A DNA stretch of 64,000 bases from a virus (Duplodnaviria; Heunggongvirae; Uroviricota; Caudoviricetes), in the IMG/VR virus record IMGVR_UViG_2913177423_000001, positions 1-64,000 of that record. One strand, given 5' to 3'. This document shows positions 1 to 64,000 of the stretch, piece after piece (position 1 is the first letter of the stretch; each line of letters begins with the position of its first letter). The translations under genes were made by a program, and so were the position numbers. The notes below the pieces were generated by a model, which was given only the letters and a program-made list of their open reading frames with translations, searched no databases and was not told where the DNA came from.

Positions 1-4
1 CGAG

Positions 5-30
5 TTCTCTTAAACCAAGGTTTAAGATTA
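5..30. other. hix/gix/cix-like DNA-invertase crossover site
   Basis: 26-bp near-palindrome TTCTCTTAAACCAAGGTTTAAGATTA with AAACC-AA-GGTTT core typical of hix/gix sites; overlaps the stop codon of the adjacent invertase gene. Confidence 0.5.
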
Positions 31-609
31 AAAGGATGATGCCGGAAACTTTTTATAAAGCGTGGATACAGCAACATCATAGATAATTGCAATCTGCTTA
101 CGTGAGATGCCATTTTCCAGTAAACGGCGCATTTGCTGCCATGTTTCCTCTGGATATTTAGGCCGACGGCCTCCTATTCGGCCCTCTGCGCGAGCTGCAT
201 CAAGCCCGGCGCGAGTGCGCTCAATGATTAGTTCGCGCTCCATTTCAGCCAAGGCACCCATAACATGGAAGAAAAAACGCCCCATTGGTGTGCTGGTATC
301 GATGGAATCAGTGAGACTACGGAAATTAATGCCTCTGTCACGCAACTCTTCAACCAGCACAACCAGGTGGCGCATACTGCGCCCAAGCCTATCCAGCTTC
401 CAGACAACCAAAGTATCTCCTTCCGATAGTGTGCGTAGAACCTTTTTTAAACCAGGTCGATCGGCATTTTTCCCACTCGCCTTGTCCTCGAAAATTAGCT
501 CACATCCTGCGCATTCAAGCGCATTTCTCTGTAAGGCGGTGTTTTGGTCATTTGTTGATACGCGGATGTAACCAATAAGCATGTGCCTCCCCTTATATAT
601 GAACGGCAT
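28..609 (-). CDS. cin: serine recombinase, Hin/Gin/Cin-family DNA invertase
   Basis: 193-aa ORF; N-terminal GYIRVSTNDQ catalytic-serine motif, resolvase core VWKLDRLGRS, C-terminal HTH; close resemblance to P1 Cin and Mu Gin. Confidence 0.9.
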   Translation of the reverse strand: MPFIYKGRHMLIGYIRVSTNDQNTALQRNALECAGCELIFEDKASGKNADRPGLKKVLRTLSEGDTLVVWKLDRLGRSMRHLVVLVEELRDRGINFRSLTDSIDTSTPMGRFFFHVMGALAEMERELIIERTRAGLDAARAEGRIGGRRPKYPEETWQQMRRLLENGISRKQIAIIYDVAVSTLYKKFPASSF

Positions 610-672
610 TTTAGTTGGGAAATAACAAACTGGATAAGTTTAAGCGGCGTTAAACGTCATTTCTGGAGGGGT

Positions 673-999
673 ATGTTTGCAGATTATGAAAATCTGGCTG
701 TAGCAGTCATAACATCCCTGCTAAGTGGAACCGGTGTATTCCTTCTCGGGGTTAGGGACGGACGTATTTCTGCGTCACTGCTCAATCTCGCGAGTGAATT
801 GTTTACTGCGGTGACTGCCGGGCTTGCGGGGTTTTGGGTGGCGGATAGCTATGAATGGCCTGAAGGCATCATTTACTGCGTTGTTCTGATTGCCAGTAAC
901 AACGGTAGTGAAATTTTACAGGGCTTGAAGTCCAGAGCTAGCAACGTTTTGAATCTCTTAAGCGTAATAGCGAATGGGGGAAAAGGTGGAGAGAAATAA
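673..999 (+). CDS. small membrane protein, holin-like (position comparable to P1 lydA)
   Basis: ATG at 673 preceded by GGAGG; hydrophobic segments and charged C-terminus; the track start at 583 would overlap the invertase gene. Confidence 0.4.
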   Translation: MFADYENLAVAVITSLLSGTGVFLLGVRDGRISASLLNLASELFTAVTAGLAGFWVADSYEWPEGIIYCVVLIASNNGSEILQGLKSRASNVLNLLSVIANGGKGGEK

Positions 1000-1445
1000 T
1001 GGGTAACTTTGGGAATTATTTCATTTTTATCATGGCGTTTGTTGCCATCATTGACCGTTTCATTTTTCGTCGCAAGAGTGTTGAAATTTTGAGTATTGGT
1101 GACGCTGTAGTGAAAGAATCTGCTATCGCATTTCCTGTTTCGCTACGTGTTAAGCGAAGCTGGGTTAGCAATGCTCAAATCGAATATTGGCTGCAAGACC
1201 TGAAAAATCCATCTGTGGTTATTTCAGGGAAAACGCGACCAGTTGACGCTTCAAAACGCGGGGAGAGAGAAGAGTATTTGCTCATTGATACGAAATATCT
1301 TGAGCCAACGAAGTGGGATCTGAAAGTCACATTGACTAACGGTAACTGCCGACTGAATCCGCTTTATCGCATTTTCCCTATCAATGACTGCATAGAGCGC
1401 CAGTTTACGATCGAAAAACGTGAAGGAGACTGGAATGTCGAATAA
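999..1445 (+). CDS. hypothetical membrane-anchored protein (antiholin-like position)
   Basis: 148-aa ORF with N-terminal hydrophobic helix; start overlaps upstream stop. Confidence 0.4.
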   Translation: MGNFGNYFIFIMAFVAIIDRFIFRRKSVEILSIGDAVVKESAIAFPVSLRVKRSWVSNAQIEYWLQDLKNPSVVISGKTRPVDASKRGEREEYLLIDTKYLEPTKWDLKVTLTNGNCRLNPLYRIFPINDCIERQFTIEKREGDWNVE

Positions 1446-2052
1446 GGCTAATTATGTTCTTCTTAATTATGATGAGTTAAACGAAAAGGGACTGGCAAAA
1501 CTCGTCAAAGAAATCAGCAAAGGTGGTTACAAGATAGCGAGGGTGATCCCTGCCAGCAATGGCAGGAAGAAAGATGGGATCATGACACGCACGTTTACCC
1601 TTGTTGGTATTGATGAACAGACAATGGAAGTCCAGGTTAACGATACCGGAGATATATCTGGGATAAAACTGAACGGTAAAACAGTACCGTTCAAGCCAGT
1701 AAAAACAATGGCGGCTTTGGGGCAGTCTCTCGCGGCTTTATTTAATCGCGGAGCAACATCTTTCCAGAAATCATTAGCTCGAAAACTTGCTCGTGCAGCA
1801 AAAAATATTGATGAAGGAAATAAGAAGCGACAAGGGGTTAAATCCAACGCTCAGAAGTTAGCTGAAGCGAAAGAATCACGTGATGCGCTTCGTGAAGATA
1901 TCGCTAATGCTAACGACAAACTGGCTAAGATCCAAAGCAAGTCAGACAAGGCAATGCAAGATGCGGATAACGTTAAAGCGGCATTGTCTCAGGAACAAGC
2001 TAAGACGCGTGCGCTTAAAGAAGAAATCGCGCGTCTGGAGGATGAAGCATGA
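1435..2052 (+). CDS. hypothetical protein with C-terminal coiled coil
   Basis: ATG at 1435 with AAGGAG 6 nt upstream; Lys/Ala/Glu-rich C-terminus; stop overlaps next gene. Confidence 0.55.
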   Translation: MSNKANYVLLNYDELNEKGLAKLVKEISKGGYKIARVIPASNGRKKDGIMTRTFTLVGIDEQTMEVQVNDTGDISGIKLNGKTVPFKPVKTMAALGQSLAALFNRGATSFQKSLARKLARAAKNIDEGNKKRQGVKSNAQKLAEAKESRDALREDIANANDKLAKIQSKSDKAMQDADNVKAALSQEQAKTRALKEEIARLEDEA

Positions 2053-3998
2053 TTAAGAATCCCATACGGATCAATATTCAATCTACTTTCGCTGATACGA
2101 TTCCCGGTTATACACCGAGCCGCTGGTCTTCGGAGGATTTAAGTGAAGATGATCTGATTTTTGAAGCGGCTACATTAGAAGATATCGAGCTTGCCTATAT
2201 GGGCAATGAAATTCTTGTTGTGTCCGACGAAGCTATGTTTGAGGCCATTACTACGACCAGAATTAGGCTTGCACAAACAATGCGGGCTTTCGTGCGTGCG
2301 CTAAATCGTGGCTTGAATGGAACGAATATATCAGCAGGAACTGATGAAGCCGGGGCGGATGAAAATGGTCGGAATTGTATTGGCGGAGCAATTATCGGGC
2401 GTGTTCGTCGCGTAGCTAATATTCCTGTTTTAACAGCACAGATACCACTGACTGATGGGCAAAGCACAAGTATCATCTTCCACTCTCCAACCGCCGATGG
2501 CGCGAAAATCAAGAGTAATGATGAACTGGTTGCATTTCAGTTTTTACTTAATAAGCGTAACGTAACTCACGTTGTTGCCCCGATCGGCGGGAGAGATGTT
2601 TCTTTAAGCCAGGTTTGCCAGGCGCTTTCTAATTTGATTGAGCGTAACAGCGCAAAATTCAAGAAGGCAAAAGAGCGACAGGACAAAATGAAGGCGGATA
2701 TTGAGAGTTATCTCAATGAAGCTGATAAGCTGGCTGAAGAACGGTCAATGATGATTGAGCGGGTGGAAGTAGCGCAGCGTGGACTGACAGAAAAGCGCAA
2801 TGCCCTCGCGGAAATGCAGAAACAACTTGATGCACAGAAAGTCCTTAACGCAGAGTTGCAGGAAAAACGAGATAAGTTGCTGTCTTATAAAAAGAATAAA
2901 GCAAAAGAAAGAACTTTTAATGACCAACTTCGACACGTAAAACATAACCTTGCCACTGATGGTAAAACTACGCTGGATAACGGCGCTGTTGTAAATTATG
3001 TGACGTTAGATGGTGATAGCTTCGTTACGATCGCGGCACCAGAAGGTAATTTCAGTATTGATGTCGGTGACGTCAAAGGTGGCAGCCTGGCAGACGCGGC
3101 AACCAAACTACTTAAAGCCTATCGAGAACATAATGCTGATAAATACAAAGTAGATGTGTTGCCAGGACAGCCGGAGCCAACTGTTCAGTCACAGCCAGAA
3201 TTACAACAAGATTCTGATCCACAACCAGCATCTCCGCAAGATACTCAGCATGTAGGCAAATACCGCTATGCTCTTCAATCGCGCCCGGCGGGGGTTGGTG
3301 CGGTGCCGGATGGAAATACAGCCGTGCTTGACCGTCCCGACCAGGCTGACCCGTATTACGAGTATGCTCGTTACGGGATCATTACGTATGACCGTAAACT
3401 GACAGATGAAGAAGTCAGTCAGTATGAATTACGCTATCTACCTGATGACGATGAACTGAAAAATATGGCGGGGGAACTGGTTGCGTCCAGCATGGCAAAA
3501 CACATTGATGGCTATGTAGACCTGTTTGGCAGTGACTTGAAAACATTCAAGGCGCAAGTAAAAATTCTTTTCCGCAAAGAGTTTCCGAACGTGGCTTATC
3601 CGCTTGGTGATGGGGAGAACCTTTTCATTATGGACGTATATAACGCCCTTCAAAATCATTCAAACGAAGCAACGCCAGAGCCTGAATTAGCACCTGTAGT
3701 TGAGCCAGAATCACACCCACAAACAGAACCAGAGCAACAGCCAACGCCGGAAGATGCTGGAGAAGCGGCAACTGAAGCTGATCAGGAAGCAGATAAAGCG
3801 TTGGAGTACCTTAAATCCGTCCCGGTGCAGTTTACATCCCGCGATCTGACGGTAATCAGTGCCGAACTTGACCATGTGCAGGAAGCTGCAAACGCTCTTA
3901 TCAGTGCTGGTCGATACGACGAGAACGAATCAACGGTTGGCGCAGCAGTTGACTACCTGATCAACATTCTGGCTGAAATTCAGCAGGGAGGTGCTTAA
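2049..3998 (+). CDS. large acidic coiled-coil protein, possible DarA-like head-internal protein
   Basis: 649-aa ORF coupled to upstream gene; size and position after invertase and lysis-like genes recall the P1 darA operon; no motif-level confirmation. Confidence 0.5.
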   Translation: MIKNPIRINIQSTFADTIPGYTPSRWSSEDLSEDDLIFEAATLEDIELAYMGNEILVVSDEAMFEAITTTRIRLAQTMRAFVRALNRGLNGTNISAGTDEAGADENGRNCIGGAIIGRVRRVANIPVLTAQIPLTDGQSTSIIFHSPTADGAKIKSNDELVAFQFLLNKRNVTHVVAPIGGRDVSLSQVCQALSNLIERNSAKFKKAKERQDKMKADIESYLNEADKLAEERSMMIERVEVAQRGLTEKRNALAEMQKQLDAQKVLNAELQEKRDKLLSYKKNKAKERTFNDQLRHVKHNLATDGKTTLDNGAVVNYVTLDGDSFVTIAAPEGNFSIDVGDVKGGSLADAATKLLKAYREHNADKYKVDVLPGQPEPTVQSQPELQQDSDPQPASPQDTQHVGKYRYALQSRPAGVGAVPDGNTAVLDRPDQADPYYEYARYGIITYDRKLTDEEVSQYELRYLPDDDELKNMAGELVASSMAKHIDGYVDLFGSDLKTFKAQVKILFRKEFPNVAYPLGDGENLFIMDVYNALQNHSNEATPEPELAPVVEPESHPQTEPEQQPTPEDAGEAATEADQEADKALEYLKSVPVQFTSRDLTVISAELDHVQEAANALISAGRYDENESTVGAAVDYLINILAEIQQGGA

Positions 3999-4366
3999 TG
4001 ACTATCTCTGTTTTAGACCGTCTGAAATTGGGTAAAGAGCTATCAGATTTAATGCAGGCGCAGAAAACCGCGCCAGTATTACAACGCGTCGCAATTGGTA
4101 AGCAGATTGTTGATCTGATGCTTAAGCTGGGGCTGGGTGCTGCCGCTCAACCGATATCGGAACCGCAACCACAGTCTGATCCTGTTGCAGATGAAGTTCC
4201 TAAGATAGTGACTGACTTCTTGGGCGGTGTGTTCACAAAGTCGACACAAATGGAATTTATTGATGCGCTGCGTGGGATCTCAAACTATGTTGGCGAGTTC
4301 CTTACGTTGGAGCAGGCTAAAGAGCAGACCATCGGTTGGGTTAAAGCCAACGGATATGCCGGGTAA
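3998..4366 (+). CDS. hypothetical protein (122 aa)
   Basis: ATGA-coupled to the upstream gene; same operon. Confidence 0.55.
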   Translation: MTISVLDRLKLGKELSDLMQAQKTAPVLQRVAIGKQIVDLMLKLGLGAAAQPISEPQPQSDPVADEVPKIVTDFLGGVFTKSTQMEFIDALRGISNYVGEFLTLEQAKEQTIGWVKANGYAG

Positions 4367-4370
4367 TCAA

Positions 4371-4392
4371 AAGGGGCTGAAATGCCCCTTTC
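4371..4392 (+). terminator. putative intrinsic terminator or attenuator
   Basis: hairpin AAGGGGC-tgaaat-GCCCCTT just after stop of 3998..4366; weak U-tract. Confidence 0.4.
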
Positions 4393-4460
4393 ACTTATCT
4401 GTTCTCACATAAATCACACACTTTTTACACTTCCAGCTTTCTCTATAGGGGGAGTGTATT

Positions 4461-5846
4461 TTGAACAAGTCAGTTACTTCTGCGCTTTCCGAGGCCGCAG
4501 ACATTAACAGCGTCATTGCTCTGGTTTCTTCATTAGAGAGGAAGGAAACACGCCTGGGGCGAAGTAGCTACGTAGTCACCAGCAAAGGCGCAGAGGTAAA
4601 GACAGCTTTTAAGGTTGTTGATGCCAGTAGCCTAATCATTTCGAATAACCTTGACGGTACGATTAACACTGCATTCCCGGAAGAACTCCAGCCACGTGAT
4701 CGTACACGTCTATCTAGCAAACTTCAGGTTAACCGTATTGCCTCCAATTTACGCCCAGCACAATTAACGGATTCAGGAATGAGTAGCCACGGAGCGCCAA
4801 TAGTTGGGCCTGACAACGTTGTTGAATCTGGTAATGGAAGGAGTATGGGGATCTGGCGCGCCTATGAGCAAGGACAGGCAGATGAATATCGCCAGTACCT
4901 GATCGACCATGCGAAAGAGTTTGGTCTGAATCCTGACGAAATTTCGCAAATGTCTATGCCCGTACTGGTGCGTGAAAGACTCACTGATGTAGATCGTGCG
5001 CAGTTCGCTCGCGATTCCAACATAAGTGATCTGCAAGAGATGGCGGCGAGTGAGAAAGCGTATGCTGATGCGCAATTCCTCACTGAGAGCGTCATGGCGC
5101 TATTTAATCCTTCAGAAGATGGAAATCTACTGGCGCGGTCCAATGATGCTTTTATTCGTGCGTTTTTGCGCGAAATAGGCGATACCGCGACGGCGGGTTT
5201 GCTTACTGCCGATGGGCGCCCTACGAAACAGCTGATCGACCGCATCCAGAATGCGATTTTTGCCAAAGCCTACAAAGATGAGCGACTGGTCCGGTTGGTG
5301 GCGGAAGAGCCAGATCCGGAAATGCGTAACATCCTGACCGCACTCAATACGGCAGCCAGCGATTTTGCGCAAATGCAGTCGCTGTCTGGCGACGTTCACC
5401 ATGACGCCGTAACTGGTTTAGTGGACGGTATAGAGCAGGTTAACGGTCTGGATACACAGGCAATTGCGGCACTCCAGGAAGCAATCAATCTTGTTCGTGA
5501 AGCCAAAGACAACGGTCAGGCCGTTGAAGAAGTGATCGCCCAAAGGGGGTTATTCGGCGACAGCACGCCAGAAGCAGAGGCGTTGGCGCTATTCATCGTA
5601 GCAAATAATCGTAGCGCGAAGCGTATGGGGGCAGCATTCAAAAAAATGGCGCAAAAAATCAACGACGAGCTGATTCATAAACAACAGGCGCTTGGCGATA
5701 TGTTCGGTGGTGAAGAAGTCGATTTGCGCAGTATTTTGTCTGTTGTTTCTGATGAAATTGAGGCTGAGTTTGGTGAAGGGAAAGGTCTGAACTTTGCTAT
5801 GTTCGAAAATTCTACAGCCCTAAATAATTGCAGTACGGAAAACTAA
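4461..5846 (+). CDS. hypothetical protein (461 aa), possible virion-associated protein
   Basis: long ORF; TTG start at 4461 preceded by GGGGGAG; no recognisable catalytic motif. Confidence 0.55.
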   Translation: MNKSVTSALSEAADINSVIALVSSLERKETRLGRSSYVVTSKGAEVKTAFKVVDASSLIISNNLDGTINTAFPEELQPRDRTRLSSKLQVNRIASNLRPAQLTDSGMSSHGAPIVGPDNVVESGNGRSMGIWRAYEQGQADEYRQYLIDHAKEFGLNPDEISQMSMPVLVRERLTDVDRAQFARDSNISDLQEMAASEKAYADAQFLTESVMALFNPSEDGNLLARSNDAFIRAFLREIGDTATAGLLTADGRPTKQLIDRIQNAIFAKAYKDERLVRLVAEEPDPEMRNILTALNTAASDFAQMQSLSGDVHHDAVTGLVDGIEQVNGLDTQAIAALQEAINLVREAKDNGQAVEEVIAQRGLFGDSTPEAEALALFIVANNRSAKRMGAAFKKMAQKINDELIHKQQALGDMFGGEEVDLRSILSVVSDEIEAEFGEGKGLNFAMFENSTALNNCSTEN

Positions 5847-5910
5847 ACCAACCGCTGAAATCACATACTGATTATGCTGCCGCGAAACTGGAAACAATTC
5901 GCGGTGATTC

Positions 5911-7593
5911 ATGGCAACGAAAGACAAAAACAAAGGTTTTCTGTCGGCATTGAAGAAAGCCTTCAACGGTGGTGATGTTACGCCCGCCGATCCGGTCGTT
6001 TTTACGAGCGGGCATAGTGTCGTTGCTCGTTCCGGCCTGTCCGCTTTACGTCCAGGCATCCTGGGGGGCAACAGCGATGGCATGACGAGTGCAGCAGATT
6101 CAATTTCTTTATCCGCTGAACTGCCCGGCGAGCGCCTGCAAAAGTACAACATCCTGGAAACGATGGCTAAAAGCCCGACTATCTCGACGGCTTTAAACAT
6201 TCACATTGCACATGCGCTTGCGCCTTCAAAAAAAACCGGGCTGGCATTCACGCTTTCGCCAAAAGATGGTTCCGATGCCGAGGCGGTAAGTAGATGTGAA
6301 GAGTTAACCGCAGATTTAGGGGCGATGATTAATGACGGTCTGCCTTCATGGGCCATGATTATGGCGATCTTTGGGGTGTCTTATGTCCGACCTTATGCTG
6401 AACAGGGCAGAGGGATAACTGGCATTGAATCCAGTTATTACACTCTTCCACACTTCGTCCAGGAATTTTATCGCGGTAGCCAGCTGGTCGGTTTCAGTGG
6501 TGATTACATTCTGGATACGCATAGTTTGCGCAGGGTAATAACCGAACCGTGGAATCTTGTTTCCATGAAAAACCCGTATTGGACGCCGCAGCATAAGGTT
6601 ATTCCGGTTAGCTACGGTACAAAAGGGTATTCACTGTTAAGTGATCAGGCTGATAAGCCGTTAATGGAGACGCAGAATTACGGAACTTCATTCCTGGAAT
6701 ACAGTTATGAACCCTACCTGAATTTATGTGCTGCGCTCGCCGCGCTGAAATCAACTCGAAATAATGCAGCCAAAATTGACCGTCTGATTGCTCTTACGAC
6801 GAACACACTGGACCCAGTTAATGCGGCTAACTATACGCGTGGCGTCAGCCAGGCATTGAAGCGTCATAGTGACCTGGTGGCACAAAGATCGATTAATGCC
6901 AACGCTATTCCTACGGTGCTTAACCATCTGATACCAGTTATGGGCGATGGGAAGAACGGCATCACTATTGATACGCAGTCTATACCCGCAGATATCAGCG
7001 GAATTGAAGACGTTATGTTTCATCTTCGTCAGTTAGCGGCCAGTTTAGGCATTGACGCCACGATGCTCGGTTGGGCAGATCAAATGAGTGGCGGGCTTGG
7101 AGAGGGAGGATGGCAACAAACTGCTATCCAAGCTGCATTACGTGCGAACTGGATCAGACAGGCCGCCCAGCGAACTATTTATCGGCTTCATGACATTCAC
7201 CTCGCCTACAAATACGGGAAGGTTTACACCGAAACAAACCGCCCGTATGACGTGCAATTCAACTCAATGAACACGGCTATCCAGGAGGAAGAAAACCGAG
7301 AACTGGATGCGCGCGCCAACTTTGTAGCTGTCATCTCGCAAATTATGGACCAGGTCCAGAACAACCCGAAACTGGCTGGTAGCGACGCGTTTATGCGCTA
7401 TCTGTTCACCGAACAGCTGCACATCGACGATGACACTCTCAATACCATGATCAAAGAGTTTAAGGCGAATGAATCAGAGCAAAACAACGAGCATGGCATG
7501 TACGAATCCGCGCCGTTGTCGTCAGGCGACAATCCAGAAAACTGGACGCTAGAGCAGTTAATCAACTTTGCAAAATTTGTGATGAGCAATTAA
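5911..7593 (+). CDS. hypothetical 560-aa protein, portal-protein candidate by size and context only
   Basis: ATG at 5911; long ORF in same rightward operon; no diagnostic motif seen. Confidence 0.4.
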   Translation: MATKDKNKGFLSALKKAFNGGDVTPADPVVFTSGHSVVARSGLSALRPGILGGNSDGMTSAADSISLSAELPGERLQKYNILETMAKSPTISTALNIHIAHALAPSKKTGLAFTLSPKDGSDAEAVSRCEELTADLGAMINDGLPSWAMIMAIFGVSYVRPYAEQGRGITGIESSYYTLPHFVQEFYRGSQLVGFSGDYILDTHSLRRVITEPWNLVSMKNPYWTPQHKVIPVSYGTKGYSLLSDQADKPLMETQNYGTSFLEYSYEPYLNLCAALAALKSTRNNAAKIDRLIALTTNTLDPVNAANYTRGVSQALKRHSDLVAQRSINANAIPTVLNHLIPVMGDGKNGITIDTQSIPADISGIEDVMFHLRQLAASLGIDATMLGWADQMSGGLGEGGWQQTAIQAALRANWIRQAAQRTIYRLHDIHLAYKYGKVYTETNRPYDVQFNSMNTAIQEEENRELDARANFVAVISQIMDQVQNNPKLAGSDAFMRYLFTEQLHIDDDTLNTMIKEFKANESEQNNEHGMYESAPLSSGDNPENWTLEQLINFAKFVMSN

Positions 7594-7606
7594 CCGGAGG
7601 GAAATA

Positions 7607-8605
7607 ATGCAATCACTGAACACTGTTACGGATCGCTTCTCCCTGGTAGAGAAAATCCGCAAACACACACCGCAGAACAATCGAAATTACGTTATTCAGT
7701 CGGTGCGAGACACATTCAACTCCCCAGAAACAAAAGAGCGTATCGCACTTGGTGAGATGTATGGCTATTACGGACATGGTCGCCGGGCGATGCACTATAA
7801 CAAAACGAAAAGCCTGAACCTGCCGGAAGTCTCTGTTGTGATGGTTGATGGGAAACCTGTTGTATTGGAGAACGTGCCATCAAACAGGACTATCGACATT
7901 TCGATTGACGACAACGGCATTGTTACCCATACGCAGGAAATACTGGATACAGACACCGGGCGTATTGTACAGGGAATGATTAATTCTGGTGCGGGTGGTT
8001 GGTCGTGGGCTACATCTGGCCCAGATTCATCTGTATCTCTGGTAAAGTCTTTTCACGGCTTTGATTACGTAACTGTGCCTAACTATATCAGTCTGGACAA
8101 GAAAAGCCTGATGCTGGAATCAGCAGAAGAGCGCGACGCGGCTATTCATGCGGCACTTATCGAACAAGGTTTTACCGATAACGCGGCTACGGATCTTGTT
8201 CACCACTTTTCAGCAATGAAGAATCAGCAGGCTATTTTCGAGTCAGCACAGCGTGAAGCCCTTGAGTCAGAATTGATGCTCCTTGAAGTGGAAAATATGC
8301 AACTTCGCGACAAATTACGCAACCAGGCCGAAATGATGGAAAGCCAAGGCGAAGATGCGAAGAAATGCCGTAGGATTTTGCGTGATGCTATCCAGGAAAT
8401 GCCTGTTTTTATCAGCGCAGAACAGCGCCGGGCGCTCTGCCGTATGCAGTCTGAAGATGATGCTCGCATAGTGGCTGCGATGCTTGAATCTCTGGGGGCA
8501 AATGCGACTTATGGCTTGCCGATATCAGGCAAGAAAGAGCCGGAGTTATCGCCGAAGGAGAGCAAAAATACTACCCCATTACTCTTCGTTTCGCGACGGG
8601 CATAA
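7607..8605 (+). CDS. hypothetical 332-aa protein with C-terminal coiled coil
   Basis: ORF 13 bp downstream of preceding gene; last gene of the block before a terminator. Confidence 0.5.
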   Translation: MQSLNTVTDRFSLVEKIRKHTPQNNRNYVIQSVRDTFNSPETKERIALGEMYGYYGHGRRAMHYNKTKSLNLPEVSVVMVDGKPVVLENVPSNRTIDISIDDNGIVTHTQEILDTDTGRIVQGMINSGAGGWSWATSGPDSSVSLVKSFHGFDYVTVPNYISLDKKSLMLESAEERDAAIHAALIEQGFTDNAATDLVHHFSAMKNQQAIFESAQREALESELMLLEVENMQLRDKLRNQAEMMESQGEDAKKCRRILRDAIQEMPVFISAEQRRALCRMQSEDDARIVAAMLESLGANATYGLPISGKKEPELSPKESKNTTPLLFVSRRA

Positions 8606-8615
8606 CTGCCATATG

Positions 8616-8632
8616 AAATTAAATTTCTAACA
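8616..8632 (-). promoter_or_regulatory. C1-like operator motif copy
   Basis: AAATTAAATTTCTAACA, reverse complement of the recurrent TGTTAGAAAATTAATTT motif. Confidence 0.5.
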
Positions 8633-8720
8633 TAGTGTATTTATATACACTGTTGATCCTGTCCGATGTGATCGAGTAGGATCGCGGTCACTGCTCCGGT
8701 AGCGACTGCCAAAAAAAAGC

Positions 8721-8746
8721 AAAAGCCGCTGAGAAGCGGCTTTTTG
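8721..8746. terminator. bidirectional intrinsic terminator
   Basis: GCCGCT-gaga-AGCGGC hairpin flanked by A-run upstream and T-run downstream. Confidence 0.7.
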
Positions 8747-8748
8747 GT

Positions 8749-8776
8749 GTATAAATCTACGGACATAGATTTATAC
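8749..8776. promoter_or_regulatory. perfect 11-bp inverted repeat, candidate operator
   Basis: GTATAAATCTA-cggaca-TAGATTTATAC immediately upstream of gene 8806..9768. Confidence 0.4.
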
Positions 8777-8805
8777 GGTAGATAGATTTTTCACGGAACT
8801 ATCTG

Positions 8806-9768
8806 GTGAATATTTTAAATTCAGTTTCAGTAACTTTCAACACTTCTGAGTATAAAAACAACACTGAATACCACAAAAAAATCAAAGGTCATCAGTTGAG
8901 TTTTTTTGCTCGCCACTGTGGTTTTCTTTCCCCTTCACATAGCGCCATTATTGCCGAGTTCGCCAACCTGGCAGGGGCTACCGATGAATACATGATCCGT
9001 CGCTCATATGCCGATATGTCAGATATTACGGGACGCAGTATTTCAACTGTACGCCGGGCATTTGCTGAAGCGACGAAGTGTGGAATGCTTGTTAAACAAC
9101 ACCAGGTGGCGAATAACAATGCCCAGGTTTGTAACGTATATCGGTTTACAACACAATTTCTCCACTTCATTCATGTTGCAATGGAGATCGGGGGTAAGCA
9201 GGGCATTAAATTTGCCAACGCAACAAAACTGGTTAAGCAGTTGATTTCAAAGGTTCGTTATTTTTTTGAAACTGGGAACCCCCTGTTCAAATTGAACAAG
9301 TCCCCCCATGTTCAAAATGAACAGCCAATAGAAAATAAGAGTAAACCCATAACCAAAAGAAGAGAAAGATCATGCGCGGTTCAGCCGAAGGCTTCACCAG
9401 CAGATAGTTCTCAAGCGGGTAATGGCTTACTGGATAAAAAACCAGTGATTAGAGAAGAGCATGTCAACCACAGCCTGGCTGCGGCAAAAGCGAGAGCTGC
9501 AAAGCGTCGTTCAGACGAGGGCTATGCAAAACAACAGGCTCTGTATCGTACCGCTGAAAAGCTGGCAAAAAAATTTGCATGGATACGTAATGCAGCTGCC
9601 GCAGTGAATAAGCCCAAACCATCCAGTGCTCTGGATTTCTCTATGGATTATTCTGGCTATCAGGGATGTAAAACAGTTGCTGAAGCCTTTGAACTGATGA
9701 AACAGCGTGGCTATCAGTCTGAATTTGACCGTGAAGATTGGTCAGTTCCAGCGGGCTTCAGAGGATGA
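8806..9768 (+). CDS. winged-helix DNA-binding protein, possible regulator or replication initiator
   Basis: 320-aa ORF with GTG start; HTH-like segment DITGRSISTVRRAFAEATKCGMLVK; basic C-terminal region. Confidence 0.4.
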   Translation: MNILNSVSVTFNTSEYKNNTEYHKKIKGHQLSFFARHCGFLSPSHSAIIAEFANLAGATDEYMIRRSYADMSDITGRSISTVRRAFAEATKCGMLVKQHQVANNNAQVCNVYRFTTQFLHFIHVAMEIGGKQGIKFANATKLVKQLISKVRYFFETGNPLFKLNKSPHVQNEQPIENKSKPITKRRERSCAVQPKASPADSSQAGNGLLDKKPVIREEHVNHSLAAAKARAAKRRSDEGYAKQQALYRTAEKLAKKFAWIRNAAAAVNKPKPSSALDFSMDYSGYQGCKTVAEAFELMKQRGYQSEFDREDWSVPAGFRG

Positions 9769-9824
9769 CTCGCGAGTGCCTACAAAATATCCCAATGACC
9801 GGAAAATGTTCGCTCGGAAATTTG

Positions 9825-9841
9825 TGTTAGAAAATTAATTT
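9825..9841 (+). promoter_or_regulatory. C1-like operator motif copy
   Basis: TGTTAGAAAATTAATTT, exact match to the inferred consensus. Confidence 0.5.
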
Positions 9842-10183
9842 GCTGTTGCTAAATCGCAATGTATGATCTGCATCATCGACTGAAATCATCCATTGCTGAA
9901 ATTTTTAGTTGATCTTCCTAATGTTCAGGCTTATATTCACGTCGTCGTAGCAAATTCTGCGACCAGGTTTGACAGCCTGAATGTTAGTGCGGACAACCGC
10001 AGATTTCCGATATTGCGGTATTTTTGTGTCCGTAAACCGCGTTACGCCCGAATTATGGTGGGGCGTGATGGGGAGGCTTCGGCCTGCTGGTTTCACTAAC
10101 GCCAGTCTGTCAACCCTGTCACGTCCTGCCACCTGTTTGACAGCGGGTAGCAGGTTGTTAAACCTGTTAGTGAGGCCGTAACT

Positions 10184-10408
10184 ATGGTTAATGCCAATCC
10201 TTGCTCACGTCCAGAATTCATCTGGCGTTTCCACTCCCTGCAAAAACACTGCGATCACTTCGCAATTGCCGCAACCGAAAAAGAAGCCCGTTCTCTGATC
10301 CCTGATCAGTATGGTGTTCTTACTGGTCGTTTCTCTACTTCCCAACAACCAAACACTAATCCCTGGTATCGCAATATTACCAATCCCGGCATTGCGGAGG
10401 CACACTGA
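10184..10408 (+). CDS. hypothetical 74-aa protein, paralog of 46953..47168
   Basis: ATG with GTGAGG upstream; shares EFIWRF and AATE-EAR motifs with ORF 46953. Confidence 0.5.
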   Translation: MVNANPCSRPEFIWRFHSLQKHCDHFAIAATEKEARSLIPDQYGVLTGRFSTSQQPNTNPWYRNITNPGIAEAH

Positions 10409-11115
10409 TGGATATCTGCATTCTTGAAAAGCCATCAATGACCAGCATTGAGATCGCGGAGCTGGTGGGAAGTCGTCCAGATAACGTAAAAATATCAATA
10501 GAGCGCCTGGCTAAATCTGGAGTTATTCAACTTCCTGCATTGCAGGTTTTCGAAAAAATCAATAACTTAGGACTACGCCGTAGTGTCGAGGCTTACGTCT
10601 TCGAAGGCGAGCAAGGCAAACGAGACAGCATTATTGTCGTTGCGCAGCTCTCTCCCGAATTCACCGCCCGGCTGGTGGACCGCTGGCGCGAACTGGAAGA
10701 ACAAGCACGCCAGCCGTTGACCGAAATAGAGATGATCGCCGCAATGGCTGCAAATGCAGTTCAGCAACAAAAGCGGCTTCATGTTGTTGAGTCAAAGGTT
10801 AGCCAGGTGGTAGAAACCGTCGAGCAAATCAAGAAGGGCAACATGCCAGATGGTTACATTGGCTACCGCCAGCTGGCGGCGAAATGTGGCCTGACCGAAG
10901 CCAAATGTCGCAACCTGGTTAACGCTTACCGGATTCCCACCGATACGCATGAGTTTTTAACGCCAGAGGGGATATTGTCGCGTCGTTCTATTGTGGCCTT
11001 ATTTCCCTTTATGAACGCTTTTACCCTGATGATGTCGGAGGCCGAGCGCCGCGGGAAACGCTGGTATCACCCAAGAATGGGCCAATTCCAGGTGATCGGT
11101 TGGGGAGGTGAGTGA
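10408..11115 (+). CDS. Rha-family phage regulatory protein
   Basis: N-terminal MTSIEIAELVGSRPDNV motif typical of Rha proteins; ATGA coupling; paralog of 47168..48094. Confidence 0.6.
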   Translation: MDICILEKPSMTSIEIAELVGSRPDNVKISIERLAKSGVIQLPALQVFEKINNLGLRRSVEAYVFEGEQGKRDSIIVVAQLSPEFTARLVDRWRELEEQARQPLTEIEMIAAMAANAVQQQKRLHVVESKVSQVVETVEQIKKGNMPDGYIGYRQLAAKCGLTEAKCRNLVNAYRIPTDTHEFLTPEGILSRRSIVALFPFMNAFTLMMSEAERRGKRWYHPRMGQFQVIGWGGE

Positions 11116-11312
11116 TGGACATCATGCAGGCGGTAAAAAATATCAGGGAAGGACGGGCTGAAGTGTGCCGCCGCAAAGCATGGAATATTGGTGTATGGGC
11201 ATGGCCTGATAATTGCTCTACAACCGGATGGTTTTGTATTAACGGACACCAGATCCGGGAAGTTGATTTATCGACGGCTGATATAGTCGGTAATGATTGG
11301 ATCGCGACTTGA
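11112..11312 (+). CDS. hypothetical 66-aa protein, homologous to the C-terminus of 47168..48094
   Basis: shares VCRR, GVW-WP and DWI motifs with the C-terminal part of the fused paralog. Confidence 0.45.
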   Translation: MMDIMQAVKNIREGRAEVCRRKAWNIGVWAWPDNCSTTGWFCINGHQIREVDLSTADIVGNDWIAT

Positions 11313-11320
11313 AGCGTGAT

Positions 11321-11346
11321 GCCCCGGCCTGGCCGGGGCTTTTTTC
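11321..11346. terminator. bidirectional intrinsic terminator
   Basis: GCCCCGGCC-tg-GCCGGGGC hairpin followed by TTTTTT; lies between convergent genes. Confidence 0.7.
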
Positions 11347-11830
11347 ATGCCTCATTGGTTGAGGTTGCTGCATCTCCGACTGGTAACAGAGCTGTATTGC
11401 GTGGCTCGCCAGCAGGCCAGCGATAGCCCGACACTCTTGATGTCGGGAATGCACGAATATTCACCGCATCCCCCTGGTTCCCACCCAGGACAAGCAGATC
11501 GCCATTGGCGCGGCGTCCGACGATGAAGCCTACATGCCCACCGCCTACGCGGGTAAATACAACGATACATCCGTATGCTGGTGTATCCAGTTTCTCGCCC
11601 CAATCCAGATAGGATTTTGCCGACTCAAATCTTGTTGAGCGGATACCCACACGCTCTAACATTGCGCCAACAAATGCTGCGCACCACGGAGTTTCATCGT
11701 CTTTAATTCCGCCGCGTTTAATATCCCTCCAGAACTGGACGATTTCTGGATTGTGTTTAGCCCCTTTGATTTCAGTCAGGCCAATATGTTTACGGGCTTC
11801 CATCAGCCAACGAGGATCGGAACTTACCAT
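11345..11830 (-). CDS. CHAP/TIGR02594-like peptidoglycan hydrolase, endolysin candidate
   Basis: ATG with GAGGGG upstream; Cys motif TPWCAAFV and His motif GGHVGFIVG typical of CHAP-type hydrolases. Confidence 0.5.
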   Translation of the reverse strand: MVSSDPRWLMEARKHIGLTEIKGAKHNPEIVQFWRDIKRGGIKDDETPWCAAFVGAMLERVGIRSTRFESAKSYLDWGEKLDTPAYGCIVVFTRVGGGHVGFIVGRRANGDLLVLGGNQGDAVNIRAFPTSRVSGYRWPAGEPRNTALLPVGDAATSTNEA

Positions 11831-12021
11831 AACTACCCCTCTGATTAACAAACGAACATAAACTATGGGGAGTATGTGATTTTCATGGCAGCAATTTTCT
11901 TATCCCGGTACGCCCATAAGCCTTCCTTGTCCGTGGCATGTTGAGTGTTAACCGTATACTGAATGTTTGAGCTTTCTCATTAATTAACTATATGATTTAA
12001 ATCATAAATGTTGTTACGTTT

Positions 12022-12053
12022 CTTATTGTAGGATAGAACTGTCCCACAATAAG
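12022..12053. promoter_or_regulatory. imperfect 12-bp inverted repeat, candidate operator
   Basis: CTTATTGTAGGA-N8-TCCCACAATAAG just upstream of gene 12065..12436. Confidence 0.35.
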
Positions 12054-12064
12054 AGATTGCAAAC

Positions 12065-12436
12065 ATGAGACTGACAAGAAGAAAAAAAGAGATACTCAGC
12101 TACTTTGAACCGGATAACCGTGAGTGGGTGACAATGGAGATTGGATCGCCTCCGTTTGATGTGTCCGGGGTGGCTTACTTGCTGCATAGTACGGATGCAA
12201 TCGACAAACAGTATTATCTCGAATCAACAAGGCGAACACTTGAGGCTATGGTGCGTGATGGCCTGCTTGAACGGGTAAAATCGTATGAGAGGCGACAGAA
12301 CAGGACTCAGAGCGGTTGTGGCGATGGTGTTCGTTGTATGGTTGTTCGTTATGGCCTTCCAGGTCAGTGTGCTGTTATGCGAGATGATGCCGGGGGTGAA
12401 CACGCAATAGACGGTGAGTTCGTTCGTATCGCCTGA
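12065..12436 (+). CDS. hypothetical 123-aa protein upstream of darB-like gene (Ulx position)
   Basis: ATG at 12065; stop abuts the giant ORF; function inferred only from position. Confidence 0.45.
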   Translation: MRLTRRKKEILSYFEPDNREWVTMEIGSPPFDVSGVAYLLHSTDAIDKQYYLESTRRTLEAMVRDGLLERVKSYERRQNRTQSGCGDGVRCMVVRYGLPGQCAVMRDDAGGEHAIDGEFVRIA

Positions 12437-15400
12437 CCTTTTCCGCTCTTATTCTTCCAAATTAACACACTCCATACCCTTTCAAACCGTACCGCTACAG
12501 GCGGATTTAACGGTTTTGAGGGGGCTTCCTTTGGACAAAATAATTGATTCAATTAGCCAGGCCACCAGCATTGGGGCGCTGATTGAAATTGTTAGTCGGT
12601 TGCATAAACCGCGATCTGTTGCGACCTTTGGCGTTAAGAAAGTCGATGGTGTCAGCATTCAAAAAACACGGCGGGCAGCAAACAACGCCGCAGTAGAGCT
12701 TCTTAATTCCCTTCCGCCCGGATTCGATGGGGCGAAATTAACTGAAGAACAGCGTCAGATTCTCGCCGGGTATACAGGTGAAGGCGGCCTTACTGACGGC
12801 GAGGGCAGCCAATACGAATACTACACACCACAGTTTATGGCTGAAGGTATATGGGATCTGTTTGCTGACTACGGTATTGATGGGGGTCATGTACTGGAAC
12901 CATCAGCTGGCACGGGTATTTTCCAGGAGACAAAACGGCAGGGAATGATAATGACCAGCGCCGAGCTGTCTCCGATCTCCGGTCGAATCAACCAGCTGTT
13001 GCACCCGGAAGACGATGTGAACATTGGGGCGTTCGAGGCTCTGGCGGCGAAAGACGCAATGTATGACCACGCTGTTGGTAACGTACCGTTTGGCGAAGGC
13101 CGTTCCGGCGTTGCAGGGCTTGATCCGGCATATGCAAACGAGAAGAACGTTGGCAATTACTTTGTGCTGCGCACGATCGACAAGGTTAAACCTGGTGGGC
13201 TTATCGTATTGGTGGTGCCGAATGGCATGACTGATGGTACGAAATACAAAAAATTGCGCGATAAAGTCAGCCGTAAAGCGGAATTTTTGGGCGCGCATCG
13301 TATGCCTTCCGGTACGTTCAGTGAATCAGGTACAGATACCGTGGTGGACGTATGGGTATTGCGTAAACATCCAGAAGCCTTCCTGGAGATGATCCCCGAT
13401 ACGGACGATTCGACGCTCAAATCGGCAAACGTCCTTTGGGATACCTTTCTCAAAGGGAAATGGTTCACTACGGAAGGAAAACGCTTTGTTTACGGCGATA
13501 TGGAGCGTACCAGCTTCCGCAATACCCTGGTGGTGAAAAAGGACGGTCGTGTATCCAATGAGTCGATGAAAACCGCGCTATCTCGTCGCTTTGATAGTCG
13601 CATCAATTGGGATTTGCTCGGCGTAACTACTCAGGCATGGCAGGGCGCGAAAGTGGGCGATAAACGCCTTGTAGGCGGCATCTGGCATGAGTTTGATGGC
13701 CTGAAATGGGTCAAGGACACGACAACCAAATCCTCCGCGCTTGATGTAAGCCGATATGGTGTTTCGACGTTTGGCGATCTGCAGATCGCGTTTCAGTCAA
13801 CAAATGGCATTCTGGCGTTGTCATGGGACCAGATATCGGCGATCGCGTCCGACTATCCATCGGTTATCAGTGATGAAGTAGCTGCAATGATTCGCTTTGC
13901 AGGCAAGCAGCGAGAAAAAGACAGAGAGCGCGTTATGCGCGGCGCACTGATAGGGCAGTTGATCAACAAGGCGCTTGATTTGCGTAACCTGGGGGTGAAT
14001 GTTGATGACAAACTGGCAGATGCATCCCGCCTGGCGGCAGCAGAAGTTGCGAAGTATGGACCACCGCACGCGATTAAGCTGAATGGGATTGTTGAAGCTG
14101 GCGCTAAAAACTGGATGACGTTCACTGGGAACGTGAAACAGGATGGCTCTACTTCGGACCTTCTTGCCGGACGACTTGATGTAACTAATGGCGCATCAGG
14201 TATCGACTTTGCTCGCCCGGAACAGGTTGTTACACACCTTTTCAGCGATGTGGCCCTTAATCCGATAACACTGGACGATTTCCGTGAGGCGTTTACTGGC
14301 GAACTGCCAGAAGACGACGATGCCGCTCTGGAATACCTGGCTAAATTTGAAGATATCGCTATTGATGGGTATGGCTGCCTGCTACCAATGGACCGCGCCA
14401 CCAGCGGCGACATTGCAACCAAAACAGCATTGCTGGTGGGCTGGCGTGATGCAGCAACAGGTGAGCAGAAAGCGAACTTTGAGCGCCAGTTGGCGAAAAT
14501 CGAAGAGAAACGCATTTTCACGCCACTAAATAAAGTCACCGTTAATCTGAATGCCCGCTGGCTGGACCGCCGCTTGATAAAAGAGTTCCTGGCAGAACAG
14601 GGCTATGACGAGTTTAAGTACACAGAACCTGATCTGAAGGTCGTCGATGGCATTCTGGTATCCCCGGACGATTACGAAGGTAAGGACGGGGTATTTACTG
14701 GCTATCAGCTACGAACCGTAAACGGCAAAAACGGGAATGAGTTCAAGAAGGCCAACAATAAAGACGGCTTCCTGAACCAGTTAGAAAACTACCTGAACGG
14801 CGTCAAACCGCGAGGGCAGAACGCTAACGAGTACCTGGATAAGATTGCTCAACTTGAAGTTAGCTTTAACGACTGGTTACGCACTCACCCGCAGGCTGAT
14901 CAGATAGCCCGCGACTATAACGACGCATTCAATGGCTTCATCCCGTTTACACATTCTGACGCACCGCTTGGCCTGGAAGGGATTAGTGGGAAGCGCATTC
15001 CTCTGACTTATCAGAATGAGGAAGTTCGTCGCTTGTCAGAAGATGGGCGCGGCATCATGGGATTTGGCACCGGGCTTGGTAAAACCACGACTGCGCTTGC
15101 ACTTGAGGCGTATAACTTCGAAACAGGCCGAACTAAACGCACCTGTATTGTTGTCCCGAAAGCGGTTTATCAGAACTGGTATCACGAGGCTCAGAGCTTC
15201 TACAGTCCAGAAGCCTTCTCAAATATGATGTTTATCGGGCTTGATGAAGTTCGTGATGACGGCGGCAATATTCTTACCGCGCCAGTGCTTGATGAAAATG
15301 GTGAACCACGTCTGGACAGAAACGGTCAGCCTCTTACCCGCAATGTGGTGAAAGAGTCCTCCAGTGCCGTTATCGTTCAGCGCATGAACATGATCCCGTC

Positions 15401-18400
15401 GTCAAATTGGCGAACGGTCATCATGACAAAAGAACAATTCGCGTCTATCCCGCTACGAGAAAAAACCATCGAGGAGAACTCACAGCAAGCTGTCTTTAAT
15501 GCTGTTGAAATGGGGCGTCTTGACCTGGCGTCTGGCAAGCACCGTGACGCGCAGAAGAAGAACAAGATTAAGGACCAGGCCGCAAATACCGGGACCACGA
15601 AGAAGCAGAATATCCCGTACTTTGAGGATATGAACTTCGATAGCGTGATTGCCGACGAAGGGCATAACTACCGCAACTCATTTAATGCCGGGCGTGAAGC
15701 GGGGCAGATGGCATATTTGCCTAACCCGGCAGTATCCAAAATGGCCCGCGACATGGCTGTAAAAGCTGCGTACATGATGAAACGCAACAACGGGCGCGGA
15801 GTAGTTATGCTGACGGCAACACCGCTGGTGAACAGTCCGATTGATGCTTTCAACATGCTGTCTACTGTTATTCCGCAGGAAGAGTGGATGCGCATGGGCA
15901 TTATTACGCCGGATGATTTCGTTCGTGTGTTTGGCAAAACTGCCACCGTTCAGGTCCAGAAAATTTCCGGGGAAGTGGAAGAGAAGCAGGGGCTGGTGGG
16001 CTTCCAGAACCTTGATGGTCTGCGTGGTATTTTCCACCGTTGGACCACTCTGAAGACTGCTGCGGATGTTGGAGCGACGGTCAAAATCCCCGACATCATC
16101 GAGAATACCTTGCAGATCCCGATGACAGGGGAGCAGGAGGCTGCTTATGAAGAGCTTCGCAAGCGTGCACAAGAATTAAGTCGTAAAGATGCGCTGACAG
16201 TCGATGAAAGCGGGCATATCACAAGCGAAAAGCCGGATGACTTCATCTTCTCCATCATCCGCGACATGGATAAGGTTGCTATAGATCCGGATCTGTATGC
16301 CAGTGCGATTACATTCCAGTTCCCCGTTGAGCTTGCAGACAAGGTAAAAGCTATTGCTGATGGCCTGCCAAAAGTAGCTGGCGGTAAAGTGGCAGATGAT
16401 GCAGACGAGGCCGAGGAAGACGGCGCTGGCGGGCTGGTTAGTACGCGTACCAGCAAGGTAGTGAAGACCACCTTTAGTGAACATCCGGCGCATGTTGAAA
16501 TACGTGCCAGCATTGAACTGGAGGCTGAAATACTGAAGGCCATTGCTGCCGCCGGGATTGATATGCAGCAGGTATCACACCCCATCCCGCCGAAGTATGC
16601 CGCGCTGATCGAAAACCTTCGTGAAGGCCTGAAGAACGGTAAACAAATCGTCTTCATTGATGAAAAAGCCCAGCACCAGAAGCTGCGCCGTATTATCGCC
16701 AGTGCACTGCAAATGCCGGAGCAGGAGATAGGCATTATCAATGCGACGACCGTTAGCCAGGCTGGCGGCATCAAGCTGAAGAAGGTGAATAAGCCGACCG
16801 AACCTACTCCGAATAAAAACGGTGAATACAAAGAAGGGGCATGGGAAACCTACTACAGCAAACTTGCCCAATATGAGGATTATCTCTCAGCTAAAAATGA
16901 TGCTGGCCTTGAGGGTATGGAAGGCATTGCCGCCGACTATAACGAAGGTCGCACGCGCATCATTATCTGTAACAAGAAGGCTGAAGTAGGTATTAACCTG
17001 CATATCGGGACAACCGATATCCACCACCTGACACTACCCTGGACACCAGCCAGTATCGACCAACGAAATGGGCGCGGTGCGCGCGTAGGTTCACCGCAAG
17101 AGAAGGTCAATGTTCACTACTATTGTGGCAAAGGCACATTCGACGACTTCCGTCTGGATACGCTGAAACGTAAGAAAGACTGGATCAAGATGGTGATGAC
17201 CTCCGACATGTCAGAGATCGCCAATGGTGATGCGGATGATGCTGATGAACGCGCCATTATGCTGGCGGCAAACCCGGAAGAACGCCGCGCAATCATGGCT
17301 CGCCAGGCGCAAGAGCGTGAAGAACGTCTGAAACTGAAAGCACAGCGCGAGGCCAACAATGCTCTCGATATCTACCTGAAAGCGGCAAACGCCGCCGGAA
17401 AAGATATCGGCATGATGGAGACAGAACTGAAAAGCGCGATGGAACAGATAGAGTATTACCAGCGAAATCTTGACGACCTGATAAAAGCGGGTACGAACAG
17501 GAATGGGCAAAAATACGCGCTTGAGCAGTTGAGTAGCTACAGAAAACGTGCGCGGGTGCTGCGGTTTGCGATCACCAGGGCAAAAGACGCGGATACCATA
17601 ATGAAACGCTCTCGTGGTGATGTGGAGCGCGCTATTAAGTCTGGTGTGCTGGATATCAGTATCGATGTTATTCAGAACCCACAGGAATATATGCGCACTG
17701 ACAAGAATATCCTGTTGCATAAAGGTAGTTATTACCGTGCAGTCATTGATGATCGCGAAACAACAGCGATTGTCCGGGTGGAAAAAATTGACGGTGAAAA
17801 AGCACAATACCTCTGCCGTATCGCCTGGCTGGATAGAGCAAGTCGTTACGCTCGATCACCGGGGTCTATCGTTACATTGCCGTTTGACTCTGTGATTGAA
17901 GCGGTAACTTTTGAAGAGGGGGTAGCTGAATCGCGCGCAACGGCTGCGCGTGGTGTTCAGTGCCACCAGCTATCAACAATACTTACTCGCGATCAGTTCT
18001 ATGATGCTATTCGCAATGGGGTAATGAATGTTATTGCTGGTAAACCTGGTAATGCATGGGGCGGTGGGTCAGCTATTAAATACTGGGCATATCGCACAGA
18101 TGATGGTCAGATCGCGCTGTCATCGGCCTATGATGGCGTGATAGGCCAAAAAATCGGGCGAGCATCGGATATAGCACCTGAGCGATGGATATATCCTGAT
18201 GGCAACGACGAGGCGCTGAAGCGTGAAGTGGCAAAAATACAAGCCAGTGATAACCCGCTGAATATCGTGGACGGCGAGGGATTCCTCCAGGCATTGTATG
18301 GGTATGATTACATCCAGGGAATGCAGGCATGGGGCGCACAGGCAACGATGGATGATGTTGCCCAGGAGTTCGAAAACTGGATGGCTGGGCGTGGTCTGTC

Positions 18401-19367
18401 AGGTCGCTCGCTTAATAAAGTCACTTCTGAAGATATTCTTAGCTTGTTCCGCAAACCGTCCGGAGAAGGTCTGGAATCATTCTGGAGGACCGTGCTGGCA
18501 TACCGTTTATTCAAGGGCAGGATGAAAGCCTTTAGCAATATCGATGATATTGAACGGATGTTTAATCAGGTCAAGATCGCGAAAATTAAGACGAAGATCG
18601 AAAAGACACGTTCTGCGCTGGTGGCCTGGCGCGATGCATTGTTTGAGCAATATAAATCACTCAGTGATGCAGATGGATGGGCGGCACTGGAACAGTTGGC
18701 GAATAATGGGGTAGATGGAGCGAAACTCGCCATAGTCCAGGCTGATAACCCCCTGGAATCACCGGCAGCACAGTGGATTAAGGTGGGTGCTGTCATCAAT
18801 GCCTTTGATGAAAAACACATCAGTAAGGACGATTTTGCTGATGCTGTTTCCCTTAATCGCCTGGTAGAAATGGCTGTCCGCCGCGCTCGTGAGTTGAAAG
18901 ACGGTGACTATGTGAATGAGTTGCCAGATGCGCTCAAATCGGCAACGTGGCAAGACTATGTATCGCTGAAAAACGGCGGGGCCACTGAATCAGAGATCGC
19001 GGAAAGGCTTGAGCAGGCTGAAAGCAAAAGAGAAGAGCAGGCGGCAGAGGCTGAAGCCAGGGCTGATGAAGCGGCGAATGATGACTATATCATTGTGGTT
19101 AATGATAAGCCGATTCGCGCTAAGGCACGTGTTCGCGGGCGCTGGTGGAGTGTCAGCGAGGACGTTGGCGCGGTTTATCTCATTGCCGATCAGCCAGGTT
19201 CCTCGACAATACGGAACGCCAAAGACGCCATTAAGAAGATTGGCGGGCGTTTCTGGAATTTTGAAGCAAACCCGGTTGCTGATGTGAACTTTGACCGTCC
19301 GGCATGGATGGTATCTACGCGTTACTCGGTAGATGAACTGCGTAAAATAATAACCAACGCGGCCTAA
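12414..19367 (+). CDS. darB: DarB-like giant methyltransferase-helicase, putative anti-restriction protein
   Basis: 2317-aa ORF; SAM-MTase motifs LEPSAGTGIF and NVPFGE, helicase motifs GFGTGLGKTT, DEGH and QRNGRGARVGS; true start probably TTG near 12531 after GAGGGG. Confidence 0.8.
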   Translation: MSSFVSPDLFRSYSSKLTHSIPFQTVPLQADLTVLRGLPLDKIIDSISQATSIGALIEIVSRLHKPRSVATFGVKKVDGVSIQKTRRAANNAAVELLNSLPPGFDGAKLTEEQRQILAGYTGEGGLTDGEGSQYEYYTPQFMAEGIWDLFADYGIDGGHVLEPSAGTGIFQETKRQGMIMTSAELSPISGRINQLLHPEDDVNIGAFEALAAKDAMYDHAVGNVPFGEGRSGVAGLDPAYANEKNVGNYFVLRTIDKVKPGGLIVLVVPNGMTDGTKYKKLRDKVSRKAEFLGAHRMPSGTFSESGTDTVVDVWVLRKHPEAFLEMIPDTDDSTLKSANVLWDTFLKGKWFTTEGKRFVYGDMERTSFRNTLVVKKDGRVSNESMKTALSRRFDSRINWDLLGVTTQAWQGAKVGDKRLVGGIWHEFDGLKWVKDTTTKSSALDVSRYGVSTFGDLQIAFQSTNGILALSWDQISAIASDYPSVISDEVAAMIRFAGKQREKDRERVMRGALIGQLINKALDLRNLGVNVDDKLADASRLAAAEVAKYGPPHAIKLNGIVEAGAKNWMTFTGNVKQDGSTSDLLAGRLDVTNGASGIDFARPEQVVTHLFSDVALNPITLDDFREAFTGELPEDDDAALEYLAKFEDIAIDGYGCLLPMDRATSGDIATKTALLVGWRDAATGEQKANFERQLAKIEEKRIFTPLNKVTVNLNARWLDRRLIKEFLAEQGYDEFKYTEPDLKVVDGILVSPDDYEGKDGVFTGYQLRTVNGKNGNEFKKANNKDGFLNQLENYLNGVKPRGQNANEYLDKIAQLEVSFNDWLRTHPQADQIARDYNDAFNGFIPFTHSDAPLGLEGISGKRIPLTYQNEEVRRLSEDGRGIMGFGTGLGKTTTALALEAYNFETGRTKRTCIVVPKAVYQNWYHEAQSFYSPEAFSNMMFIGLDEVRDDGGNILTAPVLDENGEPRLDRNGQPLTRNVVKESSSAVIVQRMNMIPSSNWRTVIMTKEQFASIPLREKTIEENSQQAVFNAVEMGRLDLASGKHRDAQKKNKIKDQAANTGTTKKQNIPYFEDMNFDSVIADEGHNYRNSFNAGREAGQMAYLPNPAVSKMARDMAVKAAYMMKRNNGRGVVMLTATPLVNSPIDAFNMLSTVIPQEEWMRMGIITPDDFVRVFGKTATVQVQKISGEVEEKQGLVGFQNLDGLRGIFHRWTTLKTAADVGATVKIPDIIENTLQIPMTGEQEAAYEELRKRAQELSRKDALTVDESGHITSEKPDDFIFSIIRDMDKVAIDPDLYASAITFQFPVELADKVKAIADGLPKVAGGKVADDADEAEEDGAGGLVSTRTSKVVKTTFSEHPAHVEIRASIELEAEILKAIAAAGIDMQQVSHPIPPKYAALIENLREGLKNGKQIVFIDEKAQHQKLRRIIASALQMPEQEIGIINATTVSQAGGIKLKKVNKPTEPTPNKNGEYKEGAWETYYSKLAQYEDYLSAKNDAGLEGMEGIAADYNEGRTRIIICNKKAEVGINLHIGTTDIHHLTLPWTPASIDQRNGRGARVGSPQEKVNVHYYCGKGTFDDFRLDTLKRKKDWIKMVMTSDMSEIANGDADDADERAIMLAANPEERRAIMARQAQEREERLKLKAQREANNALDIYLKAANAAGKDIGMMETELKSAMEQIEYYQRNLDDLIKAGTNRNGQKYALEQLSSYRKRARVLRFAITRAKDADTIMKRSRGDVERAIKSGVLDISIDVIQNPQEYMRTDKNILLHKGSYYRAVIDDRETTAIVRVEKIDGEKAQYLCRIAWLDRASRYARSPGSIVTLPFDSVIEAVTFEEGVAESRATAARGVQCHQLSTILTRDQFYDAIRNGVMNVIAGKPGNAWGGGSAIKYWAYRTDDGQIALSSAYDGVIGQKIGRASDIAPERWIYPDGNDEALKREVAKIQASDNPLNIVDGEGFLQALYGYDYIQGMQAWGAQATMDDVAQEFENWMAGRGLSGRSLNKVTSEDILSLFRKPSGEGLESFWRTVLAYRLFKGRMKAFSNIDDIERMFNQVKIAKIKTKIEKTRSALVAWRDALFEQYKSLSDADGWAALEQLANNGVDGAKLAIVQADNPLESPAAQWIKVGAVINAFDEKHISKDDFADAVSLNRLVEMAVRRARELKDGDYVNELPDALKSATWQDYVSLKNGGATESEIAERLEQAESKREEQAAEAEARADEAANDDYIIVVNDKPIRAKARVRGRWWSVSEDVGAVYLIADQPGSSTIRNAKDAIKKIGGRFWNFEANPVADVNFDRPAWMVSTRYSVDELRKIITNAA

Positions 19368-19403
19368 CTAATAAGGAGCGGCCCCGGTTGGGGCCGAATT
19401 AAA

Positions 19404-19838
19404 ATGACGACATTAATCGATACCGTTAAACCGACAGAATCTTACCTTGAAGAAATTTTGCCGCAGGCGCTCAATGGCAGGAGTGAAGACGAGTTCCTGA
19501 CAGTATATCTTGCTGGGATGGTTGAAAGGCTAAAGAAAGATCCACAGCTTTATCACCTTTATGGTCCGTGGTGGCCTGCGCTTAAAACGATATTGCTGGA
19601 GCGCGGCGACACATCATTTGGACAGGTTGTAGATAGCGATGTGGCAGAGATCTACAGAATGAGTCGCCCGGCGCTTACGGTTTTAGCCGGGCATCTGTAT
19701 TCGAGCGAGCGCCTGGAAAATGACGCGGTATACAATCCAGTTCATGCTCTGGAAGTTGCACCTTATGCTGATGATACAGAGCCATACGTATACACTAGTT
19801 ACGACGAGTCTATAGAGAAATATCGAATTATGGGGTAG
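19404..19838 (+). CDS. hypothetical protein (144 aa)
   Basis: ORF following a GC hairpin after darB-like gene. Confidence 0.5.
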   Translation: MTTLIDTVKPTESYLEEILPQALNGRSEDEFLTVYLAGMVERLKKDPQLYHLYGPWWPALKTILLERGDTSFGQVVDSDVAEIYRMSRPALTVLAGHLYSSERLENDAVYNPVHALEVAPYADDTEPYVYTSYDESIEKYRIMG

Positions 19839-19840
19839 TC

Positions 19841-20101
19841 ATGCGAAAGAACCGTCGGTTTACGCTCGAAGACCTAAAGGAATATTCCATATCGAAGGGG
19901 TATGTCCTTGAGTTCCACCGTTACAAGAAGGTTTTTACGCTGCGAAAAGCAGAAAAACCAGCGAGCTGGAGCTGGGTATACTTCCCTCATACAGAAGACA
20001 AACTGGTAGAGCTTGTTGACGATTTGACCTATGAAGGTTGGCTAATCGCAATCGACAAGACAATCACAGAAATATCCGAACCGGATAAAATAAATCTTTA
20101 A
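19841..20101 (+). CDS. hypothetical protein (86 aa)
   Basis: tightly spaced after the preceding ORF. Confidence 0.45.
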   Translation: MRKNRRFTLEDLKEYSISKGYVLEFHRYKKVFTLRKAEKPASWSWVYFPHTEDKLVELVDDLTYEGWLIAIDKTITEISEPDKINL

Positions 20102-20240
20102 AAATAACAGGTTGGGTAAATGCCATGCGATTTACCCGCCTTGTTGATTAAGGTCACTCTTTACTCTAAAAGCAAATCCGACCTGTTGCATATAGCCCAG
20201 CCTTGAGTAGTATCTCTCTTGTTTTACAAATCTAACGTAG

Positions 20241-20732
20241 TTGTTATTATTTCGCTTATTTACTATCAATGGGTGTGTTAGAAAAATAGCGCGAAAAAGA
20301 AGGCGTCGCAGTGAATATTCTGAAACATCCCCACATGCCGCAGCTCTCAGAGAACTGGAGAAAAACCCAGATCTAATCAAAAGGAACCATGAGCATTACG
20401 AGCAGGTTCGCGTCCTGGACTGGTTGTATCGCAATATGCGCTATGTGTATGAGCATACTCACGCCACTCCAAACGGCGGTCTGCGAGGCATAAGGACGGC
20501 AATAAAGATGGTGGCAGAAGGCCAAAAGAAGGGATATCCCGATCTTTCTATAGACCTTGCTTGCGGGGGATACCACGGAATGCGCATTGAGATGAAACAT
20601 GGGAGAAATCGCCTGACTCCCGAACAACTCGTCTGGATGACTCGCCTCACTGAAGCAGGTTACTACTGCTTTGAGGCGCGCAGTGCCGCTGAAGCCATAA
20701 AAGCTATCACGGAATATGTTTGTCTTGATTAA
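20241..20732 (+). CDS. VRR-NUC domain nuclease-like protein, start uncertain
   Basis: C-terminal KGYPDLSIDL, GYHGMRIEMKHG and LTPEQLVWMTRLTEAGY resemble VRR-NUC; first in-frame ATG is at 20436; track start is TTG. Confidence 0.5.
   Translation: MLLFRLFTINGCVRKIARKRRRRSEYSETSPHAAALRELEKNPDLIKRNHEHYEQVRVLDWLYRNMRYVYEHTHATPNGGLRGIRTAIKMVAEGQKKGYPDLSIDLACGGYHGMRIEMKHGRNRLTPEQLVWMTRLTEAGYYCFEARSAAEAIKAITEYVCLD
20276..20292 (+). promoter_or_regulatory. weak C1-like operator motif copy
   Basis: TGTTAGAAAAATAGCGC matches the left 11 positions of the motif. Confidence 0.3.
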
Positions 20733-20746
20733 ACGGAGAAATCGTT

Positions 20747-20947
20747 TTGCGTTTACTTAACGTGGCTGAACTTATCCCTGCTGGTGCTAACGTTGTTGCT
20801 CGCCGTCGGTCCTGGCAGCAACCATTGTGTGTTGAGTTGTCGAAACACAGCAATGGAACAATAGAGGCTCGCAATATTGTTACTGGTGATAAGGTTCACA
20901 TTACCCCGGAAAGTACAGGCGCTGATGATTGGGAGTTTGTACATTGA
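20747..20947 (+). CDS. hypothetical protein (66 aa)
   Basis: TTG start with GGAG upstream. Confidence 0.35.
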   Translation: MRLLNVAELIPAGANVVARRRSWQQPLCVELSKHSNGTIEARNIVTGDKVHITPESTGADDWEFVH

Positions 20948-21243
20948 GCAAAAAACATTATGTGAACCTGACGTTTGCTGATGACGCCGGGAGAACGCGG
21001 AGCATAACGCTCAACACTGCCCGCAAGGTGGTAACCGCGCCGTTAATCCGTGAAGCCCTCAGGGAGCTGGATATGGGTGAGAACTCGGCCCTGTTGTCGG
21101 TTAGCTGGCTAGGGAAAATGTCAGAGAAAGAATACGTAGACGGACTTACTCCAATAACAGCTATGAGACTGCTTTCATTGTTGCAATGGGCTATCGTGCC
21201 TTTATGCATCGTGTATTTTATCTACCAGGCAATGACACAATAA
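20929..21243 (+). CDS. hypothetical protein with C-terminal transmembrane helix
   Basis: hydrophobic C-terminus LLSLLQWAIVPLCIVYFIY; start uncertain. Confidence 0.4.
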   Translation: MGVCTLSKKHYVNLTFADDAGRTRSITLNTARKVVTAPLIREALRELDMGENSALLSVSWLGKMSEKEYVDGLTPITAMRLLSLLQWAIVPLCIVYFIYQAMTQ

Positions 21244-21250
21244 CCGCTCA

Positions 21251-21277
21251 AAAACCCGCCGACTAGCGGGTTTTTTG
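21251..21277 (+). terminator. intrinsic terminator
   Basis: CCCGCC-gacta-GCGGG hairpin followed by TTTTTTG. Confidence 0.7.
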
Positions 21278-21318
21278 TTTATCACATCTTTCGCTCTTGT
21301 TCTCATGCTAATAAAATG

Positions 21319-21335
21319 TGTTAGAAAACTAATTT
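21319..21335 (+). promoter_or_regulatory. C1-like operator motif copy
   Basis: TGTTAGAAAACTAATTT, one mismatch to consensus; directly upstream of gene 21346. Confidence 0.5.
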
Positions 21336-21345
21336 TGCAAAAGTA

Positions 21346-22566
21346 ATGGGAACTGCAATGAGTCAACAAACTGATACTTCTAATCTGGAAATCATCTCAG
21401 CCGCGATTGAAACGCTGCGGACACAGATCGCCCTTATTCAAAAGCGGAATCCGGGGGATGACCTGTCTAGGCGACTACATGAGAGCGTCATTGCCACTAC
21501 TGATAACCTGGTCGCGGAGATCAACCAGCTACTTGAGGAAGGGACGGTTGATTACAACAAGCTGGTGGATCAGTTTGAGGAATATCAGCAAGCTGTTAAT
21601 GATGGCCTGATTCGTTTTTCACAAGTCACAGGCGTATCAGCGACAGTTGAAAGCCTGGGCGATGCAGTTAATCAATTTGCCGCTAATATGCGTAGTGAGA
21701 TCGGCAATCTGGAAGCGCGTCTTGAACAGGCAAATACACTGCGCAAATCTGCTGAAGCCGATTTGAGCCGTTACAAAAAAGACTATCCGCCCAGCCTGTC
21801 AAAACGTCTGGATGTTGCGGAGAAGGATAACCGCGCACTGAAAAGAGAGCGCCGGGAGCTGAAAGAGCGTTTAACAGAGCTGAATCAGCAATGTATTAAG
21901 TATCAAGGTGAAGGCGTCACTCTGCGTAAGAAGTTAGCAGCTGCGCAGAACATTATTGAAACTCTGAAACGAGAGTGCTCACAGCTTGGGCATGATCTGA
22001 ATCGCGCTTGTGGCATGGGGCAAAGACCAGAGACATTTCCGCTTATGTATGATGGGAGGGAAGCTATTGCCTATATCCATGAGTTTCCGCATGGCCTGGT
22101 CGCGGAGACTGGGCAGCGAGGAGAAGCATTACTGACGGCTAATTACCATCAGCAAATCAGAACTAGCCGCCTGCTGACTATGGATGTGATCCCATCTGTA
22201 TGGGGAACGCCGCTTTACTATCGCCTCCCCGGCTTCGAAAAGGACTGGAACAACGACATAGACGAATGTCTGGCAGATAAAATAATGGCGTACCTGGAGA
22301 CTGATTTCCCACGCCTGCATCGCCGGATTATGGACTCTAAGGACGCGCCGATCGATGAATTGAAAATGCGCCCAGAGACGCTGGAGGCAATCAAGCAGAC
22401 GGAGTTTGACACTGTATTCAGTGTGGCCTGCATTCCAAGCTGTTTCCATGAAAGTATCCCGTTCATGCAAGGCGATCGTCGTCAGGAAATCATTGATGCT
22501 TGTCGCGTATGGGCGAACGAATGGGACAAGAAGAATGGGGGAGTAGAAGATCTTTACGGGAAATAA
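21346..22566 (+). CDS. hypothetical coiled-coil protein (406 aa)
   Basis: long ORF with heptad-rich N-terminal half; no catalytic motif recognised. Confidence 0.55.
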   Translation: MGTAMSQQTDTSNLEIISAAIETLRTQIALIQKRNPGDDLSRRLHESVIATTDNLVAEINQLLEEGTVDYNKLVDQFEEYQQAVNDGLIRFSQVTGVSATVESLGDAVNQFAANMRSEIGNLEARLEQANTLRKSAEADLSRYKKDYPPSLSKRLDVAEKDNRALKRERRELKERLTELNQQCIKYQGEGVTLRKKLAAAQNIIETLKRECSQLGHDLNRACGMGQRPETFPLMYDGREAIAYIHEFPHGLVAETGQRGEALLTANYHQQIRTSRLLTMDVIPSVWGTPLYYRLPGFEKDWNNDIDECLADKIMAYLETDFPRLHRRIMDSKDAPIDELKMRPETLEAIKQTEFDTVFSVACIPSCFHESIPFMQGDRRQEIIDACRVWANEWDKKNGGVEDLYGK

Positions 22567-22568
22567 TG

Positions 22569-22585
22569 TGTTAGAAATTTAATTT
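22569..22585 (+). promoter_or_regulatory. C1-like operator motif copy
   Basis: TGTTAGAAATTTAATTT, one mismatch. Confidence 0.5.
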
Positions 22586-22600
22586 CAACATACGAACATG

Positions 22601-22629
22601 TTGATTGTAGGTGTAACATAACATAGAAT
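22601..22629 (+). promoter_or_regulatory. sigma70-like promoter
   Basis: TTGATT, 17-nt spacer, TAGAAT; downstream of operator copy and heading a non-coding region. Confidence 0.4.
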
Positions 22630-22724
22630 TTTCCTTGCTGGTGGAGCGTTGCCACATTTCGCTTGCTGGGCTTGATAGTCACTTATTGGTTGTTGTTCGC
22701 CCACCAGCAAATAACAAATTAAAG

Positions 22725-22741
22725 TGTTAGAAAATTACAGG
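22725..22741 (+). promoter_or_regulatory. C1-like operator motif copy
   Basis: TGTTAGAAAATTACAGG matches first 14 positions. Confidence 0.4.
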
Positions 22742-23326
22742 TATACAGGGACTCGCTTTGGCACCGAGCAAGCCAAAGTTCGGCAGGTTTAGTGCGTAAA
22801 GTGGTTTCAGAGAGAGCACTTTACGGAGTAAACGACAAGACATGTTGAGCCACGGAAGGTCTTTTTAAGATGTTCATTGATGATGGTCCGGAAGAGAGTA
22901 ACGGGACTCACCGCATCGAATCATCATCAATGCACATCCTCAACATTAAGGAGGCGCAGGGTTGGTTTTGTGCTCGCTTTTTTACTGACTCTGAGTCTCC
23001 TTAATGTTGCGGTAATGCACCTATGCGGATGCGGCCTTGCATTGTGTCTTGAAAGAATGGGGTAAGGCCGGGGATATCCCCAGGGGGAGGCACCCCCGCC
23101 GCAACGAACAGCCATAGACGGCAGTCGAGTGATGAAAACGTGAAAAGACTTTAAACCTCGTTACGGCTGGCGTGGCAAACGCGACAACCGGGATAGGACG
23201 GTGACGGGCGGAGAGAGTGCCGCATCAAGAAAGAAGCCGACTTGTGATTACTTTCTGCGGGCCTTTGAAAGTGAATCCAGCTCAGGCAGTCGGCTTCTTT
23301 CTTGTGTGAGATGTAGTAGCGTGTTT

Positions 23327-23352
23327 GCCCATCTTCGGGTGGGCTTTTTTAG
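23327..23352 (+). terminator. intrinsic terminator
   Basis: GCCCA-tcttcggg-TGGGC hairpin followed by TTTTTT. Confidence 0.6.
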
Positions 23353-23533
23353 GGTTTTCGTCATTGTTAGCGACTTTGCGGCTGTTTATAAACTGACCAT
23401 TAAAGTAAATGCAAACGATGATCTGATGATGGTAGCGGCCTAATAAGCCTGACGCCACGGGGTATGAGTCGTCCCCCGTCAAAAAATCGACCACAGAGTG
23501 TCCCCGTCTGTGTATTAGGGAACGGGGAGGCAT

Positions 23534-23610
23534 AACAGGCAAGGGCGCTGGTGTGATTAACCAGATGAATGAGAAGGGTCAGGTCTTTCTGGTCAGCGCC
23601 CTTACCTGTT
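23534..23610 (+). repeat. structured hairpin element of the tRNA island (copy 1)
   Basis: 17-bp arms AACAGGCAAGGGCGCTG and CAGCGCCCTTACCTGTT around a 43-nt loop; shares the ACAGG-AAGGGC motif with the other copies. Confidence 0.45.
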
Positions 23611-23811
23611 ACGTCCCTCCCGCGTAACAGCCATTGCTTGATGGTATAGGGGAAAGTTTGTTGGTTACGGGTATATCCCGTCATGCTGAAGGCGCTAATC
23701 ACGCTGGAAGCCAGGGTTATGCATCCCCTGTTACCGAATTGCAGCCAGGGCGCGTTGCGCCGAAAAGCATACGGAGGTGGAAGCCCTCGCCGGAGACGTA
23801 CCCGGCACAAT

Positions 23812-23888
23812 GGTGGTGTAGCTCAGTAGGATAGAGCAGCAGCCTTCTAAGCTGTCGGTCGGTGGTTCGAATCCACTCACCATCGCCA
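23812..23888 (+). tRNA. tRNA-Arg (anticodon UCU)
   Basis: cloverleaf readable by eye: acceptor GGTGGTG/CACCATC, D-arm GCTC-AGTAGGATA-GAGC, anticodon loop CTTCTAA, T-loop TTCGAAT, encoded CCA. Confidence 0.8.
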
Positions 23889-23892
23889 AATT

Positions 23893-23968
23893 GCCGATTT
23901 AGCTCAGTTGGTAGAGCAGTCGCTTTGTAAGCGAATGGTCAGCGGTTCGATCCCGTTAATCGGCACCA
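23893..23968 (+). tRNA. tRNA-Thr (anticodon UGU)
   Basis: acceptor GCCGATT/AATCGGC, D-arm GCTC-AGTTGGTA-GAGC, anticodon loop TTTGTAA, T-loop TTCGATC, encoded CCA. Confidence 0.8.
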
Positions 23969-23970
23969 AC

Positions 23971-24036
23971 ACAACAGGTAAGGGCATTCTCCCTTATGGG
24001 GCTTGGCTTAAATGCATCGAGTGCTCTTACCGTTGT
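23971..24036 (+). repeat. structured hairpin element of the tRNA island (copy 2)
   Basis: arms ACAACAGGTAAGGGCA and TGCTCTTACCGTTGT directly after tRNA-Thr. Confidence 0.45.
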
Positions 24037-24182
24037 GATGAAGTGCAGCTCTTTGAAGCAACCAGAAGATAAGCATCTGGCTTCACAACATAAACCGCAG
24101 GAACGACCAATAAACGGTAGTCCGTATGGCGAACACCCCGTTGAGGAAGAGGCCTGGCCGGAACCGTAACCGGCACTACAAC

Positions 24183-24260
24183 GTTGAGAGCATTGGCGTA
24201 ACGGGGTCATATCCCAATCTATGAATAAATGTTGCGTTGCAGCGTGACAACCAGTGTTTT
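24183..24260 (+). repeat. degenerate copy of tRNA-island element with T-arm-like minihelix
   Basis: GGGGTCATATCCCAATCTA and TTGTGGTGAATGC shared with the copy at 24854. Confidence 0.35.
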
Positions 24261-24386
24261 CAACATTGTGGTGAATGCACAGGCTGATGTGCCGCAACTA
24301 CAGTAGTGCGCGCTTTGCGGGGCTTGCTACAACCCTGTGTCGGAGTTCAGCGCCGACCATCACAATTTATTTAGAAACTGTCATCC

Positions 24387-24800
24387 ATGAGCGCGAGAAC
24401 AGTAATTATGCAGAAAGAGCAGTTTGTTATTTCTCTAGTGGTTAGCACCAGTTATCAGGTCGATAAAGTTTCGAAAGAAAGCGTACCTGAAATTGATGTT
24501 GTCGATGTGTTCGGCAATGAACTCAAAATACCACTTCGTGAATTTAATGAAATAGCAGCTCCGTTGGGCAAAATTGAAGGCCTGGAAGAATACCACAAGC
24601 GGATGATTATCGAGCGCGCCCAACTATGCCAGCGCATAAATAAGCTGGTTAGATTTATCGGAACAGATAACTTTCTCGCCATCGGCTTGGACAGTCAGTT
24701 GGAATTACAAAATCAGCTCGAAAGCATGATTGAGTATCGAAAAGCTCTTGATTCGCGGTTGATTAAATTAACCGAATATGACCCATCAGTAAGCGGTTAA
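24387..24800 (+). CDS. hypothetical protein (137 aa)
   Basis: ATG at 24387; AT-rich ORF embedded in the tRNA island. Confidence 0.45.
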   Translation: MSARTVIMQKEQFVISLVVSTSYQVDKVSKESVPEIDVVDVFGNELKIPLREFNEIAAPLGKIEGLEEYHKRMIIERAQLCQRINKLVRFIGTDNFLAIGLDSQLELQNQLESMIEYRKALDSRLIKLTEYDPSVSG

Positions 24801-24853
24801 TTATAAATTTGGGGCGGATGGTTAGTCCGCCGTTAACTCCATGAAACGGAGTA

Positions 24854-24932
24854 CGCAACAGGTAAGAGCATTCTCCTGTAACGGGTTCATATCCCAATCT
24901 ACAGGTCCACCAAGAATGCTCTTTCCGTTGCG
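24854..24932 (+). repeat. structured hairpin element of the tRNA island (copy 3)
   Basis: 20-bp arms CGCAACAGGTAAGAGCATTCT and AGAATGCTCTTTCCGTTGCG; loop carries GGGTTCATATCCC. Confidence 0.45.
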
Positions 24933-24979
24933 GTGAATGCGGCTAAGCGCACGCGGAACAGTTAAAACAATCTTCCTTA

Positions 24980-25303
24980 ATGTTTAAGTCAAACATCCCG
25001 GCGTTAATTGTTAACTGGTTAACGTCACCTGGAGGCACCAGGCACCGCAATCTAATAAAGTTTCAAGCAATGGAGTTTTTGTTGTCAGACTACAGATATA
25101 GATGGTTGTGGAAGAATATCCTGTCCATATTCAAGTTTTTTCTTCCGCTATTTGTCTGCTTTGTCATGCTTCCTGAGCTGAAATACGCAATTTCAGACAC
25201 CTTAAGCACTATCGTTACTTTTGTGTTTTATCTTTACTTTGATTACTTATTGAGCACTAAAATCTATGAATTATCCGATGAAATGCAAGGTGGCTGTAAG
25301 TGA
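24980..25303 (+). CDS. small hydrophobic protein (107 aa)
   Basis: ATG at 24980; predicted TM helices; AT-rich. Confidence 0.35.
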   Translation: MFKSNIPALIVNWLTSPGGTRHRNLIKFQAMEFLLSDYRYRWLWKNILSIFKFFLPLFVCFVMLPELKYAISDTLSTIVTFVFYLYFDYLLSTKIYELSDEMQGGCK

Positions 25304-25440
25304 TGAATTTTTGGGCGTTTGCCGATAAGAACCCTGGTTGGACATTTTTATTTCTGCTGGTGGTTGCATATGGGGTCGAGCAAGCGGCAAAAGCCTTACG
25401 CGGTTCTGGCAAAAAGCGTAAGCGGAATTGACAGTAATCT

Positions 25441-25516
25441 GGCCCCTTAGCTCAGTGGTTAGAGCTGGCGACTCATAATCGCACGGCCATCGGTTCAAAT
25501 CCGGTAGGGGCCACCA
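25441..25516 (+). tRNA. tRNA with CAU anticodon, probably tRNA-Ile2 (lysidine) rather than Met
   Basis: acceptor GGCCCCT/AGGGGCC, D-arm GCTC-AGTGGTTA-GAGC, anticodon loop CTCATAA, T-loop TTCAAAT, CCA; 5-prime half resembles enterobacterial ileX as recalled. Confidence 0.75.
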
Positions 25517-25702
25517 TATTTGGTTGTAACACGGCGTCTGGCACATGCGTCGTTAGCGGTCTGGTGACGTTAAAGGGATTCCCTCCCTCGCTTAGGCAAA
25601 CAAATCAGGTAGCCGGAATGTGCAAGCCACCGTTTAGTTCTTTCTCGGATAAAGGGGCTCACCACCCTGGCGACGCGGTGTGACAGCCGGAAGAGCACGG
25701 CG

Positions 25703-25750
25703 CACAACAGGAAAAGGCGTTTAATTAGCGTGAGCGCCGTTTCCGTTGTG
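25703..25750 (+). repeat. structured hairpin element of the tRNA island (copy 4)
   Basis: arms CACAACAGGAAAAGGCG and CGCCGTTTCCGTTGTG. Confidence 0.4.
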
Positions 25751-25972
25751 GTAATTGCGGCTATGCGCTCGTGACGAAGCCATTTTCATTCATTGCGGTT
25801 CTGATAAGTGTCGTCGCCGGGCGTGGCTGACCTGGCAGGTGGAGGCACCACCGCCACAACTCCTTTCAATTCATCATATAGCCGCTCAGGCTGTAACCCT
25901 TAATTAATACGAAGTTTCGACATCTCTATCGGTTTAACCGAGGGATGGTCGCGCGTGTAAAAAGGAGACGTT

Positions 25973-26548
25973 ATGTTAACGGCGAACGATAACGCGTATG
26001 CAGAAGCAGATCTCATATTGAGTGACTTCATCGGTCAGCGGGAACGCTGGACACAAAAGCGAGAGGAACTTTATGCCTCGTTAGTTCGCAAAGGTGTCAA
26101 CATTGAAACCGCTCAAAGCGGCGATATGACGGTAGTCAGTGTTGGATTACATGGTGTGAGCGTGTCCGCAGCCAATCATGAGCCATACGTAGCGTTATCC
26201 GAGTCGATGGCAAGGCTAATTAAGTTTCTGAAGCAAACAGAAGCCAATAATGTTTTCATCGCCAAAAAGAACATCAATTTTTCTGCCGCCGTGTTCTGGA
26301 TGATGAAGGGGCTTGACGCCCGCCGGGCATCATGGCCTAAAGGGAGCTATATGTCGATGTTCCGTGGCAGTATTGGCAGTAAAGAAAAGCTCGTCGAATT
26401 CCTGCCGGAAGAAGCATTCGATATTGTGGAAGGGTGCGATGTGATGGTTATGCCTCGCCTGGTAATGATGAATGGAGATTTACAGGCACAGACAGACTGG
26501 TTCGCCACTGGCGTGGATATTATCGCGACTGACTGGGAGGCATTCTGA
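25973..26548 (+). CDS. protein with C-terminal DUF2829-like (Tad2-like) domain
   Basis: ATG with AAGGAG upstream; C-terminal AAVFWMMKGLDARRASWPKG and DWFATGVDIIATDW fit the DUF2829 pattern. Confidence 0.45.
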   Translation: MLTANDNAYAEADLILSDFIGQRERWTQKREELYASLVRKGVNIETAQSGDMTVVSVGLHGVSVSAANHEPYVALSESMARLIKFLKQTEANNVFIAKKNINFSAAVFWMMKGLDARRASWPKGSYMSMFRGSIGSKEKLVEFLPEEAFDIVEGCDVMVMPRLVMMNGDLQAQTDWFATGVDIIATDWEAF

Positions 26549-26940
26549 TGTACGAGACTACAAAATTAAGCATTCATGAAGCCACCAATATGGAGTGGAA
26601 TATCGTCACCTGTAAGATTGTATCGTGTAATGCTGCGCGTACTGATGCAGGCCATAAGAGCACGATAACAGGCTACATGGTAATGGCTTATAGGGGATTG
26701 AGAGTTCGCTTTATCTGGAAAGCTCGGCAATTGACACCATTCAGAGAGCCGTCAATGCCATTAGAGGTAGAACAGGATTATTTAAGCCTGCCGGAAATAG
26801 ACGGTGCAACGCTGGTGGATTCTGATGGTCGTAAGGCTGATTTTGAAGTCAGCTTAAAGGTGGCGCAGGCCGTAATTAATAACTCACGTGGTAAGTGGAT
26901 CGCTAAGGTAAAACACGTCGTTCGCTTATCTCGCTGGTAA
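26548..26940 (+). CDS. hypothetical protein (130 aa)
   Basis: ATGA-coupled to the upstream gene. Confidence 0.5.
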   Translation: MYETTKLSIHEATNMEWNIVTCKIVSCNAARTDAGHKSTITGYMVMAYRGLRVRFIWKARQLTPFREPSMPLEVEQDYLSLPEIDGATLVDSDGRKADFEVSLKVAQAVINNSRGKWIAKVKHVVRLSRW

Positions 26941-26970
26941 TGTTAGATAAATGGAATTAATTTTCTAATA
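26941..26970. promoter_or_regulatory. overlapping inverted pair of C1-like operator motifs
   Basis: TGTTAGATAAATGGAAT on plus strand overlapping GAATTAATTTTCTAATA on minus strand; upstream of gene 27049 and the terminase genes. Confidence 0.5.
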
Positions 26971-27048
26971 TAGCTAACTTTTTGCCAGTCTATACAGAAA
27001 TAACATTCTCATTATCATCCCCTCGGTCATTTCCTGCCTGGGGGATTA

Positions 27049-27441
27049 ATGGAGCATATCAGCAGCGCAGAAATTGCGGATATCATGATTAGGGCTGACT
27101 GCTATCTGACAGTCACCGAAATCACCACTCTCGCTAAAGAAAAATATCCTCACCTTCATGTTTCACGCGTAAGTGTAACCAACATCATTCGGCATTTTGT
27201 GCGGTCAAGCCGAGCTATTTGTGAGCTTGATGATCGTGTTTACCCACGGAAATACTGGTTGCATGGCCTGAACGGATATCAGTTCAAGGTGCGCGGGCGT
27301 ACCCCTGAATACGGCAGTTTGCTGGTTAAAAACTGTAGCAGGAAGTCTGCCGAACTGGCGCGACAAGAGCAGCGCGAGCTGGTGGACATGGCTAATAAGC
27401 TGTGGAATGCCGCAGTTAAAAAGCGTGGTGTTGCTTTATGA
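27049..27441 (+). CDS. hypothetical protein, late-promoter-activator (Lpa) candidate by position only
   Basis: 130-aa ORF directly upstream of small terminase gene and downstream of an operator pair. Confidence 0.35.
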   Translation: MEHISSAEIADIMIRADCYLTVTEITTLAKEKYPHLHVSRVSVTNIIRHFVRSSRAICELDDRVYPRKYWLHGLNGYQFKVRGRTPEYGSLLVKNCSRKSAELARQEQRELVDMANKLWNAAVKKRGVAL

Positions 27442-28802
27442 GCCTGGTTAATTGGGAAGAGCACCGCGCCAAATTTATAGCGTTGCGTGAAGAAAAAGGG
27501 ATCACCGTAAAGGAATACTGCGAGCAACACGACCTTAGCTTCAATACCGCCAGAAAGCATCTCAATATGAAAAAAAATGAGGTGCGGTCGCAGGTGAAGA
27601 CTACAAAAAAAAGCACCAAATCACCTGAAAAAAAACGGGCAGGAAGAGCAAAAAAAAGGCCAGAAGAGGGTACAGAAACAACAAAATTTACAGAAACTGA
27701 CAATTCACAGAGCGGAAGTTCTTTCCGGAGCATGCCGAGAAAGAAAACTTCGGATCATAAAAATAACGACAATAATAACAATGAGATAAAAGAATCTGTC
27801 AGGAGATCATTGCGCGAAAAAATGGCGAAAATGATCCCCGCCGAAGATAAATGCGCCTCAAAAACCGAGGGATCTTCAGCAATGATCCCTGGCGGTGCTG
27901 TGCAGCGTGCCACGTTGCCCACTACGAGTGTGGCTCGCGACATGATGAAGAACGGCGCAGAAGAGCACCTGCGGTTAGCAATTCAAATGGCGCAAGAACG
28001 CGCACTTCAGTACCAAAGCATTGTTGATCAGGAGGCCGAACGCCTACAGGCGGAGATAGACGCCCTGGGTGATGAACAGCCAGAAGGAATGCACCCTGGG
28101 CAGCGACTTCTCGGTCTAATCAGTGACGCGGCCTACTACATGAACGATTTTATCAGTAGGTTGGCAGCGATATATCAGTCCGAACAAAAGCTGCGACAGG
28201 GTGATGAAAAACTTCGTCAGGGTGCTCGCCAGCAAGCATTCAGAGAGGCCGAGGCCAGAGAAAAACTCGAATTAGCACGCCTACAGGCCGAACAGCGCGG
28301 CAAAGAGATTGAATATCGAATTGGCGCTGACGCACGCGCAGCCAGAGTTATCGCCGCCGCTATACGTATGCGTGAGCGCGAGGAACTGGACGATATCGGT
28401 GTTGCTGAATACATCGAGCGTCAGGGTGTCAGTGTCCCGGCTATCCTCGCGGCGCGCGCGGCAAAAGCTATCGATCTTCTCGAACCGCCAGTTTCTGACA
28501 TCAATGATGTTGATGATGAACAGCTGGACAAAGAGGCAAGGGAGTATGCATTGCTTCAGGCAAACCATTCTCAATGGCTGGCAGAGCGCCGGGCAGATGT
28601 GGCTACCATTGTTGAAGACCTGGGGTGCGGAGATTACGACAGCAATGGCGAGCGTAAGGCTGGGGAATTCGAGGCCAACGACGAAGAGTTAGATATTGAC
28701 CCTTCGGCAACGGCTGAAATTTACGGTGATTATGATGCATCAGACGTAGGGTATGACGCCGGAGATGATGATATCGCGATAGAACCTCCGGAGGACGATT
28801 AA
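27438..28802 (+). CDS. terminase small subunit, PacA-like
   Basis: 454-aa ORF ATGA-coupled to the large terminase; N-terminal HTH-like region, basic low-complexity stretch and acidic C-terminus. Confidence 0.6.
   Translation: MSLVNWEEHRAKFIALREEKGITVKEYCEQHDLSFNTARKHLNMKKNEVRSQVKTTKKSTKSPEKKRAGRAKKRPEEGTETTKFTETDNSQSGSSFRSMPRKKTSDHKNNDNNNNEIKESVRRSLREKMAKMIPAEDKCASKTEGSSAMIPGGAVQRATLPTTSVARDMMKNGAEEHLRLAIQMAQERALQYQSIVDQEAERLQAEIDALGDEQPEGMHPGQRLLGLISDAAYYMNDFISRLAAIYQSEQKLRQGDEKLRQGARQQAFREAEAREKLELARLQAEQRGKEIEYRIGADARAARVIAAAIRMREREELDDIGVAEYIERQGVSVPAILAARAAKAIDLLEPPVSDINDVDDEQLDKEAREYALLQANHSQWLAERRADVATIVEDLGCGDYDSNGERKAGEFEANDEELDIDPSATAEIYGDYDASDVGYDAGDDDIAIEPPEDD
27753..27887. other. 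candidate pac site (GATC cluster inside small terminase gene)
   Basis: five GATC sites within 135 bp (27753, 27805, 27833, 27871, 27884), analogous to the methylation-sensitive hexamer repeats of the P1 pac site. Confidence 0.35.
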
Positions 28803-30310
28803 TGGCTGGCGGGCGCAAGATTAAATGCGTCACCAGCGATCCACGCTGGCGCGATTGGGTAATCAAATACCGCTACAACTTTACCAAGGCTGTTATTGAT
28901 ATTTTTGGATTGTTTCCCTCACCTCAGCAGCAGGAGATTATCCAGTCCGTACAGCAAAAAGGGAGCAGAACCACTGTTACCTCTGGTCACGGTACAGGGA
29001 AATCGTCGTTAACGGCTATGTTGTTGCTGATTTATTTGATTCTGTTCCCCGATGCCCGTGTCATCATTGTTGCTAACAAGATAGGCCAGGTTAAAACAGG
29101 CGTATTCAAATACGTTAAACAGTATTGGGCGAATGCAGTTAAGCGTCACGGGTGGTTACAGACCTATTTTGTCCTGTCTGACACCATGTTTTATGAACGT
29201 TCCCGCAAAGGGATCTGGGAAGTTCTCTGCAAAGGTTATCGACTCGGTAACGAAGAAGCACTGGCGGGGGAGCACGCGGCACATTTGCTTCTAATTCTGG
29301 ATGAAGCATCAGGTATATCTGATAAAGCGATCGGCGTAATGACTGGCGCTCTGACTGAAGAAGATAACCGAATGTTGATGCTATCCCAGCCAACAAGGCC
29401 AAGTGGTTATTTCTACGATTCGCACCATTCTCAAGCTAAAACCCCAGACAACCCGAAAGGGATCTGGACAGCAATTGTTCTTAACTCAGAAGAATCACCG
29501 TTCGTCACACCACAATTCATCAGGCAGAAACTCCTGGAATATGGCGGTCGCGATTCTATTGAGTACATGGTTAAGGTGCTTGGTCAGTTCCCTCGGGAGA
29601 TTAACGGCTATTTGCTTGGTCGTGATGAATGCGATCGCGCAGCGCGGCGCAAGGTGTTGTTGGAGAAAAACTGGGGATGGGTGGCAACAGCTGACGTTGG
29701 TAACGGGCGAGACAAGTCAGTTCTTAATATCTGTAAAGTGTCTGGTCACCGGGAAAAGCGGCGTGTTGTTAACTTTAAGATAATGGAAATGCCAGGGACT
29801 ATGGACCCGCTGGCTTTTGCTGACTTTATATACAACGAATGCACGCCGGATAAATACCCGAATATTACAATCGCGGTTGACGCTGATGGTTTTGGTTCAG
29901 ATACCTGTGCGCAGTTGGTGCGCCGTGGTGCTAATCCGGTACGTATTCGGTGGGGGAAACCCATGTTTTCGAACAAAGACAAGGAGCGTTTTGTTAACCA
30001 GCGTGCCTACGCAAATATTATGGCTCGTGATGCCATAAAGTCAGGCCGTATGCGTATAGACAGTGACCCTAAAACGGCAGAGCAAGCGTCAAAAATCCCT
30101 TTTTTACTGAATGAAGAAGGGAAGATGGCGATGATGCGCAAAGAGCACATGCGGCAAAAGCTAAACATCAAATCGCCTGACCGATGGGATACCTACTGCT
30201 TCACTATGCTGGTGGACTATGTGCCTGCAAATGAAGATATCGGTGCGGAAATGGCTACCTTCCGCGACCAGGTTCTTGCAGACATAGAAATGCCGGATCT
30301 GGATATATAA
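28802..30310 (+). CDS. pacB: terminase large subunit, PacB-like
   Basis: Walker A TSGHGTGKSS, Walker B LLLILDEAS, 502 aa with C-terminal nuclease-size domain. Confidence 0.85.
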   Translation: MAGGRKIKCVTSDPRWRDWVIKYRYNFTKAVIDIFGLFPSPQQQEIIQSVQQKGSRTTVTSGHGTGKSSLTAMLLLIYLILFPDARVIIVANKIGQVKTGVFKYVKQYWANAVKRHGWLQTYFVLSDTMFYERSRKGIWEVLCKGYRLGNEEALAGEHAAHLLLILDEASGISDKAIGVMTGALTEEDNRMLMLSQPTRPSGYFYDSHHSQAKTPDNPKGIWTAIVLNSEESPFVTPQFIRQKLLEYGGRDSIEYMVKVLGQFPREINGYLLGRDECDRAARRKVLLEKNWGWVATADVGNGRDKSVLNICKVSGHREKRRVVNFKIMEMPGTMDPLAFADFIYNECTPDKYPNITIAVDADGFGSDTCAQLVRRGANPVRIRWGKPMFSNKDKERFVNQRAYANIMARDAIKSGRMRIDSDPKTAEQASKIPFLLNEEGKMAMMRKEHMRQKLNIKSPDRWDTYCFTMLVDYVPANEDIGAEMATFRDQVLADIEMPDLDI

Positions 30311-30335
30311 AGCCCCGGCGATGCGGGGCTTGTGA

Positions 30336-31373
30336 TTACCAGAGTTTGGCGGCGCGCTGTGTTTGGGAGAAAGTGAACCCGTAACGTTCTTCTATGGTTT
30401 TACCGTATCTTTTACGGGCATCTGTCAGTTTTATGCCCGTAAGGTCATCTCCGGACATCATCATTACGTCTATTAACTCCAGATCCATTTTATTCAGTCT
30501 CGCCATTGCTTCGCGCGCAGTTTGTATTTTACGCTCAATGATATGGCGAATAGCCGGATCGGCTTCTTCAAGCATTTTGGTCGATTTGTTCTTTAAGCTC
30601 TCACTGCGGATATCGATGTTCCGCAAGATGTATGACTTCGCAACATAGCTTGGTTGGTGCTTCTCCAGATCGCGAACGCGATAAAGACTAAAATCACCAA
30701 TCAGGCCACAAGGTATCGACTCGACCCCAGAATAAATAGTAATGCTGCGACGTTCGCCGACATTATTAACAACGGGTACTGTGGTATCCGGAAGTTTTGC
30801 GAAAACTAAGGCGCCATGTGCGCCGACCCTGAATCGTGACAGAGTATTGCTGTCTTCGATGTTTGTTGTCAGCACGACATCTGTATATCCCTCTTTGCGC
30901 GCCCGGTAAATTTCACCTTCAGGTTCCGCCGCAAAAAAGCGGCGCTCTTCTTCAAGCGCCCCAACAATTTGTGAAAAAATCTTGTTTTTCAGGCTCTTCT
31001 TAATAATTGCGTCATACTTTTTGAGCAAATTTTCGCGTGTAAATGAGCGAGTAGTAGTCGCGCTTTGCACAACAATATGCGTGCTTTGATTCGTGTCCTC
31101 TATGATGATTGGGATCGGAGAATATACAGACTCAACAATGTTAGACGCTTTGCCGTCGGCATTACGGCACAAGTCAACAAAGGCTTTCCATTCTGCGAGG
31201 CACTTTTCAGCTTCTTCTAGTACATTCTGGTCATGCGTTAGTGCAACGTGGCGGAATTCCTCGCCAGCATAACTGGTATCATGGAAAACAGAGTTTGCGA
31301 CCACCAGCTCTTTCCACCGTTCAGCGGTTTGCAGGAACCGTTTGTACTCTTTCTCGATCGACTTCTTACTCAT
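30336..31373 (-). CDS. hypothetical 345-aa protein; C1-like immunity repressor candidate by position
   Basis: convergent with large terminase and preceded by operator-like motifs, as for P1 c1; no sequence-level confirmation. Confidence 0.35.
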   Translation of the reverse strand: MSKKSIEKEYKRFLQTAERWKELVVANSVFHDTSYAGEEFRHVALTHDQNVLEEAEKCLAEWKAFVDLCRNADGKASNIVESVYSPIPIIIEDTNQSTHIVVQSATTTRSFTRENLLKKYDAIIKKSLKNKIFSQIVGALEEERRFFAAEPEGEIYRARKEGYTDVVLTTNIEDSNTLSRFRVGAHGALVFAKLPDTTVPVVNNVGERRSITIYSGVESIPCGLIGDFSLYRVRDLEKHQPSYVAKSYILRNIDIRSESLKNKSTKMLEEADPAIRHIIERKIQTAREAMARLNKMDLELIDVMMMSGDDLTGIKLTDARKRYGKTIEERYGFTFSQTQRAAKLW

Positions 31374-31384
31374 TATTCCTACTC

Positions 31385-31401
31385 GATTTAGTTTTCTAAC
31401 A
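31385..31401 (-). promoter_or_regulatory. C1-like operator motif copy
   Basis: GATTTAGTTTTCTAACA on plus strand, 12 bp upstream of the start of gene 30336..31373. Confidence 0.45.
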
Positions 31402-31562
31402 TAAAATTACTATGACAAATCTATGTCGAATAACAGGGTGAGTAAAGGATCAAGATGCGTTTTTTTATCATCAAATTTAGAAAATTCTGCTTAAAAACTG
31501 CCAGGCATAACTTAAAGCCCACGCCAGCAATGCATTGCCCATCTACGCGGGAAGGAAAAAAA

Positions 31563-31579
31563 TTCCTAATTTTCTAACT
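31563..31579 (-). promoter_or_regulatory. C1-like operator motif copy
   Basis: TAATTTTCTAAC core within the intergenic region between the repressor candidate and cre-like gene. Confidence 0.4.
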
Positions 31580-31758
31580 TTAGATAATTGGCATTATTTA
31601 AAGTTAGTATATAATAATGATCAAACGATCAGTATTGACAGACTCAAAAAGTCATGGTTCGAATCAAGGGCTTAAATTTTAAATTCTCACGGATAACTAG
31701 CCTGTCATTTTTTGTTTTTTCGCGTAGCGACACCAATTTATAGAGGTGAAATGATTAC

Positions 31759-32787
31759 ATGAGTAAACTTATTATCTCCGGTAATCCTGGCATGTTTCTT
31801 CGTGATATTGGTGCTGAGTACCAGGAAGCCGCCAAAAATTTCATGCAGTTCCTTAATGACCAGGGCGCTTACTCACCTAATACACTGCGCGATCTGCGCC
31901 TGGTCTTTCACTCCTGGGCGCGTTGGTGCCACGCTCGTGGTCTTGCGTGGTTTCCGATCTCCCCGGAAGCTGCCCGCGAATACCTGCTTCAACTGCATGA
32001 TGCGGATCTGGCTTCAACCACCATTGAAAAGCATTACGCCATGCTCAATATGCTGTTGTCACAATGCGGACTGCCGCAACTCTCTGATGACAAAAGCGTA
32101 TCCCTGGCGATGCGGCGCATCCGGCGCGAAGCTGCAACCGAAAAAGGCGAACGCACAGGCCAGGCTATACCGTTGCGGTGGAATGATCTGAAATGGCTCG
32201 ACGTGTTGCTGTCCCGTTCCGAGCGGCTGGTGGACCTGCGCAACCGGGCGTTTCTCTTCGTGGCATACAATACCCTGTTGCGTATGGCTGAAATGTCCCG
32301 CGTGCGTGTTCGCGATCTGGAACAGACTGGTGACACTGTAACGCTTCACGTATCCCACACCAAAACCATCACGACCGCCGCCGGACTTGATAAGGTGCTC
32401 TCCCTCCGGACAACTGCGGTTCTCAATGACTGGCTGGACGAGTCCGGACTACGTGATCACCCGGATGCGATACTTTTCCCGCCAGTACACCGGAGCAACA
32501 AAGCGCGGATCACCACCACGCCACTAACCGCGCCCGCGATGGAGAAGATTTTCAGTGACGCCTGGGCGCTGCTGGGTAAGAGTGATGCCACCCCAAATAA
32601 AGGCCGTTACCGGACGTGGACAGGCCACAGTGCGCGTGTTGGTGCCGCCATAGATATGGCTGAAAAACAGGTGTCTTTGGTTGAAATTATGCAGGAAGGT
32701 ACATGGAAGAAGCCCGAAACACTGATGCGTTATCTTCGTCGTGGCGGTGTGACAGCAGGTGCCAATAGCCGCCTCATGGATTCATGA
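31759..32787 (+). CDS. cre: Cre-like tyrosine site-specific recombinase
   Basis: 342 aa; near-colinear with P1 Cre including SWARWC, AMLNMLLSQCGLP, SLAMRRIRRE, AYNTLLRMAEMSRVRVRD and WTGHSARVGAA motifs. Confidence 0.9.
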   Translation: MSKLIISGNPGMFLRDIGAEYQEAAKNFMQFLNDQGAYSPNTLRDLRLVFHSWARWCHARGLAWFPISPEAAREYLLQLHDADLASTTIEKHYAMLNMLLSQCGLPQLSDDKSVSLAMRRIRREAATEKGERTGQAIPLRWNDLKWLDVLLSRSERLVDLRNRAFLFVAYNTLLRMAEMSRVRVRDLEQTGDTVTLHVSHTKTITTAAGLDKVLSLRTTAVLNDWLDESGLRDHPDAILFPPVHRSNKARITTTPLTAPAMEKIFSDAWALLGKSDATPNKGRYRTWTGHSARVGAAIDMAEKQVSLVEIMQEGTWKKPETLMRYLRRGGVTAGANSRLMDS

Positions 32788-32803
32788 GATTAAATTTCTA
32801 ACA
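32787..32803 (-). promoter_or_regulatory. C1-like operator motif copy
   Basis: AGATTAAATTTCTAACA overlapping the cre stop codon. Confidence 0.5.
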
Positions 32804-32861
32804 CACCTTTTTAGATTGTTATCTTTGCTGTAAAGTACCCTCTCCTATTTCGGAGGGTGCT

Positions 32862-33206
32862 TTGCAGAGTCAAATCACGGAATCAAGACGCTTTAAGGTT
32901 GATGGTTACACCGTAACCTTCGCCGCTGGTGTTAAGAACAGTCATGCTGTCGTTGTATTTGGCATCATGACCGGACTTGAGGCCGTCCCTGTGTTTACCC
33001 TCGAAAAAAACTGGCGAAATCTGGAGGAAGCGGAAAGCTACGTCCGGAGAGTAACCATCGCTGCCGCCGAAAAACTCCTGTCCCACTATCAGGAAAATTA
33101 TCGCACTATGGTCGAGAAGATTAATCTCGCTTTCACTCGCCCCACTACAGGCTTTATCGCCCCGGAGACTAATGCAGGTCGCTATCCTGCAAGGGGGCGT
33201 CGGTGA
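32862..33206 (+). CDS. hypothetical protein (114 aa), cra-like position
   Basis: TTG start with GGAGGG upstream; downstream of cre as cra is in P1. Confidence 0.45.
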   Translation: MQSQITESRRFKVDGYTVTFAAGVKNSHAVVVFGIMTGLEAVPVFTLEKNWRNLEEAESYVRRVTIAAAEKLLSHYQENYRTMVEKINLAFTRPTTGFIAPETNAGRYPARGRR

Positions 33207-33679
33207 AAAATTATTACCCATCTCTGAATTGTTACCCGTCTTCGTATCCGGAATTGTCCGGGAAGCTGTTAGCTCTATTGGCTAAATCACCAACTGAATG
33301 GTTTAGGCCAGTCGTTATCAATCCGCACTTCCTGGATTACGGATCTGTTCGCACTCGTAACGAACTCAAAAACCTGCTGGCGCATGGATTCATTCGACAT
33401 CGCGCCGGGAAAGGCTATCAGTTAGCGATTGCGCCAGAAGAGGCCGTGCGGCTATTCGCATATCGTGACAGCCAGACAAAAGCGCGGGTAATAGCTCAAA
33501 TACTTCATAACGGCAGCACCTATGCCCGCCAGTTTGGCGGCGACACGTCGCAGTTCTTGCGGGCTGTGCGATCGCTGGAAGAACAAGGAGTTATTGAAAG
33601 TTCCTGTCTTCCTGTTCCTACCGTTCCACATATCAAACGTCGGGTTTACACCTTCACGCAGAGAGCAAAAAAACAATGA
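33203..33679 (+). CDS. hypothetical protein (158 aa)
   Basis: GTG start with AAGGGGG upstream; coupled to flanking genes. Confidence 0.45.
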   Translation: MKNYYPSLNCYPSSYPELSGKLLALLAKSPTEWFRPVVINPHFLDYGSVRTRNELKNLLAHGFIRHRAGKGYQLAIAPEEAVRLFAYRDSQTKARVIAQILHNGSTYARQFGGDTSQFLRAVRSLEEQGVIESSCLPVPTVPHIKRRVYTFTQRAKKQ

Positions 33680-34170
33680 TTTACGTAAAAGTGAAACGCC
33701 TACATCCGGCAGCGAAACTTCCAGCTTATGCCACTGCCGGATCGGCGGCGATGGATTTTGAGGCTGTTGAAATAACACCGTGCGTCGATAGCAATGGTGC
33801 AATTTCCTCAAGCTGGTGGGTGCATACCGGGCTGGCTATGGAGATCCCGCCCGGCTGGTGTCTGAAACTCTATCCGCGTTCCGGATTGGGCTGCAAAAAA
33901 CATACTCGCCTGGCTAACTGTGTAGGAATTATCGACTCCGATTATCGCGGTGAAATCATGGCAAAACTGATTACTGATCCCGGCGGTGAAGGCGTTTGCC
34001 TCAAGCCAGGAATGGCGGTCATGCAAGGCATTTTTGAGCGTGTTGAACAAGTCTCTCTTGTCGAAGTTGAGGAACTCAACGAAACGGAACGTGGTGCTGG
34101 TGGCTTTGGTAGCACATCAGAAGGCCGCTTTGAAATTAAGCGTTCACCGCTTCAGTACGAAAAGTTATAA
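33676..34170 (+). CDS. dut: dUTP diphosphatase (dUTPase)
   Basis: trimeric dUTPase motifs RSGLG, GIIDSDYRGE and GGFGSTSEG. Confidence 0.85.
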   Translation: MIYVKVKRLHPAAKLPAYATAGSAAMDFEAVEITPCVDSNGAISSSWWVHTGLAMEIPPGWCLKLYPRSGLGCKKHTRLANCVGIIDSDYRGEIMAKLITDPGGEGVCLKPGMAVMQGIFERVEQVSLVEVEELNETERGAGGFGSTSEGRFEIKRSPLQYEKL

Positions 34171-34184
34171 GCAGAGGGACAACT

Positions 34185-34871
34185 ATGAAGGAAAAGCTTT
34201 TGAAGACGCTCCCTGAGTACAAATACCACGGAACCATTCGCGCATCGAAAATCAAAAAGATCAAGCCTATTGGCGGATTAATTCCTCTCTGGGGTGATAT
34301 TGAGGTCACCGAACCAAAAGGGGTAACGATTCGTGTTGATTTAATGTTTTTACAAAAATACCGACCACAAATTGGCGGGTATTTGGTCGTTCATGAGGAC
34401 GGATATTTGTCCTATTTATCAGAAAAAACATTTAAAGAGGGCTTTAGTCGAATTGATGACATCTCAGAAAATGAAACAACAGTCATCATTGCCGATGACA
34501 AAGGCATGATGATTAATCTTGCCGGGATCGTATCTATTTATGCTGATGACATCACTAACCAACAAGAAGAAATCGACCTTGAGGCAGCCGACTTTTCTGA
34601 CGCGCTGATGTGGCTGAAGGATGGCAAGAAAGTTGCTCGACGCGGGTGGAACGGCGAAAACCAATTCTGCTGGCTGGTTCCTGACAAACAGGGCGCTTCA
34701 AGACTAACCCCTATAAAACATGCCGCAAGCGGAGAGCTTGAAATCAATTTCGGCTCGCCCCTTGCTCCTTATGGAGAGCATTTCACTTTGAAAAATGCAC
34801 AAGGTGTCTTTCTTCCGTGGCTACCTTCTGTCGGCGACCTGCTGGCATGTGACTGGTTTGTAGTGGAGTGA
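34185..34871 (+). CDS. protein with C-terminal DUF2829 (Tad2-like) domain
   Basis: C-terminal ALMWLKDGKKVARRGWNGENQF and WLPSVGDLLACDWFVV are a strong DUF2829 signature; unique 130-aa N-terminal domain. Confidence 0.6.
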   Translation: MKEKLLKTLPEYKYHGTIRASKIKKIKPIGGLIPLWGDIEVTEPKGVTIRVDLMFLQKYRPQIGGYLVVHEDGYLSYLSEKTFKEGFSRIDDISENETTVIIADDKGMMINLAGIVSIYADDITNQQEEIDLEAADFSDALMWLKDGKKVARRGWNGENQFCWLVPDKQGASRLTPIKHAASGELEINFGSPLAPYGEHFTLKNAQGVFLPWLPSVGDLLACDWFVVE

Positions 34872-34877
34872 TTTGAC

Positions 34878-35651
34878 ATGGAAAGCACCAAAACAACTCA
34901 ATACCGCTTGCGTAATGGCCTGCTGGTGGCTGTTAACGCCGACATGTCACTGCCGTTTGACACGATAGAACGCACTATCATGACGTATCTCGGCTTTAAT
35001 GAAGAGCTGAATGAAGAGCATGGCGTAGCTATATGGAGTGATGCAGACAGCGGCGTTCGTCGTTACATCACTGCCAGAGGCAAAGACTACTCTCTGGAAG
35101 AACTGTTTACCCTTGCGCAGTCTTTCGAATGTGTAGCATTGGACCTGTTTAATGATCCTGCTATAGCGCAACGACTTATCCGCGAGCTTGGGCTGTCGGT
35201 TACCCCAATTATCTTTAAAAATGGCAGCCTGACTGGCACATGGCGCGTAGAGCGCATCTCAAACTACCTTCCATATAACCGCCAGTTAAACGGGGTAATT
35301 TCCGGCGTCAATCAGCCTGTAGCGTGTGAAAACGCAAACCTGGTTGTCGCTGTTTTGGCAACTGCATGTCGCGTTATTGGTTTGACTAAACAGGCATTTA
35401 TCCATTTTCCCAATGGTGCAGAAGGTGGCGTAGAAATTATCGCGTGTGATTTCGAATTTACCTGGATGCTTCGTGAATATCTGGACCGAACAGTGTTCCG
35501 CGCCGAAGAACTGGATCTGTATATCACGTCAACGATTCCTGATGATGTGCGAGCTGAAGCAATCGCTACAGCCAGAGCGAAATGCCGTGCGTCGATTGCA
35601 GAACAAGCCAAAGAAGAAGTTACAGTTAAGGAAGTGGCAGATGGTAACTAA
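34878..35651 (+). CDS. hypothetical protein (257 aa)
   Basis: ATG at 34878; stop overlaps start of next gene. Confidence 0.5.
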   Translation: MESTKTTQYRLRNGLLVAVNADMSLPFDTIERTIMTYLGFNEELNEEHGVAIWSDADSGVRRYITARGKDYSLEELFTLAQSFECVALDLFNDPAIAQRLIRELGLSVTPIIFKNGSLTGTWRVERISNYLPYNRQLNGVISGVNQPVACENANLVVAVLATACRVIGLTKQAFIHFPNGAEGGVEIIACDFEFTWMLREYLDRTVFRAEELDLYITSTIPDDVRAEAIATARAKCRASIAEQAKEEVTVKEVADGN

Positions 35652-36735
35652 GAGCAATATTTATAAAGATCCGCGCTGGCTGTCGCTGGTGGAGAAATAT
35701 AAAGACAATTGGGTACTGGCAGCAAAAGAATTGTTTGATATTGATTTAAGCCACCAGCAACAACAAATTGTTGAAGCTATACAGCCCAATAATGCAAAAG
35801 CTACTGTCACCACTCCGCATGGGATCGGACGACCGCAAGTGCTTGCTGTTATTAGTACCCTTTATACGATTATGTATCCTGATTCCCGGACAGTAATTGT
35901 TTATCCAAAATCAAATGCTTGCAAAAGAGGAATTGTTGCATATGTGTGGCAATGTTGGGAGGCATTGCTGAAAAAACAACCTTTTATCATTGAGTATTTT
36001 AAGGTCGGTGATAGCGGTCTGATGTTCAATGAATTTTGGGGAATGTGCTTTTGTAACTACCGCCTTAACTATGAAGATAGCATTGCAGGTCACTACGCCG
36101 ACCATCTTTTATTCATTATTGTGGATTCCGCACATATCAGCGATCGGGCATACAGTATTGTGTGGGCAAGCATGACTAGTGGTGATTCACGCATATTGCT
36201 CACTTCAATTCCGTCACCAGAGGAAATAGGCTTTTTTTATGATTCACATCATGGACGTGCTTTAGCTGAAGATAATCCGAGTGGTGTCTATAAAGCCATT
36301 AAGCTGAGTGCTGAGGATTCACCATTTATTACCCAAGAATATCTTGATCATTTTGCCGAAAGGTATGGCGGGCGAAATAGTGATGACTATCGTCGTATGA
36401 TTCTTGGTGAGTTCCCTGGTATTAGGGAGGCTGTTCTTGAATCAGATATGCCGAAGACAATGCGCTTTTCGATGCCTGATGGTAGTGAATGGACAATGCC
36501 ATTACGAGTGATAGCCCGGCATCATGCGCAGCACCACGCCAAAAAACATAGCGTCACGACATTAGAATGGTTGAAATCGCACACTATTCCACTCTTCACT
36601 GCAGATCACAATGCTATCGTTGAGTGGGCCAAAACAATTCCGTGGGAGCATGTCGCTGAATACGCTCACATGCTAAAACCGCCGAAAGACAGACACGAAA
36701 TTAGCTGGCTGACAGCCGAAAAAATCATTGAATGA
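35641..36735 (+). CDS. terminase large-subunit ATPase-domain paralog with degenerate Walker motifs
   Basis: ATG at 35641 overlapping upstream stop; aligns to PacB-like N-terminus (DPRW, QQQ-I, GFFYDSHH, DNP-G, SPF-T) but Walker A is PHGIGRPQ and Walker B IIVDSAH; no nuclease domain. Confidence 0.6.
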   Translation: MVTKSNIYKDPRWLSLVEKYKDNWVLAAKELFDIDLSHQQQQIVEAIQPNNAKATVTTPHGIGRPQVLAVISTLYTIMYPDSRTVIVYPKSNACKRGIVAYVWQCWEALLKKQPFIIEYFKVGDSGLMFNEFWGMCFCNYRLNYEDSIAGHYADHLLFIIVDSAHISDRAYSIVWASMTSGDSRILLTSIPSPEEIGFFYDSHHGRALAEDNPSGVYKAIKLSAEDSPFITQEYLDHFAERYGGRNSDDYRRMILGEFPGIREAVLESDMPKTMRFSMPDGSEWTMPLRVIARHHAQHHAKKHSVTTLEWLKSHTIPLFTADHNAIVEWAKTIPWEHVAEYAHMLKPPKDRHEISWLTAEKIIE

Positions 36736-36743
36736 TATCAACA

Positions 36744-36775
36744 AAAAGCCCGCCTGGTCTGGCGGGCTTCTTTTC
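36744..36775. terminator. bidirectional intrinsic terminator
   Basis: GCCCGCC-tggtct-GGCGGGC hairpin with A-run before and T-run after, between convergent genes. Confidence 0.7.
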
Positions 36776-37163
36776 ATAACACAGGGCAATCGTCAAATTC
36801 CCCACTCCGGGCATCATTGATGATGTGGGTGATCACGCCAAACACAGCATTGCTGCCTGTATATCCATCGTCATCCTTCGGCAACGCTTCCTTCTTGCCG
36901 GATCTTAAATCCTCCAGGTGCTGATGCGGATGCTTCCGGTATCTCTTTACGCGATATTCCCCCTCTATAGCACATACAAGCAGCGAACCATCAACTGGAG
37001 TGAGTGAGGAATCGACCACAAGCAACGCTCCTTGCAATATGCCTTCGCGGTAATGGCTGTCAGCCGCCCGCATGAAGTAGGTGGCTGATGGATGCCTGAT
37101 TAGGTGCTGATCAAGAGATATGCGGCGTTCAGCGTAATCCGCCGCAGGAGAAGGGAAGCCCAT
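36774..37163 (-). CDS. humD: UmuD-prime-like protein (HumD-like)
   Basis: 129 aa; S24 peptidase core LLVVDSSLTPVDGSLLVCAIEGEYRVKRY lacking the UmuD N-terminal arm, as in P1 HumD. Confidence 0.8.
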   Translation of the reverse strand: MGFPSPAADYAERRISLDQHLIRHPSATYFMRAADSHYREGILQGALLVVDSSLTPVDGSLLVCAIEGEYRVKRYRKHPHQHLEDLRSGKKEALPKDDDGYTGSNAVFGVITHIINDARSGEFDDCPVL

Positions 37164-37181
37164 AGCGTTTTCACCTCTAAA

Positions 37182-37201
37182 TACTGTTTATATATACAGT
37201 A
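37182..37201. promoter_or_regulatory. LexA (SOS) box
   Basis: TACTGTTTATATATACAGTA, perfect CTGT-N8-ACAG, about 20 bp upstream of humD start. Confidence 0.8.
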
Positions 37202-37261
37202 TACATTAAAGAGGCTTGAAGTGTGCAATAGAGCGATGCTTTGCGCTCGCCTGGTGGCGCG

Positions 37262-37513
37262 TTATTTTTTGGCTATATCATCTTTCTGATATACCGGATC
37301 GTTCCCTTTTGGCAGCTGGAGGCTTAACTGCCGGTAGTGCCGTAGCCGTTCCATGAAATAGGTGCGCAGGTTCTCCGGCTGCTCACGGGCTACCTGTTCC
37401 GCTATGACGGGTATGTTCAATCGCTCTTTGTAGGCTACGCCGCTGGCAGCAAGATCTACGTTTACCTTGTCTCGCTCTTCCTGATTTTTAGCCGCAATAT
37501 TCCAGTCTGACAT
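37262..37513 (-). CDS. hot: DNA polymerase III theta-subunit homolog (Hot-like)
   Basis: 83 aa; [36 protein letters not shown] closely matches HolE. Confidence 0.8.
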
Positions 37514-37534
37514 AAAATAGCCCTAATTTATTGA

Positions 37535-37948
37535 TTAGTGTTCATCCCAGGGAGACATATCCGGAAGGGTATCAACAATACGGAATTTACCGGGATAACG
37601 GTATCTACAGCCCGCCTGAGTCCATACAGTAACGACAAATCCCCCGCCCTGTTCATCTTCAGGTAGCAGGCGATCTGCTTGCTCGGAAACCATGTGGACC
37701 ACAAAAGGAGCATCACTACCGTCTTCGAATAGCACCTCAAGGGCGTCCCGGCCTTCCAGGCTACCTCTGCTGATGATGACATATTCTGCACCGCGCATTT
37801 CTTTCAACAAATGCTTTGCGGAGTCAGGCACAAGCAACCTGGCTGCGCCAGCGTTCCACGAGAGATACACATATCCAGCTCGTGCATTTTCTGACTTCCA
37901 GTAGTCAGTTTCCTTTAACGCCTGACCTTCGTTCTTAATGAAAAACAT
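37535..37948 (-). CDS. hypothetical protein (137 aa)
   Basis: ATG at 37948 preceded by AAGGGAG; track start lies further upstream. Confidence 0.5.
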   Translation of the reverse strand: MFFIKNEGQALKETDYWKSENARAGYVYLSWNAGAARLLVPDSAKHLLKEMRGAEYVIISRGSLEGRDALEVLFEDGSDAPFVVHMVSEQADRLLPEDEQGGGFVVTVWTQAGCRYRYPGKFRIVDTLPDMSPWDEH

Positions 37949-38030
37949 AAAAACTCCCTTTTCAAATTTTCGAGTAAACAACTTAGCGCGGAATCAGTAT
38001 TCGCCCCAAGATGTAAAAAGTCCACCAGCG

Positions 38031-38297
38031 TTATGGTTCGCATTTCCATATGGTGTTCTGAACGCCAGTACCGGGCGCGAGATGGGGGTTAGCGTTCGCG
38101 CTATGCTGATATACGGCTTTAGACTTTCCATATTGCTGACAGGCTTTATCTGCGGTTTTTTGCAGGCTATCCAGCCCATACCAGCCATCTGACTGAATGC
38201 TTACCTTTTCACCGTCGTTGTATTGCACCATCGCACACCCGGACATAGCCAACATCGCACCGACAATAACGCTTTTCCATAAAACTCTATGCAACAT
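38031..38297 (-). CDS. small lipoprotein
   Basis: signal peptide with lipobox LAMSGC; ATG at 38297 after GAGGGGA. Confidence 0.5.
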   Translation of the reverse strand: MLHRVLWKSVIVGAMLAMSGCAMVQYNDGEKVSIQSDGWYGLDSLQKTADKACQQYGKSKAVYQHSANANPHLAPGTGVQNTIWKCEP

Positions 38298-38366
38298 ATA
38301 CAAAAATCCCCTCTGTGAATTAAGGGGATTTTAACATGGTGATCGGATATCAGCTTTATCCGGAAT

Positions 38367-39119
38367 TTAATCAGCCTCCAGTGGCAATAACGCCTTAGCC
38401 ATTTCATGAATCAGCATGGCATCAATGACGCCTAGCGTATGGCCCGGCTTAATCTTTAATGCGGCCTCAAGATAGCCTCTTTCCAGAGTGGTTTTTACGC
38501 TTTTCCTGGGCGCTTGTTGGGGACTATCCGGAAGATCCGGATGGTTGCCAGCCTCATAAGCTACCCGCAACCAGTGCATGAATGTTTCCGCAGACACACA
38601 ACCACAGTCCACATCGATTTTCCCGCGTTGCTGTTCCAGCCATTGCTCAAAATCTAACTTGCAAGCCTTACTTTCAAGTTCATCACCATTGAACTCGACT
38701 TTCTGCGACGCTATGAGAGCGGCTTCGTACTGTTCGCGAGAGACAACTGACTGGTATTCATCGCTATCAAGGTCACGAATTGGAAGCTCAATCTCACGAC
38801 AAAAATTCCGCCCATAGAACTGGTCTTTTTTGTGGTCTGAGCCAAAAGCAAAAGTCGCGCATGGCGCCATTAAATTGACACTGAGTATGTGACAATAACT
38901 CATGCCATCAGGCCATCCGCCGCACTTAGGCAACTCCTTCACTAATAAGTCGATCAGCTTCATTGTTTTACCATCTTTGCAAGTCGCCAAAGCCATTTGA
39001 GCAAGCGCCAATACTTCATCTGCCGTATATCCAGCACCGTGACCATACATTTCTATTCGGGAAATAATCTCTGATATACGCTCTTTATTGATTCTGATCA
39101 TAGTTCTATTTCCTTGCAT
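38367..39119 (-). CDS. hypothetical protein (250 aa)
   Basis: long ORF in leftward operon; Cys-rich; no motif recognised. Confidence 0.5.
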   Translation of the reverse strand: MQGNRTMIRINKERISEIISRIEMYGHGAGYTADEVLALAQMALATCKDGKTMKLIDLLVKELPKCGGWPDGMSYCHILSVNLMAPCATFAFGSDHKKDQFYGRNFCREIELPIRDLDSDEYQSVVSREQYEAALIASQKVEFNGDELESKACKLDFEQWLEQQRGKIDVDCGCVSAETFMHWLRVAYEAGNHPDLPDSPQQAPRKSVKTTLERGYLEAALKIKPGHTLGVIDAMLIHEMAKALLPLEAD

Positions 39120-39322
39120 GGTTCGCCTTTACGGCACACAGTAGCGCGATCATTTCTCACATTAACCACTGTCACCGTCCCATCATCACATTGAGTAACA
39201 ATGAAAGGGTATTCGCTCTCTTTTATGCAATGTTGCTGTTCTCCAGCCGTTACAACAAAGGGGATTAATAAAGTCAAAAGCACTGCTAATTTACTAAATG
39301 TAGCCATAGCGATCGTTACCAT
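39098..39322 (-). CDS. small secreted Cys-containing protein
   Basis: N-terminal signal-like hydrophobic segment then four Cys. Confidence 0.4.
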   Translation of the reverse strand: MVTIAMATFSKLAVLLTLLIPFVVTAGEQQHCIKESEYPFIVTQCDDGTVTVVNVRNDRATVCRKGEPCKEIEL

Positions 39323-39522
39323 AACTTTCCTCCTGACTCAAAGTCAGCTATAAGCCAGGCTGCAAAAAGCGGAAACCCGCTCCAAAAACCACACGCCTCC
39401 GTACCCCATGTCACACCACCAGCCAACAAAACAAATAAACCGCAAAAGCATACAAACAAAAAAGTAATCCAAATTTCTTTCTGTTTTTCATTATGGTTGA
39501 CTCCAGTTATCTTCAATAACAA
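39316..39522 (-). CDS. small membrane protein (68 aa)
   Basis: two hydrophobic helices. Confidence 0.35.
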   Translation of the reverse strand: MLLKITGVNHNEKQKEIWITFLFVCFCGLFVLLAGGVTWGTEACGFWSGFPLFAAWLIADFESGGKLW

Positions 39523-39784
39523 TACTTAACCTCTGAAGCCATTCAGCTAATTTCAACATGGCTTCTCTTTCGCTTAAACCACGCGGAAAATCATCAAGCG
39601 AAATTGCTGGCTTGATGATCCCCGAATTATCCATTTCAACGGTCAGATTTTGCTCCAGCACGGTATTCCTTACGCGGCTATTGTGCCGAAGCAAATATAC
39701 TGAACGTGATTTATTGGTTTTGTGGTCGAACGTATATTCGGTAAGTATCATCTGGCTTCCGCCATGATTATTACCGCGCCACAT
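39491..39784 (-). CDS. hypothetical protein (97 aa)
   Basis: ORF in leftward operon. Confidence 0.4.
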   Translation of the reverse strand: MWRGNNHGGSQMILTEYTFDHKTNKSRSVYLLRHNSRVRNTVLEQNLTVEMDNSGIIKPAISLDDFPRGLSEREAMLKLAEWLQRLSIVIEDNWSQP

Positions 39785-39796
39785 AATTACTCCGTG

Positions 39797-40213
39797 TTAA
39801 TAAGAGAAATAGACCGTTGCAACACTGTTATATTGGTCGAACGAAATAGCATTTACTTCATAGCTGGTGGGCAGCTTCTTACCAAGAATGTAGCCTGGCC
39901 ATGAGTTCCACGGAATTTCTGCACGGTCGTCGTCTTGCCACATTACGCAACCAAGAGAGCCAACCATTTCACCATATCGCTTGCCACAAGTAACAAAGCC
40001 GATATTCGGCTTTTCTTGTGTTACTGATACCGTGGTGGTATTGGCAGATGCATTGATTGCAGTACGCCGCGCTTGCTCGCTAGCGATAGAAGCATTTACT
40101 GCCGCCGTGGTCGCTGCTGTTGCCGCCGCTCCAGCGGCAATAACTGACGCGTGGGATAAATGACTGGCTGATAACATAGCCAGAAAAATAATAGCTCTTT
40201 GAAATTTAGCCAT
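39797..40213 (-). CDS. secreted protein with signal peptide (138 aa)
   Basis: N-terminal signal sequence MAKFQRAIIFLAMLSASHLSHA followed by Ala/Thr-rich region. Confidence 0.45.
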   Translation of the reverse strand: MAKFQRAIIFLAMLSASHLSHASVIAAGAAATAATTAAVNASIASEQARRTAINASANTTTVSVTQEKPNIGFVTCGKRYGEMVGSLGCVMWQDDDRAEIPWNSWPGYILGKKLPTSYEVNAISFDQYNSVATVYFSY

Positions 40214-40487
40214 TGATATTCACCTTTATTGCGTACACCTTTACCGGATTCTCTCCAAAGTGCGGATGTGTAATTGTCTTTATTTCATACCCTTCATACG
40301 GGACGTCTATTCTGCGACTGGAGTCGTCGCGCTTCGGATATCCCCTTGTGATAATCAGGCGGTCATACTCCCGGAACATAATTCGCTTATTCCAGTAGTC
40401 ATTACACAGGCGATACTCTTCCGTTTTCTCTCCGCGAATGATGGCATCGAAGTATTCACCTTTAACGGCAAGTTGCAGGTTAGCCAC
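40206..40487 (-). CDS. ASCH/PUA-like small protein
   Basis: GTG at 40487 preceded by AAGGAG; GEYFDAIIRGEKTEEYRL pattern resembles ASCH domain proteins. Confidence 0.4.
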   Translation of the reverse strand: MANLQLAVKGEYFDAIIRGEKTEEYRLCNDYWNKRIMFREYDRLIITRGYPKRDDSSRRIDVPYEGYEIKTITHPHFGENPVKVYAIKVNING

Positions 40488-40989
40488 GGTTAACTCCTTG
40501 CTGTGTGGCGTCGAGTAATAAATCCCACAACCGCTGAGAGCAATTTCCGCATGTACAGCGTTGACCCACAACGTTTATCGCGTTGCTGATTTCCGGCGTT
40601 ACCTGTTTAGGAACCATAACCCAACCATCCGGAGTTACCGGAGAGTTGCGCATTGCGACCTTTAATGCCTCATAGAAGCAACTTTTCAGATTGTTGAACT
40701 GACGCCCATTTAGAGGGCCGTGTTCAGTCAGCATGTTGTGTAATTTCCATGCCGCGTCGTTTACTTCGTTGGATGACAGGGGAGGCAGCTTGTAAGCCTG
40801 GCTTACAGGCTCGTCACCATTAAGCATGGCAGCGCGGAGTTTCTGTATCTCCCGTGCCATTATTGCGTCCTGACGAGGAGTGAACATATCACCTGCAATA
40901 ATTCTGTTTAGTTCCTCGTCAGTGAACTCATAATCATCAGGAACATTGTTAACCTCAGCATAAAGAGGCTTTTTGGTAGAAATGGTCAT
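40480..40989 (-). CDS. hypothetical protein (169 aa)
   Basis: ORF in leftward operon. Confidence 0.5.
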   Translation of the reverse strand: MTISTKKPLYAEVNNVPDDYEFTDEELNRIIAGDMFTPRQDAIMAREIQKLRAAMLNGDEPVSQAYKLPPLSSNEVNDAAWKLHNMLTEHGPLNGRQFNNLKSCFYEALKVAMRNSPVTPDGWVMVPKQVTPEISNAINVVGQRCTCGNCSQRLWDLLLDATQQGVNRG

Positions 40990-41612
40990 CGTAAAACACC
41001 CTCCACACTTACCAGTCCGTTCCGCAAAAGATAATCCATCGCCCTATCTGGTAATTTGCAATCAGGTTTTGCTTTTTTCAGTTGGCTGACCAATTGTTTA
41101 ACCAGCATTGTTAATTCGATAACCTGGTAGCGCGGCAATGGTGAATTATCGGATTTGTCCTGACTGTCTGCGCTGCATGAATGCCCTTCCAGCCAAGCCA
41201 ATGCTTGTCGCATGAAATACGCAATATGTTTGCCGTGGTAATCGTCTTCATCGATGTGAAAAGCGATACTGCGGATGTATTCAATTGCGTTTTCAATGGC
41301 CTCCGGCGTTATCGGCGCTGACATATTTTGATTTTGGAATGCCAAGACGCGGCTGGCATCCTCAACACCTTTAACTGCATCTGCGCAGTAGTTATAGCGA
41401 TTGCATTCCACTAACTTCTGCTTGAGATTTTCAATTGCTTGCGCGATTTTATCCGGCACTGGCGGTTCTGCCCGGCCTTTCCAGCCTTCCCACATGGCAG
41501 CCATCATCACGAACCAGGTGTTTCCACAGCCATCTTTTTTGTTATCAAAGAACCAGTCAGCGAACTCTAGGCTCATGCCATTTTGTTCTGCTATTTCATA
41601 TCGATTATCCAT
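40986..41612 (-). CDS. hypothetical protein (208 aa)
   Basis: ATGA-coupled ORF. Confidence 0.5.
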   Translation of the reverse strand: MDNRYEIAEQNGMSLEFADWFFDNKKDGCGNTWFVMMAAMWEGWKGRAEPPVPDKIAQAIENLKQKLVECNRYNYCADAVKGVEDASRVLAFQNQNMSAPITPEAIENAIEYIRSIAFHIDEDDYHGKHIAYFMRQALAWLEGHSCSADSQDKSDNSPLPRYQVIELTMLVKQLVSQLKKAKPDCKLPDRAMDYLLRNGLVSVEGVLR

Positions 41613-41627
41613 TGTTCATCTCCTTGT

Positions 41628-41909
41628 TTAGCATGGCGGCGCGGCGTATAGCTTACGGGTCTGAACGCCTTCCCCAAGGCGTTTCTCTCCCTCGGCAAAC
41701 CATTCGAAAGCACATTCCCCGCAATCTTCCCATTCCCCCCATTCATCATTTTCTGCATCCCACTGGCGATACTGATATGCCACAGGCTCTGCTCCCAGCG
41801 ATGCCAGCGCAATTTCATAAGCACGGCGCTCAATATTGTCTCTAACGTCCAGGCTACCGATTCGCTCTTTGATTTCTTTAATCAGTTCTTTGTCTGTAAA
41901 AGTGTTCAT
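41628..41909 (-). CDS. hypothetical acidic Trp-rich protein (93 aa)
   Basis: ORF in leftward operon. Confidence 0.45.
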   Translation of the reverse strand: MNTFTDKELIKEIKERIGSLDVRDNIERRAYEIALASLGAEPVAYQYRQWDAENDEWGEWEDCGECAFEWFAEGEKRLGEGVQTRKLYAAPPC

Positions 41910-41912
41910 AGG

Positions 41913-42101
41913 TTATCCTCTAAGTGCCACAACGCGCACTTCCGGGTCAAAGGATGATGAATTTTCATCTGTAATATCAGCGACATGGACTACGAAATCG
42001 TTATAGTCACCCTCTGATTGGTCATAGCCCTGCCAGACCACGACAGCCTCAGGAGGCATTTTTCTGAGCTTGCTGATTAACTGCCTCACTGTCAGTGACA
42101 T
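41913..42101 (-). CDS. hypothetical small protein (62 aa)
   Basis: internal ATG at 42101 removes overlap with the upstream gene. Confidence 0.35.
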   Translation of the reverse strand: MSLTVRQLISKLRKMPPEAVVVWQGYDQSEGDYNDFVVHVADITDENSSSFDPEVRVVALRG

Positions 42102-42102
42102 A

Positions 42103-42657
42103 TCACTCTCCTTTGATGCGAATGCCAGCGGCGCGGATAGATTTCCATTGTTCCCACATTCGGTTGAAGTCTGTGCCTGATAAGGTTGCGTTACGGTATC
42201 CAGTTTCGGTACGCAATCCTTCAAGCGTCGATTTGGAGATACAAATTGAATGCATTACCCATGATTCAAACAAATCACGCTCCCGAGCTTCGCAACTTTG
42301 CTTACTCATATATTCGATACGATCAGCCATCGCAGCGCACTCTTCAAAGTTGCTAAATGCCTTTCGCTCCCATTCAGCGCATTGTTTTCTAAGCTCTGCA
42401 ATCAGCTTGTCTTTGCCTTCCAGCTCAACGCGCAGCTTCCCTACCGTTAGCGCAATATCCTCATTCTCCTGATCGCGGTGTTTGATGTATTGCTGGTTTC
42501 TTTCCCGTTCATCCAGAAGCGCTAGCACAATGTGTGGCGTTATCAAGGACTCAAATTCGGTAACAGCTTGCTCACCTCGCTTGTAATTCTTAATCCCACC
42601 TAAATTTTTCGCGTTCTGTGCCGCCTCACGCAGTGCCTGGTAATTAATTTCGCTCAC
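42103..42657 (-). CDS. coiled-coil protein, member of a three-gene paralog family
   Basis: shares the L-VELE-K-IAEL coiled-coil motif with 42654..43361 and 43681..44382. Confidence 0.5.
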   Translation of the reverse strand: MSEINYQALREAAQNAKNLGGIKNYKRGEQAVTEFESLITPHIVLALLDERERNQQYIKHRDQENEDIALTVGKLRVELEGKDKLIAELRKQCAEWERKAFSNFEECAAMADRIEYMSKQSCEARERDLFESWVMHSICISKSTLEGLRTETGYRNATLSGTDFNRMWEQWKSIRAAGIRIKGE

Positions 42658-43361
42658 TGGCTGCCTCCTTTGCGAAGCTCTGCGGCAAAGTCAGTGGCAT
42701 GTTCACCGAGTAGTTTCCAGTTATCGCGTATATCAGATGCAAGCGACTGTTCGGATTTTGAGTTACATTTCTGTGCAAACATCTCCACCCCCTGCGCCCG
42801 CACTTCAGCCAGGAAAGCGCCAGTAGCAGGAGTGTCAATGCAAACACTGTCACGAAGGATGAAGAACGCATTAAGCATTCCTCTTTCTGGTACATCGTCC
42901 TGGCATTCCTCATATGCAGCCAATGCATCCATCATTTTCTGACCGAATTGCGGAGGTTGTGCAGATTTCAGTGCTATATTCTCCGCCGCCAGCGTCGCGC
43001 GATTGCTCTCCAGTTCTGCAATGCGCTGTTTTGCGGCATCAAGTTCAATCGACAATTTTTCCAACTGCTCTTTATGCTTTTTGTATGCCTGATATGCGTG
43101 CCAGGACTGTCCTTTGCGCACACTTTCAGTAATATCAGAAATCTGTTCTGGTGTTAGCGTGGTCAGTGGCTGCGCCGGGAAAATCAGCACTTTCCCGGCA
43201 TCCCAATCAAAACCCGCCTGAATTGACTGAACCTCAACTGATGGTGTTGAACCAATGCTACCTGGTGAATGGATAACAATCGCCATGTCCATATCACGAT
43301 GCTGGCAGTGTTTGTTGGACAAGATACGATTCACCAACTCAGAAAATTTGGAAAATTTCAT
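42654..43361 (-). CDS. coiled-coil protein, member of a three-gene paralog family
   Basis: [20 protein letters not shown] and C-terminal [15 protein letters not shown] match the paralogs; start likely ATG at 43361. Confidence 0.5.
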
Positions 43362-43684
43362 GCTGATTCCCTTTGCTCTTCTTGGATAATGTTGTTGCAA
43401 TCTTTCACGCACTCGTCACAGATGAAAACGTTGTCCCCGGCAATTAACTTTTTGACGGTGTGCTGGGATTTATTGCAGAAGCTGCAATAAAGCGTTGGAC
43501 TGGCTGATACGGATGGTGCTCCGGATGTCAGCCGCGCGATGTCGTCCTTGCGGCGCAACATCACACGGCAGCACTCAGCAAGTTTCTCCGGGGAGATTCC
43601 TTCCTCCGTGGCGAGTGCCTCCAGTCGTTCAAGCACGTGGAAGGCTTTTTCCTGGGTAAATGCAGAATGTGATATGGCCATCAT
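43358..43684 (-). CDS. ClpX-type zinc-binding-domain protein
   Basis: C-terminal [39 protein letters not shown] is near-identical in pattern to the ClpX N-terminal C4 zinc finger. Confidence 0.65.
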
Positions 43685-44382
43685 CTCTCCCCTTCAAAGT
43701 TCGGGCGCAGGCAGGATTGTCCTTTACGAAGCAGGGCTGCGAACCTGTCAGCCGCATCCGCGCAAGCAGAAGCAACGGAATCAAAAAATGGATCATCTCC
43801 GGTATCGCGCATCGTCAAAGCGAATGCCTCCAATCCCTGAGCCTGTATTTCTACAAGATAAGCCTCAGATATAGTGCTTTTCGCTTCACCTAACTCGTTA
43901 TGAGCTATGTTCGCTACACATGCGATGTCTATATCTGGATGATTAATTGGGAGATGGCTAAGAATTGCCTCAAGTGCTGCTTTTTTGTTTTGGCATTCCG
44001 CCACCAGCGCCCCGCTATTGCTTTCCAGCTCTGCAATACACTTTTTAGCGGCCTCCAGCTCAACACGCAGCTTCTCAAGCGTTAGGGCCATCTCCACTTT
44101 CTCGTCCAGCAGTTCAATCACATCAGGATCGCTACCATCAACTACTGATATGCGCGAATTTTTGTAATGCTCGTCAGCATAAGTTCGTCCAGTTTTGAAG
44201 CGTCCGTCAGCCTCCATGCCGGAACAGGCATAAACAACATGTGATCCAGATATGCGTTCCATTGACATTTCCTCGCCACAAACAGAGCATTTAGGCGCTG
44301 GTTTCGGTGAATAACGTTCACGTAACGGATAGTAAAGCTCGATCTCCGCCAGTTGCTCTGGCGTTAAACCTTCAGACTTCAT
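43681..44382 (-). CDS. coiled-coil protein with N-terminal Cys cluster, member of a three-gene paralog family
   Basis: [20 protein letters not shown] and [16 protein letters not shown] shared with paralogs. Confidence 0.5.
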
Positions 44383-44689
44383 GCACTCTCCTTTCGAAAT
44401 AAACGTACTGATTAATCATGCCCAGGGGCATTTCGAGTTTTTCCGCGATCTCACGGCGGGGAACGCCACACTGATGAAGCTGCCGCGCCAGCTCTATATC
44501 GCTCTGCCGATATTTGGCTGACTGGTGAAAGTCACCTTTCAGAATCATTCTGATCCCCAGTTCCCGCGCTTTAGTCCTGACAGCATCTCCGGTACGCCCG
44601 ATCAGCCTCCCGATACTCTCGACTGTCATAGTTCCGGCGCACTGGCGGAGTATCATGATTTCTGCCCTTCTCCATCCCCGCCATCTCAC
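44372..44689 (-). CDS. small HTH DNA-binding protein
   Basis: C-terminal HTH-like segment RREIAEKLEMPLGMINQY. Confidence 0.4.
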   Translation of the reverse strand: MRWRGWRRAEIMILRQCAGTMTVESIGRLIGRTGDAVRTKARELGIRMILKGDFHQSAKYRQSDIELARQLHQCGVPRREIAEKLEMPLGMINQYVYFERRVHEV

Positions 44690-45309
44690 GCTGACATCCT
44701 CTGAGACATAAACTCCACAAAACGAACTGCATCTTCAGAAACAACGCCGCATGACTTCAGATAATTCATTGCGTCATTAGGTAGCGGATTAGTTGGTTCG
44801 GCATTTGCCAGGGGTTGAGATAAACGCGTGATTAATTTGACCATTCTCCGCTGCCGGAGGTTGTATCCTTCAGCTAAAGACAGGTAACTGGAAAGGGTAT
44901 TGCTTAAGCGGGCGCGAAGCTGATCCGTGCCGTGACATTCAATAGCAACATCACGTAACGCATCGACCAGTTCACGGTAAATATGCGCAGCCATTCTGCA
45001 ATCTGAGTCAGACGGCGCTTCATAAATTACCGTCAGCTCCAGTTTTTCAGCCAGGGCGTGTTCTGCTCGTGCTCCTGCGGACGCTTCCCAGCCATTAAGC
45101 AGATAGATAGCATCAGCAGAACGCACCATTGCCAGGCAAATATCCATGTATTCGCTCTGACAAAGGCCACCAGGTAATACCGCCGGATTAAGAACGATAT
45201 GCCCTTCAGCCATCAGCTCGCTCGCTTTCGCATTAAACGCCGCGCGGTTGTAATCTGGATAACCAGTCATCGGACCCGCGATGTAAATTTTCAAAACACG
45301 TTTCACCAT
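44686..45309 (-). CDS. DUF4406 / nucleoside 2-deoxyribosyltransferase-like protein
   Basis: N-terminal KIYIAGPMTGYPDYN motif; ATG at 45309 after GGGGAA. Confidence 0.5.
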   Translation of the reverse strand: MVKRVLKIYIAGPMTGYPDYNRAAFNAKASELMAEGHIVLNPAVLPGGLCQSEYMDICLAMVRSADAIYLLNGWEASAGARAEHALAEKLELTVIYEAPSDSDCRMAAHIYRELVDALRDVAIECHGTDQLRARLSNTLSSYLSLAEGYNLRQRRMVKLITRLSQPLANAEPTNPLPNDAMNYLKSCGVVSEDAVRFVEFMSQRMSA

Positions 45310-45504
45310 CAAAATTTCCCCAGCATCGTGACGCAAAACATAAGCACTGCAAAAAGCTCAATACCAAGCTCAAGTAGCGCCAACGCGCCGAAAAACAGCA
45401 CATAAAACAGGCCGATCTCATTCACAGGTGGCTGGTGGATCGCACTTAAGGCTATAAGCATCATGTCCTCCAAACAGTAAACAGCGACTGATATTAATGT
45501 TTTG

Positions 45505-45534
45505 TGTTAGAAAATCAATTTTGAATATCTAACA
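45505..45534. promoter_or_regulatory. inverted pair of C1-like operator motifs
   Basis: TGTTAGAAAATCAATTT on plus strand overlapping TGTTAGATATTCAAAAT on minus strand, in the divergent region upstream of the ref-like gene. Confidence 0.5.
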
Positions 45535-45582
45535 AATATGATCAATCATAAAAAAATCGCTGATAAGTAAGAGGCAGCCAAC

Positions 45583-46161
45583 ATGCAGAGACAGAGTTAT
45601 TGGGAGAAACAGAGACAAAAAGCCATGCAAAAACTGGCTGATCCGGAATGGCGGGAAGAGCAAAGGGCAAAACGTCTTCAGCAGGCTCAACGCCAGCAGC
45701 AACGCGCAAGGGAAAAAGCCGCATCGCCTGAATATCGTCAAAAGAAACTTGAAAAAGTGAGGCAAAGTGAACAGCGCAGAAGAGAGAGGGCGGCGTCAGC
45801 CCTCCCCAAAAAAACGCGCCCGTCACGCGGATTAAAAGGGAGATCACTCACAGCAGAAGAGCGCCGGATACAGGAGGCTATAGGCAAACTCCCCTGTATT
45901 GCCTGCCATCTTCACGGGAAGCATAGCCCTGTCGTATCTCTCCACCACATATTTGGCAGAACGGCTAAAGATGCCCATAAATACGTTCTCCCTTTGTGTA
46001 AATGGCACCACCAGCACGCAGCGCCAGCAGAGATCCGCGAACAATATCCCTGGTTGGTTCCTGTTCATGCTGATGGAAAAATAGGCGGGAAAGCAGATTT
46101 TATACGGCACAATGCCGAAGAGATGACGCTCTATCAGACGGTGCAAGAAATGGTGAATTAA
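45583..46161 (+). CDS. ref: Ref-like HNH endonuclease
   Basis: 192 aa; highly charged disordered N-terminus followed by HNH-like Cys/His cluster CIACHLHGKH and CKWHHQ, as in P1 Ref. Confidence 0.7.
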   Translation: MQRQSYWEKQRQKAMQKLADPEWREEQRAKRLQQAQRQQQRAREKAASPEYRQKKLEKVRQSEQRRRERAASALPKKTRPSRGLKGRSLTAEERRIQEAIGKLPCIACHLHGKHSPVVSLHHIFGRTAKDAHKYVLPLCKWHHQHAAPAEIREQYPWLVPVHADGKIGGKADFIRHNAEEMTLYQTVQEMVN

Positions 46162-46171
46162 TTTTCTAACA
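46155..46171 (-). promoter_or_regulatory. C1-like operator motif copy
   Basis: GAATTAATTTTCTAACA, 16 of 17 to consensus, overlapping the ref-like stop. Confidence 0.5.
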
Positions 46172-46952
46172 TTTTATGTTGAGTTTGAAATTTACTGATT
46201 GTACATTTTGATTAGATTGGTTCACCGCTCGACGCAACGAGACAAATCCTCAAGGATTTCGTATGATTGCCAATGTCATAGTTATGGCAGCGCAATACAG
46301 GTGGCTAAAAGCCCCCGTTGACTCACGGTGTTCCAACCTGTATTGCGCCGCCACCAGACCGTGGAACAGTCTGTGACGGCTTCGAAAGCAAGGAGTCACT
46401 ATGAACAATTACAAACTTTTCCCATCACTCACCGTCTACTCACGCAATAACCTGCGTTCTTTGCTCCCATCAAAACTGGAGGGAGTATCAAAATGACCGT
46501 TCGCTACCTGAATTATCAAATCCAGAACATCACTGGCGGTTGCTATGACTGGTTTGTCACTCTTGGTAAAGAAGTGATCACCGGGAAGCTGGATGAAGTG
46601 AAAGCTAAAGCAATGGCCTACGCCTGCAAGCAAGCCCAAAAGAAGAAAAGAAAAGCATAAGAAAACACACTGTTGCGCCCTGGCATTATCGTGGGGTATA
46701 TTTCTACGGCACCTTAGAAAAACGGGTGCCGGGATTGGTCTCCCGGTAATGTCAAAGGCGACACATAGACGCCGCAAGCGTCTTTTTTGTTGTCGGCGCA
46801 CTCGCACACCTATCAATGGTGGGCTGTGTGGTGGCTTCCTCGGAAGCGCCGGTTCCCTTTGACGCCGGTAAGACCAACTCCACACAGTCCACCGCCAGTA
46901 AGATTGGTCTCTTCGGCGGTGGTATCGTTCACTGTCAAAGGAGGCTGCCAAT

Positions 46953-47168
46953 ATGGCTACTACCCCTACCCCAACTCATTCTGAATTTATCTGGCGTTTC
47001 TATTCCTGCCAAAAACACCTGTATATCTGCGTAATGGCTGCTACCGAAGCAGAAGCTCGCTCATACCTTCCTGATACTCCCTGCATTTTTGCTGCCCGCT
47101 TCACTCTTGATGCGATGGAGATCCTCAATTACTGGAATCTGCCGATGAACTGCGTGGAGGTGCACTGA
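46953..47168 (+). CDS. hypothetical 71-aa protein, paralog of 10184..10408
   Basis: ATG with AAAGGAGG upstream; shares EFIWRF and AATEAEAR motifs. Confidence 0.5.
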   Translation: MATTPTPTHSEFIWRFYSCQKHLYICVMAATEAEARSYLPDTPCIFAARFTLDAMEILNYWNLPMNCVEVH

Positions 47169-48094
47169 TGAATCTGTCCATCTCTCAAAAAGCGACAATG
47201 ACCAGCATTGAGATCGCGGAGCTGGTAGGTAAGCGTCCTGATAACGTTAAACGCACCATTGAACACCTAGCGGAACGGGGCGTAATATCTTTTCCTCAAA
47301 TTGAGGAAAAGCCCACCGCAGGGCGCCCGGCGAGCTATTACGTCTTCGAAGGCGAGCAAGGCAAGCGCGACAGCATTATTGTCGTCGCACAGCTTTCTCC
47401 TGAATTTACCGCCCGGCTGGTGGACCGCTGGCGCGAACTGGAGAATGCCAGGGGACCGTTAAAAACAAAGGCCGAAATTCTGGCTGAAATGGCGCAAATG
47501 CATCTTGAGCATGAACGCAGGATCAACGCCGTAAATGCCCAGGTAGCCGAAGTTTCGGCACAAGTGTCCAGGGTCGCTGAAACCGTCGAGCAAATAAAGA
47601 AAGGCAATATGCCGGAAGGTTACATTGGCTACCGCCAGCTGGCGGCGAAATGTGGCTTGACTGAAGCCAAATGTCGCAACCTGGTCAACGCTTACCGTAT
47701 CCCCACCGATACGCATGAGTTTTTAACGCCCGATGGTTTGCTTGCCCGACGCTCCATTGTGGCCCTGGCCCCCTTCCGGAAAGCCTTTAAGCAGGTTATG
47801 TCGGAGGCCGAACCACGTAATAAACGCTGGTATCATCCAAAAATGGGCCTCTTTCAGGCAATCCACCATCCTTTACCGAAAATCCCAAAAGATAATCTGT
47901 CACTGCATACAGCCAGAGAGAAGATCAGAAGTGGATATGCAACGGTATGCCGTCGTGCCTCATGGTCTGAAGGTGTATGGGTATGGCCCGAAGGCGGATC
48001 AAGGAAGCACTGGCGCACTATCCGAGATGGTAAAATTCATGCTATTGATTTAGCGCCAGAGGATATGGTTGCTATGGACTGGATTGTTAGTTAA
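47168..48094 (+). CDS. Rha-family phage regulatory protein fused to a C-terminal small domain
   Basis: N-terminal MTSIEIAELVGKRPDNV; colinear with 10408..11115 plus 11112..11312 combined. Confidence 0.6.
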   Translation: MNLSISQKATMTSIEIAELVGKRPDNVKRTIEHLAERGVISFPQIEEKPTAGRPASYYVFEGEQGKRDSIIVVAQLSPEFTARLVDRWRELENARGPLKTKAEILAEMAQMHLEHERRINAVNAQVAEVSAQVSRVAETVEQIKKGNMPEGYIGYRQLAAKCGLTEAKCRNLVNAYRIPTDTHEFLTPDGLLARRSIVALAPFRKAFKQVMSEAEPRNKRWYHPKMGLFQAIHHPLPKIPKDNLSLHTAREKIRSGYATVCRRASWSEGVWVWPEGGSRKHWRTIRDGKIHAIDLAPEDMVAMDWIVS

Positions 48095-48102
48095 TTACTG
48101 TT

Positions 48103-48124
48103 GCCCCGGCCTGTCCGGGGCTTT
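48103..48124 (+). terminator. putative terminator hairpin (paralogous to 11321-11346)
   Basis: GCCCCGGCC-tgt-CCGGGGC followed by a short TTT. Confidence 0.4.
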
Positions 48125-48153
48125 AACTGCTAAATAATCGGATTCTCCGCACG

Positions 48154-48465
48154 ATGAAGAAAATAGATTTCACTTACTCTGCCGCCACAGTCCAGCGACG
48201 TTTCAGTCTCATAAGGGAAGTGGAACTATCAAAAACCGGGTATCAGGTTCTGTTGGATGAAGAGTTATCACTGATGGTAATAGCAGAAAAATTGGCTATG
48301 CCGAATGATCGGCACAAAGTCATTGCAAGCCTTGACCTGGTAACAAACAGATACTGGGAAGCAGAGGGACCACATGGAGATGGTGTAATACGCGAAATGA
48401 TTGAACAAGCGACGCCCCTACGCTATCGGATACGAAATGAAGTCACCATAATTGAAAGGTCTTAA
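48154..48465 (+). CDS. hypothetical protein (103 aa)
   Basis: ATG at 48154. Confidence 0.45.
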   Translation: MKKIDFTYSAATVQRRFSLIREVELSKTGYQVLLDEELSLMVIAEKLAMPNDRHKVIASLDLVTNRYWEAEGPHGDGVIREMIEQATPLRYRIRNEVTIIERS

Positions 48466-48596
48466 CGATAGTCTGCCACGAATAGTAACTTCCACTGCCT
48501 TAAGTTATTTAATTGCATTACAAAGTGTAAATTAGTAATATTAGAGTCTCACACAGCACTATAACTATATGTTTTTTATGTAAAAGGACGATAATT

Positions 48597-48947
48597 TTGG
48601 CTACTAAAGTTAAACTAGAAAATCCGCAAACTGGCGAGTCAATAACAGGTTTTTATGGCTTTTCCTGGACTACATTCTTGTTTGGCGCTTTTCCAGCTTT
48701 GTTCAGGAAAGACTTTATAACTTTTGTTGGGGTATTCGTTGTGATGCTGATACTGGCATGCCTCACATTCGGAATTGGCCCTTGGATAGCCTCGTTTATC
48801 TGGGCGTTCATGTACAATAAATATTTCACCGTAAATAAGATAAAACAAGGATTCGTATTTGCTAGTTCTCACACAGAAAATGAGTTAGCCGCCAGCAAAC
48901 TTGGATTAGCCTTAAATCAAAACAACTGCAAAACTATTACCGCGTGA
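48597..48947 (+). CDS. small membrane protein (116 aa)
   Basis: TTG start, two or three hydrophobic helices, AT-rich. Confidence 0.4.
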   Translation: MATKVKLENPQTGESITGFYGFSWTTFLFGAFPALFRKDFITFVGVFVVMLILACLTFGIGPWIASFIWAFMYNKYFTVNKIKQGFVFASSHTENELAASKLGLALNQNNCKTITA

Positions 48948-48951
48948 AACC

Positions 48952-48983
48952 AAAAAAGCAGGCTTATTTTAAGCCTGCTTTTT
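48952..48983. terminator. bidirectional intrinsic terminator
   Basis: AAGCAGGCTT-atttt-AAGCCTGCTT with flanking A and T runs between convergent genes. Confidence 0.7.
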
Positions 48984-48989
48984 CGATTA

Positions 48990-49865
48990 CTAGTCCTGCT
49001 GACAATTAAGGAACATAAACGCACGTTTGTCCGTTAAATCAGTAACATAATATTCACGAATACCATTCGGTTTTATGCGGCGAGCATACACAAACTTATG
49101 AACTGGCTGGTCGCTGCCATAACTAACCTCAGTGCGAAATTCATCGACCGTGCTACCATCCTTTTCTGTCTCTTTGCGTATCAGTTTATTGTTCAGATCT
49201 GGCTGAGTCTCATCCATTCCGCTAAATGCATCTTGCCCGGTACTATTACCCCGGTTGCCACGTGGTAAATCCCACGAAAAATAAGTCCCATAGTCTGTAA
49301 TTACCTGATCCCACGCCCCGGTTTCATCCATATAATGACTACGCTTCCCTTGGTATGTTACGTCAACCTTACAGGAAAACGTTGGCGCGCTATTACTTGC
49401 AGCTGAGGCCGTTGAAGATTGTGTAACACTGCCATTGTTGGCATTTCCATAGTTCCAGCCATCATGCAACGCTTTAACCCACAGATTAGTCAGGGATAGC
49501 GTAACATCATTCCCCAACGCCTGGCTGATTCGAAGCCTCTGTATCCGGCGTAACCCATACTCATAGGCTTCATCGTCATTAATCACTCGCCCACGTTGAG
49601 CGGCTACCACCCCAGATTGCCACGCACGATTAATTTCACGAATAAGATACACTTGTGGATCAACGCCGTATCTGTTGTATTCATAGTAAAGGCTCATTGC
49701 GCCGTGTTGGCTCTGGTATTCATTAGCCCATGATATAACCGCGTTTCTTCCATAATCCGCGAGCGCAGAATGACTTGACAGAAGAAGAGCAACGCCAACA
49801 GTCTTCAGTAATTTGAATCGGCACAACTTTTTAATAATACGATTGGGAAATGTTTTTTTGCTCAC
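48990..49865 (-). CDS. secreted protein with signal peptide (291 aa)
   Basis: N-terminal signal sequence ending ALA-DY; Asn/Gly/Ser-rich mature region. Confidence 0.5.
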   Translation of the reverse strand: MSKKTFPNRIIKKLCRFKLLKTVGVALLLSSHSALADYGRNAVISWANEYQSQHGAMSLYYEYNRYGVDPQVYLIREINRAWQSGVVAAQRGRVINDDEAYEYGLRRIQRLRISQALGNDVTLSLTNLWVKALHDGWNYGNANNGSVTQSSTASAASNSAPTFSCKVDVTYQGKRSHYMDETGAWDQVITDYGTYFSWDLPRGNRGNSTGQDAFSGMDETQPDLNNKLIRKETEKDGSTVDEFRTEVSYGSDQPVHKFVYARRIKPNGIREYYVTDLTDKRAFMFLNCQQD

Positions 49866-50095
49866 TTTTCAACCTTTTGCCACAAATCCAGACCAACTAC
49901 CTAATAATAATAACTAACCACTCTGTTTTTTTGATAAGCACCAAATCGTTTACAAAAAAAATAGCAAATGACTATTGACACTATTCTGGAAATCACAAAC
50001 TGCACATAATCCATCGCGCTAACGGCTCCCGTTGAAGGTTCTTTTGACGATTAACTTTCAGCCGAAGCGCGGTAGGGAGTCATAACGCCAAAGCA

Positions 50096-50119
50096 GGCCG
50101 CCATGTGCGGCCTTTTTTT
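50096..50119 (+). terminator. intrinsic terminator-like hairpin upstream of gene 50147
   Basis: GGCCGC-catgt-GCGGCC followed by TTTTTTT. Confidence 0.5.
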
Positions 50120-50146
50120 GTATCCGTCATCCGTGGAGGAAGGACA

Positions 50147-50800
50147 ATGGAAAAGATCGCAATATTCAGCCTGACCACCAGCAAACCGCAAATGCTCACT
50201 GCAATACTGAAAGACGGCGCTCTCGTGATTAACGAAGTAAAACCCCTTCCCGCGTCAGCATTGGAACAAAAGCAAAAAATTCCTCCAGCTATAGCAGCCC
50301 TGCGGAAAAGCAAATTTAAGGTGCTGGTTGACGAAATTACGCCAACGATCTCCGCTGGCACCGGAGCAAGCCAGGTAACACTCAAGACACGTCATGCCGA
50401 CGGCAGAGCTGCGATCATCGTAGGGATGGAAAGATACAGAGAGCTAAAACTCCAGAAGCTATTATCCCTGCCGCAAAATAACAAAGGAGCTTTCGAAATC
50501 CCCGACTCCATCGTTGACACCGAATACAACGGTAACGGAGAAGAAGTCTACCGAGTGAACTGGCAGGATATCAGGCCGGAACATATTCTGATGATCCTGT
50601 GTTGCTACGCGACCGTATACCACAACGTTGCCAGCGCGGATTACGTGGAACAGATGACAGGCACAGTCGAGAAAGAGCACAAAACAGGCATCCTCGCTTC
50701 GTTCCTGTCCATTATTGGGCATGAAAAGGTTAAAGCAGGCACCTCCCAGCCAAAGTCACTGGCTGGGAAAGAAGTTGATGAAGATACCGTGATACTTTGA
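50147..50800 (+). CDS. hypothetical protein (217 aa)
   Basis: ATG at 50147 preceded by GGAGGAAGG. Confidence 0.5.
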   Translation: MEKIAIFSLTTSKPQMLTAILKDGALVINEVKPLPASALEQKQKIPPAIAALRKSKFKVLVDEITPTISAGTGASQVTLKTRHADGRAAIIVGMERYRELKLQKLLSLPQNNKGAFEIPDSIVDTEYNGNGEEVYRVNWQDIRPEHILMILCCYATVYHNVASADYVEQMTGTVEKEHKTGILASFLSIIGHEKVKAGTSQPKSLAGKEVDEDTVIL

Positions 50801-51129
50801 TCACATCAGTAGCTTTGTTAACTCCCTCAATACCAGGTAGAAGAGTAACAAAAATACTGACGCCAGTATTTGCGTGGTCAATGAAGCGTTCATAAACAGA
50901 TCAATTAGCATTATTAATTCGAAAATAACATCCATGTCATTCGCTCAGTTTAATTTTTAATCTACTGCCAGTAAGTAATGAAGCTGGCCCCGCATAAAGA
51001 TTAATGAAAGTCACTTGTCACCAGTGAGGGGATTTATGAATCACATCTCCCTGAGCTGGTGGCCTGTCTGTTTCTCGCATTTCACACCCTGCATACAGTT
51101 TCCCCAGGTTATGACTGAGGATTTTTGTT

Positions 51130-51459
51130 ATGGGCTATAGCAGACTCGACGATCGATACATTGAAGACGATATTCTGCGCGCACTGTTCCACCAGGAGAT
51201 GATTAAACGGGTATCGGAATATCACCCGGATAACTTCCAGTACACGATAAAAATTGATGAAGTCTATCGTTCAGACCTGGCTGCCTACCGGGCGTATGGG
51301 AACGCAGATTTACGCTGGGTATTCAGAGTGCTGGTGGGGCATGAATCAGAAATGGAAGAAATGCCCGCCGGGACCACGTTAACTCTCCCTGATGTGGCAT
51401 GGCTGAGAAACAAGATCCGTGATTATGCTGGCGCTGAACCGGAGATAAAAAATGCCTGA
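51130..51459 (+). CDS. hypothetical protein (109 aa)
   Basis: ATG at 51130; overlaps start of next gene. Confidence 0.45.
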   Translation: MGYSRLDDRYIEDDILRALFHQEMIKRVSEYHPDNFQYTIKIDEVYRSDLAAYRAYGNADLRWVFRVLVGHESEMEEMPAGTTLTLPDVAWLRNKIRDYAGAEPEIKNA

Positions 51460-52648
51460 TTTCCTGAAAAACCAGGACGGGCGCTATATCACTGACGGCC
51501 TGTCCTCTAAGGACTTCACGCGTATATTCGACCTTATCAGGAAAGAACAAACCCGTAAGCGCCGACAAGCTCACCGAACGCTTACACCTGGCAGACTGAG
51601 GAACAAATCCGCCGAAGATATTCTCAAGTTAGGGAAGAAGAAAGGCGGCACGTTCTTTACGCGAGACGATCTGAAAGGTTTCGAAAAGCTACGGAGTAAA
51701 ACGCGCGAAAAATATGACAGCAAGACGGCTGGCATTACATACGCCCAGCTGGTGGCGTCCAGCCAGGCTATCGATATTAAGCGTGCAAATAACGCCGTAG
51801 ACGACGGTTCCGGTATCAAAAGAGCTACGCCCGTATCTCTTCGCCACAACGTGATTAATATCCGCGTAGAAGCATCAGATATATCCGTCCACCAGCATCA
51901 TATCGTCCGGATACGCTTTGAAGAATGGGATCAGATGGTCGATGACATCGCAGAAGACGATAAATCAGCCCTGAAAGTCACTAAATCACTGTGTGCTGGG
52001 CGGGTATCTTTCGATTGTGACTGTGGTCGTCATCAATACTGGTATCGTTACATCGCCACTGCGGGTAACTTTGCCCTGGCACCGCCAAAAGAATACGCCT
52101 ATCCAAAAGTTCGCAACCCGAAGCTGCAAGGCGTCGCCTGTAAACACGTGATCCACTCAATGACGCGGTTACAGTCCGCCAGTTGGCAAATGAGTATTGC
52201 TCGTGCGCTACAAAAGGCTGCAACGCAAATTGCATTTGGTGACGATCGCCGCCGTACAACCAAACACTTCTCAAAAGAAGACGAGAAGGAGTTTAATCGC
52301 AATCGTAGCAGTAAAACGAACGTTGAAGCCGCCAAACGCGAATGGAGGCTCTATCAGAAACGCCAGGCCGCTTTAAGCACAAAACTGGCAAAGGACAACG
52401 GCAAGATTGACATGCTACGTGACCAGCTGACCAGGGCCAGAAAGTTGTCAGACGCACAGAAAAAACGAGCGGCAGCAAAAGAAGCGGCCTTGCAACGCGA
52501 GAAACAGAAAAACAAGGAGCTTCAGCAACGCCTTGCCGATCAGTTCGCACTGAAGAAGCAGGCGTTCATTGATGCGCTTGTCATGGCAGGAACGTCACCT
52601 GAGCAAGCTGAAAAAATGTTTATGGAGTATGTGAAGAAAGGTTCTTAA
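51452..52648 (+). CDS. SWIM zinc-finger protein with basic coiled-coil C-terminus
   Basis: CxC-Xn-CxH pattern FDCDCGRHQ ... VACKHVIH; Lys/Arg/Gln-rich C-terminal third. Confidence 0.5.
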   Translation: MPDFLKNQDGRYITDGLSSKDFTRIFDLIRKEQTRKRRQAHRTLTPGRLRNKSAEDILKLGKKKGGTFFTRDDLKGFEKLRSKTREKYDSKTAGITYAQLVASSQAIDIKRANNAVDDGSGIKRATPVSLRHNVINIRVEASDISVHQHHIVRIRFEEWDQMVDDIAEDDKSALKVTKSLCAGRVSFDCDCGRHQYWYRYIATAGNFALAPPKEYAYPKVRNPKLQGVACKHVIHSMTRLQSASWQMSIARALQKAATQIAFGDDRRRTTKHFSKEDEKEFNRNRSSKTNVEAAKREWRLYQKRQAALSTKLAKDNGKIDMLRDQLTRARKLSDAQKKRAAAKEAALQREKQKNKELQQRLADQFALKKQAFIDALVMAGTSPEQAEKMFMEYVKKGS

Positions 52649-52656
52649 TTTACAAC

Positions 52657-52680
52657 AAAGGCGGTTATCCCGCCTTTTAT
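52657..52680. terminator. bidirectional intrinsic terminator
   Basis: AAAGGCGG-ttatc-CCGCCTTT between convergent genes. Confidence 0.7.
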
Positions 52681-52681
52681 A

Positions 52682-53419
52682 TTACTTGTCCTTTGATGTC
52701 GATTGAGACTCATATATTGCCTCTACGTCATCTATTAGTTTATTAATACCCCACAATCCAGTGTCTTTATAAAAATCGCTTTCTTCAATTGCTTTTAATA
52801 AATCGGCAAAATCTTCTTGGGTGGAAATTCTTTTCTTTTTTGCTTTATATACATCGACAATTACTTTTATGCCGTGATACAGAGCCACTCTGGCACTCTC
52901 AATCTCTCTCTTCTTCTCTTCAATTGCAGACAATAATTTATATTGATCTTCTGTTTGCTTTTCTAGACTTAAAAGCTTGTTCTCTTTTTGCTTCAGGTTG
53001 ATCTGCAATTCTTTTATTCTTGCTCTCTCTTCTAAATCAAACTCATAGTCAATGTATCTGATTCTTGCATAGTTCCTCCCTGTTGCTTTTGATATACACA
53101 TTGTTATATAAGGCATTACCACTGACGCAGTGGTTCCATATATAAATGGCATAACAAAATGAGCCACAAACGGAGATACAACGATGGGACCAATATAAGG
53201 AAAGTGATATTTCTCGCCAACCCATACTATAGACAATGTTGTATATATATCGTACTTTGATTTAAATAAAATAATAATATCCTGCCAGTTAACGACAAAA
53301 AAAGAAACCACAACATATGCAAACAACTTATTAAATAACTTGTCTCTTATGGCTTCTTCGATTGTGTTCTTGACTGTGACATTTTCATCTTTATTTTCTA
53401 GTGATGAATCTTTGCTCAT
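52682..53419 (-). CDS. membrane protein with cytoplasmic coiled coil; abortive-infection or exclusion candidate
   Basis: markedly AT-rich ORF; two hydrophobic segments then heptad-rich C-terminus; single-gene unit with its own terminator. Confidence 0.4.
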   Translation of the reverse strand: MSKDSSLENKDENVTVKNTIEEAIRDKLFNKLFAYVVVSFFVVNWQDIIILFKSKYDIYTTLSIVWVGEKYHFPYIGPIVVSPFVAHFVMPFIYGTTASVVMPYITMCISKATGRNYARIRYIDYEFDLEERARIKELQINLKQKENKLLSLEKQTEDQYKLLSAIEEKKREIESARVALYHGIKVIVDVYKAKKKRISTQEDFADLLKAIEESDFYKDTGLWGINKLIDDVEAIYESQSTSKDK

Positions 53420-53480
53420 ATAAACAATCAAACCTTCTTATCTTTATTTTTGGTAAAGGCGGTCATCCAGACCGCCAAAC

Positions 53481-53840
53481 TCAAACACCAACCAGGCTTT
53501 CAAGAGGAATACCAAACTGGGAATGTAAACGACGAATCATAGGTAACGTCAAATTTCGTGTCCCATTAAGCACTTCGTAAACACGGTTTGACTTACCAAT
53601 TGCCGGTTCCAGATCCTTCACTGTCAGCCCTTGCTGTTCCATACGAAACTTAATGGCTTCAATAGGTGATGGTGGCTCTATTGGGTAATGCTTTTTCTCG
53701 TACTCTTCAATGAGCAGGCACATTACTTCAAAGAAATCGCCTTCCGGTGTGTTCATTTCCGGTTCGTTATCGAACATCGGTTCGACCGCACGCAGTGCGG
53801 CCTCATAATCTTGTTCTGTACGGATAGGTTTAATGTTCAT
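53481..53840 (-). CDS. higA: HigA-family antitoxin (HTH)
   Basis: 119 aa; C-terminal HTH LTVKDLEPAIGKSNRVYEVLNG; located 3 bp downstream of the toxin gene. Confidence 0.75.
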   Translation of the reverse strand: MNIKPIRTEQDYEAALRAVEPMFDNEPEMNTPEGDFFEVMCLLIEEYEKKHYPIEPPSPIEAIKFRMEQQGLTVKDLEPAIGKSNRVYEVLNGTRNLTLPMIRRLHSQFGIPLESLVGV

Positions 53841-53843
53841 GAT

Positions 53844-54146
53844 TTACTCCAGTTCTATTGTATCCGCTTCAATGGCATCGTATTCCTTATGTGTTCCAAT
53901 AAACTTAACGAACATCCATCCTCGCTGATAAGCAATTGCGACAATTAACCTGTAATCATTTCCCTTAATATTGAACACCACGCGCCTGTTTTTAAGGATG
54001 CTGGCTGTCCGGTACTGTTCTTTGATCTCAGCCGGATTTTTCCAGTCAGCCTTTGTTGCTTCATCAACCCATGCCTTTAATGGCTGTTCTGCATCGGGAT
54101 TCTTCGCCCAGAAATCCCTTAGTGTTTTTACCGAAATTATTTTCAT
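53844..54146 (-). CDS. higB: HigB-family (RelE/ParE superfamily) toxin
   Basis: ATG at 54146 after AAGGA; about 100 aa, toxin-first gene order typical of higBA. Confidence 0.7.
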   Translation of the reverse strand: MKIISVKTLRDFWAKNPDAEQPLKAWVDEATKADWKNPAEIKEQYRTASILKNRRVVFNIKGNDYRLIVAIAYQRGWMFVKFIGTHKEYDAIEADTIELE

Positions 54147-54176
54147 CACAGATTCCTTCTCTCTGAAAGCAGAGTA

Positions 54177-54222
54177 GTCCCAATATGGGACAATGTAAAG
54201 CACTTTAGTCCCATGCTGGGAT
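54177..54222. promoter_or_regulatory. tandem palindromes, candidate HigA operators
   Basis: GTCCCAATATGGGAC and GTCCCATGCTGGGAT directly upstream of higB. Confidence 0.45.
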
Positions 54223-54291
54223 ATGAATTGAAATCACAATCTCCAGACAATGCACCTTCGATACCTGATACATCGACCTTTGAGGATGCTT

Positions 54292-55083
54292 ATGGGCCGT
54301 TTTGACGAATGGTTTGCTGACGATGCAAACCTGGTAAGTAAGGAGTCAGAACATGACAGCACGCAGAGAGAAACGCCAGCGCCGATTGAAGAGGATGCAG
54401 GAGGCGCGCCGGAACATGGCAATACCGGATCGGATTCATTCAGCATTCTGGAAGAGCAATCCACCGCCGAAGCTGATCGCCATGATAATTTCCCTGGTAG
54501 CGGCGGTAGTTTTACTCCGGACACTGGAGAACCTGATATAGCCATTCTGCCATCTTCCCTGGCAGGCAGAGAACCAACTCCACAGCTAAAAACACGCTAT
54601 AACGGGCATAAAGCCTTTAACGACCAGATCCGTGCTGACTGGATGTTAATTATTGAATCCAGCCCAGACGCGTTCCAGGCGCTCTTATACCGACCTGATG
54701 TCGGCACATATGGCGTGGTCAGCGACGAAACTGGAGAAGAGTCATTCACTGAACTGGATAACAACCAGCGCGAACTGACTTACCAGGAACCTGAAATCGT
54801 TTATGTGCTGGATAACCCTGATGGGCGTGACTCTTTCCATGCTCTTGACTCAGACGGTGAGCAGGACGGTCTGACTGATGACGTCCTTATTCTGCGAATC
54901 GCCGCAAATAACGTACCCGTCGGCTCAATTCTTGAGTGGAATGAAGAGATGGCAAATGGTGTAGCTCGCCGCTGGTGGTATGTACACCGTATTTTCAGTT
55001 ACGGCACACAGCATGTCGGCTCGCTTTACTACTGCATACCCGCAAGAAACTTTGATACGACTCAGAATGGGGTGATCGAGTAA
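54292..55083 (+). CDS. hypothetical acidic protein
   Basis: ATG at 54292 after GAGGA; Asp/Glu-rich; first gene of a rightward structural-like block. Confidence 0.45.
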   Translation: MGRFDEWFADDANLVSKESEHDSTQRETPAPIEEDAGGAPEHGNTGSDSFSILEEQSTAEADRHDNFPGSGGSFTPDTGEPDIAILPSSLAGREPTPQLKTRYNGHKAFNDQIRADWMLIIESSPDAFQALLYRPDVGTYGVVSDETGEESFTELDNNQRELTYQEPEIVYVLDNPDGRDSFHALDSDGEQDGLTDDVLILRIAANNVPVGSILEWNEEMANGVARRWWYVHRIFSYGTQHVGSLYYCIPARNFDTTQNGVIE

Positions 55084-55847
55084 TGTCAAACAATACCCTC
55101 CTGGCGCGGATCGGCGAATGGCAGACAACACGCACAGGGAAATTCCAGACTACTGGCCTTGAGAGCGTGGATAACGCGTTCGCTTCGCTCATTAGCAACA
55201 TTTTTTCAGATATCTTGCTGGTGGAACCTACGCGAGAAGAAAAGCGTTTTGCATCGTTTCTGAATCGCCCACCAGCCGAACGTGTTTACGTGGCTCGTTT
55301 CGATAATGCTATTGAGTTTCTTAAAGCCGTGCGCCGCGCAAATGCCGGGCAAGGAAGAAAACCGGAAAACCAGAACATTAATCGCGATGCCTTGCCGTTG
55401 ATCAACATCTCCCGGTCTATGGATATCAGCTATATCAATGATGATCAGCAGATAGACCGCAGGCAAACTGCCAGTTTTTGCAACCCGGATACTGGAATGC
55501 CTTTAGCGACTCTGGAATACACCCAGGCTATCCTGACTTATGACGTTACGTTAATGGCTACTGATAAAGCAACCATGAGTCTGATGTGTAATTCGCTGGG
55601 CGCGCGGCTCCGCCTGATGACCGGAACACAATTTGAGGCAAACACTAACCTGGTGCGTGTTCCTGTTCCTCTGATTTGCTCCATTCAGGATGCTAAAGAC
55701 GTTGGATTTACGGATGTTTCGGCACCCGTGGGAGAAGAGAGGATTTATGCTACTCAGGCACCTGTAAGCGTCATTGCGGATGTAATCACAGCCTGGGAAT
55801 TGGACGCGAAACGCGTTGTTACTGAAACCTCGCTGGCTATGGGGTAA
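55083..55847 (+). CDS. hypothetical protein, possible tail/baseplate component
   Basis: ATGA-coupled within the same block as the spike-like gene. Confidence 0.4.
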   Translation: MSNNTLLARIGEWQTTRTGKFQTTGLESVDNAFASLISNIFSDILLVEPTREEKRFASFLNRPPAERVYVARFDNAIEFLKAVRRANAGQGRKPENQNINRDALPLINISRSMDISYINDDQQIDRRQTASFCNPDTGMPLATLEYTQAILTYDVTLMATDKATMSLMCNSLGARLRLMTGTQFEANTNLVRVPVPLICSIQDAKDVGFTDVSAPVGEERIYATQAPVSVIADVITAWELDAKRVVTETSLAMG

Positions 55848-55850
55848 TCA

Positions 55851-56831
55851 ATGTCCCAGGAGTTACAACAATACTTCCTCCAGTCAGTCACAATTAACGA
55901 TAACAAAGTGCCACGAGACTGGATTTTTACCGCAGTGTACGTGGAAAAGAGCAGCCTTAAAGCGCCGTTATTGAAGCTGGAAATTCATGACATGACAGGC
56001 ACCATAATTGATGACTGGAAAGCTAAATACGGTGCATCGCTGGTGGCTGAAATGGGCGATCCAAACGGTAATGCTGGCACTTTTAAAACAACTTTTTTTG
56101 TTACGTCAGCAATGCTGGCTGGGGATGTAGTTACCGTTATTGCGGTCAGTGAAGACGTGCATCGGTTTAAGATCCCCTCCCCTCGCACCAATCTACACAC
56201 GAACAAAACGCCGGACACCATATTCAAGGCGTATAGCGGCAATCTTAAAATTTCCAGCAGTGTCCTAAAGCGTGCGGTTACATATCACCTGAACGCAGGC
56301 GACAAGCCGTCAAAAATGCTCTCAGAGATAGCACGCGACAAAGGTGCATTGTGTTGGGTCTGCCGGGGAGAATTTAACTTTTACACCCTGGCTGATCTGA
56401 TGAAGCAAACTCCATCCTTCACCTACGAAGGTAATAATCCACAAGCGAAATACACCTTGTCAAAAATGCGCATGATTCAACAGGAACATGCGACAACAGC
56501 AAAGAATCAGTACCGTTTTGTGGGCTATTCCATGACTGATGGTTATATCGAATATGGCGATAGTTCCCTGCCTGTACGTTACATATCCGATTCCGATATG
56601 GAAACTCTTCGCAATATGCAGCTGTCTCTCGTCCCCAAAATGGATATAGAAGTTGCAGGCAATCCGGATATAAAGCCAGGAATGCTGATAGAGATTCTTG
56701 TATACCGTTATGATCAAGAAAACCGTATCGATGAATCAATGCCACGTAAGCTCATAGTGAAAAACGTCGCTCACTTTGAAGATCGTATAGGCTACACAAC
56801 CAGAATGATATTAGGAGTGCCAAATAAGTGA
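55851..56831 (+). CDS. putative baseplate hub protein (gpD/Mu gp44-like position)
   Basis: 326-aa ORF immediately upstream of and overlapping the gpV-like spike gene. Confidence 0.35.
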   Translation: MSQELQQYFLQSVTINDNKVPRDWIFTAVYVEKSSLKAPLLKLEIHDMTGTIIDDWKAKYGASLVAEMGDPNGNAGTFKTTFFVTSAMLAGDVVTVIAVSEDVHRFKIPSPRTNLHTNKTPDTIFKAYSGNLKISSSVLKRAVTYHLNAGDKPSKMLSEIARDKGALCWVCRGEFNFYTLADLMKQTPSFTYEGNNPQAKYTLSKMRMIQQEHATTAKNQYRFVGYSMTDGYIEYGDSSLPVRYISDSDMETLRNMQLSLVPKMDIEVAGNPDIKPGMLIEILVYRYDQENRIDESMPRKLIVKNVAHFEDRIGYTTRMILGVPNK

Positions 56832-57481
56832 AGCGTAGAGCGCAGATAGTAGGAACCGAACACCCGGCAGGACTCATGCGCGCTCAGGTTCGAATTTTAC
56901 CTGACTGGAATGGAGTTCCCGACGATGATCTCCCCTGGGCAGAATACCAGTTACCCATAGGTAACGCGTTTGTACCTACAGTAAAAGGCGACCTGGTATG
57001 GGTAGAGTTTCCTTATCTGGATGTTAATGGTCGAATTGATACCAGACGCCCAATGATAGTTGGCGCGGCTCAGGATGCGCCTGGTGGAGTACCAAACGTC
57101 GCGCCGGAGGCGTCAGGCAATGGTAGCGGCTGGACGCCACCTGAAGTAGACGGAGCGCCTCCCCGCCCGCAATTTTCGGCGACAAAAGATTTCGTTATTC
57201 ACCGCAACAATGTGCTCGAAGTGCGAACGGTTGGCGGTGGATATGAAATAGCGAATACGGCAGCAGGCTCAAGGATAGGAATGAATGAATCAGGGCAGAT
57301 ATACATCATTGGCCCGGCTGATGTAGTAGTGAATGCGGGAGGGAGTGTTAACGTCAAATCAGCCGATAACATCAGCGTTAATGGCAAAAACATTTCTGTG
57401 ACAGCCGACGAAAATATTGATTTCAAGGCAGGAGGCACCTTCCAGGCTATCGCAAGCAACTTTGATTTCAAGAAGGGATAG
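56828..57481 (+). CDS. baseplate spike protein, gpV-like
   Basis: N-terminal OB-fold pattern QVRILPDWNGVPDDDLPWAEYQLPIGNAFVPTVKGDLVWVEFPYLDVNGR typical of phage baseplate assembly protein V. Confidence 0.5.
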   Translation: MKRRAQIVGTEHPAGLMRAQVRILPDWNGVPDDDLPWAEYQLPIGNAFVPTVKGDLVWVEFPYLDVNGRIDTRRPMIVGAAQDAPGGVPNVAPEASGNGSGWTPPEVDGAPPRPQFSATKDFVIHRNNVLEVRTVGGGYEIANTAAGSRIGMNESGQIYIIGPADVVVNAGGSVNVKSADNISVNGKNISVTADENIDFKAGGTFQAIASNFDFKKG

Positions 57482-57490
57482 AAAACACAT

Positions 57491-57536
57491 CCAATTGTGT
57501 TAGATAATTGAATAGAATTTTCTAACACAATTGGTG
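57491..57536. promoter_or_regulatory. large palindrome containing an inverted pair of C1-like operator motifs
   Basis: CCAATTGTGTTAGATAATTGAATAGAATTTTCTAACACAATTGG directly upstream of rdgC-like gene. Confidence 0.55.
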
Positions 57537-57540
57537 AAAC

Positions 57541-58446
57541 ATGAGATCTGTCGCTTTCAAAAACATCTTCATCTATCGTCTTTCACGTGAAGTTAACTGG
57601 AGTGCCGCAGAAGTATCCGATGCTCTTAGCAAATTCGTGTTTACTCCTTGCGGTTCTCAGGACACAGCTAAAGTCGGTTGGACACCTGTTCTTGGTGACA
57701 ACCTCACCCATGAATACCAGGGTTTTCTGCTAATACAGCATAAGCGAGAAGAAAAAATTCTCCCTTCGCAGGTGCTCAAGGAAGAGTTGCAGAAAAAAGT
57801 CCTGAAACTCGAAGAAGAGCAAGCACGCAAGCTGAAGAAAACGGAAAGAGACAGTCTTAAAGATGAAGTCCTGCATTCCCTTTTGCCTCGCGCGTTCACG
57901 AGAAAATCACTCGCCAAAATCCTGATCGACCGCAGCAACCATCTGGTATTCGTTGAGGCAAGCAGCGCCAAAAAGGCAGAGGATCAGCTGGCTTTATTGC
58001 GAAAATCGCTCGGCAGCCTGCCCGTCATTCCATTCACACCACGCGAACCGCTGGAAATCACAATGACCGAGTGGTTTAAAAACGGCTTCCCTGCCGGATT
58101 CACAGCAGGTGAAGATGCCACATTAAAGGCTCTGTTTGATGATGGTGGTGCCGTTCGCTGCAACAAAGTTGATCTACAGTCCGACGAGATTATGTCTCAC
58201 ATTGAGGCGGGGAAAGTAGCTACGACCGTTGCAATTAACTGGATGGACCGCGCGTCGTTCAGAGTAAACGATGATATGAGTATCAAAGCCCTGACATTCT
58301 GTGATGATCTCTATGACCAGAATGACGATATCGACCGGGAGGATGTAGCACAACGATTTGATGCTGATTTCGTGCTCTTTACGGGCGAATTATCTGCACT
58401 GTTTAACGCGCTGGTGGAGGCCATTGGCGGTGAAGCAGAACGATAA
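57541..58446 (+). CDS. rdgC: RdgC-like recombination-associated protein
   Basis: 301 aa; colinear with bacterial RdgC including [33 protein letters not shown] and [20 protein letters not shown]. Confidence 0.8.
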
Positions 58447-59110
58447 TAACCGACCGCTTGTTGTGAGTGTGTGTGATTTTACGGGGGGAATGGTTGCCCC
58501 CTGGCTGGAATACGGTGTCGATGCCGCTATCGTCGATCCACAGCACTTATCGACCAGTGACGAGCTGATGCAATCAGGTGCCGTTCTGACGCGTATTAGT
58601 GCGATCATCGATAGCGATGAAGTATACGCTTTTCTCCGTAAGAATTTGCAGCGCATCGTGTTTCTGGCCGGGTTCCCACCGTGTACTGACCTGGCTGTTT
58701 CCGGCGCGCGCTGGTTTTCGGACAAGGCTAATAAAGATCCGGTCTTCCAGTTCAAAGCAATGCAGGTTGTCTGGCAGTGTTATGACATTGCAAAGATGAT
58801 CGGTTGTCCGTACATGATTGAAAATCCGGTCAGCAAAATATCGACATTCTGGCGTAAGCCAGATCACATCTTTCACCCTTACTTCTTCACTGCATATTGT
58901 CAGGAAGATAACTACACCAAAAAAACATGCCTCTGGAGCGGCCAGGGCTTTGTCATGCCTGATGCCCTAATGGACGAATCATTAGGCAAGCCAGATAACA
59001 GAATCCATGCCGCGCCACCAGGGCCTGACAGGGCTAATTTTAGAAGTGCTACTCCACATGGATTCGCAAAGGCAGTTTTCGAAGCGAATAAGGGGGTGCT
59101 CTATGAGTAA
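58430..59110 (+). CDS. short C5-cytosine methyltransferase-like protein
   Basis: GTG at 58430 after GGAGG; motif I-like CDFTGGM, catalytic PPC motif [15 protein letters not shown]-like MIENP; lacks a normal target-recognition domain. Confidence 0.5.
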
Positions 59111-60008
59111 ATCTATAGCAAGCATAGCCATAGAAAAACGGGATACGATGGCTGAAATTAGCTATATGCGCACCATTCGGACTCCGGATGAATATGAGCG
59201 TCCGATCTTCAAATGGGTAGGTGGTAAATTCTCAGAATTGCCTACAGTGCTTGAGCATCTACCACACGGCAAGCGGTTAATAGAACCGTTCGTTGGTGGC
59301 GGTTCCGTATTTACGAATGCAGGATTTCGCCACAACCTGCTTAATGATATTAACGGTGACCTGATTAACTTCTATCAGACATTGCAGCGGGAAGGACATT
59401 CGCTCGTCACGCTGTCATATAGTTTTTTCAAAAATTACAACAACGCTGACGCTTACCTCGAAGTGCGTGAGGCATTTAACAGAGGAAAGTATGACCAGCT
59501 ACATCATGCTGCCGCCTTTTTGTACCTTAATCGGCACTGTTTTAATGGCGTAACACGGTACAACCAAAATGGCGATTTCAACGTGGGGTATGGCAAATAC
59601 AAAGCGCCCTACTTCCCACATGCAGAGATGGAGGCGTTTTTGGCTGATGACGTACTCAAAAACACATCCTTTGTATCAGGTGACTTTGCTGGCGTCATCG
59701 AGGCGGCTGGTGAAGACGATGTGATTTTTTGCGATCCGCCGTATGAACCGCTGCCGGATACAGAGGGATTTACCAGCTATTCAGGAAATAGCTTCCGTTT
59801 CGATGAACAAAAAAGGCTTGTATCACTGTTGGTGGCTGCCCACCAGCGCGGCGCGAAGGTAGTGATAACAAACAGTGGCGCGCCCAAAATTCGCGAATTG
59901 TACGAAAGAAACGGTTTTAAGCTGTACCACATGCCAGCCAGACGGTCCGTGTCATGCAAAGCATCCACGCGAATAGTCGCTAACGATATCATTGCAACGC
60001 TCAAATAG
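59103..60008 (+). CDS. dam: Dam-family N6-adenine DNA methyltransferase
   Basis: ATG at 59103 overlapping upstream stop; FKWVGGK, FVGGGSV and DPPY motifs. Confidence 0.85.
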   Translation: MSKSIASIAIEKRDTMAEISYMRTIRTPDEYERPIFKWVGGKFSELPTVLEHLPHGKRLIEPFVGGGSVFTNAGFRHNLLNDINGDLINFYQTLQREGHSLVTLSYSFFKNYNNADAYLEVREAFNRGKYDQLHHAAAFLYLNRHCFNGVTRYNQNGDFNVGYGKYKAPYFPHAEMEAFLADDVLKNTSFVSGDFAGVIEAAGEDDVIFCDPPYEPLPDTEGFTSYSGNSFRFDEQKRLVSLLVAAHQRGAKVVITNSGAPKIRELYERNGFKLYHMPARRSVSCKASTRIVANDIIATLK

Positions 60009-60031
60009 AAAAAGCCCCAGGCGGGGCTTTT
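60009..60031. terminator. bidirectional intrinsic terminator
   Basis: GCCCC-agg-CGGGGC flanked by A-run and T-run between convergent operons. Confidence 0.7.
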
Positions 60032-60069
60032 GATGCCGATACAGTGTCAATTTGATATCAATATGGTTG

Positions 60070-60135
60070 TATATTAACACCATTACGGCACCACTTTGAC
60101 ACCATTATTGCACCGGTACATGATAGACACCAATG
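60070..60135. repeat. iteron-like ACACCA/GCACCA repeats downstream of ParA/RHH cassette
   Basis: AACACCATT, GGCACCACT, GACACCATT, GCACCGG, GACACCAAT within 65 bp. Confidence 0.45.
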
Positions 60136-60151
60136 AGGCATCAAATCGGTA

Positions 60152-60436
60152 TCATTTTGCATCCTCTGACTCAGCAAGCATGAGGATGGCATGTCGAATC
60201 AGGTTCAATTTGCTGCGGTTAAGCTTTTTGCTTAACGCATCGAGCACCCCGTACTCATATTCATTAAAGCTCACGCGTATGGATTTAAAGTCACGCGGCG
60301 CATCTTTATCTGGAGTTTGAGTTGCAGCCTCAACGCCCGGCACCAAATCGGCTTTAATGGCGAACTCTTCAATGCGGCGCTCTAGTTCAGGGTCTTTTAC
60401 AGCTTGTGCATTCACTGGCTCACGGCGCTTAATCAC
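60152..60436 (-). CDS. ribbon-helix-helix partition protein, ParG-like
   Basis: 94 aa; flexible N-terminus then RHH-like KSIRVSFNEYEYGVLDA; coupled downstream of ParA-like gene. Confidence 0.55.
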   Translation of the reverse strand: MIKRREPVNAQAVKDPELERRIEEFAIKADLVPGVEAATQTPDKDAPRDFKSIRVSFNEYEYGVLDALSKKLNRSKLNLIRHAILMLAESEDAK

Positions 60437-61065
60437 GATAACAACTCCTTAATCAACATCTGGATCTCGCCCTTTGCTTTCCCGTTGTCCATTTCAACAA
60501 CACCCTTCCCTTCTGCCATGCAGTCACGATAAATCTTACGGTCACGGACGACAGTTTTCAGGAGTTCAAGTTGCGGGTATTCAGCAAGATATTCCCTTGC
60601 CTCATTGGCTTCGTTAACGACCGGGTTGGATGGTGCCATAGTCAGCATGGCATACGCCTTAAGTTTAGGGTTGAAATCCATCGCCTCAGCTATAACCTCA
60701 ACAAGGTGCGGTAGAGTATCCAGATCCGGCTGGGAAGGACGGAACGGCACCAGAAGCACATCTGCCGCTGTCATGCCTGTACGCATCTCACGACTGTCGC
60801 GACCAGCAGTATCGACGACAACGTACTCGTAACGTTTATCCAGATCGAGCAGCGTCTCACGAATATTATCGAACTTCTGCACGCAGTGAATGACAGGGGC
60901 AACCTCACCTGCATTACGGTCTGACGCCCATCGAGCTGCCGTTCCCTGTTTATCAGCATCAATCAAGACGACATCTTTGTTTTTTCGGGCCAGCTCGGCA
61001 CAAATATTGACGCTGGTGGTTGACTTGCCACAGCCTCCCTTTTGACTTGCTACCAGGATAATCAT
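60433..61065 (-). CDS. small ParA-family partition ATPase
   Basis: deviant Walker A KGGCGKST at N-terminus; 210 aa. Confidence 0.8.
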   Translation of the reverse strand: MIILVASQKGGCGKSTTSVNICAELARKNKDVVLIDADKQGTAARWASDRNAGEVAPVIHCVQKFDNIRETLLDLDKRYEYVVVDTAGRDSREMRTGMTAADVLLVPFRPSQPDLDTLPHLVEVIAEAMDFNPKLKAYAMLTMAPSNPVVNEANEAREYLAEYPQLELLKTVVRDRKIYRDCMAEGKGVVEMDNGKAKGEIQMLIKELLS

Positions 61066-61142
61066 GTCCGCACCTCGGCTTTATTACGGCTCTATTTTCA
61101 CACTAAAACAGTACCGATTTAACACATCAACGGTACAGCAAT

Positions 61143-61305
61143 AGCACCATTCTTAATGCCAGGAGTATAACATCAAATCCGATGGATACTGGTACACGTT
61201 TTGCGCCTGAATAGCACTAAATTAGCACCAAATATGCACCAGTACATTAACAACACCAATTCGGCGTTGTTTTGGTGCCACTTCAACACCATTTTGACAC
61301 CAAAA
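61143..61305. repeat. iteron-like GCACCA/ACACCA repeat array upstream of ParA-like gene, candidate centromere
   Basis: at least seven copies of (A/G)(G/A)CACCA(A/T)T in direct and inverted orientation. Confidence 0.5.
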
Positions 61306-61310
61306 CTGAA

Positions 61311-61336
61311 CAAAAAAGGCTGCAATTTGCAGCCTT
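61311..61336 (-). terminator. intrinsic terminator of parMR operon
   Basis: GGCTGCAA-t-TTGCAGCC palindrome followed on the minus strand by TTTTTT. Confidence 0.6.
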
Positions 61337-61354
61337 AAGATAGTGTATGAACCG

Positions 61355-61699
61355 TCAATCAGGTAGAGAGTCAGCCAGATTGCGCGCCGACGCGCTTTTG
61401 GCAACAACTTGCTCCTTCACTGGCTCAATGGAGGCAGGTCGCTCTTCAACCGCAGCAGGTAGTTCCAGGAAGGACGCCAGCATTTTTCGGATCAGATCCG
61501 GGTTATTGTCTTCGGTTAGCAGGGAAGCCAGTAATCCTGGAAGCCTGCTATCGACTTCTCCCAGCGCAAGCCCTGCCAACAATGCAGTTCTTGCCATATC
61601 GCTATGTTTTTTTATCTTCTCGCTCGCCGCCTTTTCATTGGCATAAGCCTCTGGGCGAAGATAAATCATCACTTTCTTACGTTCCTGAGACATGGACAT
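61355..61699 (-). CDS. parR: ParR/StbB-like centromere-binding protein
   Basis: 114-aa ORF immediately downstream of parM-like gene. Confidence 0.55.
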   Translation of the reverse strand: MSMSQERKKVMIYLRPEAYANEKAASEKIKKHSDMARTALLAGLALGEVDSRLPGLLASLLTEDNNPDLIRKMLASFLELPAAVEERPASIEPVKEQVVAKSASARNLADSLPD

Positions 61700-61705
61700 A
61701 CCTCG

Positions 61706-62662
61706 TTAACCGATTGCTTTCAGGCCATGAACAAGAGCAAGTTGCGGGTCATCCGCCACGAAGAAACGGTCATCGCGAATATTAACTTGCTCGCGAATTG
61801 CATCAGCCACCAGTGGTGCGCCGCCACCGATCACCATGACATGCGTATATCCTTTAAAGTCGCCAATCACATCAAGAACGCGGGTACGCAGACGGTCAAT
61901 ACTTGCAGCAATGGCCTTTTTCACATCACCAATAGCTGATGGGTCATTGATATTGTCGTTCAGATAATCTTCATCGTGGCGGTTAATAATGAGCTGATCG
62001 ACATTGTAATTTGACGTTTCGGTATTGGCTCTGGCAAGTGCTTGCCTTACTTCCCTGGTAACCAGAGAGACGCCAAGATTCGAATCGCCAAAAACACGGG
62101 AAACTGCCGTCATTTGCCCGGCGACCATTGAAACATCAAGGGTAGTTCCACCCAAATCGACGATAAGAACAGAGTGGGCAGGGTTCAGATTGTCGCACAG
62201 GCCAATTCCTGCCGGAATAGACTCCGGGCGTACCGTAACTTTCTTAATCGTGAACACATTGCCTTTATTCAGCGTGACGGGGCGCATAAGGCTGGCTTTT
62301 TTGCGCTCGATGTTATCGAGATTGTATTGCGCGTCGTCGTCGTAAAACTCCGCCAGAGGCAGCGTGACCACGATTTCTACTTCCTGCGGCTCAATGCCAC
62401 TGGTCAGCAAAGCATGGTGAACAGCCAGGACGTTAAGCGGGCTGTATTGCCATTCCACGTTATTCGTCGGCAGAACATCTGGCGAGATCAAATCATACGA
62501 ATACTTTTCGTCGTCAATGACATAGTTAAACGGCTTGCCAGCACCAAATGTTGCGGACCAGCCGCGCTTAAAGCTGTTAGGACTGATGTGCGTGCGAGTT
62601 TCCCCGTCGTGTTCCCACAGCATTTTGATATTTGTTGAACCATCGTCGATAAAAATGCGCAT
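61706..62662 (-). CDS. parM: ParM/StbA actin-like partition ATPase
   Basis: MRIFIDDGSTNIKMLW phosphate-1 motif, DLGGTTLDVS, VMVIGGGA; ATG at 62662. Confidence 0.9.
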   Translation of the reverse strand: MRIFIDDGSTNIKMLWEHDGETRTHISPNSFKRGWSATFGAGKPFNYVIDDEKYSYDLISPDVLPTNNVEWQYSPLNVLAVHHALLTSGIEPQEVEIVVTLPLAEFYDDDAQYNLDNIERKKASLMRPVTLNKGNVFTIKKVTVRPESIPAGIGLCDNLNPAHSVLIVDLGGTTLDVSMVAGQMTAVSRVFGDSNLGVSLVTREVRQALARANTETSNYNVDQLIINRHDEDYLNDNINDPSAIGDVKKAIAASIDRLRTRVLDVIGDFKGYTHVMVIGGGAPLVADAIREQVNIRDDRFFVADDPQLALVHGLKAIG

Positions 62663-62687
62663 CTTCTTGCTCCACTTCTGAGACACA

Positions 62688-62850
62688 TTTGAGAATCAAA
62701 TCATGATTTTAAAAGAGAAGGAATCGAAAATCCACACAATTCGAGATGAAAGAGAGTCGTTATTGAGATTATTTTGAGAATATCTTTAACCACTTTCTGG
62801 GTTTGATGCAAAGGTGAGAACAATTCGAGAATAAAACGAGAATTTTAAAT
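62688..62850. repeat. parC-like centromere repeats upstream of parM
   Basis: five or more copies of TTYGAGAAT (TTTGAGAATC, ATTCGAGATG, TTTTGAGAAT, ATTCGAGAAT, ACGAGAATT). Confidence 0.5.
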
Positions 62851-62927
62851 ATTTCGTGATTTCACTCTCTCTTTGAGTGACGAAATAACAAAGTGATGAC
62901 AATAGGCGAATAACCAGGAGATGAAGA

Positions 62928-63212
62928 ATGAGCGCAATAGCCACCAGCGACACACTTTGTTCCGGTCACGGAGGATTCCCGCCGCGGCTGGTTGCTGAAA
63001 CCGTTCCCTGGTTCACCGTCAACGGTAAGCCAGTTGTTGTGGATGGTGCCATGTTCCCCAGCCATACAGACGGTAACAGCACACATCCGGGATCGGCTGT
63101 ATCGACGCGGGCATGGTATTCAATAGGTGGAAAGGGAGTCGTCTGCGTAGGCGATCCGCTTTCTTGTGGTTCTGTTATCGCCAACGGCGAGGATATTTTT
63201 CAGGTCGCATAA
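62928..63212 (+). CDS. PAAR-like spike-tip protein
   Basis: 94 aa, Gly/Cys/His-rich with GDPLSCGS motif resembling PAAR-repeat proteins. Confidence 0.4.
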   Translation: MSAIATSDTLCSGHGGFPPRLVAETVPWFTVNGKPVVVDGAMFPSHTDGNSTHPGSAVSTRAWYSIGGKGVVCVGDPLSCGSVIANGEDIFQVA

Positions 63213-64000
63213 TGCTTGATTCAATAGGTGAAGTTAAAGCCTTCCAAATTCTGTCCGGCGCTGGTGCCTCCACACCGGAATCAATATCCATAAGCCGGGC
63301 GGCTTCTTCAAAAGCTTCGTCACTCGCAAGCGACATACAGGAAATGGTTCATCCTGATAAAACCTATCCTGATTCAGTGTCTGCCTGGACGACTCAATTG
63401 CTTGGATTTTCCGAACAACTCAATGAGGCAAGCAAGGCATCATCAGCCCTGGCTGACTCTCTTTCCCCATACACGACGCCATCAGAGCTGTTACAGATGA
63501 AGATTGGCTGGGAGTGCCACGCAAAAGGTAATGAACTGATCCCCACGCCAGCGTTCGCCCTGGTTGAGGGGATGGGGAATGTTTCCATACCGCAATCACT
63601 AACGGACGCATTGGCGGCGCTGAAACTTGACGATCTGAATACCGCCATGAACGCCATAAACGCAAAAATTGAAGCTGCCGGGAGTGCTGGGGGTGATAGT
63701 GATGGTGGACAGGCTGGTGGTGGGGCAGCTCAGGCTCCGGACATTACTCAGGATGAAATTGATGATTTACGGGAAGCTGTAACAGTAGCTGAAGTTTCAC
63801 TCTCCGGGATTAATTCAGCAAGTGAGAGTGTCGTAGCCCTTGCTGACCGCATTAAAACGTCAACAACTCAGGCCGCCAAGGGGCTAGAGAACGCTGTAGC
63901 CATCACCTTAACAGGTTCTCTACTGGGCGATGCAGTAATGAGTCCGGCAATCAGTTTAATCATGCCACAAGGCGTTATCGATGCGCTCCAAAAGAGCACC
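63212..64000 (+). CDS. hypothetical protein, partial (runs off the window end)
   Basis: ATG overlapping upstream stop; open frame to position 64000 with no stop; not in the ORF track because incomplete. Confidence 0.5.
   Translation, partial: MLDSIGEVKAFQILSGAGASTPESISISRAASSKASSLASDIQEMVHPDKTYPDSVSAWTTQLLGFSEQLNEASKASSALADSLSPYTTPSELLQMKIGWECHAKGNELIPTPAFALVEGMGNVSIPQSLTDALAALKLDDLNTAMNAINAKIEAAGSAGGDSDGGQAGGGAAQAPDITQDEIDDLREAVTVAEVSLSGINSASESVVALADRIKTSTTQAAKGLENAVAITLTGSLLGDAVMSPAISLIMPQGVIDALQKST

Follow-up and report, generated by a model that had tools for sequence, protein, structure and literature searches.

A covarying RNA hairpin family and its tRNA-shaped partner in the tRNA region of a P1/D6-like phage-plasmid

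The 64,000-nucleotide stretch of DNA analysed here (the window), which comes from a P1/D6-like phage-plasmid, contains five copies of a conserved RNA hairpin module that we call E. The family is so far uncatalogued, lying outside both Rfam and the record annotations that we examined, even though P1 and the lambdoid and Stx phages that carry it are among the best-studied viruses. All five copies are on the + strand, at 23533..23611 (E1), 23970..24037 (E2), 24175..24272 (E3), 24854..24932 (E4) and 25703..25750 (E5), refining the coordinates at which five related elements had originally been predicted. On this strand each copy forms a long hairpin with a stem of ~18-22 bp, and none of 200 shuffles folded equally well (z of -4.9, -5.7, -5.4, -7.9 and -5.0 for E1 to E5), bearing out the strong structure that the original prediction had ascribed to them. 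When we ran a covariance model of the family over the whole window with filters off, only E1-E5 scored, and the next-best site reached 13 bits. E2, E5 and E4 (56, 54 and 45 bits) belonged to the seed alignment of that model; E3 scored 16 bits, and E1, a near-perfect palindrome, 19 bits on the + strand and 23 bits on the - strand. By this search the copies are confined to a single 2.3-kb stretch, 23.5-25.8 kb. A repeat search recovered the left arm as one family (D3) and the right arm with its tail as another (D2), each in four copies; the five best left-arm matches in the window all fall inside the E region, as do the best three (<=2 mismatches) of the eight matches to the tail pattern (3.1 expected).

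Across the family the stem is ~19 bp long and consists of 6 bp (CRYAAC/GUUGYG), a bulged A, GG/CC, a U.U or U-A pair, AAG/CUU and ~7 covarying base pairs, with the outer motifs (C/T)A(C/T)AAC and GTTG(T/C)G at the DNA level. Its sequence is nearly invariant, and the arms are >90% identical across unrelated phages, whereas the loop is hypervariable and spans 10-55 nt. E4 has the canonical frame. The shared left arm of the original prediction is supported by the four D3 copies, but E3 has diverged there (ACGTTGAGAGC), and in its frame a 1x1 internal loop replaces the bulged A. Covariation of the stem, on which the original prediction had been staked, is present: among 52 distinct E frames, 86.5% of cells are paired compared with 81.2% in shuffles, and 71 cells carry double changes compared with 32. 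Neither value was reached by any of 500 shuffles, and slid controls gave 33-63%. G.U pairs are frequent in the stem (U22.G44 occurs in 36 of the 52 frames), and the minus-strand folds of E2, E3 and E5 are clearly poorer than their plus-strand folds, which together place the structure on the strand bearing the tRNAs and ORFs.

Several known classes of element do not accommodate these hairpins. As had been predicted, they are not CRISPR repeats, because their spacing is irregular (439, 884 and 849 nt between left-arm starts; 233, 662 and 818 nt between right arms) and arm identity is 71-89%. In Rfam 15 (4227 models), no family covers the hairpins: nothing overlaps E2, E4 or E5, and E1 and E3 drew microRNA-model noise (E 0.4-8). 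E1-E4 were not flagged as intrinsic terminators on the + strand, and the weakly flagged inner stem of E5 (tail GTTTCCGTTG) is the one terminator predicted within the array. ARAGORN and RF00005 called only the three annotated tRNAs, leaving E and S (the partner element described next) uncalled, and intermediates with canonical D and T arms were likewise not called as tRNAs.

In E2-E5, the 3' strand of the hairpin shares 3-4 nt with the acceptor-like 5' strand of a partner shaped like a tRNA, S, which is related to the sRNAs STnc100 and PasD. The original prediction had read the start of S (CGTTGYGGTGAATGC) as a right-arm tail belonging to the hairpin and shared by all five copies; it instead begins a separate element, and E1 has no such tail. 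S closes with a 7-bp helix; a linker of 2-3 nt leads from this to a D-like stem of 4-5 bp, and a T-like stem of 5 bp directly adjoins the 3' strand. The minimal version, S2 (24032..24089, +), read directly from the sequence, combines a helix of acceptor type with a D-like arm and with CCAGA-AGAUAAGCA-UCUGG as its T-like arm, and is common to Sashavirus, Klebsiella phage-plasmids and P22-like phages. S3 (24267..24364, +) has the acceptor UGUGGUG/CAUCACA, the D-like arm GCACAGGCUGAUGUGC and the T-like arm GUCGG-AGUUCAGCG-CCGAC, and lies upstream of a 137-aa cargo ORF (24387..24800, +) with a crAss001_48-like domain. S5 (25746..25859, +), which is STnc100-type as judged from its sequence and repeats (D5, D13), has the T-like arm GGUGG-AGGCA-CCACC and the acceptor 3' strand GCCACAA; downstream of E5-S5 is a 191-aa cargo ORF (25973..26548, +) with a Tad2-like (Thoeris anti-defence) domain. 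A further STnc100-type element read from the sequence, S0 (23006..23105, +), has no E ahead of it by covariance-model search. In an alignment of S elements (A2), 94.3% of cells are paired, double changes occur at 12 pairs and none of 500 shuffles did as well, in a set whose selection filter partly enforced the acceptor helix and the two stems. In a loop-loop helix, which played no part in selection, 90% is paired and GGCUGAU/AUCAGC has changed in a compensatory way to GGUCGAU/UUCGAC.

The tie to STnc100 is most direct at S4 (24929..25049, +), which makes up the 5' UTR of ORF 25070-25303. S4 matches positions 31-147 of the STnc100 model RF02076 with 42.4 bits (E 3.5e-7), which is below the gathering score of 47; the match covers the tail and S, and the hairpin lies outside it. 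The P1 and D6 homologues of S4 score 33.4 and 39.6 bits, and the common lambdoid type of S (GCGCAGGCUGAUGCGC ... CCGGAGAUCAGCACCGG) goes undetected by RF02076 even at E <=0.05. STnc100-type S elements also form the leaders of kil in the Rac prophage and of dicB in the Qin prophage, and in lambdoid prophages they occupy the same Q-proximal neighbourhood as E-S. Unlike those units, the K-12 prophages DLP12, Qin and Rac yielded no E, only S elements upstream of dicB and kilR. PasD sRNAs are prophage-encoded and Hfq-associated (bioRxiv 10.64898/2026.05.13.724894). We did not find a tRNA-like shape described in the literature on STnc100 or PasD; reading the tail as the start of a tRNA-shaped element would offer a structural and evolutionary explanation for these sRNAs and predict the site of their 5' ends.

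What follows E is not always S. When the tail was left unconstrained, most distinct E copies continued into GGTGAAT-type S starts or tRNA-like starts. In three contigs (L133, L033 and L155), the hairpin leads into GCUCAAUGGCGAGC plus GCCGG-UUCGAUU-CCGGC, with canonical D and T arms and an acceptor helix identical to that of S, and in another (L136) E overlaps a genuine tRNA-Arg(UCU) by 3 nt. As the 3' strand of E enters S, a canonical-arm tRNA-like RNA or tRNA-Arg(UCU), E sits at the 5' edge of tRNA and tRNA-like units in phages. The tRNA-Arg(UCU) of the window (23812..23888, +) has an acceptor strand, GGUGGUG, that resembles the S acceptor strand UGUGGUG.

The original prediction placed the elements immediately after or between tRNA genes, but only E2 abuts one, starting 2 nt past the CCA of tRNA-Thr(UGU) (23893..23968, +). 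E1 ends ~200 nt upstream of tRNA-Arg, E3 and E4 sit on either side of ORF 24387-24800, and E5 starts 186 nt past the tRNA with a CAU anticodon (25441..25516, +), whose P1 homologue is annotated as tRNA-Ile2. Nor is a link to tRNA genes general, with a tRNA within 600 nt of E in 20 of 122 relatives; the constant partner is S. The units that E follows include intrinsic terminators, the 3' ends of tRNAs and further structured modules (150 distinct contexts, 54 with a T-run within 12 nt and 13 with a tRNA 3' end). One such module, the conserved non-coding M5 (25517..25700, +), precedes E-S in the window, in P1 and in lambdoid phages (mEp460, cdtI and Stx2c phages).

The loops were predicted to be 35-45 nt long, but that of E5 is short (~7-11 nt) and that of E3 reaches ~50 nt. 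The claim that two of them hold a T-arm-like minihelix was correct for E3 and E4, which share a 24-nt motif, GTAACGGG(G/T)TCATATCCCAATCTA, at 96% identity (repeat family D8). The E3 loop contains two inner hairpins, the T-arm-like GGGGTCATATCCC and another, and the E4 loop is the minihelix CCTGTA-AC-GGGTTCATATCCC-AATC-TACAGG-T-CCACCA. E1, which has a homologue in P1 (L001 1713-1795), encloses GGTGTGATTAA, a motif that closes a tmRNA-like module in other phages, and the E2 loop allele is also found in Klebsiella phage MK54 and the FelixO1-like phage Moogle. In the family as a whole, many discrete loop alleles are set within an almost invariant frame, and T-arm-like hairpins of 5-6 types occur in 18 of 105 distinct loops, against ~1 expected by a rough estimate. 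The E2 loop of P1 and D6 has a perfect T arm, AGGGTTCGAATCCCT, with a long-variable-arm-like hairpin ahead of it.

These observations are in keeping with a somewhat unlikely model in which the conserved stem is a frame and the variable loop is the active part, presented or released as a small RNA. A T-arm minihelix, or another mimic of a stable host RNA, might act as a decoy or sponge that occupies host enzymes binding tRNA or rRNA, or nucleases of host defence; alternatively, it might provide an sRNA seed. Neighbouring S-frame inserts that mimic 16S rRNA helix 11 (L094; Rfam SSU positions 237-283, 27.8 bits, E 2.9e-4) and the Tad2-like domain among the adjacent cargo genes would fit this model. 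However, most loop alleles are without known likeness, and that insert was the sole extra match in an Rfam scan of 20 loci; E5 is almost loopless; and the loops of the window have no antisense targets in its 64 kb beyond chance, their best complementarity of 8-12 nt being equal to that of shuffled loops. The latter result also led us to reject E as an antisense regulator of the phage's own genes. Loops and inserts were likewise rejected as copies of E. coli rRNA, tRNA or tmRNA, blastn-short against the rrnH operon and ssrA returning only a T-arm match and one 14-mer.

If E were instead a relic of tRNA or tRNA-like genes together with their leader/trailer complementarity, now hitch-hiking and functionless, then T-arm relics in several loops, the grading of S elements into canonical tRNA-like forms and the dispensability of the region in P1 (PMC10695390) would all make sense. 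Such decay, which we regard as quite improbable, would not be expected to keep a ~19-bp stem through compensatory changes over >50 distinct contigs, nor near-identical arms in phages with nothing else in common. Moreover, no E frame encloses a complete tRNA: none with a 66-260 nt interior holds one, which also removes E as a leader/trailer stem around a tRNA.

Of the classes first suggested, an RNA-processing signal or a tRNA-derived element still seems the most plausible, although the original reading as a whole is only partly supported. Our tentative model, to which we give slightly less than an even chance, is that E is a leader or processing stem, both an RNase III-type target and an acceptor-helix competitor, that separates tRNAs, tRNA-like sRNAs and accessory mRNAs. 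From strand, spacing and P1 annotation we infer that the array is co-transcribed, and E-S units would lie within long, largely untranslated polycistronic transcripts such as the leader of the 'ban/tci' operon in P1 and the Q-dependent late leader of lambdoid phages. There the two-turn double-stranded stem may act as a processing and insulating signal, with RNase III cutting inside it and RNase P where E meets S or a tRNA. A single middle strand (GUUGUGGUG) would be contested by the E 5' arm (CACAAC) and the S 3' end (CACCACAAC), such that removing or opening the E arm allows the S acceptor helix to form. The products would be separate, stable tRNAs, tRNA-like sRNAs and accessory-gene mRNAs, and the model, if true, would explain how long untranslated phage leaders are cut into them.

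The anatomy of E is that of RNase III sites, with stems of 18-22 bp that separate tRNAs, S elements and ORFs of a single strand. Precedents include the RNase III sites of T7 early mRNA and the RNase III stems of rRNA, and RNase P processes the P1/P7 C4 RNA precursor and phi80 M3 RNA. Like T7 R1-R5 and the rRNA stems, E has a two-turn stem with a small bulge or mismatch; it recurs between functional units of one phage transcript, as inferred above, and its copies are alike in sequence with variable apical parts. Unlike such processing hairpins, the arms of E are conserved across very different phages, its loop is a hypervariable insert and its 3' strand overlaps a tRNA-like acceptor helix. The sequence specificity of RNase III is weak, and we found no report in the literature of RNase III-dependent cleavage of E. 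Against the processing model, RNase III leaves the >90% arm identity across unrelated phages unexplained, processing alone does not explain discrete hypervariable loop alleles, and E1 both lacks an S partner and scores no worse in the minus orientation. Through the shape of S, with its acceptor/T-arm-like ends and tRNA-adjacent position, the units also resemble non-tRNA RNase P substrates (C4, M3, tmRNA and 4.5S precursors) and the stable RNAs C and D of the T4 tRNA cluster, which have no counterpart of E. C4, M3 and the two T4 RNAs are phage small RNAs within longer transcripts.

The boxA-like right arm and the homology breakpoints at the edges of E leave room for other roles. In the first, the right arm (C)AGUGCUCUUU would be a boxA-like NusB/NusE site, and its repeats would shield a long untranslated transcript from Rho in the way known from rRNA operons and CRISPR arrays. 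UGCUCUU(U/A) is found in the right arms of E2, E4 and most relatives, a GC-rich hairpin lies 14 nt beyond it, an order like that of nut sites, and the array is ~2.5 kb long and mostly untranslated. Nevertheless, the motif is base-paired and thus sequestered once transcribed, it is absent from E1, E3 and E5, and covarying variants (GCAGCUUU, UUUCCUUU, UAAUCUUU) keep the pairing while losing the boxA consensus. We consider this role very improbable indeed.

Relatives of E occur in at least 120 viral contigs per scan, including P1, D6, lambdoid late-operon leaders, Sashavirus, a Klebsiella siphovirus and FelixO1-like phages. Genome matches are limited to Enterobacterales, and all true ones show the E-then-S order, which the search pattern required. 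The lambdoid copies that we examined lie between Q and the holin-lysozyme genes, all co-oriented with their neighbours; in lambdoid and Stx-type phages this is the stretch, between Q and the lysis genes, where stx is carried. In P1, two minus-strand genes, plp and upl, are annotated over the region with E2-S2-E3-S3; they are probably not genes. We found nothing in the literature on E hairpins, tRNA-like prophage sRNAs or a P1 tmRNA-like gene. As CRISPRi knock-down of trnT, plp, upl, tciABC, trnI and ban in P1 caused no plaque defect (PMC10695390), any role of E in P1 would be accessory.

In the second possible role, at the level of DNA, the arms would be portable recombination linkers, or remnants of a small palindromic mobile element of the ERIC/Correia/MITE kind, through which phages swap tRNA, sRNA and accessory-gene cassettes in a mosaic fashion, with RNA folding incidental. 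Homology does break at the edges of E: the similarity of the window to P1 and to lambdoid phages ends at the E5 left arm, and P1 and the window have the E2 arms in common but different loops. The sub-modules of the 2.7-kb region find their matches each in a different phage, these phages being otherwise unrelated, none of the plasmid or phage records spans >=80% of the region, E-S units stand ahead of interchangeable cargo genes, and identical CACAAC repeats flank the E-S unit. Against this, compensatory changes and strand-specific G.U pairs show selection on pairing in the transcribed strand, the copies are gathered in one stretch of the window, all lambdoid copies checked are co-oriented with neighbouring genes, and no transposase, integrase or target-site duplication was seen. 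Recombination may also be a consequence of the conservation and not its cause. We judge this DNA-level role unlikely. E-S also points to hot spots of cargo exchange between phage genomes.

Two families of DNA palindromes resemble E. ERIC, Correia/nemis and REP elements are likewise imperfect palindromes (50-130 bp) that are co-transcribed with flanking genes as RNA hairpins, and Correia hairpins are RNase III substrates. In contrast to these, E is carried by phages in clusters, keeps one orientation and a fixed 3' partner, is not dispersed in host chromosomes and has no terminal-repeat or target-duplication signature; we rejected this class because the copies in the window lie only at 23.5-25.8 kb. 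Integron attC sites share the imperfect palindrome, extrahelical base, variable centre and position between exchangeable cassettes, and the outer motifs of E also end in AAC and begin with GTT. Yet CACAAC/GTTGTG misfits the required RYYYAAC/GTTRRRY, there is no integrase among the ORFs of 21.5-28 kb and so no integron integrase evident nearby, and the G.U pairs favour RNA over folded single-stranded DNA.

A broader view, possible but doubtful, is that E and S together make up a phage-wide 'RNA punctuation cassette' derived from tRNA genes, at once cut by RNase III and RNase P, used as a swap junction and mimicking host translation RNAs. The cassette would be a hairpin fused to a tRNA-shaped RNA in which a Watson-Crick loop-loop helix replaces the D-loop/T-loop contact. 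From transcripts under C1 or Q control, RNase III and RNase P would free tRNAs, Hfq-bound sRNAs (STnc100/PasD) and mRNAs of accessory or anti-defence genes, and the invariant frames would double as portable junctions that swap cargo among P1-like, lambdoid and other enterobacterial phages. The variable inserts, along with a tmRNA-like tag module, would be functional mimics of host translation RNAs.

That tmRNA-like module lies upstream of E1 (23350..23530, +) and comprises a tag frame (23411-23446) encoding ANDDLMMVAA and two stop codons, then a hairpin and pseudoknot. A complete tmRNA at this site is unsupported, since neither ARAGORN nor Rfam found a tRNA-like domain; the Rfam tmRNA matches are sub-threshold (26 bits, E 0.01), and ARAGORN called no tmRNA in the window, P1 or D6. 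The ARAGORN tmRNA call in phage Moogle takes in part of tRNA-Lys. Conservation of the tag frame, which has 10 codons and the form AND...(A/V)A, extends to at least 45 distinct contexts. The window also carries two C4 loci.

We found all five hairpin elements at their predicted positions by checking the sequence directly; we refer to them as E1 to E5 (23534-23610, 23971-24036, 24183-24260, 24854-24932 and 25703-25750, plus strand). Each folds as a long hairpin, with z-scores of -4.9 to -7.9 against dinucleotide shuffles. An unfiltered search of all 64 kb with a covariance model of the family scored only E1-E5, and the next-best site reached 13 bits; the scores of E2, E4 and E5 are partly by construction, since all three belonged to the seed alignment. 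Repeat searching recovered the shared left arm as one family (D3) and the right arm with its tail as another (D2); contrary to the original description, the left arm of E3 has diverged and E1 lacks the tail. E3 and E4 also share a 24-nt loop motif that is 96% identical (family D8). The original prediction described loops of 35-45 nt and a placement immediately after or between tRNA genes. Neither is general: E5 is almost loopless, the E3 loop is branched and about 50 nt long, and only E2 directly abuts a tRNA. Scans of repeat spacing, covariance models and terminators excluded CRISPR repeats, intrinsic terminators, attC sites and dispersed repeats as identities for E.

The family has a nearly invariant frame, (C/T)A(C/T)AAC-A-GGTAAG-AGCATTG ... 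CAGTGCT-CTT(T/A)(C/T)C-GTTG(T/C)G, within which lies an interior of 35-65 nt that occurs as many discrete, mutually unrelated alleles. Over 52 distinct frames, the helix of about 19 bp is 86.5% paired, compared with 81.2% in column shuffles and 33-63% with slid partners, and it holds 71 double-change cells where 32 are expected; 0 of 500 shuffles matched the observed values. Most of the compensatory changes sit in the inner seven pairs. The original prediction had let its stems stand or fall by covariation, and covariation backs them. The frequency of G.U pairs and the poorer minus-strand folds of E2, E3 and E5 assign the structure to the strand that carries the tRNAs and ORFs. These features bear on whether E acts at the DNA level, as a recombination linker or mobile palindrome. 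The E region is a mosaic whose homology breakpoints coincide with E edges, as such a linker would predict, but covariation and the G.U asymmetry point to selection on RNA, and exchange at the arms may result from arm conservation; we consider this explanation unlikely. No Rfam family covers the hairpin, the record annotations we examined leave it unmarked, and our literature search found no publication on it. It is best filed as a structured processing/leader hairpin in phage polycistronic RNA, unusual in its invariant frame, its hypervariable insert and its fusion to a tRNA-derived sRNA scaffold.

That scaffold came to light through the conserved tail, which is not the end of the hairpin, as had been thought, but the start of a second element, S. 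A match to the Rfam family STnc100 begins exactly at the E4 tail (24929-25049; 42.4 bits at a relaxed threshold, E = 3.5e-7, below the gathering score of 47). STnc100 is an sRNA encoded by prophages, as is the related PasD, which has been described as Hfq-associated (bioRxiv 10.64898/2026.05.13.724894; PMC12370729). In the window, S lies 3' of an E hairpin at 24032-24089 (S2), 24267-24364 (S3), 24929-25049 (S4) and 25746-25859 (S5), and a further copy, S0, is at 23006-23105. In phages of the Rac and Stx types the kil leader is made up of the same STnc100-type element, there without an E hairpin. The K-12 copies likewise lack E (L130 19455-19580; L131 8265-8390, minus strand). In K-12 Qin, S is the dicB leader just after dicF, and in Rac it is the kilR leader just after the annotated sRNA KilS, so that in both a DicF-type sRNA is followed immediately by a tRNA-shaped leader.

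The layout of S is tRNA-like. A 7-bp closing helix, a short linker, a D-like arm, a variable middle and a T-like arm follow in order, and the T-like arm stacks directly on the 3' strand. The common lambdoid form begins GUUGUGGUG-AAU-GCGC-AGGCUGAU-GCGC, continues with 40-150 variable nt and ends GCCGG-AGAUCAGCA-CCGGC-CACCACAAC. An ACC-type tail is frequent 3' of S, with NCC after the helix in 37 of 88 distinct copies. The helices of 47 distinct frames reach 94% pairing, with double changes in 12 pairs, and 0 of 500 shuffles equalled this; both stems and part of the closing helix were imposed by our selection filter, which left free the helix between the D-like and T-like loops. Pairing in this loop-loop helix stands at 90%, and two contigs (L039, L076) show a clean compensatory change from GGCUGAU/AUCAGC to GGUCGAU/UUCGAC. 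Covariation thus supports the tRNA-like layout. Several contigs connect S with real tRNAs. Three of them (L133, L033 and L155) keep the acceptor helix around an enlarged middle and have a canonical D arm (GCUC-AAUGGC-GAGC) and T arm (GCCGG-UUCGAUU-CCGGC), and in L136 the last three nucleotides of the E 3' strand are the first three of a genuine tRNA-Arg(UCU). That the E elements themselves are functionless relics of tRNAs seems to us improbable.

How might E and S work together? About two helical turns long, the E stem separates units of what is probably a long, mostly untranslated transcript, an arrangement known from the RNase III sites of T7 early RNA and of rRNA precursors. The unit downstream of E has an acceptor/T-arm stack of the kind recognised by RNase P, and the C4 RNA of P1 is matured by RNase P. 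The E 5' arm (CACAAC) and the S 3' end (CACCACAAC) are identical in sequence; the two would compete for the middle strand GUUGUGGUG, so that E and the S acceptor helix overlap by 3-4 nt. Cleavage or opening of E would then commit S, or a tRNA, to its native fold. On the strength of the RNase III-type anatomy, the RNase P-type downstream unit and the strand competition, we tentatively favour a role for E as a processing and insulating stem. This reading has weak points: RNase III does not account for arm sequences that are nearly identical, E1 lacks an S partner, the loop alleles are left unaccounted for, and plaque formation by P1 does not require the region (PMC10695390).

The variable parts could instead be what matters, with E a scaffold that displays its loop. 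Of 105 distinct loops, 18 contain T-arm-like hairpins, a perfect T arm lies inside the E2 loop of P1, and some S inserts mimic helix 11 of 16S rRNA. The majority of loops, however, resemble nothing known, and those of the window have no targets within it; we hold such a display function to be possible but somewhat unlikely. As for the S inserts, the variable middle in L094 (1890-1936), and also in L030, L069, L073 and L115, contains AGCTAGATGGTGAGGTAATGGCTCACCATGGCGACGA; against the bacterial SSU rRNA model it aligns to helix 11 (positions 237-283; 27.8 bits, E = 2.9e-4) and is, by this resemblance, an rRNA-fragment mimic within a phage sRNA scaffold.

E is widespread. Two pattern scans of IMG/VR matched at least 119 and at least 120 stretches, with at least 68 and at least 137 distinct elements, respectively, among the matches listed. 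The contigs are either P1-like and about 95 kb long or lambdoid/siphovirus-like and 35-55 kb long, and named carriers include P1, D6, Klebsiella phage vB_KpnS_MK54, Salmonella phage Sasha and the lambdoid mEp460; the copy in the FelixO1-like Citrobacter phage Moogle has an AT-rich outer stem. With one genome taken per species, 12 matches had the full frame, 11 of them in records named as Enterobacterales and the twelfth on a 4.2-kb scaffold filed under Martelella alba. Six more genome matches lacked the frame, a number near the four or so that chance would give.

E borders tRNA or tRNA-like units on their 5' side and comes straight after other RNA units. Of the 150 distinct contexts upstream of E, 54 have a T-run within 12 nt, 24 a conserved small hairpin, 13 a tRNA 3' end, 11 the M5 module and 7 a tmRNA-like module. 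All five lambdoid contigs examined have E-S in the late-operon leader, flanked by the Q antiterminator gene on one side and the holin-lysozyme genes on the other, and co-oriented with them. We regard it as most improbable that E is a boxA-type antitermination signal. M5 (25517-25700, about 185 nt) is a conserved non-coding module that comes after the CAU tRNA in the window; it is 87% identical to P1 and about 79% to lambdoid phages (Stx2c phages, cdtI, mEp460), and it matched no Rfam family. In mEp460, where M5 sits downstream of the repressor gene, the order runs from a promoter-like region through M5, E and S to a DicF-like sRNA and its terminator. The motif CGTA(A/C)CCGGCAC (repeat family D6, distinct from the phage) occurs upstream of tRNA-Arg (23797-23808), E3 (24165-24176) and the Sashavirus hairpin (L007 2424-2441), which suggests an upstream module common to tRNAs and E hairpins.

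The window comes from a P1/D6-like phage-plasmid. Identity of the 2.7 kb around the E array is about 91% to phage D6 and about 89-91% to P1-type phages, but the alignments span only 52-63% of that stretch; the top plasmid matches, E. coli and Salmonella plasmids of about 92 kb, reach at most 94.6% over 77%, and no single match among the phage and plasmid records searched covers 80% or more. ARAGORN and Rfam both place tRNA-Arg(UCU) at 23812-23888, tRNA-Thr(UGU) at 23893-23968 and a CAU tRNA at 25441-25516. According to its annotation, the homologous P1 stretch opens with the C1-controlled Pban promoters and closes with ban, and between them lie a 'dicF-like region', tRNA-Asn, tRNA-Thr, plp, upl, tciABC and tRNA-Ile, with plp and upl on the strand opposite to the rest. 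These two minus-strand genes (L001 2119-2688; AF234172 69472-70041; window counterpart 23970-24370) wholly overlie the plus-strand RNA modules E2-S2-E3-S3, parts of which are common to unrelated phages. Their status is therefore doubtful, and plp and upl are probably not protein genes; both were non-essential in a P1 CRISPRi screen (PMC10695390). Elsewhere, Rfam marks two separate C4 antisense RNA loci (9931-10136 and 46709-46899), one with a c4-a1b1 target element and the other adjoining an isrK match, implying two immunity-type regions.

E-S units in the window stand 5' of three sets of ORFs. The ORF at 24387-24800, between S3 and E4, has a crAss001_48-like domain (PF21825, 47 bits); the ORFs in the tciB/tciC position gave no family match; and the ORF that E5-S5 precedes (25973-26548) carries a domain resembling Tad2 (Thoeris anti-defence 2; PF11195, 37.7 bits, E = 3e-9). 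P1 and D6 hold other modules in the slot of the first, among them a Ser/Sec-like tRNA in D6, which suggests a cargo hot spot. This class-II tRNA with a UGA anticodon (L002 2627-2714), absent from the window, is wedged exactly between an S 3' end and the next E; ARAGORN calls it tRNA-Ser, and Rfam finds it tRNA-Sec-like at 43.1 bits, below the gathering score.

Upstream of the array, a long hairpin at 23224-23350 (AAGAAAGAAGCCGACT ... AGTCGGCTTCTTTCTT) is followed by a strong intrinsic terminator (23323-23344), and the pair matches the position of the P1 'dicF-like region'. Between 22.5 and 26.1 kb a single sigma-70-like promoter match turned up, at 22601-22629, so transcription of the array would need read-through of this terminator or an unrecognised promoter. 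Directly upstream of E1 is a tmRNA-like module (23350-23530), with relatives in P1 (L001, about 1540-1720), L005 (2340-2500) and L006 (2330-2490). An A-rich 'resume' context, AAAGTAAAT, precedes a 10-codon tag, ANDDLMMVAA, and two stop codons (tag frame 23411-23446); 3' of the tag are a covarying hairpin, a likely pseudoknot and the motif GGTGTGATTAA. We looked for a tRNA-like domain in this module and found none. The genome announcement of Moogle reports an ssrA gene, and we found no equivalent report for P1 in the literature; the 'permuted tmRNA' that ARAGORN calls in Moogle was rejected, as it is stitched together from tRNA-Lys. Tags of 10 codons are found across P1-like, lambdoid, MK54 and FelixO1-like phages, in at least 45 distinct contexts; they include ANDEQFLAVA, ANEEMYLAVA, ANDDLMLMAA, ANDDVVLMAA and ANDNVFLAVA.

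What the first reader, a model, noticed from the sequence alone, without database searches (positions are those of the whole stretch)
25973..26548. Second, more divergent DUF2829-like protein in the same element
The C-terminal region (AAVFWMMKGLDARRASWPKG ... DWFATGVDIIATDWEAF) follows the same pattern as the protein at 34185-34871 but is more diverged. Two DUF2829 paralogs in one element would suggest specialisation against different ligands or hosts.
Basis: inference. Interest (0 to 1): 0.4.

Follow-up and report, generated by a model that had tools for sequence, protein, structure and literature searches.

The report
Divergent second Tad2-like sponge gene
A gene labelled "hypothetical" in a D6-like E. 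coli phage-plasmid does encode a second, very divergent copy of the Tad2 fold that phages use to soak up bacterial alarm molecules. It is fused to an uncharacterised domain and its binding pocket is altered, so it probably targets a different signal from the element's ordinary Tad2 gene, though nothing here tests that.

Summary

The element is a D6-like P1-family phage-plasmid. The gene sits just upstream of lpa-pacAB-c1, and it keeps that position in relatives down to 22-25% identity. It evolves under purifying selection (dN/dS 0.08 against D6).

It is not a recent paralogue of the 228-aa protein. The two share only the Tad2 domain (17% identity), have unrelated N-terminal domains, and fall in separate clades. 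ORF228 groups with the characterised Tad2 proteins and keeps the canonical pocket. The ORF191 clade keeps both clamp tryptophans and the Asp but loses the phosphate-binding Asn-Gly, and it lacks the cyclic-dinucleotide pocket residues.

Its N-terminal domain has a dsRBD-like or "ABA-sandwich"-like fold and no sequence relatives.

Most likely it is a signal sponge with non-canonical specificity, but its ligand, oligomeric state and expression timing are untested. Tad2 in D6-like elements is already published, so this is a new variant of a known kind. A Sequestin-family (PF21825) ORF lies 1.2 kb upstream.

The parts
25973..26548 (+). ORF191: a 191-aa two-domain protein, orthologue of phage D6 gp006/'orf6' (annotated hypothetical). 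The end coordinate includes the stop codon.
   Evidence: ORF list and sequence. 91.6% aa identity to D6 and 100% to a 'hypothetical protein' of E. coli plasmid NZ_AP027678.1. dN/dS 0.08 against D6. Full-length match to PHROG 7362, function unknown.
25963..25967 (+). Shine-Dalgarno AGGAG, 5 nt before the ATG
   Evidence: Read directly from the sequence.
25973..26263 (+). N-terminal domain (residues 1-97; folded core about 10-91, order alpha-alpha-beta-beta-beta-alpha). The fold is dsRBD-like or phage 'ABA-sandwich'-like, with no sequence relatives outside this protein family.
26276..26542 (+). Tad2-like domain (residues 102-190). W121 and W176 correspond to the Trp clamp and D182 to the conserved Asp. 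P122 replaces the phosphate-binding Asn, and the loop is one residue shorter because the Gly is missing.
   Evidence: Pfam, PDB profile hits, fold matches, pocket table. Residue roles are taken from bioRxiv 10.1101/2023.05.01.538930 and 10.1101/2023.11.15.567273.
26548..26940 (+). ORF130: a downstream gene whose ATG overlaps the ORF191 stop (TGATG), preceded by GGAGG. It is probably translationally coupled. Function unknown (PHROG 7004).
   Evidence: Sequence. No Pfam, NCBIfam or PDB match. The same 130-aa partner follows the 33%-identical homologue in L003 but is absent in L002.
26958..26969 (+). TAATTTTCTAAT, one copy of a dispersed 12-mer that is probably the D6-type C1 operator. It is followed by a sigma-70-like site at 26991-27018 in front of lpa. 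This marks lpa as a separately controlled unit downstream of ORF191-ORF130.
   Evidence: 14 matches in the window against 1.3 expected. Promoter-like site. P1 has the same layout, Olpa plus Plpa before lpa.
34185..34871 (+). ORF228: the element's canonical Tad2-domain protein (residues 136-227), with a different N-terminal domain that resembles the Dec OB-fold. It lies directly after dUTPase.
   Evidence: Pfam 1.1e-20. Profile hits ModTad2 at 4e-24 and Dec 6e3c at 7e-6. Canonical pocket residues. Annotated 'DUF2829 domain-containing protein' in public records.
24387..24800 (+). ORF137: a PF21825 ('Sequestin' sponge family) protein 1.2 kb upstream. It is context for reading this region as carrying several signal sponges.
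   Evidence: Pfam PF21825 at 2.4e-12 and 47 bits against a cutoff of 24.8. The family was shown to sequester 3'cADPR in bioRxiv 10.1101/2025.07.12.664507.

Best explanation
ORF191 is a functional, vertically inherited gene of D6-like P1-family phage-plasmids. It encodes an N-terminal alpha/beta domain of unknown role fused to a deep-branching Tad2-fold domain. The most likely mechanism follows from the characterised Tad2 proteins. The Tad2 domain would oligomerise (Tad2 proteins are homotetramers) and form inter-protomer pockets in which the two conserved tryptophans (W121, W176) sandwich a nucleotide-derived immune second messenger and D182 contacts its ribose hydroxyls. That would sequester the signal and stop a Thoeris-, CBASS- or Pycsar-type effector from firing when the element infects a cell or is induced. 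The phosphate-binding Asn-Gly is replaced by Pro with a one-residue deletion, and the cyclic-dinucleotide pocket residues are absent, so its ligand preference probably differs from that of canonical Tad2 and of the co-resident ORF228.

Shown here: the gene is real and under purifying selection, domain membership, fold, pocket residue pattern, synteny and co-occurrence. Inferred only: oligomerisation, ligand binding, anti-defence phenotype, ligand identity and the role of the N-terminal domain.
For: Family and fold.

The clamp Trp residues are invariant (19/19) and the Asp is conserved in 15/19 across a family diverged to about 20% identity. That argues a pocket is still under selection.

Purifying selection acts on both domains (dN/dS 0.08).

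The gene holds its position upstream of lpa-pacAB-c1 in elements 42%, 33% and 22-25% identical, and it occurs in 125 plasmids.

It co-occurs with a canonical Tad2 across that depth, which argues the two are not redundant.

A PF21825/Sequestin ORF lies 1.2 kb upstream. In P1 the slot upstream of lpa holds accessory cargo (phd-doc-pdcAB).

The protein is acidic (pI about 5), like SPO1 Tad2 and ModTad2.

Tad2 family members are experimentally known to bind 3'cADPR, His-ADPR, N7-cADPR, cGG/cGAMP and cUMP/cCMP in different pockets. Two-domain fusions of Tad2 with other sponge domains are common and functional: Pm86 Acb4-Tad2 is 185 aa with the same domain order and size.
Against: No experiment or multimer model was available here.

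The Asn that contacts the diphosphate in both solved gcADPR complexes is Pro here and the next Gly is missing. The validated CDN-pocket residues of HgmTad2 (R31, S47, F70, N85) correspond to F130, F143/L144, V159 and T174. So neither known pocket is intact, and the domain may not bind any known signal.

The Asn, Ser and Thr positions vary within the clade, which could mean relaxed constraint rather than new specificity.

Multi-domain Tad2 proteins were excluded from or absent in the published functional screens, and the sequence was not found in their held supplements.

No promoter, C1-operator-like motif or P1-type late-promoter box was found in the 450 bp upstream, so early expression is unproven.

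Thoeris is, to my knowledge, uncommon in E. coli.
Confidence: 0.55

Rival explanations
1. It is an ordinary anti-Thoeris type I sponge that binds 3'cADPR as SPO1 Tad2 does. In that case it is functionally redundant with ORF228 and the Sequestin-like ORF137, for example as a dosage or back-up copy.
For: It passes the PF11195 cutoff. The Trp clamp and Asp, which provide most of the van der Waals and hydroxyl contacts in the SPO1 Tad2-gcADPR structure, are conserved. Most Tad2 homologues tested in the literature inhibit type I Thoeris.
Against: The N26/N22 equivalent is Pro and the Gly is deleted. The domain is 17-28% identical to characterised Tad2 proteins and lies outside their clade. Long-term retention of two or three sponges for one ligand would be unexpected.
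Confidence: 0.15
2. It is an RNA-binding protein rather than a small-molecule sponge. The Tad2-fold tetramer core would bind a structured RNA, as reported for head-less AcrIIA7 with tracrRNA, assisted by the dsRBD-like N-terminal domain.
Against: Both domains are acidic (pI 5.3 and 4.8, net charge -3 each), whereas HgmTad2/AcrIIA7 has pI 8.9. The N-domain has no conserved basic residues; the only invariant or near-invariant positions are A74, G41, V57 and G61. To my knowledge E. coli has no type II CRISPR or tracrRNA. The best-matching dsRBDs (TRBP dsRBD3, Staufen 'RBD'5) are, to my knowledge, protein-interaction types that do not bind RNA. The anti-Cas9 activity of HgmTad2 was itself not reproduced by another group.
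Confidence: 0.07
3. The Tad2 fold has been co-opted for a non-defence job tied to its neighbours, such as a regulator or accessory factor for late transcription or packaging (lpa, pacAB) or a virion-associated protein. The conserved Trp residues would then be structural.
For: The position next to lpa-pacAB is strictly conserved across very divergent elements. The Sorek-lab survey excluded Tad2 domains fused to a Dec-like domain (PDB 6E3C). Pocket positions other than Trp and Asp are variable.
Against: lpa has its own operator-like motif and promoter-like site, so it is a separate unit. P1 does without this gene and carries accessory cargo in that slot. The partner ORF130 is dispensable in L002. 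No similarity to any regulator or structural family was found.
Confidence: 0.12
4. It is a toxin of a type I toxin-antitoxin system, as the NCBI name 'MW1434 family type I TA system toxin' on a 56%-identical homologue would suggest.
For: NCBI's name for P0008.
Against: The only source found for the name is a bioinformatic list of S. aureus candidates, with no test of MW1434 (PMC6266405). The protein is soluble, has two domains and 191 aa, and has no hydrophobic-peptide character. NCBIfam gave no hit for ORF191.
Confidence: 0.02

Closest known systems
Tad2 (Thoeris anti-defense 2; SPO1 gp34.65; PDB 8SME/8SMF; Pfam PF11195)
   Same: Same Pfam family above the cutoff and the same fold. The alpha1 helix motif (F-x-x-A-x-x-x-x-x-x-G-x-x-x-R-x-x-W), the two clamp Trp residues, the Asp and the C-terminal D-W are all present.
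   Different: Only 17% identity. The Asn of W-N-G is Pro and the Gly is missing. The protein carries a 97-aa N-terminal domain that the 89-aa SPO1 Tad2 lacks. Binding to 3'cADPR is untested.
HgmTad2/AcrIIA7 and SptTad2 (PDB 8KBI-8KBM, 8WJD, 9KZR)
   Different: The cGG/cGAMP pocket residues (R31, S47, F70, N85) are not conserved. ORF191 is acidic rather than basic. Its N-terminal domain is alpha/beta, not the two-helix 'head'.
ModTad2 (PDB 8V3E/9EIB), which binds His-ADPR and cUMP
   Different: ModTad2 keeps W-N-G and W-x-P-S-x-S-D. ORF228, not ORF191, is the close relative (4e-24 against 1.6e-9).
Acb4-Tad2 fusion of Pasteurella phage Pm86 (ORF47, 185 aa), reported to block both Thoeris I and CBASS I
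   Same: Same overall design and size: an N-terminal domain of about 80-90 aa with an alpha-beta3-alpha type fold, a linker, then a C-terminal Tad2 domain. Acb4 is described as dsRBM-like, with RNase III dsRBD and HPF (4HEI) as structural neighbours, and the ORF191 N-domain has the same neighbours.
ORF228 of the same window (the DUF2829 protein of P1/D6 phage-plasmids, reported as 'Tad2 AcrIIA7' in 93% of D6-like elements)
   Same: Same element, same Tad2 domain family, and also a two-domain protein.
   Different: 17% identity within the domain, an unrelated N-terminal domain (Dec OB-like), a canonical pocket, a different locus (after dUTPase), and a 'DUF2829' label in public records whereas ORF191 is 'hypothetical'.

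Membership tests
Tad2 / PF11195 (DUF2829) | Sequence match to the family model above the curated threshold | tested here: met
   37.7 bits against GA 25, E 3e-9, covering model positions 2-72 of 73. All 19 family members match. The profile hits all solved Tad2 structures at 1e-9 to 1e-14.
Tad2 / PF11195 (DUF2829) | Tad2 fold (N-terminal helix plus antiparallel sheet with inserted loops or helices) | tested here: met
Tad2 / PF11195 (DUF2829) | Two tryptophans that sandwich the ligand (SPO1 W25/W73; Hgm W21/W87) | tested here: met
   W121 and W176 are invariant in 19/19 family members.
Tad2 / PF11195 (DUF2829) | Asn (and the following Gly) of the W-N-G loop, which contacts the diphosphate from both protomers (SPO1 N26; Hgm N22/G23) | tested here: not met
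   The sequence is W121-P122-K123-G124 with a one-residue deletion. Across the clade the position is P in 10/19 and otherwise D, N, G, R, M or H. All five characterised Tad2 sequences in hand have W-N-G.
Tad2 / PF11195 (DUF2829) | Asp contacting ribose hydroxyls (SPO1 D79; Hgm D93), with Ser/Thr neighbours (S76/T78; S90/T92) | tested here: inconclusive
   D182 is present (15/19 in the clade). The Ser is Thr179 and the Thr is Val181, and both positions vary within the clade.
Tad2 / PF11195 (DUF2829) | Homotetramer with inter-protomer pockets | not testable with these tools
   Only single-chain prediction was available. It needs AF-Multimer/AF3 or SEC-MALS.
Tad2 / PF11195 (DUF2829) | Binds a TIR- or CD-NTase-derived signal and relieves the cognate defence | not testable with these tools
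   Experimental. The sequence was not found in the held supplements of the two Sorek-lab screens.
HgmTad2-type cyclic-dinucleotide pocket | R31, S47, F70 and N85, validated by mutagenesis | tested here: not met
   Mapping through the HMMER alignments gives F130, F143/L144, V159 and T174.
Acb4 / PF13876 (as identity of the N-terminal domain) | Sequence or profile similarity to Acb4 | tested here: not met
   No PF13876 hit at E<=10 for ORF191 or E<=1 for any member. hhalign against the Pm86 Acb4 domain gives probability 0.3%. 9e4w is not recovered by the N-domain profile at E<=10, although it is in the library.
Acb4 / PF13876 (as identity of the N-terminal domain) | Same fold class (helices, three antiparallel strands, C-terminal helix; dsRBM-like) | tested here: inconclusive
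   Secondary-structure order is similar, and the structural neighbours are the ones published for Acb4 (RNase III dsRBD, HPF 4HEI). 9E4W itself is not among the 50-60 listed matches.
dsRNA-binding domain (dsRBD) (N-terminal domain) | alpha-beta-beta-beta-alpha fold | tested here: met
dsRNA-binding domain (dsRBD) (N-terminal domain) | Conserved basic RNA-contact residues (such as the KKxAK-type motif at the start of the last helix) | tested here: not met
   No conserved basic position in alignment A3. The domain has pI 5.3 and net charge -3.
Sequestin / PF21825 (neighbouring ORF137 only) | Match to PF21825 above the curated threshold | tested here: met
   47 bits against 24.8, E 2.4e-12, residues 67-125. 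Function was not tested.

The most novel reading that the evidence does not exclude
The ORF191 clade would be a previously unrecognised, deep-branching class of two-module sponge. Its remodelled Tad2 pocket (W-P in place of W-N-G) would capture an immune signal that no characterised Tad2 binds. Its family-specific N-terminal dsRBD/ABA-sandwich-like domain would be a second, new ligand-binding (sponge) module, as Acb4 is in Acb4-Tad2 fusions. Together with ORF228 and a Sequestin-like ORF, that would give D6-like phage-plasmids three or four distinct signal traps.
Probability: 0.15. Interest if true: 0.7.

Novelty: new variant of a known kind. Interest (0 to 1): 0.35.

Why it matters
D6-like phage-plasmids circulate in clinical E. 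coli, Shigella and Salmonella. Their anti-defence content helps decide which hosts they can enter and persist in. This gene is "hypothetical" in D6 and in every plasmid record listed among the 125 matches, so the element's sponge repertoire may be under-annotated, at least in GenBank-type records.

The Tad2 family has repeatedly yielded new ligand specificities (His-ADPR, N7-cADPR, cUMP). A clade lying outside all tested members, with an altered pocket and a private extra domain, is therefore a reasonable bait for fishing out a signal molecule, or for defining a new sponge module. If it turns out to bind 3'cADPR like the rest, the finding is routine.

Tried and rejected
- **P1 C1 operator.** The consensus ATTGCTCTAATAAATTT with up to 3 mismatches gives 0 hits, so D6-type immunity uses another site. 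De novo comparison of intergenic regions gave TARTTTTCTAAY (14 hits against 1.3 expected). A copy lies before lpa but none in the 450 bp before ORF191.
- **P1 late-promoter '-22 box'.** The box (AAGTTACTT / ATGTGACTT, read from the P1 annotation) was searched with its -10 spacing. Nothing lies upstream of ORF191.
- **Generic promoter and terminator scan, and inverted repeats.** Only a weak terminator-like hairpin at 25716-25738.
- **Upstream alignment.** Six orthologous upstream regions share no motif beyond window and D6. Expression timing therefore stays unresolved.
- **Rfam on 23.5-27.5 kb.** Only the three tRNAs pass threshold.
- **Pairwise BLASTP of the two window proteins.** Barely significant (E 0.018). 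Profiles were needed.
- **NCBIfam.** No useful hit.
- **Identity of the N-domain.** Pfam scans of all members, an hmmsearch against PDB sequences, hhalign against Acb4 and a profile search of 5.8 billion proteins gave no relatives outside the family.
- **afdb50 fold library.** Not available. BFVD was used instead and gave only weak E-values.
- **Supplements of the two Sorek-lab sponge papers.** Searched for this sequence and for D6, with no occurrence, though the held text may be truncated.
- **Contexts of the short stand-alone 'W-P' Tad2 homologues P0020 and P0024.** Uninformative.
- **ORF137 as a TciA/TerB homologue.** Rejected: it shows no similarity to D6 TciA, which is TerB.

Full report
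**The observation**

The window has an ORF at exactly 25973..26548 (+), 191 aa. It starts at an ATG that lies 5 nt after an AGGAG. Pfam PF11195, now named "Tad2-like, Thoeris anti-defense 2-like domain", matches residues 102-190 at E 3e-9 and 37.7 bits against a curated cutoff of 25. The protein at 34185-34871 (228 aa) matches the same model at 1.1e-20.

Direct BLASTP between the two is barely significant, so I built family alignments:
- The ORF191 family has 17 representatives with E<=1e-3 among 1.84 billion proteins.
- The ORF228 family is large.
- The ORF191 profile hits all solved Tad2 structures: SptTad2 1.6e-14, HgmTad2/AcrIIA7 1.9e-14, SPO1 Tad2 6e-10, ModTad2 1.6e-9.
- hhalign between the two families gives 98.4% probability and E 4.4e-15, but only over the C-terminal 89 columns.
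- An HMM scan of all 812 stop-to-stop fragments of the window finds exactly two Tad2-domain ORFs.

**The element and the gene's place in it**

The region is about 88% identical to Escherichia phage D6, a P1-family phage-plasmid. ORF191 is the orthologue of D6 gp006 ("orf6", hypothetical protein).

The local gene order is:
- tRNA-Arg and tRNA-Thr
- ORF137
- a TciB-like membrane ORF
- tRNA-Met
- a 450-bp spacer
- ORF191
- ORF130, whose ATG overlaps the ORF191 stop
- lpa, pacA and pacB
- c1 on the opposite strand
- a cre-like recombinase
- two small ORFs
- dUTPase
- ORF228

By tblastn, 125 plasmid records carry ORF191. They are almost all non-mobilizable, and those listed are 77-96 kb. They come from Escherichia, Salmonella and Shigella, with a few distant copies in Pantoea and Enterobacter. 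In every record listed the gene is called "hypothetical protein". ORF228's orthologues are annotated "DUF2829 domain-containing protein".

The gene is real and constrained. dN/dS against D6 is 0.08, and it is similar in both domains.

Homologues that are 42%, 33% and 22-25% identical still sit upstream of lpa-pacAB-c1 in P1-like contigs (L002, L003, L004/L005, L006). The gene is therefore old, syntenic cargo of this lineage. P1 itself lacks it and has phd-doc-pdcA-pdcB in that slot.

**The two Tad2-domain proteins compared**

They are not recent paralogues. Their Tad2 domains are 17% identical and their N-terminal halves do not align. In a neighbour-joining tree, ORF228 and its relatives fall on the same side as SPO1 Tad2, ModTad2, HgmTad2, SptTad2 and the Pm86 fusion (32-40% identity). 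The ORF191 family forms a separate deep clade (17-28% identity).

The pairing is stable:
- D6 has both genes.
- 101 plasmids cover at least 80% of the whole 8.9-kb block that contains both.
- The relative at 33% identity (L003) has both, with its second copy fused to dUTPase. In this window dUTPase is the gene immediately upstream of ORF228.

ORF228's N-terminal region resembles the phage L Dec OB-fold (6e3c, E 7e-6). A published survey already reports "Tad2 AcrIIA7 (anti-Thoeris)" in 93% of D6-like and 56% of P1-like phage-plasmids (bioRxiv 10.1101/2025.09.12.675607). Tad2 in these elements is therefore known. That paper does not say which gene was scored, but the PGAP "DUF2829" label sits on the ORF228 type.

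**Ligand pockets**

The SPO1 Tad2 and HgmTad2 structures define the gcADPR pocket:
- Two Trp residues from each of two protomers (W25/W73; W21/W87).
- An Asn, with the next Gly, that contacts the diphosphate (N26; N22/G23).
- An Asp on the ribose hydroxyls (D79; D93).
- Ser and Thr neighbours.

W21A/N22A and S90A/T92A/D93A mutants lose binding.

The pocket positions in the two families:

| Pocket position (SPO1 / Hgm numbering) | ORF228 family | ORF191 family |
|---|---|---|
| First clamp Trp (W25 / W21) | W in 24/24 | W121, 19/19 |
| Asn on the diphosphate (N26 / N22) | N in 20/24 (K in 4) | P122; P in 10/19, otherwise variable |
| Gly after the Asn (G27 / G23) | G in 22/24 | missing; loop one residue shorter |
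| Second clamp Trp (W73 / W87) | W in 24/24 | W176, 19/19 |
| Ser neighbour (S76 / S90) | S in 24/24 | T179; variable |
| Thr neighbour (T78 / T92) | mostly G | V181; variable |
| Asp on the ribose hydroxyls (D79 / D93) | D in 24/24 | D182, 15/19 |

The mutationally validated cyclic-dinucleotide pocket of HgmTad2 (R31, S47, F70, N85) maps to F130, F143/L144, V159 and T174 (alignments). The clamp survives, but both known pockets are altered. That fits a changed specificity, and it equally fits relaxed constraint on everything except the fold. Sequence alone cannot decide between these.

**The N-terminal domain**

Residues about 10-91 fold confidently as alpha-alpha-beta-beta-beta-alpha, both in the full-length model and alone.
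- In BFVD the best matches (TM 0.64-0.66, E only 0.02) are a Bacillus phage Eldridge protein and a "Phage ABA sandwich domain" protein.
- No sequence method finds relatives outside this family.
- It has no conserved basic residues and is acidic, so it is not a canonical RNA binder.

One lead is suggestive but unproven. Acb4, a cGAMP sponge, is described as dsRBM-like, with RNase III dsRBD and HPF 4HEI as its structural neighbours (PMC11722364). Acb4-Tad2 fusions are common and dual-active (bioRxiv 10.1101/2025.07.12.664507). The Pm86 fusion (185 aa: PF13876 at residues 5-80, PF11195 at 99-184) has the same layout and size as ORF191. Against this, hhalign of the N-domain profile to the Pm86 Acb4 domain gives 0.3% probability, and 9E4W is not among the listed structural matches although it is in the PDB copy. 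I therefore do not call the N-domain Acb4.

**Most likely mechanism**

By analogy with characterised Tad2 proteins, ORF191 most likely oligomerises through its Tad2 domain and sequesters a nucleotide-derived immune signal between W121 and W176. Its specificity would differ from canonical Tad2 and from ORF228 (confidence about 0.55).

Supporting context:
- The family's known breadth: 3'cADPR, His-ADPR, N7-cADPR, cGG/cGAMP and cUMP/cCMP, bound in at least two different pockets.
- The long co-retention of two Tad2 lineages in one element.
- A PF21825 "Sequestin" ORF 1.2 kb upstream (47 bits against a cutoff of 24.8).
- The accessory-cargo nature of the slot upstream of lpa in P1.

Rivals:
- A redundant 3'cADPR sponge (0.15).
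- A co-opted non-defence role tied to lpa/pac (0.12).
- RNA binding in the manner reported for AcrIIA7 with tracrRNA (PMC13133391) (0.07). The acidic charge and the absence of type II CRISPR in E. coli weaken it.
- A toxin (0.02). The NCBI "MW1434 type I TA toxin" name rests on an untested bioinformatic list.

**What remains unknown**

Oligomeric state, ligand and phenotype are all untested, and so is the role of the N-domain and of ORF130, which is probably translationally coupled (no hits).

Expression timing is also open. The P1 C1 operator is absent. A dispersed 12-mer, TARTTTTCTAAY (14 hits against 1.3 expected), looks like the D6-type operator. It precedes lpa at 26958 with a promoter-like site at 26991-27018, mirroring P1's Olpa/Plpa, but it is not found upstream of ORF191. 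No P1-type late box or conserved upstream motif was found there either.

**Verdict**

This is a correct observation of a real, conserved and publicly unannotated Tad2-domain gene. The "two paralogs, different ligands" reading is reasonable in spirit, but the two are distant lineages and the specialisation is inferred only.

The gene is a member of PF11195 by sequence and fold. It fails one defining pocket feature, the Asn-Gly, and carries a private N-terminal domain, so I class it as a new variant of a known kind. Interest is moderate (0.35). It would be higher if the pocket or the N-domain proves to bind a new signal.

Noticed in passing
window 24387-24800 (+): A 137-aa ORF carries a PF21825 domain (residues 67-125, 47 bits against cutoff 24.8). 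This family was recently named Sequestin and shown to sequester 3'cADPR and block type I Thoeris. It occupies the slot where D6 has TciA/TerB, to which it is unrelated, and it is shared with some P1-like phages. The element may therefore carry three signal sponges.
   Followed up: partly
window 8620, 9826, 14780, 20277, 21320, 22570, 22726, 26958, 31389, 31567, 32791, 45506, 46159, 57515: The dispersed 12-mer TARTTTTCTAAY occurs 14 times with at most 1 mismatch, against 1.3 expected. Copies lie in the c1-cre intergenic region and just upstream of a promoter-like site before lpa, where P1 has its C1 operator Olpa. It is probably the D6-type C1 operator. The P1 operator consensus itself has no match.
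   Followed up: partly
window 34185-34871 and 33676-34170: The N-terminal region of ORF228 (profile positions 55-125) matches the phage L decoration protein Dec (PDB 6E3C, E 7e-6). Tad2 proteins with this extra domain were deliberately excluded from the published Tad2 functional survey. The gene directly follows dUTPase, and in relatives the two are fused into one protein (L003 304 aa; P0084 241 aa).
   Followed up: partly
window 35446-36735 (+): An ORF is 37% identical over 258 aa to the N-terminal ATPase part of PacB (E 2e-60). The PacB motif GHGTGKS, which looks like a Walker A, reads PHGIGRP here, so the Lys-Ser is lost. It has an unrelated C-terminus and no Pfam hit. It looks like a degenerate terminase paralogue of unknown role, and the listed start overlaps ORF 34878-35651.
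   Followed up: partly
window 26548-26940 (+): The 130-aa ORF130 starts at an ATG that overlaps the ORF191 stop codon and has its own GGAGG. It matches PHROG 7004 and has no Pfam, NCBIfam or PDB similarity. It accompanies the ORF191 homologue in D6 and L003 but not in L002.
   Followed up: partly
window 24929-25049 (+): A sub-threshold Rfam match to the sRNA STnc100 (RF02076, 42.4 bits against gathering score 47, E 4.9e-7) overlaps the start of the TciB-like ORF 24980-25303.
   Followed up: no
window 31573-31620 (+): Upstream of the cre-like gene, an operator-like 12-mer runs into a long imperfect inverted repeat (CTAACTTTAGATAAT ... ATTATTTAAAGTTAG), which is followed by TATATAAT. This looks like a regulated promoter (read from the sequence printed).
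   Followed up: no
window 23812-23968 and 25441-25516 (+): Three tRNA genes (Arg-TCT, Thr-TGT, Met-CAT) flank the ORF137/TciB-like block. In the equivalent region D6 is annotated with Asn, Thr and an odd Ser tRNA on the opposite strand, so the tRNA set differs between close relatives.
   Followed up: no

What the first reader, a model, noticed from the sequence alone, without database searches (positions are those of the whole stretch)
27753..27887. GATC-dense stretch inside the small terminase gene, candidate pac site
Five GATC sites occur within 135 bp in the PacA-like gene, far above the expected density. In P1 the pac site lies inside pacA and consists of clustered GATC-containing hexamers whose Dam methylation controls cleavage. 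The element also encodes its own Dam (59103-60008).
Basis: partly seen in the sequence, partly recalled or inferred. Interest (0 to 1): 0.45.

Follow-up and report, generated by a model that had tools for sequence, protein, structure and literature searches.

The report
Candidate packaging site of D6-like phage-plasmid
Five Dam-methylation (GATC) sites packed into 135 bp of the small-terminase gene of this D6-like phage-plasmid are held fixed across diverged relatives, so they are very probably its DNA-packaging start signal: a rearranged version of the known phage P1 pac site, not a new kind of element.

Summary
Five GATC sites lie at 27753, 27805, 27833, 27871 and 27884, inside pacA (27438-28802) of an element about 92% identical to phage D6. 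Within this window alone the cluster is only weakly unusual: it is the densest 5-site cluster, but the scan P is about 0.07-0.27. Comparison with relatives is what gives it weight.

- **Conservation in the D6 clade.** The pacA linker is only about 61% identical in DNA between lineages, yet all five GATC sites are invariant in position (P about 2.5e-5). They are kept through rare codons and Gly/Arg swaps, which points to constraint on the DNA rather than the protein.
- **Family-wide pattern.** Across 15 P1/D6-type lineages, GATC is 4.6-fold enriched in pacA nt 130-480. No other 4-bp palindrome is enriched there.
- **Context.** The element encodes a Dam-family methylase, PacA and PacB homologues, and a rox site 3.7 kb downstream. 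This mirrors the pac-to-lox layout of P1.
- **Differences from P1 pac.**
  - The core is TGATCC/GGATCA, not TGATCA/G.
  - There are five elements in alternating orientation, not a 4+3 arrangement around a roughly 96-bp spacer.
  - No IHF consensus site was found.

Verdict: a well-supported candidate pac site and a variant of a known kind. Cleavage and methylation dependence were not tested.

The parts
27438..28802 (+). pacA (small terminase / pacase A subunit, 454 aa). It carries the GATC cluster in its variable linker, aa 106-150.
   Evidence: ORF. 92.8% nt identity to D6 pacA. phrog_1711 terminase E=1.6e-174. Colinear with P1 PacA at 20% identity, E=7e-9. No Pfam or PDB match.
27751..27757 (+). 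Element 1: CGGATCA (GATC 27753-27756), core GGATCA in forward orientation.
   Evidence: Invariant 7-nt run across window, D6, L004, L005 and L006. Encodes Asp-His, always with GAT.
27757..27804 (.). A+T-rich spacer (about 75% A+T) between elements 1 and 2, with a conserved ATAACA at 27775-27780. One possible place for bending or cleavage; this is inference only.
   Evidence: Sequence. ATAACA (pacA nt 338-343) is invariant in the D6 clade. No IHF consensus at up to 1 mismatch.
27805..27811 (+). Element 2: (A)GATCATT (GATC 27805-27808), forward orientation. It forms a 10-nt inverted repeat with element 3.
   Evidence: Invariant run GATCATT. Inverted repeat I3, 27802-27811 / 27830-27839, 90% complementary. 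The rare codon AGA or GGA is always used, with an Arg/Gly swap. Lost (GATC to GACC) in 1 of 27 D6-clade loci, L042.
27829..27838 (+). Element 3: AAATGATCCC (GATC 27833-27836), the same element in reverse orientation (GGGATCATTT on the minus strand).
   Evidence: Invariant 10-nt run, the longest in the linker. Also present in the more distant L007. Lost in 1 of 27 loci, L046.
27870..27875 (+). Element 4: GGATCT (GATC 27871-27874), forward orientation. It reads GGATCA or AGATCA in other D6-clade lineages.
   Evidence: GATC is invariant and the flanks vary. L004 has the perfect palindrome GGGATCATT-GCA-AATGATCCC with element 5. Gly/Arg swap with GGA/AGA.
27881..27889 (+). Element 5: AATGATCCC (GATC 27884-27887), reverse orientation, 51 bp from element 3.
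   Evidence: Invariant 9-nt run. Direct repeat D2 with 27830-27843, spacing 51.
28802..30310 (+). pacB (large terminase / pacase B subunit, 502 aa), the presumed nuclease-ATPase partner.
   Evidence: 56% identical to P1 PacB over 488 aa. Terminase_6N and phrog_2 large-terminase hits.
59103..60008 (+). Dam-family N6-adenine DNA methyltransferase, the presumed modifier of the five GATC sites.
   Evidence: TIGR00571 dam 247.7 bits against a cut-off of 114.85; PF02086 E=5.9e-56. GATC specificity is inferred from family membership and was not tested.
31575..31606 (.). rox-like recombination site, 3.7 kb downstream of the cluster. This is the same order as pac-pacB-c1-lox in P1.
   Evidence: One mismatch to the annotated D6 rox. 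In P1, pac cleavage at 90804-90813 lies 4.0 kb from lox at 94784.

Best explanation
The 135-bp cluster (about 27751-27889) is most likely the packaging-initiation (pac) site, or its recognition core, of this D6-like phage-plasmid.

Proposed mechanism, by analogy with P1:
1. Late in lytic growth the PacA/PacB pacase binds the five GGATCA/TGATCC elements through PacA. PacA has a conserved N-terminal helix-turn-helix-like region, including a recognition-helix-like 'NTAR+xL' segment shared with P1.
2. The pacase cuts concatemeric DNA within or next to the cluster.
3. Headful packaging then proceeds rightward through pacB, c1 and rox. The first headful therefore carries rox in its terminal redundancy, which allows cyclisation by Dre.
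4. Adenine methylation of the five GATC sites, by the element's own Dam and the host Dam, is proposed to gate cleavage. Fully methylated sites would be cut, while hemimethylated, pacase-bound sites would be protected. This would limit cutting to about one pac per concatemer.

What is shown: the sites exist, they lie in pacA, they are under DNA-level purifying selection, the whole family keeps GATC clusters at this place, and Dam, PacA, PacB and rox are present.

What is inferred: binding by PacA, the position of the cut, the direction of packaging, and methylation dependence.
For: 1. Conservation against a diverged background. In window, D6, L004, L005 and L006 the linker (pacA nt 142-525) is about 61% identical between lineages and only 12% of its 4-mers are invariant. 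All five GATC sites are invariant (permutation P=2.5e-5). Four of the nine invariant runs of at least 6 nt in the linker are centred on GATC.

2. DNA-level rather than protein-level constraint. At sites 368 and 434 the amino acid switches between Gly and Arg, but the codon is always GGA or AGA, which make up 13% and 11% of Gly and Arg codons elsewhere in these genes. Ile is always ATC (41% usage).

3. Of 27 D6-clade loci (17 distinct sequences), 25 keep all five sites.

4. Family-wide pattern. Fifteen lineages (Escherichia, Enterobacter, Pantoea, Serratia, Xenorhabdus, Citrobacter, Buttiauxella, Rosenbergiella, P1) carry 96 GATC in pacA nt 130-480 against 21 expected (4.6-fold). The next palindromic 4-mer reaches 1.5-fold.

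5. In P1 the same part of pacA holds the experimentally mapped pac. GATC hexamers lie at nt 195-229 and 325-348, flanking annotated cleavage points at nt 276-285. The site is a 161-bp pac with seven TGATCA/G repeats that carry Dam sites (PMC10028697).

6. A Dam-family methylase is encoded.

7. PacB is 56% identical to P1 PacB, and PacA is colinear with P1 PacA.

8. rox lies 3.7 kb downstream, compared with 4.0 kb from pac to lox in P1.

9. The cluster is the only place in the window where three or more TGATCC/GGATCA hexamers fall within 140 bp.
Against: - There are no packaging-end, cleavage or methylation data for this element or for D6 in anything I could read. The D6 genome paper (Gilcrease & Casjens 2018) is not held.
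- Within the window alone the cluster is not a significant outlier.
- None of the five hexamers matches P1's TGATCA/G.
- The arrangement is not 4+3 around a roughly 96-bp spacer.
- No IHF consensus is present, although the same scan recovers P1's annotated IHF site.
- There is no detectable nucleotide homology to P1 pac.
- The nearest out-clade relative, L007, has an additional left-hand GATC triplet (nt 157-181) that the D6 clade lacks. The D6 cluster could therefore be only one arm of an ancestral bipartite site.
- Two natural variants each lack one site.
Confidence: 0.65

Rival explanations
1. The cluster is a PacA-binding or methylation-sensing regulatory part of the packaging system, but the cut site or essential pac sequences lie outside 27753-27887. 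Cleavage might occur upstream in the linker, or an additional unrecognised arm might be required.
For: L007, the closest relative outside the D6 clade, has two separated GATC groups (nt 157-181 and 380-471). P1 and the Pantoea and Serratia types are bipartite, with cleavage (in P1) in the GATC-free spacer. The D6 cluster aligns only with L007's right-hand group. Other invariant DNA runs exist upstream in the linker: AATTTACA at nt 248-255 and TGACAA at nt 261-266.
Against: No second GATC group exists in D6-clade pacA apart from a single site at nt 63 inside the conserved N-terminal domain. The five-site cluster spans 135 bp, close to the 161 bp of the complete P1 pac. The upstream invariant runs encode a conserved 'FT.TD' peptide, so they may reflect protein constraint.
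Confidence: 0.17
2. The cluster is a Dam/SeqA-type methylation-sensitive regulatory element unrelated to pac recognition. It might time expression of pacA or pacB, or sequester newly replicated DNA.
For: Clustered GATC sites are classical SeqA and Dam-regulation targets (established knowledge). Same-orientation elements are spaced 51-52 bp apart, about five helical turns. A weak promoter-like match lies on the minus strand at 27781-27754, overlapping site 1.
Against: The promoter-like count equals the shuffle expectation (2 found, 2.1 expected), and the match is antisense to pacA. Conservation extends beyond GATC to an 8-10-nt asymmetric element (AAATGATCCC, GATCATT), which indicates a sequence-specific protein rather than SeqA or Dam alone. 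In P1 the homologous location is experimentally the pac site.
Confidence: 0.1
3. There is no DNA-level function. The GATC sites are a by-product of conserved peptide motifs (Asp-His, Gly-Ser, Met-Ile-Pro) in PacA, or a chance cluster.
For: Within the window the cluster is not statistically exceptional. The sites coincide with recurrent dipeptides and tripeptides, DH, GS/RS and MIP.
Against: - Synonymous positions are fixed on rare codons, and Gly/Arg replacements preserve the GATC.
- The surrounding peptide is poorly conserved, with indels, and is mostly low-confidence or coil in the single-sequence model.
- Enrichment is specific to GATC among the 16 palindromic tetramers across 15 lineages.
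- Relatives with unrelated linker peptides still carry GATC clusters.
Confidence: 0.05

Closest known systems
Bacteriophage P1 pac site (Sternberg & Coulby 1987-1990; Skorupski et al. 1992, 1994; annotated in NC_005856)
   Same: - It lies inside pacA, in the variable region just after the N-terminal DNA-binding-like domain.
- It is a cluster of GATC-containing hexamers spanning about 140-160 bp.
- The phage encodes a Dam-type methylase.
- pacB follows, then the c1 repressor, then the site-specific recombination site about 4 kb downstream.
   Different: - Hexamer TGATCC/GGATCA (TGATCY) instead of TGATCA/G (TGATCR).
- Five elements, not seven.
- The elements are asymmetric and alternate in orientation (forward, forward, reverse, forward, reverse). 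Gaps are 52, 28, 38 and 13 bp, instead of 4+3 groups with 7-15-bp spacing around a 96-bp spacer.
- No IHF consensus site.
- No nucleotide similarity outside the hexamers.
- PacA is only 20% identical.
Phage D6 (MF356679 / AY753669) pacA region
   Same: All five GATC sites lie at identical pacA positions. The first 663 nt of pacA, which contain the cluster, are 96% identical, and the gene order lpa-pacA-pacB-c1-rox-dre is the same.
   Different: Neither D6 record annotates a pac feature. The window differs by scattered substitutions between the elements, none within them. Whether the D6 pac has been mapped experimentally could not be checked, because the paper is not held.
pacA GATC clusters of other P1/D6-supercluster plasmid prophages (for example Pantoea pEuc3 L009, Serratia L014, Enterobacter pJBIWA008_2 L007)
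   Same: GATC clusters lie in pacA nt about 130-480. They are usually the densest GATC cluster of the locus, and PacB is 61-86% identical.
   Different: Those lineages have P1-like TGATCA arrays with a 12-bp period (up to seven in a row, encoding 'GDH/SDH' repeats) plus a smaller downstream group. The D6 clade has no 12-bp array and uses TGATCC.

Membership tests
P1-type pac site | Located within the pacA (small terminase) coding sequence, just downstream of the N-terminal domain | tested here: met
   The cluster is at pacA nt 316-450 (aa 106-150). P1 pac hexamers are at pacA nt 195-351.
P1-type pac site | Multiple copies of a hexamer containing the Dam site GATC | tested here: met
   Five GATC-centred elements, conserved across the D6 clade.
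P1-type pac site | Hexamer consensus TGATCA/G, seven copies | tested here: not met
   0 of 5 hexamers match TGATCA/G on either strand. The consensus is TGATCC/GGATCA (TGATCY), in five copies.
P1-type pac site | Bipartite 4+3 arrangement flanking a roughly 90-bp spacer that holds the cleavage points | tested here: not met
   Gaps are 52, 28, 38 and 13 bp, so no spacer exceeds 52 bp. The P1 gap is 96 bp, with cleavage annotated at nt 276-285.
P1-type pac site | IHF binding site in the central region | tested here: inconclusive
   No WATCAANNNNTTR match at up to 1 mismatch in nt 140-520 of window, D6, L004, L005 or L007. The same scan recovers P1's annotated site. IHF sites are degenerate, so absence of the consensus does not prove absence of binding.
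P1-type pac site | Cleaved by PacA+PacB pacase to start headful packaging | not testable with these tools
   PacA and PacB homologues are present. No virion-end or cleavage data are available.
P1-type pac site | Cleavage regulated by adenine methylation of the GATC sites | not testable with these tools
   A Dam-family methylase is encoded at 59103-60008. The methylation state and its effect are unknown.
D6-like plasmid prophage (element as a whole) | Nucleotide similarity and synteny with phage D6 around lpa-pacA-pacB-c1-rox | tested here: met
   91.8% identity over 3.4 kb and the same gene order, with the rox site present at 1 mismatch.

The most novel reading that the evidence does not exclude
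The D6 clade may use a structurally distinct pac. It would be a compact, non-bipartite site, possibly independent of IHF, built from asymmetric TGATCY elements arranged as converging pairs (elements 2/3 and 4/5 form inverted repeats) that would suit PacA dimers. The cut position and DNA architecture could then differ from P1.

Together with the family survey, this would mean that pac architecture and PacA turn over quickly inside the linker while PacB stays conserved: 96%, 86% and 56% PacB identity against 73%, 55% and 20% for PacA. Related phage-plasmids such as P1 and D6 would then have mutually exclusive packaging specificities.
Probability: 0.3. Interest if true: 0.5.

Novelty: new variant of a known kind. 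Interest (0 to 1): 0.35.

Why it matters
D6-like phage-plasmids are widespread. This exact region occurs on plasmids in 81 of 5,426 complete E. coli genomes and in Salmonella, Shigella and other Enterobacterales. No open paper or public annotation I could read marks their packaging signal.

A defined pac would have practical uses:
- building D6-based phagemids and transduction tools, as has been done with P1 pac;
- predicting which DNA these elements mobilise;
- recoding the helper so that it cannot package itself.

On the biology side, the family comparison shows a cis-acting DNA signal embedded in a coding linker that dictates part of the protein's sequence (DH, GS and MIP motifs). It also shows pac/PacA specificity evolving much faster than the PacB motor. 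This is an incremental advance on a well-known mechanism rather than a surprise.

Tried and rejected
- **Window-only statistics.** The uniform simulation, Poisson scan and comparison with the other 15 palindromic tetramers show that the cluster is not a significant outlier by density alone. I therefore did not rest the case on density.
- **Nucleotide or tblastn homology to P1 pac or pacA.** None was found in the phage collection. Only the three D6 records matched. The relationship to P1 PacA is visible only in a direct pairwise BLASTP.
- **IHF consensus scan.** Negative in the D6 clade.
- **Promoter and terminator scan of 26900-28900.** Counts equal the shuffle expectation, so there is no support for an internal-promoter role.
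- **Motif elsewhere in the window.** AATGATCC and TGATCC are not enriched elsewhere, so there are no secondary sites.
- **Pattern scan of viral contigs.** I searched GATCATT-N18-AAATGATCC to look for contig ends near the site. It returned 72 mostly unrelated chance matches and was uninformative.
- **Contig-end clue.** One IMG/VR contig (L041) starts exactly one base after GATC site 1. With about 66 contig ends, roughly 0.1 such events are expected within the cluster by chance, so I do not count it as evidence.
- **Literature.** The D6 genome paper (Gilcrease & Casjens 2018, PMC5800970) is not held. Open-access D6-like papers mention pacA only as a PCR marker. I therefore cannot exclude that the D6 pac has already been described.
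- **PacA in Pfam, NCBIfam and PDB.** No hits.
- **Single-sequence AlphaFold model of PacA.** Low overall confidence (pTM 0.26). I used it only as a weak hint that aa 59-110 and 133-162 are disordered.

Full report
**What the window is**

The region around the finding is 91.8% identical over 3.4 kb to Escherichia phage D6 (MF356679, AY753669) and has the same gene order:
- lpa, 27049-27441
- pacA, 27438-28802
- pacB, 28802-30310
- c1, 30336-31373, minus strand

A rox-like site with one mismatch to the annotated D6 rox lies at 31575-31606. The window is therefore part of a D6-like plasmid prophage. The same 251-bp stretch occurs on plasmids, never on chromosomes, in 81 of 5,426 complete E. coli genomes. 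PacA relatives occur on 140 plasmids from nine genera.

**Checking the observation**

Five GATC sites start at 27753, 27805, 27833, 27871 and 27884, which is pacA nt 316, 368, 396, 434 and 447.

- The window holds 236 GATC sites (3.7/kb), no more than shuffles give.
- The 135-bp cluster is the tightest 5-site cluster; the next independent one spans 331 bp.
- On its own this is not compelling. Random placement gives at least 5 sites in some 135-bp window 27% of the time.
- The Poisson estimate corrected for windows is about 0.07.
- Other palindromic tetramers reach 4-7 per 135 bp somewhere in the window.
- Against the local A-rich composition only 0.39 sites are expected.

So the sites are there, but density alone would not justify a claim.

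**What makes it real: comparison with relatives**

I fetched pacA regions from plasmids, IMG/VR contigs and GTDB genomes.

Within the D6 clade, three diverged lineages are available: window/D6, L004, and L005/L006. PacA is 69-75% identical between them.
- The linker DNA (pacA nt 142-525) is only about 61% identical between lineages, and just 12% of its tetramers are invariant.
- All five GATC sites are nevertheless invariant and at identical positions (permutation P=2.5e-5).
- Four of the nine invariant runs of at least 6 nt in the linker sit on them: CGGATCA, GATCATT, AAATGATCCC and AATGATCCC.

The constraint is on DNA, not protein.
- At sites 368 and 434 the residue switches between Gly and Arg, but the codon is always GGA or AGA. 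These make up 13% and 11% of Gly and Arg codons elsewhere in these genes.
- Ile is always ATC.

Of 27 D6-clade loci, 25 keep all five sites. L042 and L046 each lost one through GATC to GACC.

Across 15 lineages of the wider P1/D6 family, GATC is 4.6-fold enriched in pacA nt 130-480 (96 observed, 21 expected). No other palindromic tetramer exceeds 1.5-fold.

In P1 itself the same zone contains hexamers at nt 195, 202, 214 and 229, and at nt 325, 337 and 348. They flank the annotated pac cleavage points at nt 276-285 and an IHF site. This matches the published description of a 161-bp pac with seven TGATCA/G Dam-site repeats (PMC10028697).

**Anatomy**

The conserved unit is an asymmetric 8-10-nt element. 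It reads GGGATCATT in one orientation and AATGATCCC in the other, with core GGATCA/TGATCC.
- Orientations run forward, forward, reverse, forward, reverse, with start-to-start gaps of 52, 28, 38 and 13 bp.
- Elements 2/3 and 4/5 form inverted repeats. In L004 the 4/5 pair is the perfect palindrome GGGATCATT-GCA-AATGATCCC.
- The two reverse-orientation elements, 3 and 5, are 51 bp apart. The first two forward elements, 1 and 2, are 52 bp apart, about five helical turns. The third forward element, 4, lies 66 bp from element 2.
- The spacer between elements 1 and 2 is about 75% A+T, with a conserved ATAACA.
- The cluster falls in PacA aa 106-150. This segment is variable and rich in indels, and largely low-confidence in a single-sequence structure model. 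The N-terminal three-helix region (aa 6-57) is modelled with pLDDT 72-88 (this is weak evidence).
- In relatives with 12-bp TGATCA arrays, the DNA signal visibly writes 'GDH/SDH' repeats into the protein.

**Supporting context**

- A Dam-family methylase is encoded at 59103-60008 (TIGR00571 above cut-off).
- PacB is 56% identical to P1 PacB.
- PacA is colinear with P1 PacA at 20% identity and belongs to phrog_1711.
- rox is 3.7 kb downstream, compared with 4.0 kb from pac to lox in P1.
- This spacing is compatible with the P1 logic, which is established knowledge rather than something tested here: the first headful carries the recombination site in its terminal redundancy.

**How it most likely works**

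The cluster is probably the pac recognition site. The proposed steps are:
1. PacA binds the five elements.
2. PacA/PacB cuts nearby.
3. Headful packaging runs rightward.
4. The Dam methylation state of the five GATC sites gates cleavage, as in P1.

Only the existence, position and selective constraint of the sites, and the presence of the protein partners, are shown. Binding, cut position, packaging direction and methylation dependence are inferred. My confidence is about 0.65.

**Differences from P1 and the membership tests**

- No hexamer matches TGATCA/G.
- There are five copies, not seven.
- There is no 4+3 bipartite layout around a long spacer.
- There is no IHF consensus, although the same scan finds P1's site.
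- There is no nucleotide homology.
- L007, the nearest out-clade relative, has an extra left-hand GATC triplet with 12-bp spacing (nt 157-181), in addition to a right-hand group homologous to the D6 cluster. The D6 clade has either lost one arm or consolidated the site.

It therefore works like P1 pac in all likelihood, but it fails two sequence-defined criteria of that site. I file it as a variant rather than a member.

**Rival explanations**

- The cluster is only the binding or regulatory arm, and cleavage lies outside it (0.17).
- It is a Dam/SeqA regulatory element unrelated to pac (0.10). The extended asymmetric conservation argues against this, as does a promoter scan at chance level.
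- It is a protein-motif by-product or a chance cluster (0.05). The codon evidence and the GATC-specific family-wide enrichment argue against this.

**Limits**

- No virion-end data are available.
- The D6 genome paper could not be read, so prior description of a D6 pac cannot be excluded.
- The lineages are related, so the permutation P values overstate independence.

**Verdict**

This is a well-supported candidate pac site: an architectural variant of the P1 paradigm, useful for engineering and for understanding packaging specificity in phage-plasmids, but not a conceptual surprise. Interest is 0.35.

Noticed in passing
window 8606-8805 (GATC at 8655, 8670, 8680): Three GATC sites within 29 bp, the tightest 3-site cluster in the window. 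They lie in an intergenic region next to a terminator-like hairpin (about 8716-8746) and short 'tagattt' iteron-like repeats, upstream of ORF 8806-9768, which has no Pfam match. This could be a replication-origin-like, methylation-sensitive region.
   Followed up: partly
window 39621-42320: A 2.7-kb stretch with no GATC at all, and only two sites between 39617 and 43791, despite normal G+C of 0.45-0.47. About 10 sites would be expected. The stretch carries minus-strand phage genes of unknown function. A second GATC-free stretch of 2.06 kb (23953-26008) adjoins and partly covers the tRNA cluster.
   Followed up: partly
L041 position 1 (IMGVR_UViG_2537562191_000021): This 23.6-kb contig begins exactly at pacA nt 320, the base after GATC site 1, and runs towards pacB, which is the direction in which P1 packages. 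It is a single case, and roughly 0.1 such coincidences are expected, so it is a curiosity rather than evidence.
   Followed up: partly
window 58358-60008: The Dam ORF matches only the C-terminal part (positions 510-777 of 779) of PHROG 116, a long DNA methyltransferase family. An overlapping upstream 250-aa ORF (58358-59110) has no family hit. This may be a split or rearranged version of a larger fused methyltransferase.
   Followed up: no
window 27438-27441: lpa overlaps the pacA start by 4 nt. P1 has an 85-bp lpa-pacA spacer carrying the late promoter LPpac. Transcriptional control of pacA must therefore be organised differently in D6-type elements.
   Followed up: no
pacA/pacB of window compared with L005, L007 and L003: PacA diverges far faster than PacB: 73% against 96%, 55% against 86%, and 20% against 56% identity. 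The type of GATC array changes with PacA, which is consistent with co-evolution of the recognition subunit and its site.
   Followed up: partly
L009, L011, L035-L039, L048-L051 (Pantoea and Enterobacter plasmid prophages), pacA nt 154-237: Six or seven TGATCA hexamers sit at an exact 12-bp period and encode repeated 'xDH' tripeptides in PacA. The array is more regular than in P1 itself.
   Followed up: partly
window 31575-31606: The rox-like site differs from the annotated D6 rox by one base, A to G, in one arm.
   Followed up: no
window 23812-23968 and 25441-25516: Three tRNA genes are present: Arg-TCT, Thr-TGT and Met-CAT. D6 is annotated with a tRNA in the homologous neighbourhood.
   Followed up: no
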